Below are positions 1 to 10,851 of a DNA stretch of 10,851 bases, one piece after another. Location: NCBI GenBank assembly GCA_038203565.1, contig JBBRDV010000045.1, forward strand, positions 1 to 10,851, read 5' to 3'. Origin of the DNA: Atribacterota bacterium (GTDB lineage Bacteria > Atribacterota > Phoenicimicrobiia > Phoenicimicrobiales > Phoenicimicrobiaceae). Each line of letters opens with the position of its first letter. Position 1 is the first letter of the stretch. The translations under genes were made by a program, and so were the position numbers. Below the pieces are notes generated by a model, which saw only the letters and a list, made by a program, of their open reading frames with translations, did not search any database and was not told where the DNA came from.

Positions 1-2
1 TT

Positions 3-779
3 TTAAAATCCTAAGTACCAAGAAATGATTTGCTTGCCCCATAAAAGGGTGATGAGCGAACCTAAGACAATGAAGGGCCCAAAGGGAATAGTATCTTCTC
101 TTTTTTTAATCTTGCTCATAATTAAGATAATTCCGATTAATGCTCCTAAGAAAAATCCTAAAAAAAGTGAAATAATGATATATCTCCAACCCAGGAAGGC
201 GCCGATCATGGCTGCGAGTTTAACATCTCCTCCCCCCATCGCTTCTTTCTTATAAATCGCCGAGCCGCCCAAACTAATAATTAATATTATTCCTCCTCCG
301 ACCACTACTCCCAAAGCTGAATTTATAAATGATATATAAGGAACAAAAAAACTTAAAATAAATCCTATTACTATCCCCGGCAAAGAAATTACATCAGGTA
401 TAATCTGTTTCTGTAAATCGATAAAAGTAATAATGATAAGAGCTGATGATAAAATAACATAAATTAAAGTCTGGATACTTAAACCGTATACCAGATAAAT
501 GATTGTATATATAACTCCGGTTAGAAATTCTACTAACGGATACTGGATAGAGATCCGGCTTTTACAATTACGGCATCTGCCCTTCAGTAGAATATAACTT
601 AACAGAGGGATATTATCAATCGGTTTTATTGTGTTACGACATTTGGGACAATGAGATGTCGGATATACTATTGATTCATTTCTGGGTATTCTATGAATAC
701 AAACATTGCTAAAACTTCCTACGATTAGCCCTAATAGACTTAAGACGACTATTGAAATAATTTCTATTTCATAATACAT
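3..779 (-). CDS. pilD: Prepilin peptidase / N-methyltransferase (A24 family)
   Basis: GSFxNVCIHRIP motif, two CxxC Zn-binding pairs (CPKC, CRNC), catalytic Asp motifs FID and MGGGDVKL, C-terminal IPFGPF, multiple TM segments; lies in a pilin/pilC locus. Confidence 0.95.
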   Translation of the reverse strand: MYYEIEIISIVVLSLLGLIVGSFSNVCIHRIPRNESIVYPTSHCPKCRNTIKPIDNIPLLSYILLKGRCRNCKSRISIQYPLVEFLTGVIYTIIYLVYGLSIQTLIYVILSSALIIITFIDLQKQIIPDVISLPGIVIGFILSFFVPYISFINSALGVVVGGGIILIISLGGSAIYKKEAMGGGDVKLAAMIGAFLGWRYIIISLFLGFFLGALIGIILIMSKIKKREDTIPFGPFIVLGSLITLLWGKQIISWYLGF

Positions 780-813
780 TTATATCCCTATGTTCTGTTT
801 TTATCTATCCCTT

Positions 814-1203
814 TTATTTTTTAACGGTAACATTTAAATGGAGGACCTCACCTCGGCGATCGATACCATCAATGGTAAGGGTGTCAATTCCATCAAAAAA
901 AACCACCACCTCGCCAGGACTGCTCCAGCCATTTTTAATTTGAGCTTCTCTGGTAATGGGGTTTTGTACACTTAAAGATTTAATAATATTATCTATATCA
1001 TTCCAGATAAGTACTGGATGTTTGTCTAGCATCAATAATTTTATTTCTTTTTCTACCGATTCTACATTTGATTTTATAATTTTTATTTCATTTTGCTCCA
1101 CATACCAGTGATAAACACGAGGAGCATAAAAAATTATTAATCCGATAATAATAACCCAAATTATTAAAGTGATGATAACTACGCCGCGCTTGTCGGATAA
1201 CAT
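814..1203 (-). CDS. Type IV pilin-like protein (minor pilin lacking Glu+5)
   Basis: Basic leader MLSDKRG followed by a ~20-aa hydrophobic helix (VVIITLIIWVII...). The body aligns by eye with the two major pilins: IKSNVESVEKEI ~ VKANAGTVQTLI; NPIT ~ NPVT/NPFN; PGEVVV ~ PGQIQI/DGEVYV; TVKK ~ TVRK/TARK. Confidence 0.7.
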   Translation of the reverse strand: MLSDKRGVVIITLIIWVIIIGLIIFYAPRVYHWYVEQNEIKIIKSNVESVEKEIKLLMLDKHPVLIWNDIDNIIKSLSVQNPITREAQIKNGWSSPGEVVVFFDGIDTLTIDGIDRRGEVLHLNVTVKK

Positions 1204-1205
1204 TA

Positions 1206-1406
1206 CTATTCACTCATCCTTTCATCTATTGTTATTTTTTCTGCTTTTTCTTTTTCTTCGCTTCTTTTTACTTTTTTTAATCTTTCCTCAATTGCCCTGG
1301 AAACAAAATGACTCATTAAAAATCCGTGAGATTTACAATACTCTCTTAATTCTATAATCACTGATTCAGAAATTCTTACTCCTATTAATTTCTTATTTGT
1401 ATCCAT
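1206..1406 (-). CDS. Small ribbon-helix-helix (CopG-like) DNA-binding protein, possible orphan antitoxin
   Basis: Pattern KLIGVRISESVIIELREYC...MSHFVSRAIEERL (beta strand then two helices); GAGG RBS upstream; charged tail. Confidence 0.65.
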   Translation of the reverse strand: MDTNKKLIGVRISESVIIELREYCKSHGFLMSHFVSRAIEERLKKVKRSEEKEKAEKITIDERMSE

Positions 1407-1427
1407 AATGTTAACCTCAGTTGTCTA

Positions 1428-1456
1428 TTGATAACATATGTTAACTTATTTGTCAA
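1428..1456 (-). promoter_or_regulatory. Putative sigma70 promoter with palindromic operator for the RHH gene
   Basis: TTGACA (1456-1451), N17, then a weak -10 (TATCAA); palindrome TAACATATGTTA (1432-1443) in the spacer. Confidence 0.45.
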
Positions 1457-1467
1457 AAAAATTTATT

Positions 1468-1503
1468 AATTCCCCAATTTTCCAATCCACCAATTAACCA
1501 ATT
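1468..1503. repeat. Degenerate 8-mer tandem repeat (CCAATTNN)
   Basis: ccaatttt ccaatcca ccaattaa ccaatt; similar tracts near 4085-4107, 4236-4260 and 6257-6280. Confidence 0.55.
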
Positions 1504-1528
1504 ACAAAAAAATAATGGAAGCAGTATT

Positions 1529-1701
1529 CTATTTTTCTCCTACCCTCCCTATGAATGAACTTTGTATATATTCCTTGAAAAGTAATATCTTCTTGGCATC
1601 GCCAGAAGTAAACAAAAAAGGTAAATATTCCGTAGAAGATTTTTTTTAAAAGCCCTGAGATGCTCAGGATAAAAAGATTCTATTTGTTTTAGATCAAGCA
1701 T
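1529..1701 (-). pseudogene. AbiEii (nucleotidyltransferase toxin) remnant with a large internal deletion and a frameshift
   Basis: ATG at 1701 overlaps the AbiEi stop. Reads MLDLKQIESFYPEHLRAFKKNLLR, then after a 1-nt shift EYL/PFLFTSGDAKKILLFKEYIQ...*. These resemble the N- and C-termini of AbiEii-family proteins joined with the catalytic core missing. Confidence 0.7.
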
Positions 1702-2311
1702 TTTTCATAAACTCCCCAAAAGACTCTATTCTTTTAGTTAATGACTTTTGAGCAAACCTTTCCAAAAATTTATTTAATTTTTCCTCACTAACCTCTTTTA
1801 AAAATATTTTTTTATTCAGGCGAAGACTGGCAAAATCATCTTCTCCCTTTATATCTGAATGTAAATAAAAGTAATCTAAAATAGCTTTTTCTAAACTCGC
1901 TATCTTAATATATTTATTATTATACTTAATTAGATTATAGCCAAAAAAAAGCTGGGGTTTTACAGTTTTATAAATAAATTCTGCTATGGGAGTTTTAAAA
2001 CTGTAGGTTCTTCTGGTAGAAACAGAGGTTATACCATAAACACTCTCGGGAATAAAATGATAATAGGAAAGGGCCATTTCTGAGGAAATATAAGATGGAT
2101 TATATATTTTATTAGCAATTTCAAAAAGAGCATATTCGTTAATTTCTAAATCAGAGAAAATATAATAACCTCTGATTATTTTTTTTATATACCCTTTATC
2201 CTGCCATTCATTTAATCTTCTACGATAAAAGCTACTATCAATCATCTTAATATCATTAAGAGAAAATATAGTATAATCTTTTAAAAAATTTTTTAACTTG
2301 ATATAATTCAT
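1694..2311 (-). CDS. abiEi: Type IV TA antitoxin, AbiEi family transcriptional regulator
   Basis: N-terminal winged helix (LNEWQDKGYIKKIIRGYY), PSYISSEMALSYYHFIPE, ITSVSTRRT, IASLEKAILD motifs; AGGAG RBS. Confidence 0.85.
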   Translation of the reverse strand: MNYIKLKNFLKDYTIFSLNDIKMIDSSFYRRRLNEWQDKGYIKKIIRGYYIFSDLEINEYALFEIANKIYNPSYISSEMALSYYHFIPESVYGITSVSTRRTYSFKTPIAEFIYKTVKPQLFFGYNLIKYNNKYIKIASLEKAILDYFYLHSDIKGEDDFASLRLNKKIFLKEVSEEKLNKFLERFAQKSLTKRIESFGEFMKNA

Positions 2312-2325
2312 CTTATTTCTCCTAA

Positions 2326-2383
2326 ATGCTATTTATAGCATTTATACGAAATATATTATATCATTCTTTATCTTTAAAAACAA
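2326..2383 (-). promoter_or_regulatory. Sigma70 promoter and operator of abiEi
   Basis: TTGTTT (2383-2378), N17, TATAAT (2360-2355) with extended -10 TG; inverted repeat ATGCTA-ttta-TAGCAT (2326-2341) just before the RBS. Confidence 0.6.
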
Positions 2384-2460
2384 TTTTTCGTCAGAACGCA
2401 AAGGCTATTTTTTTAAGGGGGAGGATTATTGATAAAATTGCGATGATAAAGATAAATAAT

Positions 2461-2508
2461 AAAATAAAGGCTCCATCTTTAAAGTTTCTTAAAAAATGGA
2501 GCCTTTAT
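2461..2508 (-). terminator. Rho-independent terminator after the pilin
   Basis: 13-bp perfect stem ATAAAGGCTCCAT (2464-2476) / ATGGAGCCTTTAT (2496-2508), running into a U-rich tract on the minus strand, 25 nt past the pilin stop. Confidence 0.75.
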
Positions 2509-2533
2509 AAGTTTTATCTTTTAACCAAAGATA

Positions 2534-2998
2534 CTATTTTCTCGCAGTTAAATCAGTAGTATAAACTCGCTCATCCGCTGTAGCAGAAGTATTAGCATTA
2601 ATTAAATACTGTCCAGTGCCGGCAGAACTATAATACACATATACTTCTCCATCAAGAGCGCCAGCATTTGGCACAGTTGTGGCTGTAAGTATTCCTGTGA
2701 GATAATTCGCGTCAGCGCCCTGTACGAGACCAGTTACAGGATTAACTATACCGGAAGCGAGAACTAAGTTATTTAAATATCCTGCTGCATTAATTACAAG
2801 AACTGTCTTATCAGCCAATTCTGCCTGAATTAAGGTCTGAATGGTTCCTGCATTAGCTTTAATTACGGCATTTTTCGCTTTGTCCTGTTGTCCAGTATAA
2901 AGTCTTAAACCTAAGAGTGCCAATACACCGATGATAGCCACAACGACCATCAATTCGATTAAGGTAAAACCTTTTTTACTTTTTCTTAAACTATACAT
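2534..2998 (-). CDS. Type IV pilin (PilA-like, candidate major pilin)
   Basis: KKG|FTLIELMVVVAIIGVLA class III signal peptide with Glu+5; AAGGAG RBS; own terminator; no Cys. Confidence 0.92.
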   Translation of the reverse strand: MYSLRKSKKGFTLIELMVVVAIIGVLALLGLRLYTGQQDKAKNAVIKANAGTIQTLIQAELADKTVLVINAAGYLNNLVLASGIVNPVTGLVQGADANYLTGILTATTVPNAGALDGEVYVYYSSAGTGQYLINANTSATADERVYTTDLTARK

Positions 2999-3047
2999 TT
3001 TAAATTCTCTCCTTTTTTTAAATATTTTAATTTTCGAAAATTATGTT

Positions 3048-3209
3048 ATTGAAAAATCGGTAGTTTAGCGGTCATAACATGGTTCAAGGTATATGAGATT
3101 GCTTCGTCACTACGTTCCTCGCAATGACAAAAGGAGACGTCCTCGCAATGACAATGTTTTAGACCTAAACTTTGCGTTCTATCCTTTCGAATAGTTTACC
3201 TTTTTCAAT
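3048..3209 (-). promoter_or_regulatory. Cyclic di-GMP-I (GEMM-I) riboswitch aptamer with a repeat inserted in L3
   Basis: Minus strand: P1 ATTGAAAAA/TTTTTCAAT (9 bp); GGTAAA; P2 CTATTC-GAAA-GGATAG; AACGCAAA; P3 GTTTAG-GTC/GAC-cg-CTAAAC; receptor-like TAA...ATG; distal stem AACAT/ATGTT; TACCGA. It ends 49 nt before the pilin ATG. Confidence 0.85.
3095..3153. repeat. GAGATTGCTTCG...CTCGCAATGACA palindromic repeat module (full copy plus half copy)
   Basis: Full unit 3095-3129 and half unit CCTCGCAATGACA 3141-3153; the same arrangement recurs at 4983-5040 and 7583-7640. Confidence 0.85.
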
Positions 3210-3307
3210 TTTTTTTATTTTCCGGTATTCAATCACTTCCTTTTATACACTCCCGTTGGGAGGTTATTCTTTTCTTTAAAAGTAGACTCGAGTTAACAGA
3301 GAAGATA

Positions 3308-3392
3308 GATTCCCGCTTCCCTCTGCCTGTGCGTTTACGCACCTGTCTGCGTACGGATACGCACAGGCAGGCGCAGACAGGCGGGAATGACA
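3308..3392. repeat. ATTCCC-N8-GGGAAT (dRS3-like) repeat carrying two nested 30-nt CCTG...CAGG elements
   Basis: Host arms 3308-3321 and 3382-3392; outer element 3322-3341 plus 3372-3381; inner inverted element 3342-3371. Confidence 0.85.
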
Positions 3393-3411
3393 GAAAGAAA
3401 ACAATCCTCTC

Positions 3412-3474
3412 AATAACCATGCTTTAGATCTAAACTTTGCGTCCCATCCTTTCGGATAGTTTACCTTTCTCAAC
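3412..3474 (-). promoter_or_regulatory. Second c-di-GMP-I aptamer, 5' half only
   Basis: GTTGAGAAAGGTAAACTATCC-GAAA-GGATGGGACGCAAAGTTTAGATCTAAAGCATGGTT: canonical core and a near-duplicate of 3159-3209. No separate ATG...CTAAAC-TACC/P1 3' strand was found before the next aptamer. Confidence 0.75.
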
Positions 3475-3513
3475 TTTTTAAATTTGTTAGCTTTATTCTT
3501 TTCTATTTATATT

Positions 3514-3539
3514 ATTCCCAATTTTGGAAGTTTTTAGAC
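3514..3539 (-). promoter_or_regulatory. Putative SigB/SigF-type promoter (GTCTAA-N14-GGGAAT) for the riboswitch-pilin transcript
   Basis: GTCTAA (3539-3534), 14 nt, GGGAAT (3519-3514). Close to the B. subtilis SigB consensus GTTTAA-N12-14-GGGWAW and duplicated at 4025-4050. Confidence 0.65.
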
Positions 3540-3546
3540 AAGATGT

Positions 3547-3570
3547 AGAAAAATATTTTAATATTTTTCT
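3547..3570. terminator. AT-rich inverted repeat, possible weak terminator or operator
   Basis: AGAAAAATATT-tt-AATATTTTTCT, 11 nt after the stop of pilin 3582-3971 and just upstream of the -35 box. Confidence 0.35.
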
Positions 3571-3581
3571 GATTCACCGAT

Positions 3582-3971
3582 TTATTTTCTAACGGTGAGT
3601 ATATCGGGAAGTAGTCCATCGGCTCCATAGCCTTGGATAGAAAATACTCCTGAAGATAAGGTAATCTGAATTTGACCAGGTGTAATAGCACTTTCCGGAA
3701 ACCATCCTGCTGTATTCATAGCAACTCCATTAAAGGGATTATGTAAACCGGTAGCTCTTGCTATATCTACAGCTCCTTCAAGATTAACATCTGTATCTGC
3801 AAGTTCTGCCTGGATTAAAGTCTGAACTGTTCCGGCATTAGCTTTAACCATGGCATTTTTAGCTTTATCTTGTTGATTTAAATAAAGTCTTAATCCCATC
3901 AAAGCTAATACACCAATGATAGATATTACTACTAATAGTTCAATTAGAGTAAAGCCTTTTTTATTTTTCAT
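3582..3971 (-). CDS. Type IV pilin (PilA-like paralog)
   Basis: KKG|FTLIELLVVISIIGVLA with Glu+5. The first ~55 mature residues are nearly identical to the 2534-2998 pilin (QQDKAKNAxxKANAGTxQTLIQAELAD); the C-terminus is divergent. Confidence 0.92.
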   Translation of the reverse strand: MKNKKGFTLIELLVVISIIGVLALMGLRLYLNQQDKAKNAMVKANAGTVQTLIQAELADTDVNLEGAVDIARATGLHNPFNGVAMNTAGWFPESAITPGQIQITLSSGVFSIQGYGADGLLPDILTVRK

Positions 3972-4024
3972 TAATTGTCCTTTAGGAACTTTTCTAATAA
4001 AATTTAAATACTTATATTTATATT

Positions 4025-4050
4025 ATTCCCAAATTTTAGATTTTTTAGAC
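4025..4050 (-). promoter_or_regulatory. Putative SigB/SigF-type promoter (GTCTAA-N14-GGGAAT) for pilin 3582-3971
   Basis: GTCTAA (4050-4045), 14 nt, GGGAAT (4030-4025). The boxes are identical to 3514-3539 while the spacer has diverged. Confidence 0.65.
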
Positions 4051-4113
4051 AGAATGTATTAAATTAGCAATTTTGCTAATTTGATAATTGACCAATTTAT
4101 CGATTCAAAAGAT

Positions 4114-4323
4114 AGTATATAGTATCGAGTATCGCGTATCGAGTTAATAAAGAGAAAGAAAATAAATTAAATGAAAATAGAAAAAAGATCTAAATGTAAG
4201 CTTTTTGTATAACTGCTTTCCTAAAGTATATACTAACCGATTTACCAATTCACCAATTAAAATAGTCGTTGGTCGTTAGTATTTAGTACTGAAAATGCAG
4301 GTTGCGAGTTGCAGGTTACAAGA
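4114..4323. repeat. Cluster of short heptamer/octamer tandem repeats
   Basis: agtatat-agtatcg-agtatcg-cgtatcg (4114-4141); taccaatt-caccaatt (4243-4258); agtcgtt-ggtcgtt-agtattt (4264-4284); tgcaggt-tgcgagt-tgcaggt (4296-4316). Confidence 0.6.
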
Positions 4324-4332
4324 AGGAAAAGA

Positions 4333-4387
4333 CGGGTTCGATGCCTGCCTGTGCGTTCCCGCACGCAGACAGGAATCGAACCCCTAC
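4333..4387 (-). repeat. GTAG-type REP hairpin with a 30-nt CCTG...CAGG element in its loop
   Basis: Minus strand GTAG-GGGTTCGAT-T[insert 4344-4373]C-ATCGAACCC; near-identical copy at 9619-9673. Confidence 0.85.
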
Positions 4388-4391
4388 AGTT

Positions 4392-4428
4392 CACCCCCAC
4401 CTTAGTCCTCCCACCTAAATAGAGAGGA
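4392..4428. repeat. CCCCACCTTAATCCTCCCC...GGGGAGGA repeat (degenerate copy)
   Basis: Matches copies at 6974-7011 and 9681-9715, and a half copy at 2413-2425. Confidence 0.7.
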
Positions 4429-4459
4429 AATCAGGAATGACAGGCGAGACGCCTGTCCT

Positions 4460-4581
4460 TTAGTTTTTTTGATAAATTTTTCTTATTCTAATTCCCACCT
4501 CATTAACTACCATAAAATTCCCTTCTAAAATGTTCTTTGCTTTTTCTAATACTTCTTTTACTAACCTAAAAGAAATTTCAT
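4460..4581 (-). pseudogene. DUF5615/PIN-like toxin remnant with an internal deletion
   Basis: ATG 3 nt after the DUF433 stop. Reads MKFLL (typical MKFLLDEN start), then out of frame RLVKEVLEKAKNILEGNFMVVNEVGIRIRKIYQKN* (typical C-terminal ...RIRIR strand). Confidence 0.7.
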
Positions 4582-4584
4582 AAT

Positions 4585-4830
4585 TTACTTTACCGCTTTT
4601 AGCAAATGAACTTCTTCTCCATGGAATGATTCTGCAGCATATTCTAAAGCAACTTGAATATCTTTTGATGTAAGGTGTGGATAATCTTGGAGAATTTTAT
4701 CAATAGAAATATTTTGGGAAAGTTTTCGCAATATTATTTCTACCGGAATTCTTGTTCCCTTGATAACCGGTTTACCGAACATTATCTTGGGATTTATTTC
4801 TATTCTTTTTGATAAATTTTCTTGAAACAT
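4585..4830 (-). CDS. DUF433 family antitoxin (VapB45-like)
   Basis: RIEINPKIMFGKPVIKGTRIPV...ILQDYPHLTSKDIQVALEYA signature; GGAGG RBS. Confidence 0.92.
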   Translation of the reverse strand: MFQENLSKRIEINPKIMFGKPVIKGTRIPVEIILRKLSQNISIDKILQDYPHLTSKDIQVALEYAAESFHGEEVHLLKAVK

Positions 4831-4982
4831 AGTGTTTGCCTCCTATTGTTTTGCTGTGTGAAAATAGATATATTATTTACTTATTATTATTTTATCAGTT
4901 CTTTAGTTAATTTGCCAATTTATGTGACGATATTACCTTCTAACAGTCAATTTATTTAACTGTTTTATTATTACTAACAGTT

Positions 4983-5040
4983 GAGATTGCTTCGCCATTA
5001 CATTCCTCGCAAAGACAGTGGAAGGTGTTCCGCAATGATA
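4983..5040. repeat. GAGATTGCTTCG...CTCGCAATGACA repeat module (degenerate)
   Basis: Full unit 4983-5017 plus half unit ending at 5040. Confidence 0.75.
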
Positions 5041-5048
5041 GGAAAATA

Positions 5049-5100
5049 GATTCCCGTTTCCACCTGCCTGTGCAAGCACAGCAGACAGGTGGGAATGACA
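5049..5100. repeat. ATTCCC-N8-GGGAAT repeat with a 27-nt CCTG...CAGG variant element
   Basis: GATTCCCGTTTCCA[CCTGCCTGTGCAAGCACAGCAGACAGG, 5063-5089]TGGGAATGACA. Confidence 0.85.
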
Positions 5101-5243
5101 TGGAGGAGGTGGAAATTACAAAAATGATTACGAGAATTACCCCAGTGAAGTATGGCTTTAGGGGGTAAGTCGCATTAAATATTAAATGTAATTTAATAGG
5201 GTAGACATAAAAAGAAAGCGGGAATGACAAGAAAAAAAATAAA

Positions 5244-5302
5244 GTCGGTAGCCTGGTGGTTATAGTAATCAAGAACCTTTTTTTATAGGTTCTTCTGATA
5301 CG
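5244..5302 (-). other. Probable orphan 3' half of a c-di-GMP-I riboswitch
   Basis: 5245-5265 matches the aptamer 3' strand at 3057-3077 at 15 of 21 nt, all differences being transitions. It is preceded on the minus strand by an 8-bp hairpin (5271-5278 / 5287-5294) in the L3 position. Confidence 0.45.
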
Positions 5303-5314
5303 AAACTATTGAAG

Positions 5315-5656
5315 TTAAAAAACAACATCAATTGTTTCCGGTTGTTTCATAATGTATTGCAAAAAACCAGCCTGTTTTTCTTTTTTCCTAGTAAATTCTT
5401 CAGGTGAGAAGGCAAGAACCTCTATCGGTTCCATTACTTCAGCCAATGCATCTCCGATAATCTCCCATCGTTTCCAAAAGGGCATCCTGGAAAACTTGGG
5501 TGAAACTAATATGAGATCTATATCACTATCTGGCCTAAAAGTGCCTCTTGCTCTGGAGCCATATAAATATACTTTTTCAAGTATTATACCTTTAGATTTT
5601 AAGGAATTTATAAACGACAACACAATATTGTTTAACTCACTTGTTGTTTCAGGCAT
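5315..5656 (-). CDS. Minimal nucleotidyltransferase (MNT) domain protein of a HEPN/MNT pair
   Basis: VYLYGSRARG...DSDIDL motif; GGAGGT RBS; overlaps the end of the HEPN gene. Confidence 0.92.
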   Translation of the reverse strand: MPETTSELNNIVLSFINSLKSKGIILEKVYLYGSRARGTFRPDSDIDLILVSPKFSRMPFWKRWEIIGDALAEVMEPIEVLAFSPEEFTRKKEKQAGFLQYIMKQPETIDVVF

Positions 5657-6015
5657 TTTATTACCTCCCTTGCATTTTTGAGATATTTTTTTGCAATCGA
5701 TGAAGGATACTGCTCAATTAACATTTTAAGCTCATCCGGGTAACGAGTAGCCACTGCCGCAGTATTTAACTGTGCTATAAACCTTACTTGAGAATCTGAT
5801 AGCTCCACCTTGCATAACTTCAATAAATAAATCAAGTTATGTGTTTTAGGAGGAGCTTCTCTAAGGTATTCAACTACCATAGCCTTTAATGACTTTTCAA
5901 TTGCAAGATGGCTCATAAAAACACAATATATATAACGTCCCGCTTTAAACATAGCCTGTGCTGTATCGATATCATATTCCGCTTGGGTAATCCATTCAGC
6001 AGTTTCATCTCGCAT
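5632..6015 (-). CDS. HEPN domain protein
   Basis: W...AEYDIDTA, F.SHLAIEKSLKA, PPKTHNL and TRYPD motifs; coupled to the MNT gene. Confidence 0.92.
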   Translation of the reverse strand: MRDETAEWITQAEYDIDTAQAMFKAGRYIYCVFMSHLAIEKSLKAMVVEYLREAPPKTHNLIYLLKLCKVELSDSQVRFIAQLNTAAVATRYPDELKMLIEQYPSSIAKKYLKNAREVIKCLKQQVS

Positions 6016-6043
6016 GTAATCTCATCCCCTATTAATAATCTAT

Positions 6044-6183
6044 TTATTTAACTATTTTATATTTTCTTTTAAAACTTTTTTGTTTTTCGTGTAACTAAAC
6101 TATAATATTTAGTAATTCCTTGATATATATTCGCCAGGCAATTCTTTTAGAAGATCATCAAGCTTTTTCTTTGGTATATTCAT
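6044..6183 (-). pseudogene. Possible DUF2281-like small antitoxin remnant
   Basis: MNIPRKKLDDLLKELPGEY, then after a 2-nt slip in an AT run IKELLNIIV*LHEKQK...; resembles the LPxxxxKELLDFIxFL pattern. Upstream TG-A-TATAAT at 6224-6216. Confidence 0.35.
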
Positions 6184-6300
6184 AATTAAAACCTTCGTTC
6201 AATTATTTTAAGAATATTATATCACCTTAAACTGATAAAAAGAAATATCCTCTTCTCCAATTATCCAATTTTCTAATTAAAGTTAGAGGAAAAAGATTAC

Positions 6301-6366
6301 AGGAACTTCGGCTATATAGGCTTGGTCTTTTTCGCTCCACCATACAATAACTTCGTATTTATACAT
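6301..6366 (-). pseudogene. hicB: HicB antitoxin 5' fragment (frameshifted, truncated)
   Basis: AGGAGG RBS, then MYKYEVIVWWSE and, after a 1-nt shift, DQAYIAEVP. This is the classic HicB N-terminus (...EDxxYxAxVPELPGC), and it stops before ELPGC. Confidence 0.75.
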
Positions 6367-6411
6367 TCTTCTCCTCCTTATGAAGTTTGTATTTTATTAT
6401 TATTTTCTAAT
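6359..6411 (-). pseudogene. HicA toxin 3' stub fused to the end of the RelE-like gene
   Basis: IRK/(shift)IIKYKLHKEEKNV*, with its stop overlapping the hicB start; resembles HicA C-termini of the type ...QVRxIIxKYKL. Confidence 0.45.
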
Positions 6412-6669
6412 GGTGGCAAATTTATAGACATCTTTTCGATTGCCAATAGCAATTATTCTTATTTCTTTATCAACAATTCTATAAATAATTCTCCAATCCC
6501 CTACTCGTAGTTTTCTATAGCCCCTTAAATTTCCACGAAGATAAAATCCATACTTTATTGGATTAACCATTAAACGATTCCTAATGGCAATTTCTATTCT
6601 TACGGCAATATCAGAACTCAATCTTGGGATATCTTCATTTTTTACTTTGGGATGATATTTAATTTTCAC
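6400..6669 (-). CDS. RelE/ParE family toxin
   Basis: LRGNLRGYRKLRVGDWRIIY...IIAIGNRKDVY motif; the GTG start overlaps the antitoxin TGA. Confidence 0.92.
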   Translation of the reverse strand: MKIKYHPKVKNEDIPRLSSDIAVRIEIAIRNRLMVNPIKYGFYLRGNLRGYRKLRVGDWRIIYRIVDKEIRIIAIGNRKDVYKFATIRK

Positions 6670-6899
6670 TTTTGTTTTTTATTCCACACTTCTTCATGGG
6701 TTAAGCCATTTTCCCAATTAAATTTATCTTCCCTTTCAGATGCAATCCTATCGAAGTATCTATCCTCAAAGATCTCTAATCCTTCACAGATTAAATCTCT
6801 ACAAAGACTGGAAATTGAAACTCCCTTTTCTTCCGCCATTTGTTTTATTAAGTCCCTAACGGGGGGTTCTAATAATACAAGTGTTCTTTGATTACTCAC
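6666..6899 (-). CDS. RHH-family antitoxin partner of the RelE-like toxin
   Basis: RTLVLLEPPVRDLIKQMAEEKGVSISSLCRDLI (RHH), acidic C-terminus LTHEEVW. GTG at 6899 is preferred over 6908 because the GAGGTG RBS lies at 6911-6906. Confidence 0.85.
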   Translation of the reverse strand: MSNQRTLVLLEPPVRDLIKQMAEEKGVSISSLCRDLICEGLEIFEDRYFDRIASEREDKFNWENGLTHEEVWNKKQK

Positions 6900-6918
6900 A
6901 TTTATCACCTCTATTCAT

Positions 6919-6948
6919 AGAGTATCATATATGATACATTATTGTCAA
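6919..6948 (-). promoter_or_regulatory. Sigma70 promoter with palindromic operator of the RelBE-like operon
   Basis: TTGACA (6948-6943), N18, TACTCT with upstream TG; 16-bp palindrome GTATCATATATGATAC (6922-6937). Confidence 0.6.
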
Positions 6949-6973
6949 AAATTATTGCAGGTTCGATAAAGAT

Positions 6974-7011
6974 TCACCCCACCTTAATCCTCCCCCCCTC
7001 AAGGGGGAGGA
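6974..7011. repeat. CCCCACCTTAATCCTCCCC...GGGGAGGA repeat
   Basis: Hairpin TCCTCCCCC / GGGGGAGGA, preceded by a REP half (GGTTCGAT, 6960-6967). Confidence 0.8.
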
Positions 7012-7028
7012 TAATTTAAGAAAGGATG

Positions 7029-7083
7029 GATTCCCGTTTCCGCCTGCCTGTGCGTTTACGCACGCAGACAGGCAGGAATGACA
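7029..7083. repeat. ATTCCC-N8-(G/A)GGAAT repeat with a 30-nt CCTG...CAGG element
   Basis: GATTCCCGTTTCCG[7043-7072]CAGGAATGACA. Confidence 0.85.
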
Positions 7084-7094
7084 TAAAGAGAAGG

Positions 7095-7544
7095 TTATGT
7101 GGCTTCGTATACGTGTATTTGGAAGTCTTCACTGTTGAATTTTTGTAATTTAACACTATTTACTGCCGGAACTACTACAAAAACTCTATCATTATTATCT
7201 TTTGGGTCTATAGGATAGGCAAAAAATCCTTTACGTTCCGGATTATAGCTATGGGTGGTACCATAGAAATTTTCACCATCCCTAAATATTATTATTACTT
7301 TGCGTTCACTTGGCGTTCTTTTGGGTTGTCCCTCAAAAGTTCTAACTTTTTTATAATTCTTATCGCCGATAAAATCTTTTACAAAAAATACCGCTTTAAG
7401 GGAAGATATCTCTATTTCTAAAATTTCATTACCATCTTCTTCTATGGTATGTAAATGAAATACATCTGCATTGGGCTTAAAATCAGTTGACCAACCTTTT
7501 CGGATTTCACCATCTTTAAATTTTACTACAATTTTGTTTGACAT
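7095..7544 (-). CDS. Conserved hypothetical protein, DUF6982-like, paralog 2
   Basis: Two internal beta-rich repeats (KIVVKFKDGEIRKG / KVIIIFRDGENFYG), LKAVFFVKDF and GFFxYPIDPKDN motifs. The family name is from recall. Confidence 0.75.
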   Translation of the reverse strand: MSNKIVVKFKDGEIRKGWSTDFKPNADVFHLHTIEEDGNEILEIEISSLKAVFFVKDFIGDKNYKKVRTFEGQPKRTPSERKVIIIFRDGENFYGTTHSYNPERKGFFAYPIDPKDNNDRVFVVVPAVNSVKLQKFNSEDFQIHVYEAT

Positions 7545-7582
7545 TATTTTTTAGTTTCCCTTCTTTGTATAATTTATTATAC

Positions 7583-7640
7583 GAGATTGCTTCGTCGCTT
7601 CGTTCCTCGCAATGACAGAGGAAAATGCCTCGCAATGACA
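7583..7640. repeat. GAGATTGCTTCG...CTCGCAATGACA repeat module
   Basis: Full unit 7583-7617 plus half unit 7628-7640, lying between the two paralogous genes. Confidence 0.85.
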
Positions 7641-7650
7641 GATTTTTACT

Positions 7651-8073
7651 TTATATTTCAATTTTCTCCAGGCGGACGTTCTCTACTGCTGAATGAACTA
7701 CAAAAATTCTTTCACTGTTATCTTTTGGGTCGATAGGATACATAAAGAATCCTACTTTGTGTCTGCCATAGTTGTGACTGGTACCGTATAAATGTTCTCC
7801 ATCTTTAAAATTAACAATTAACTTACGTTGGCTGGGAGTTATATTAAAGTCAACGTTAAAGGTTCTAACTTTTTTATAATTTTTATCTCCTATAAAATCT
7901 TTTACAAAAAATACTGCTTTTAAAGGCTCAAAATTAATTTCCATTCTCTCTTCTTCGCTATATTCAATAAGCGGAAAAAATATAAATGATCCTCTATCGA
8001 GTCGAAAATCTTCAACCCAGCCTTTTATAATTTCTCCATTTTGGTATTTTACTACAGCCTTTTTTTTGTGCAT
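7651..8073 (-). CDS. Conserved hypothetical protein, DUF6982-like, paralog 1
   Basis: Shares an identical 22-aa block LKAVFFVKDFIGDKNYKKVRTF with 7095-7544; GGAGGAG RBS. Confidence 0.75.
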   Translation of the reverse strand: MHKKKAVVKYQNGEIIKGWVEDFRLDRGSFIFFPLIEYSEEERMEINFEPLKAVFFVKDFIGDKNYKKVRTFNVDFNITPSQRKLIVNFKDGEHLYGTSHNYGRHKVGFFMYPIDPKDNSERIFVVHSAVENVRLEKIEI

Positions 8074-8088
8074 TTTATTAAGCTCCTC

Positions 8089-8112
8089 CGGGTTTGGTAA
8101 ACGAACCCCTAC
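8089..8112 (-). repeat. Degenerate GTAG-type REP without the insert
   Basis: CGGGTTTGGTAAACGAACCCCTAC compared with the reconstructed empty REP CGGGTTCGATGAATCGAACCCCTAC. Confidence 0.6.
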
Positions 8113-8159
8113 CTTTTAGTAGGCATACAGGTCTGCCCTGCTTGAGATTGCATTTAAAA

Positions 8160-8870
8160 TTAAATATCTTTTAATTCTTTTTTTAAAGTTTTTAAGGCTT
8201 CGTTTTTTATTCGAGAAACCTGCCTTTGGGAAATCGTTAATTTTTTGGCTGTTTTAGCCTGAGTCAGATCTTTGATGAAAATATAGTTAATAACCTTACG
8301 CTGTAAATTTTTTAATTTATTTAAAGCAAGCTCTAAGGCAATTAAATCTTCTACAGGCAGCCGAAAGCTTTTATAATGGTCATTCTTTATTTTTTCTAAT
8401 GAAGGCTGCTCATTGTAGTCATAAGTACGATTTCCCTGGTCAATAGAAACCACATGGACAACATCTCTTGCCTTTAACACCTCTTTAACTCCTTCTACTG
8501 TAAGGTTAAACTCTTCTGCAATTTTTTTTAGAGATGGTGTCTGTTTAGTTTCTTCTTTATATTTTACTATATATTCGTCTATTCTCCTATTCAGTTCAGT
8601 TATCCAGTGAGGAATTCTTATGGGTTGATGTTTATCTCTGATATAATGCCTGATTTCTCCGGAGATAAACCAGGAGGCATAGGTTTCAAATTTCACTTTC
8701 CGTTGTTGATTATAAAGATTTATAGCATTAATTAGGCCAATATACCCTAACTGCTCTAAATCTTCTAATGGCTCACCAGAATTTTTAAATTGGTAGGCAA
8801 TATTTTTTACTAAAGGTTTGAATTTTAGAATCTGTTCGTCAGTGATTTCTTTATTTATATCTAATGCCAT
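8160..8870 (-). CDS. RNA polymerase sigma factor, SigB/SigF/SigG family
   Basis: Region 2 EDLEQLGYIGLINAI...KFETYA...GEIRHYIRD, region 3, and region 4 HTH TQAKTAKKLTISQRQVSRI; GGAGG RBS. Confidence 0.92.
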   Translation of the reverse strand: MALDINKEITDEQILKFKPLVKNIAYQFKNSGEPLEDLEQLGYIGLINAINLYNQQRKVKFETYASWFISGEIRHYIRDKHQPIRIPHWITELNRRIDEYIVKYKEETKQTPSLKKIAEEFNLTVEGVKEVLKARDVVHVVSIDQGNRTYDYNEQPSLEKIKNDHYKSFRLPVEDLIALELALNKLKNLQRKVINYIFIKDLTQAKTAKKLTISQRQVSRIKNEALKTLKKELKDI

Positions 8871-8890
8871 AATAATGCTCCCTCCACACC

Positions 8891-9604
8891 TTAATCGCTT
8901 TCGATGCTTTCTTTTAATTCTTTAAGGGCAGAATCTTTTATTCGGGAAATTTGCCTTTGAGAAATGCCCAATTTACGAGCTATGTTTGTTTGAGTTAAAT
9001 CTTTTTCGAAAATATAATAGATTACTTTTCGCTGTAAATTTTTTAATCTGCTCAAAGCAGTTTTTAAAGCAATAATATCTTCTATCGGCAGTTTAAATGT
9101 TTCATAATTTTTACTCTTTATTTTTTCTATTTTAGGATAGCTGTCAGAATTATATTTTCTCTGTTCCTGGTCAAGGGAAACTATTTGAACTGCCTCCCGA
9201 GCTTTCAGAATTTCTTTTATCCCTTCTTCGGTTAGGTTAAATTTTTCAGATATTTCAGAAAGTGATGGAAATCTATTATTTTCTTTTTTATAGGAAATAA
9301 TAAATTCGTCTATTTTTTTATTTAATTTTAACATCCAGCCGGGAATTTTTATTACCTGATGCTTGTCTCTGATATAATGACGGATTTCACCGGAGATAAG
9401 CCAGGTAGCATAGGTTTTGAATTTTACTCCCCTTTCGTGATTGTAAAGATTAAAGGCATTGATTAATCCTACATAGCCCACTTGTTCTAAGTCTTCTAAG
9501 GGTTCTCCAGAATTTTTGAATTTATAAGAAATATTCTTTACCAAGGGTTGGTATTCTTTTATTTGAGCATCGGTTATTTTTTGTGTGTTAGCTGTTACGG
9601 TCAT
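8891..9604 (-). CDS. RNA polymerase sigma factor, SigB/SigF/SigG family (tandem paralog)
   Basis: EDLEQVGYVGLINAF...KFKTYA...GEIRHYIRD and TQTNIARKLGISQRQISRI; colinear with 8160-8870. Confidence 0.92.
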   Translation of the reverse strand: MTVTANTQKITDAQIKEYQPLVKNISYKFKNSGEPLEDLEQVGYVGLINAFNLYNHERGVKFKTYATWLISGEIRHYIRDKHQVIKIPGWMLKLNKKIDEFIISYKKENNRFPSLSEISEKFNLTEEGIKEILKAREAVQIVSLDQEQRKYNSDSYPKIEKIKSKNYETFKLPIEDIIALKTALSRLKNLQRKVIYYIFEKDLTQTNIARKLGISQRQISRIKDSALKELKESIESD

Positions 9605-9618
9605 AATAGTGATCCTTG

Positions 9619-9673
9619 CGGGTTCGATGCCTGCCTGTGCGTTCCCGCACGCAGACAGGAATCGAGCCCCTAC
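9619..9673 (-). repeat. GTAG-type REP hairpin with the 30-nt CCTG...CAGG element
   Basis: Insert at 9630-9659; differs from 4333-4387 at a single position. Confidence 0.85.
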
Positions 9674-9680
9674 AAATTAA

Positions 9681-9715
9681 TCCCCCCACCTTAATCCTCC
9701 CCTTAAGGGGGAGGA
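9681..9715. repeat. CCCCACCTTAATCCTCCCC...GGGGAGGA repeat
   Basis: Hairpin TCCTCCCC / GGGGAGGA beginning 17 nt after the pilC stop. Confidence 0.8.
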
Positions 9716-9732
9716 AAGTGTAAGAAATATTT

Positions 9733-10851
9733 TTATTGGATTAGGTTTACCATGTTAAATATCGGCAGGTACATGGCGATGATCATAACGCCAACAGTTA
9801 AAGCGATAAATGCCATCATAAGCGGCTCAATAATGGCGGTTAGCTTTTCTACAGCCCTATCCACTTCTTCATCATAAAATTTTGCTACATTAAGTAACAT
9901 TTCTTCTAACTCACCACTCTCTTCACCAACCATGATCATCTGGGTAACCATAGGAGGAAATACGCCGCTGGCGGTTAGAGGGCCTGAGATGCTCTGTCCT
10001 TCTTTTATCTTTGTTCTGGCACCAAGAACAGCCGAAGATATGACTAAGTTTCCTATAGCATTAGATGATACCTGTAATGCTTCCAAAATAGGGACTCCGC
10101 TTTTAATCAAGGTTCCGAGAATTCTGGTAAACCTGGAAACAGCACTTTTTCTATTAATTTCACCAATTATTGGCGCATGTAATTTAAATTTATCAAAATT
10201 AAGTTTGCCACTCGGTGTTTTTTTATAAGACAAAAAAGCAGCAACCAAGCCGGCAAAAACTATAAAAAATAGATACCAATACTTGTTAAATAATATGGTC
10301 AAGGTTACAAAAAATTGGGTAAGAGCCGGAAGTTCTCCGCCAAATTGTTTAAATACCCCTACAAATTGGGGTAAAATAAAGGCTAACATAAAAATAGACA
10401 TGATTACTGCAGCACCGGCTACAAAAGAAGGATAAGCCATTGCAGATTTTACTTTCTGTCTAAGGGCAAATTCCTTTTCCATTAAATCTGCAATTTTATT
10501 TAATATTTCGTCTAATACTCCTCCGACCTCCCCCGCTCTAACCATACTAAGATATAATTCAGAAAATACTTGAGGATATTTTGCCATGGCATCAGCTAAA
10601 GTAGATCCTGCTTCAACATCAGACTTAATTACATTAATATTATTCGCTAATGCTTTATTTTCCACTTGTTCAGTCAAGATATCTAATGAGTTTACCAAGG
10701 TTAAGCCGGCATTAACCATGGTAGCAAATTGTCGATAAAATATGGTTAGGTCTCTGAGTTTTATGCCTTTGAAAAGGTTTAATTGCGTAGAAAATAGAAT
10801 ATTTTTCTTTTTTTCGATGACGGAAGTAATATAGTAATCCATTTCTCTGAG
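9733..10851 (-). CDS. pilC: Type IV pilus inner-membrane platform protein PilC (GspF family), 5'-partial
   Basis: FYRQFATMVNAGL, MVRAGEVGGVLD, SAMAYP, GEESGELEEML and IIEP motifs. The frame stays open to the window edge (LRE precedes the Met at 10842), so the true start is probably outside the window. Confidence 0.95.
   Translation of the reverse strand, partial: LREMDYYITSVIEKKKNILFSTQLNLFKGIKLRDLTIFYRQFATMVNAGLTLVNSLDILTEQVENKALANNINVIKSDVEAGSTLADAMAKYPQVFSELYLSMVRAGEVGGVLDEILNKIADLMEKEFALRQKVKSAMAYPSFVAGAAVIMSIFMLAFILPQFVGVFKQFGGELPALTQFFVTLTILFNKYWYLFFIVFAGLVAAFLSYKKTPSGKLNFDKFKLHAPIIGEINRKSAVSRFTRILGTLIKSGVPILEALQVSSNAIGNLVISSAVLGARTKIKEGQSISGPLTASGVFPPMVTQMIMVGEESGELEEMLLNVAKFYDEEVDRAVEKLTAIIEPLMMAFIALTVGVMIIAMYLPIFNMVNLIQ

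Follow-up and report, generated by a model that had tools for sequence, protein, structure and literature searches.

A self-nesting bulged hairpin in an Atribacterota genome, with a GIY-YIG nuclease cassette as its candidate partner

It is still an open question how repeats of 20-30 bases move when they have no known transposase. The closest described systems to the element that we report here are the Nostoc small dispersed repeats (SDRs) and the Ssn/NTS system. Elhai et al. are said to have described, in 2008, SDR1-8 of Nostocaceae, which are 21-27 nt long and nest within themselves. In the available text of three papers, SDRs are reported from Nostocaceae only (PMC5861425, PMC4390886, PMC2884548). 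The Ssn nucleases go with NTS/SRM (dRS3) hairpins; according to the accessible part of that paper, the cleavage site of SsnA lies a few bases upstream of the repeat, mobility is not shown, and an origin from IS-like elements is suggested as a possibility (Chenal et al. 2025, PMC11893778). CGTC repeats are reported without a dedicated enzyme in the available text of PMC3733652.

We analyzed a contig of 10,851 nt from an Atribacterota bacterium ("the window"; JBBRDV010000045.1 in GCA_038203565.1). In an earlier note, made from these letters, positions 3308-3392 had been described as a 30-nt hairpin inserted, inverted, into itself inside a host repeat. We find that the nest is real and recurrent.

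The nest and its setting

Positions 3342-3371 are the reverse complement of a 30-nt unit and lie inverted inside an outer unit, as claimed. Joining 3322-3341 to 3372-3381 gives an outer unit of 30 nt, which matches the single copy at 7043-7072 at 29 of 30 positions. (The inner unit matches that copy at 27 of 30.) Removing both units restores the host repeat: 3308-3321 and 3382-3392 pair, and the dRS3-like hairpin that results has a spacer of 8 nt. The features are listed in Table 1. The note had also called the junctions precise. They are exact in length, but the outer-left junction has two adjacent departures. The host base there is C, while the eight empty host copies in the genome have G (seven) or A (one), and the outer unit begins with T, a start that is common across phyla.

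Table 1. Features of the nest, the single units and the riboswitches in the window
Feature	Position	Strand	Remark
Downstream c-di-GMP-I aptamer, in the leader of the pilin gene (2534-2998)	3056..3210	-	
Host hairpin, one half (classed as a dRS3/NTS-type CGTC repeat)	3308..3321	-	consensus orientation
Outer unit: left arm, inner stem and loop	3322..3341	+	T-start variant
Inner unit, inverted	3342..3371	-	inserted directly 5' of the CG bulge (2 nt) of the outer unit
Outer unit: CG bulge and right arm	3372..3381	+	
Host hairpin, other half	3382..3392	-	
Upstream c-di-GMP-I aptamer	3389..3475	-	41.8 bits, broken pairs
Single 30-nt unit	4344..4373	+	center of a GTAG-type REP
Single 27-nt unit	5063..5089	+	in an NTS-type host
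Single 30-nt unit	7043..7072	+	in an NTS-type host; corresponds to the outer unit without a nest
Single 30-nt unit	9630..9659	+	in a GTAG-type REP; identical to 4344-4373

The arm pattern has five matches in the window and none in each of 200 shuffles. An empty host paralogue with the same flanks lies at C17:6459-6507 (91.8% over 49 nt). The inner variant has four exact copies in the genome, every one of them in a nested cluster, and the inner unit folds as DNA into a hairpin (z -3.9). Three relatives (L011, L288, and L300) have the same three layers in the same type of host, with other variants.

Sequencing runs cover the nest in part. The contigs of run X1, which is possibly the source sample and consists of contigs only, span all four junctions, but as two overlapping pieces (unitigs 3000-3367 and 3352-4361, each with 0 differences from the window), and a single spanning read was not seen. 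Only the junction 3321/3322 is bridged by at least 31 letters on both sides, and the unitig break falls inside the multi-copy inner unit. The X1 contigs contain no joint that skips a unit (contigs drop rare variants). Runs X2, X4, and X5 contain short parts only, and no RNA run is listed among those with this sequence.

The host layer is, by its sequence, a dRS3/NTS-type repeat. It has the core ATTCCC-N8-GGGAAT within the oriented 28-nt NTS consensus, with a spacer of 8 nt once the units are taken out. Compared by hand with the consensus as given in the available text of PMC11893778, the restored host matches at 24 of 28 positions and the empty C17 paralogue at 26 of 28. We did not find an ssn gene flanked by an NTS repeat in this genome (an assembly of 218 contigs), whose two GIY-YIG matches are the cassette gene described below and a frame of 529 amino acids. 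Ssn-like genes bordered by an NTS-type repeat are seen in relatives (L552-L557 and L559). We also saw, in relatives L552-L559, L563, and L566-L568, Ssn-like genes between CGTC hairpins of two kinds.

The nest lies between two tandem c-di-GMP-I aptamers of a pilin leader. The 3' P2 strand of the upstream aptamer is missing at the start of the host repeat; the strand is kept in all seven of the aligned loci from relatives. The downstream aptamer has a 72-nt insert in its P2 loop with a CGTC-type repeat; some relatives have a CGTC-type repeat there too. None of the seven aligned loci has the unit at this place: they have other small hairpins or none, and one has a plain host-type hairpin. At the gathering score, Rfam found only the two riboswitches in the whole window, with no match for the unit. 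Elsewhere in the window there are tandem paralogue pairs of DUF6982 proteins (7095-8073), sigma-factor-like genes (8160-9604), and pilin-like genes (2534-3971). Small genes of toxin-antitoxin type (DUF433, HEPN with a nucleotidyltransferase, and a RelE-like pair that was identified by eye) lie amid palindromic repeats at 4585-6908.

The unit in this genome and in other phyla

The unit is a bulged hairpin of 19-33 nt with the ends CCTGCCTG...CAGACAGG. Its outer arms are 8 nt long and fixed, the bulge has 2-3 nt, and the inner stem varies. The outer arms were set by our search patterns, so we ran the fold test on the interiors: 19 of 45 distinct interiors have an inner stem of at least 3 bp followed by a bulge of 2-3 nt, compared to 2.0 in shuffles (with a maximum of 7 over 500 shuffles). 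When a unit is inserted in another unit, it sits directly 5' of this bulge.

Our census of the genome found 33 clusters, of which 32 could be parsed, into 45 units. There are 13 inverted nests (at the same site in the unit as in the window's nest) and 7 in the same orientation, and in one cluster the nesting reaches three units. Cluster C2:41208 has a local 10-nt inversion-like form, and the 60-nt doubles at C2:74186 and C86:814 are identical. Clusters C38 (21 nt) and C40 (18 nt, in a gene) may be chance matches or distant variants. We considered whether outer units with a T start are found exclusively in doubles, and rejected this. This genome nearly fits (there is one single, C35), but 119 singles across phyla refute it.

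The earlier note had argued that the 30-mer is independently mobile and has defined ends, rather than being a fixed part of its host repeat. This is supported. The unit is not bound to one host, as several unrelated repeats and also unique genes are occupied. The hosts in this genome are NTS-like hairpins (5 filled, by pattern, and 8 empty), GTAG-type REPs, heptamer arrays, IS transposase genes, and group II intron remnants. In relatives, both orientations are found at one host site (L286 versus L308). Precise empty alleles were found as well, including in unique DNA. Within the genome, there are precise empty paralogues for an IS gene (C54 versus C160, 87.5%) and for a REP doublet (97.5%). 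Among 31 unit sites from relatives, 8 align to this genome on both sides; three of these rows (two sites) are precise empty orthologues and five are poor at the junction. An SNF2-like gene contains the same double of 60 nt, in frame, and has a precise empty orthologue (92.7%). A second gene with a unit has a precise empty allele too (94.7%).

The claim needs narrowing on two points. First, the unit is not one fixed 30-mer: its length ranges over 19-33 nt, its loop varies, and its first base is C or T. Second, some variants move together with the repeat that contains them, which means that only part of the copies are insertions in their own right. For instance, one loop variant is found in the GTAG host both here and in three relatives. 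A 19-nt variant has four copies: in a group II intron remnant (G000:C48:8753), at the matching site of a paralogous sequence (C97:5220), and twice at a remnant of an intron reverse transcriptase (C104:257 and C104:380). It is also found at that site of one paralogous element in a relative. (The intron on C48 sits within an inverted repeat of the type that flanks a Y1 transposase gene on C66.)

By estimates from a scan of our collection, about 3,900 stretches have C-start units, about 900 have T-start units, and about 500 have a nested junction, in many phyla. In a phage collection, 115 loci match a looser pattern for the unit. Of 117 matches across phyla, 46 are complete doubles, and one chromosome-level record (L225) contains a complete double. 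The inner unit differs from the outer unit in 44 of the 46, which implies that inner units arrive from elsewhere.

More than 200 distinct unit sites across phyla obey a common junction rule. The junction is purine^pyrimidine for 92 of 121 C-start units and 78 of 119 T-start units, and the base before it is G for 103 and 44 of them, respectively. Target-site duplications of 3 nt (1/121) or 4 nt (2/121) are at chance level; for C-start units, a 1-nt overlap of G and zero duplication look the same. In 103 of 121 cases the unit's length is a multiple of three, which we interpret as selection against frameshifts, and 109 of 121 have no stop codon in any frame. The units add loops of 9-20 residues to proteins in many uncultured phyla, which affects annotation and alignment. 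At 218 target sites, the predicted folding energy is -6.1 kcal/mol versus -4.1 for the flanks, and the junction lies in the loop of a stem of at least 6 bp at 26 of 218 sites versus 3% of controls (both without control for G+C). Most of the targets (152 of 218) are outside every class of repeat that we scanned for. The counts over 121 sites, and possibly also the set of 218 targets, include L059 and L072 from genome G064, which carries the mark "unpublished"; no claim depends on them.

Two further analyses gave null results. In two large contigs, the orientation of units has no replichore bias (49/79, P 0.33; 31/50, P 0.53), where overlapping or closely spaced matches were thinned by hand and the position of the replication origin is not known. 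Clustering the genes that neighbor the units gave no shared enzyme, either at 95 loci (after removing 21 of 116 as chance matches) or at 117 loci.

A GIY-YIG cassette with related arms

We found a family of cassettes of 279-285 nt, mostly 282 nt, in which a GIY-YIG gene lies between arms CCTGCCTG and CAGGCAGG. This genome has one (G000:C55; L149, 1385-1754), whose catalytic domain matches with E 8e-19. It is a 370-nt insert in a remnant of hsdS that splits one codon, with no duplication. The gene, which starts with a codon of its own, is fused to the tail of HsdS; the inner arms of the cassette are decayed, it is out of frame with the host, and it has a long branch in the tree. A genome from another genus has a nearly identical cassette (94%). 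The site is shared with two relatives, so these cassettes represent one event.

In 39 unit-bearing genomes from other phyla, the four best relatives of the nuclease are in-frame cassettes with the same arms, inserted in hsdS, hsdM, hsdR, and msrB (names read by eye); one has a unit in its right end. A profile built from 10 cassette proteins identified 85 further loci. Automated parsing recognized 66 of these as arm-bounded, at 55 distinct host sites, and 39 are 282 nt long. (About five rows were mis-cut; several unparsed loci have both arms by eye, and others have only a neighboring hairpin.) None of the 55 sites has a duplication of 2-4 nt, and 45 have a purine^pyrimidine junction. Gene-less hairpins of 30-36 nt with cassette-type ends also occur, and they nest at the unit's own site.

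The cassette nucleases that we examined form one clade with invariant residues of catalytic type. The protein has about 90 residues and a confidently predicted fold (pLDDT 93.8), and the nearest folds are those of UPF0213 and the branched-DNA nuclease Slx1. NCBIfam has no family that matches it above the cut-off. In a tree of 55 rows, the cassette nuclease lies outside the NTS-flanked Ssn-like clade (the support of the latter is 100/96), and a C-terminal motif of that clade splits 14/17 versus 0/25.

Only one type of cassette, L683, has the unit's exact arms. Among the 81 proteins examined, 49 are of this type, all of them at one and the same site in hsdS, with host residues repeated at the start of the cassette. 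As all 49 proteins share one host site, we rejected L683 as an independent mobile subtype; from its sequence, it is probably a recombinant or chimera. Compared with the arms of the unit, those of the standard cassette are different inside the outer 8 nt and, on the right, at one base. Also, the base before the junction is A at 45 of 55 cassette sites, versus the G of C-start units (103/121). Separately, we saw fusions of restriction genes with nucleases from the clade of the cassette (L655, L661, L663, L684, and L687; L606, L658, and L664). In place of the two arms, these have a complete unit on the upstream side or a 20-nt hairpin on the downstream side.

The co-occurrence of units and cassettes is one-way. 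Among 301 genomes from another phylum, the cassette profile matches 4 at E 1e-22, and all 4 have units (24, 17, 7, and 6), with one of the cassettes being without its left arm. Units are found in 82 of the 301 genomes (P 0.005 for co-occurrence, uncorrected for kinship). Against the 22 genomes with at least six units by hand count, P is 2e-5, for a threshold chosen afterwards and for kin that are not independent. In the phylum of this genome (86 genomes), the two unit-richest genomes (41 and 29) are among the 3 with the cassette; this genome was the starting point, so only the second rich genome counts as a test. The third has one unit and a cassette whose right arm is decayed. G009 has the cassette yet only one unit.

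In the other direction, the search for the cassette gave nothing in 18 of the 22 genomes with at least six units, and the four richest of all (96, 94, 81, and 69 units) are among these 18. G079, a chromosome-level genome with 108 unit matches, has no match to the profile at E 0.001. No nuclease gene lies within 1.5 kb of any of 117 unit loci. We also considered small GIY-YIG genes in five unit-rich genomes as movers, but none is bounded by arms. At L691, from a genome with 94 units that are mostly of a 20-nt variant (G126), a small GIY-YIG gene lies between a disabled and an intact tRNA, and a related 19-nt hairpin interrupts the disabled copy.

How the unit might move, and what it resembles

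The 30-mer is a gene-less hairpin, inserted in a copy of itself within an NTS-type repeat. In our preferred explanation, to which we give about an even chance, it is a non-autonomous partner of the GIY-YIG cassette, and the nuclease drives a scarless insertion of a single strand. The nuclease would recognize the arms as a hairpin in single-stranded DNA and would nick at the arm bases. The nick in the target would fall at a purine^pyrimidine step where transiently single-stranded DNA forms a loop or bulge, and host ligase or repair synthesis would join the hairpin into the target. Further copies would be carried along as host repeats spread. The unit is itself a bulged hairpin with a purine^pyrimidine step beside its bulge, so it would be its own preferred target, which would lead to nests. 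No GIY-YIG enzyme is known to join strands, and this counts against the nuclease model.

A wider reading, which we consider somewhat less likely than not, is a class of transposon whose sole gene is a nuclease of about 90 residues, similar to Slx1 and UPF0213, inside the arms of a single hairpin. It would insert without scars into single-stranded loops, usually in frame in host proteins, and loss of the gene would leave a self-targeting hairpin of 19-33 nt that crosses phyla.

Instead, the unit and the cassette could both be cargo. Another enzyme (a different clade of small nucleases, or host repair and ligation) would then insert arm-bounded DNA, and the GIY-YIG gene would be a passenger or one of several movers. 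The unit-rich genomes without a cassette suggest this, as does G126 with its tRNA-docked GIY-YIG gene and related 19-nt hairpin, and the common arms and junction rule fit one common mover equally well. We still find this rather doubtful: the cassettes examined have the same clade of nuclease with invariant catalytic-type residues, no other cargo was met between the arms among the cassettes found by way of the nuclease, and mobile elements commonly lose their autonomous copy once a burst is over. Homology and hitch-hiking certainly contribute to the spread. They are unlikely to be its main route (gene conversion, RNA-templated patching, or hitch-hiking in host repeats and introns, after rare illegitimate first insertions), because there are precise insertions in unique genes that share no homology with the unit, one host site has both orientations, and the more than 200 distinct sites across phyla follow one junction rule. 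What speaks for them are the host-specific variants (the loop variant of the GTAG host, here and in three relatives, and the 19-nt variant at paralogous sites), the identical 60-nt doubles at C2:74186 and C86:814, the nesting of all four copies of the inner variant, and the recombinant look of the L683 type.

A Y1 HUH transposase (RAYT or IS200 type) could move a single-stranded hairpin, as has been suggested for REPINs, but for the unit this is improbable. Hairpin ends without target duplication are compatible with HUH chemistry, and the genome has 6 Y1_Tnp matches, but within 350 nt to the left and right of these loci there is no unit (three have other inverted repeats at their flanks), the RAYT motif is absent near the 117 unit loci, and the two large contigs gave no bias of orientation by replichore. 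The nest is very improbable as an assembly artefact or a local template-switch duplication. The break of the X1 unitigs within the inner unit, with no single spanning read seen, and the inversion-like form at C2:41208 would fit with this. But the inner and outer loops differ in this nest, as they do in 44 of the 46 doubles from elsewhere; a chromosome-level record has a complete double; the three layers recur in three relatives with other variants; and one empty paralogue matches both flanks.

The reading in which the nuclease moves the unit can be tested with a single small protein and a set of oligonucleotides, as the ends are defined, the candidate enzyme has about 90 residues, and both a junction rule and empty alleles are available. 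If the nuclease does move the unit, this would be a transposition chemistry that we have not found described for GIY-YIG enzymes, and possibly a very small tool for scarless insertion. If the transposon-class reading is true, the hairpin is among the smallest mobile DNAs, and it offers a candidate type of enzyme for SDR-like micro-elements.

We searched the full-text literature that was within reach (most subscription papers and bioRxiv supplements are outside it) and found no description of the unit or the cassette. MITEs of DDE insertion sequences are a poor match, as target-site duplications do not exceed chance. RPE-1 elements are longer than the unit and are confined to one genus. The Rickettsia palindromic elements, which are mentioned in PMC3733652, resemble the unit in that both are read in frame inside proteins. 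REP/REPIN-RAYT systems, as far as the available texts describe them (PMC3116915, PMC3733652), likewise combine a non-autonomous hairpin with a rare enzyme gene, and two of the unit's hosts belong to the GTAG and CGTC superfamilies. In contrast to a REPIN, the unit is a single hairpin of 19-33 nt that ends in its arms, with no doublet and no GTAG/CGTC tag. Also, 0 of 6 Y1_Tnp loci are flanked by units and 0 of 117 unit loci have a RAYT motif.

From the accessible part of the Ssn paper (PMC11893778), the similarity lies in the NTS type of the host repeat and in the pairing of a small single-domain GIY-YIG enzyme with a hairpin. But the cassette gene lies between the arms of one hairpin, mostly in frame in host genes, while ssn lies between two whole hairpins, and the cassette enzyme is apart from the NTS-flanked clade (our proxy for cd10448) in the 55-row tree. 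The unit is like the SDRs in being precisely inserted in other repeats and in itself, where the SDR side is drawn in part from citing papers; the likeness is one of behavior. Unlike the SDRs as reported there, the unit is found in many phyla and on phage contigs, with a candidate enzyme whose gene has matching ends. Compared with these systems, the unit is a further variant among very small mobile hairpins, with a candidate enzyme that can be tested.

Follow-up and report, generated by a model that had tools for sequence, protein, structure and literature searches.

Comparison of the window (the whole 10,851-nt stretch of Atribacterota DNA analyzed here) with its source genome and relatives suggests that a dedicated group-3 sigma factor probably drives a regulon of pilus and surface-protein genes gated by c-di-GMP, resembling cyanobacterial SigF. 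We propose that the sigma factors encoded in the pil operon likely use as promoter a GTCTAA-N14-GGGAAT box that stands ahead of the major-pilin genes, the operon for the minor pilins and most c-di-GMP-I leaders. The box followed by the riboswitch would constitute a two-step switch over a cell-surface gene set.

Sigma factor genes and the pil locus

All features described here lie on the minus strand. The 5' end of pilC (9733..10851, two T2SSF domains) is cut by the contig end, and its start was located on contig C42 downstream of pilB and a GAF/HD-domain gene. Sigma factor 1 (8891..9604, 237 aa) begins 128 nt behind pilC and is separated by 20 nt from sigma factor 2 (8160..8870, 236 aa), in agreement with the preliminary description of two tandem SigB/F-type genes after pilC that both carry ISQRQ(V/I)SR in region 4.2 (ISQRQISR in sigma factor 1, whose region 2.4 reads GEIRHYIRD, and ISQRQVSR in sigma factor 2). 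The two proteins share 61-64% identity, and the pilC-sigma synteny was kept in 24 of 25 loci among those whose contig extends far enough. Matches above cut-off to Sigma70 r2, r3 and r4 (PF04542, PF04539, PF04545) in both proteins fit the group-3 domain set, the SigB/SigF/SigG branch being defined here by sigma2, sigma3 and sigma4 without region 1.1 and by a length of about 240-260 aa. TIGR02980 (SigBFG) was the top NCBIfam model with 187.3 and 174.1 bits, and since these scores are under its cut-off of 234.35 both proteins are, as judged by sequence, a divergent side branch of the SigB/SigF/SigG group. The Sigma_B equivalog TIGR02941 was not reached (129.8 and 129.7 bits, cut-off 315), the FliA/WhiG model scored 109 and 99 bits, lower than the SigB/F models and than its cut-off of 189.6, and the closest solved structure was S. 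aureus SigB (PDB 8X6G, E 1.5e-26). The remaining five sigma70-family proteins of the source genome lack this region 4.2; that of RpoD is ordinary (TRERIRQIE). Upstream of the sigma genes and the pilB operon of the source genome no box was found at up to two mismatches (the best had three), and the sigma factors are likely produced from the pilB-pilC transcript.

Downstream of the sigma genes, two DUF6982 proteins are encoded, a (7651..8073, 140 aa) and b (7095..7544, 149 aa), which are 54% identical. Protein a is predicted to fold into a pair of small beta-barrels that match Sm/Hfq-like domains weakly: the structure model (pLDDT 90) is all-beta and its halves aligned to Hfq/LSm chains with Z 3.3-4.6 and rmsd 1.8-4 Å over about 50-60 residues, none reaching Z 5, and Foldseek returned nothing at E 0.001. 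DUF6982 occurs in 33 of 51 genomes of the same order and 0 of 34 others in the phylum, and a literature search found no paper naming it. Toxin-antitoxin-type genes (4585..6908; RHH-ParE/RelE, HEPN-nucleotidyltransferase, DUF433) are inserted between DUF6982 and the pilins; their content differs between relatives, and they are outside the regulon. The ordinary promoters ascribed to them were found before some (TTGACA-16-GATACT at 6948, TTGGCA-18-TAAAAT at 4918), but sigma70-type sites are near chance level window-wide (55 versus 43.9 ± 7.0 in shuffles). Two major-type type IV prepilins follow, of 129 aa (3582..3971, leader without riboswitch) and of 154 aa (2534..2998, downstream of a riboswitch leader), and then a conserved pilin-like protein (814..1203, 129 aa, no Pfam match), which precedes pilD in relatives, and the prepilin peptidase pilD (3..779, A24 domain match).

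The absence of an RsbW/SpoIIAB-type anti-sigma factor, claimed earlier for the window, extends to the assembly: PF13581 gave no match above cut-off in the source genome, and no RsbW-type gene adjoins the sigma genes in 29 loci. PF13581 was above cut-off in 19 of 52 genomes, and the one match inspected was a CBS-kinase inside a hydrogenase-type gene cluster. Because no RsbW-type partner was found, sigma activity may be set by expression or by another partner, for which the DUF6982 pair and, in a sister family, DNA-blind sigma paralogues would be candidates. That sister family has one sigma copy lacking sigma4 beside the active sigma factor, and a further copy, led by box and riboswitch and without DNA-reading residues, which is followed by an HD-domain phosphodiesterase. 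Conserved sigma paralogues unable to read the promoter raise a testable question.

The box, its predicted recognition and the riboswitch leaders

The two boxes reported for the window were recovered at their exact positions: box A (4025..4050, predicted +1 near 4015) lies 53 nt before the pilin at 3582-3971, in accordance with the earlier placement before both major pilins, but box B (3514..3539, predicted +1 near 3504, leader of about 505 nt) lies 515 nt upstream of the pilin at 2534-2998, with two previously unnoticed c-di-GMP-I riboswitches in between. Allowing spacers of 12-16 nt, the window holds exactly two such boxes, both N14 (shuffles: mean 0.01, 0 of 200 reaching two). Their spacers, described as diverged, differ only mildly (9 of 14 bases are the same), and both boxes are inside a 55-nt direct repeat with 80% identity, so the window alone would be compatible with a duplication remnant. 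That reading is excluded, on sequence grounds, by the genome and the relatives. The source genome holds 6 exact boxes at N14 (0.27 expected) and 0-2 at every other spacing from 8 to 21; besides the two in the window, boxes precede the minor-pilin operon, on a separate contig, and six riboswitch-led leaders elsewhere. Matches numbered 123 in 52 genomes of the same order (reversed control 17) as compared to 1 in 34 genomes from the rest of the phylum (reversed control 7). Of the 51 genomes of the order, 44 contain the box and 36 the sigma factor; of the 34 others, one contains the box and two the sigma factor. As all genomes are related, the co-occurrence of box, sigma factor and DUF6982 amounts to about one evolutionary event. 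Conservation in orthologous pilin leaders, proposed earlier as a check, was observed for 22 of 23 major-pilin genes (at most one mismatch, N13-14, within 750 nt of the gene), or 19 of 20 without three loci retrieved solely via a box match; the pilin locus of G034 had no box. The consensus is TGTCTAAA-N11-12-GGGAATA. It is non-palindromic with a spacer of 13-14 nt across the order, varying as promoters do. The two hexamers hardly change, in contrast to the diverging spacer and the likewise diverging stretch of 33-227 nt that leads to the aptamer. Pilins without riboswitch are also preceded by the box.

In the excerpted account of S. aureus SigB (PMC11156646), the recognized promoter is GTTTWW, about 14 bp and GGGWAW, and Met237 reads the A opposite T-33. 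Among 35 full-length sigma homologues compared at the SigB contact positions given there, the -35 contacts S235 (S/T), Q236 and R241 were kept in all 35, whereas the Met237 position is R in 32 and K in 3, which pairs with the T-to-C change at -33. For the -10 element, R100 is kept and F86 is Y in all 35, R74, F79 and R97 are replaced by L, R/K and H, and R110, the reader of -15G, is kept in only two; among the three Gs, the one at -15 varies most, being present in 51 of 56 boxes as compared to 54 and 54 for the others. Relative to the SigB promoter so described, spacer and -10 agree and the -35 is off by one base, a match of geometry which supports the view of the predicted box as a SigB-type promoter. 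The published SigB structure, in which the altered residue is the -33 reader, is consistent with the earlier suggestion that SQRQ may account for the variant -35. We propose that sigma4 reads G-35 T-34 C-33 T-32, with the Arg replacing Met237 contacting the G opposite C-33, and that sigma2/3 reads GGGAAT, transcription starting 10 nt downstream. This spacing is more likely than the 6-8 nt estimated before; T at -1 (41 of 56 boxes) and a purine at +1 (51 of 56) fit SigB numbering. Both sigma factors would work redundantly on a single promoter class; pairing twin sigma factors with twin promoters, as suggested previously, has no basis, given identical boxes, mapped base-reading residues shared by sigma factors 1 and 2 except at the Arg110 position, and three relatives with one sigma factor at the locus.

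After initiation, c-di-GMP binding to class I aptamers would provide the second gate, tuning one pilin and several secreted or lipoprotein-like genes, ON or OFF being alike possible, with the other pilin governed by sigma alone. In the window, riboswitch copy 1 (3389..3475, 41.8 bits) has an intact 5' half and is likely decayed, since its 3' strand, retained in relatives, is substituted by repeat DNA. Copy 2 (3056..3210, 57.7 bits) is intact, and one of its loops holds a palindromic insertion of 72 nt; both exceed the RF01051 gathering threshold of 35. In the source genome, 10 of the 11 riboswitches, or 7 of the 8 leaders, have a box at most 400 nt upstream, as compared to 6 of 4000 random positions. 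When leaders were picked by riboswitch score only, a perfect box was present in 13 of 20 genomes of the order and in 0 of 20 genomes from outside it. Relatives carry up to 17 riboswitches per genome. Specificity for c-di-GMP, not c-AMP-GMP, is marked by a G in the ligand-reading site that precedes G(C/U)AAA; all 11 copies of the source genome have GG before (C/T)A, which agrees with the sequence rule for c-di-GMP and points to this ligand.

Alternative readings of the box

The box might instead be an RpoD promoter, its -10 being a TANNNT hexamer overlapping the end of GGGAAT, with an activator bound at GTCTAA/GGGAA and the pil-operon sigma factors serving otherwise. We consider this unlikely: in 40 of 53 boxes a TANNNT begins at the final T of GGGAAT, but the box consensus has no TTGACA-like hexamer 16-18 nt upstream of it, region 4.2 of RpoD is standard, the element is non-palindromic with a promoter-like spacer, and both the SigB geometry and the pairing of Met-to-Arg with T-to-C, as far as the excerpted SigB account goes, would be coincidental. 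This alternative also draws on 15 box-bearing genomes without a full-length sigma factor of this type and without a pilC match in searches with positive controls, such as G012 (97% complete) and G029 (99% complete, six boxes), in both of which no prepilins were found. These assemblies are, however, broken at this locus. The flanking gene mltG was found in 11 of 17 genomes tested, and in all 11 the contig stops before the pilC position, so the absence of the sigma factor is likely due to assembly gaps; four retain pil fragments. A reading by another alternative sigma factor, or mere hitch-hiking of the box with a duplicated riboswitch leader, is less probable still. An ECF sigma factor might use GTCTAA as its -10, as in RpoE/AlgU-type promoters, the source genome has two ECF-sized sigma factors, the leaders are evidently duplicated and the aptamer itself includes GGTCTAA. 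Yet no conserved element was found 16-17 nt upstream of GTCTAA, the fixed GGGAAT 13-14 nt downstream would be left unexplained, and near-invariant hexamers amid diverging flanks, also at pilins without riboswitch, argue against hitch-hiking. Sigma54-like sites in the window are not above chance (2 versus 3.9 expected).

A self-contained regulon in which the two sigma factors serve the two pilin promoters only, maybe one each, is highly improbable. It accords with the tight synteny of pilC, sigma genes and pilins and with two sigma subfamilies that stay separate across the genus (6 rows, 100/98; 8 rows, 98/95), but the six further high-scoring boxes and the one before the minor-pilin operon, all on other contigs, make the earlier dedicated pilin regulon too narrow. 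Moreover, the window boxes are the same in both hexamers, G019, G021 and G023 have a single sigma gene at the locus, and family f2 has one full-length sigma factor and often two boxed pilins. Going beyond the shared regulon of pilus and surface genes that we prefer, a surface circuit of new design is conceivable but doubtful: a SigB-branch sigma factor retuned by one residue, with a private promoter before nearly every c-di-GMP riboswitch, would be controlled by DNA-blind paralogues and the tandem-Sm DUF6982 pair instead of RsbW, the sister-family copies acting as decoys in a c-di-GMP feedback loop. Counting against the regulon that we prefer, two genomes of family f7 have a 41% identical sigma factor with Arg at the equivalent -33-reading position but no exact box, and the three GGGTAT variants that come closest coincide with open reading frames instead of leaders.

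Relation to known systems

A literature search found no paper on pilus regulation in this lineage, and the comparisons below concern excerpts of the cited papers. In Synechocystis PCC 6803, a SigB-branch group-3 sigma factor, SigF, likewise directly drives the major pilin genes, which lie in tandem, together with some surface genes, using a dedicated promoter with a GG(G)-type -10/-12 element (TAGGC/GGTAA), and sigF is autoregulated (PMC2758279). By contrast, the sigma genes here are duplicated within the pil operon without a box upstream, the box sequence differs and most targets have c-di-GMP riboswitches. With firmicute SigB of S. aureus (PMC11156646) and B. subtilis (PMC9847131) the system shares the 14-nt spacer, the GGGWAW-type -10 and the contacts S235, Q236, R241 and R100, but it differs in the GTCTAA -35, Arg at Met237 and changed R110, R97, F79 and R74 (PMC11156646), as well as in the lack of an RsbW found and in its pilus and surface targets as opposed to the general stress genes of SigB. 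The contrast of Met237/T-33 in SigB with Arg/C-33 across an order is a natural experiment on the recognition code of sigma4, and a sigma factor and promoter paired in this way could work orthogonally to SigB.

The Rubrobacter (RsiG)2-(c-di-GMP)2-WhiG complex (PMC8325347, PMC12871210) also joins a group-3 sigma factor, c-di-GMP, type IV pili and c-di-GMP turnover genes in one regulon. However, WhiG belongs to the flagellar sigma28 clade with a TAAA/GCCGATAA promoter unlike the box, c-di-GMP acts there via a protein anti-sigma factor and here, as proposed, via RNA downstream of a SigB-type promoter, and RsiG is a coiled coil (PMC8325347) while the neighbouring DUF6982 is predicted to be all-beta. 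In Clostridioides difficile, many c-di-GMP riboswitches (16) likewise precede surface genes and the major pilin; pilA1 is under the class II riboswitch Cdi-2-4, which is ON, and class I riboswitches act as OFF (PMC6200980). Here, the pilin leader contains tandem class I aptamers and an alternative-sigma box precedes most leaders; the excerpted text of PMC6200980 describes no shared promoter of that sort. For an abundant uncultured subsurface lineage of Atribacterota, the analysis yields a promoter consensus, a candidate sigma factor and a target list. As far as these excerpts go, c-di-GMP and a group-3 sigma factor would here converge on type IV pili by a third route, the other two being the protein anti-sigma factor in Rubrobacter and the class II riboswitch in C. 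difficile.

Distribution of the box in the window and the genome

Sigma 1 (8891-9604, 237 aa), sigma 2 (8160-8870, 236 aa) and two copies of the box GTCTAA-N14-GGGAAT (box A, 4025-4050; box B, 3514-3539; both minus strand) were found where the preliminary description had placed them. The minus-strand order is pilC, sigma 1, sigma 2, two DUF6982 genes, a block of toxin-antitoxin-type genes inserted between these and the pilins, a 129-aa pilin (3582-3971), a 154-aa pilin (2534-2998), AbiEi, a pilin-like gene and pilD. The pattern matched the window twice as compared to 0.01 matches expected. Box A lies 53 nt ahead of the 129-aa pilin gene, and box B lies 42 nt past the stop of this gene and 515 nt ahead of the 154-aa pilin gene. 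The two spacers are identical at 9 of 14 bases and both boxes fall inside a 55-nt repeat of 80% identity, so that, judged on the window alone, they could be the remnant of a duplication.

The source genome (G000; 1.97 Mb, 218 contigs, 99% complete), whose contig C45 makes up the entire window and which we take to belong to the order JS1, contains six exact boxes at a spacing of 14 nt and zero to two at each other spacing from 8 to 21 (0.27 expected per spacing), and a weight-matrix scan returned eight sites scoring 34-45, followed by a gap down to 22. The six high-scoring boxes beyond the window stand upstream of riboswitch leaders ahead of genes for secreted or lipoprotein-like products, as called from N-termini read by eye (one gene has an InlB B-repeat-like Pfam domain), or run off the contig. 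Furthermore, a one-mismatch box (C17:1307-1332) is located between minor-pilin genes 1 and 2 and leads into the remaining minor-pilin/pilus assembly operon, with an exact or one-mismatch copy at the equivalent place in the genomes G015 and G009. Hence, of the self-contained pilin regulon suggested earlier, the placement of boxes before pilins stands, whereas the restriction to pilins does not, since boxes also precede riboswitch-led non-pilin genes; taken together, the initial observation was confirmed and its interpretation partly supported.

Onto the established anatomy of the locus, the sequence, conservation and placement of the box and the residue identities of the sigmas, we put a proposal in which the box would be a promoter, the SigB-like sigmas of the pil operon would read it, and the aptamers in the leaders would bind c-di-GMP and modulate the genes downstream. 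Other readings of the box were rejected: matches to a sigma54 site in the window did not rise above chance, and the conserved upstream element of an ECF promoter was absent. Against the proposal stands a TANNNT hexamer that overlaps the -10 part in 40 of 53 copies of the box.

Conservation of box, sigma and pilC in related genomes

Among 86 genomes of the phylum (G000, 51 relatives of the same order and 34 others), the exact box was detected in 44/51 same-order relatives as compared to 1/34 others, the sigma (E 1e-24) in 36/51 as compared to 2/34, and DUF6982 in 33/51 as compared to 0/34. Summed box matches amounted to 123 against 17 for the reversed control within the order, G000 included, and to 1 against 7 outside. 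Because the genomes are kin, the co-occurrence of box and sigma counts as about one evolutionary event. Leaders chosen independently of the box, by riboswitch score alone and one per genome, carried a box free of mismatches, its hexamers 13-14 nt apart, in 13 of 20 cases inside the order, whereas all 20 from outside had at least three mismatches. Moreover, the expected conservation before orthologous pilins was borne out at 22 of the 23 major-pilin genes that the fetched loci contain: a perfect N14 box precedes 13, a one-mismatch box five and a perfect N13 box four, leaving one gene with none.

Synteny of pilC and sigma was likewise retained. In 29 sigma loci (read without the first half of L073), pilC was upstream in 24, the contig edge was reached in four and pilC was absent from one. 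This sole exception (L068:7249-10676, genome G019) has a single sigma, DUF6982, the box and a pilin behind a PolX/PHP gene and no pilB-pilC. A point against the pairing of box and sigma comes from the 17 same-order genomes without a full-length SigB-like sigma: a pilC match was also absent throughout (positive controls G000, G015 and G034), and boxes were present in 15. The flanking mltG was found in 11 of the 17, and all 11 contigs stop before the pilC position; pieces of the pil locus are retained in G075, G001, G079 and G085, and a prepilin search in G012 and G029 found none.

A 41% identical sigma in two genomes of another family (f7) was rejected as a member of the box system: its surroundings differ (the genes ahead of it encode a prepilin peptidase and a DnaB_C-like protein), these genomes yielded neither an exact box nor RF01051 or DUF6982, and near matches to the box were below control level.

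Sigma factors and their predicted contacts with the box

Both sigmas score highest on the SigB/SigF/SigG model, yet under its cut-off, and among solved structures S. aureus SigB (8X6G) is nearest to them; we file them as divergent group-3 sigmas of the SigB branch. The homologue search returned 729 proteins at E 1e-40, with identity of at least 85% for all 120 among the matches listed, a set uninformative about other phyla. In their C-termini, the remaining sigma70-family members of G000 are unrelated. The action of Synechocystis SigF on pilA1, as far as the available text describes it, is like the working mode proposed here, but the promoter comparison was negative (PMC2758279); Rubrobacter WhiG/RsiG, from the portions available, offers a parallel with the same negative promoter result (PMC8325347; PMC12871210); and in the comparison with firmicute SigB the G000 sigmas were negative for both the equivalog and RsbW.

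According to the accessible part of the 8X6G report, R241 reads -35G, S235 reads -34T, and M237 and Q236 read the A opposite -33T and -32T, while R110, R100 and R97 read -15G, -14G and -13G and F79/F86 hold -11A (PMC11156646). These positions were transferred onto 35 full-length homologues through the ungapped parts of the alignment. On the -35 side, S/T at S235, Q at Q236 and R at R241 are invariant, and the M237 position holds Arg in 32 and Lys in three homologues. The sole base by which the -35 part differs from that of SigB is -33, with C in 55 of 56 sites, a count partly built in as sites were gathered with at most two mismatches. From common protein-DNA contacts, we infer that this Arg reads the G opposite C-33. 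Of the -10 readers, R100 is kept in all homologues and F86 is replaced by Tyr, but R97, F79 and R74 are changed and most homologues have lost R110; among natural copies of the box, the variable G is that at -15. Under SigB numbering, T occurs at -1 in 41/56 and a purine at +1 in 51/56 sites, which predicts transcription starts at 3504 and 4015. For B. subtilis, a 14 bp spacer is given as best in the available text (PMC9847131).

The idea of twin sigmas for twin promoters did not hold, since the mapped base-reading residues of sigma 1 and sigma 2 are identical except at the R110 position, G019, G021 and G023 have a single sigma at the locus, and the sister family f2 has a lone full-length one. 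Although the two sigmas of the genus fall into distinct, supported groups, a single promoter class served by one working specificity is the best fit. In f2, the full-length sigma is preceded by a copy lacking domain 4 (11 complete cases): directly behind pilC, at L065:10840-11364 and ten other loci, the first sigma stops after 174-186 aa with all of domain 4 missing. These 11 proteins form one clade (100/100) in a tree of 59 rows (rows below 150 aa or with X excluded; 11 of 13 third paralogues included), in which groups are well supported and the branching order among them is not, which leaves the short copy as a possible orthologue of sigma 1. A third f2 paralogue, encoded elsewhere (L085-L097), has a riboswitch ahead in 13/13 and an exact N14 box in 9/13 cases, no longer has R100 or R241, in most cases also lacks the SQR motif, and is followed by a gene encoding an HD_5 domain in six of the nine loci tested. 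That degenerate f2 copies act as decoys is speculation; the literature search returned nothing relevant on truncated or decoy sigmas of this kind or on the box sequence.

Autoregulation through the box was rejected, as the best candidate ahead of either the sigma genes or the pilB operon in G000 has three mismatches. The lack of an RsbW-type anti-sigma noted for the window extends to all of G000, where no match exceeded the cut-off and weak matches were long kinases. Over-cut-off matches occur in 19/52 genomes, mostly as 310-aa proteins, and one that was examined is a CBS-kinase encoded within a hydrogenase-type cluster. DUF6982 (7095-8073) lies nearly always behind the sigma in same-order genomes. 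Its model comprises two small beta-barrels with high confidence, with weak Hfq/LSm matches in each half; cyanobacterial Hfq binds PilB, which offers a possible parallel. When sigma 1 and the DUF6982 pair were predicted as a complex, the score was 0.01 against a mark of 0.32. ESM Atlas holds DUF6982 clusters from Acidobacteriota and Thermodesulfobacteriota without function, and no paper on such a regulon or on DUF6982 was found in a search with thin coverage of subscription journals and supplements excluded.

c-di-GMP and further features of the pil locus

Two c-di-GMP-I riboswitches (Rfam) lie between box B and the 154-aa pilin gene. In an alignment of nine such leaders, copy 1 of G000 has lost its 3' strand and copy 2 is intact with a loop insertion; a palindromic repeat occupies this loop, similar repeats stand where copy 1 would have its 3' strand, and comparable loop insertions are present in relatives. 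G000 has 11 c-di-GMP-I riboswitches, ten of them with a box at most 400 nt upstream as compared to 6 of 4000 random positions, and all 11 aptamers have G, the mark of a c-di-GMP ligand, at the specificity position. Folding of their 3' tails gave no consistent terminator, and a run of U directly after P1 closes most of the aptamers. In C. difficile, the available text describes class I c-di-GMP switches as OFF and the class II switch of pilA1 as ON (PMC6200980). If class I were OFF here as well, high c-di-GMP would reduce the 154-aa pilin but not the 129-aa one, altering filament make-up. Two genes upstream of pilC in the pil operon (G000:C42:8622-11831; L072:5128-8099) encode a PilB that matches Pfam MshEN and a protein combining GAF and HD domains, which bears a GYP motif and is likely a c-di-GMP phosphodiesterase; c-di-GMP may therefore act at several levels. 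Four GGDEF genes are present in G000. A second PilB-like ATPase (G000:C42:948-2663, 50% identical) lies 6 kb upstream of the operon and shows an RLGEIFVETG-type N-terminal motif more clearly than the pil-operon PilB.

The AbiEi antitoxin-like gene (1549-2311; PADLOC E 6.8e-62) has only a 50-aa frame at its partner position, and its slot behind pilA holds an O-antigen-ligase/TPR gene in many relatives. A short leftover frame (6245-6365) behind a sigma70-like site at 6419 is possibly what is left of a further toxin-antitoxin gene. Several families of short, GC-rich palindromic repeats lie between genes at 3095-3153, 3298-3401, 4333-4401, 4983-5109, 6967-7092, 7583-7641 and 9619-9727.
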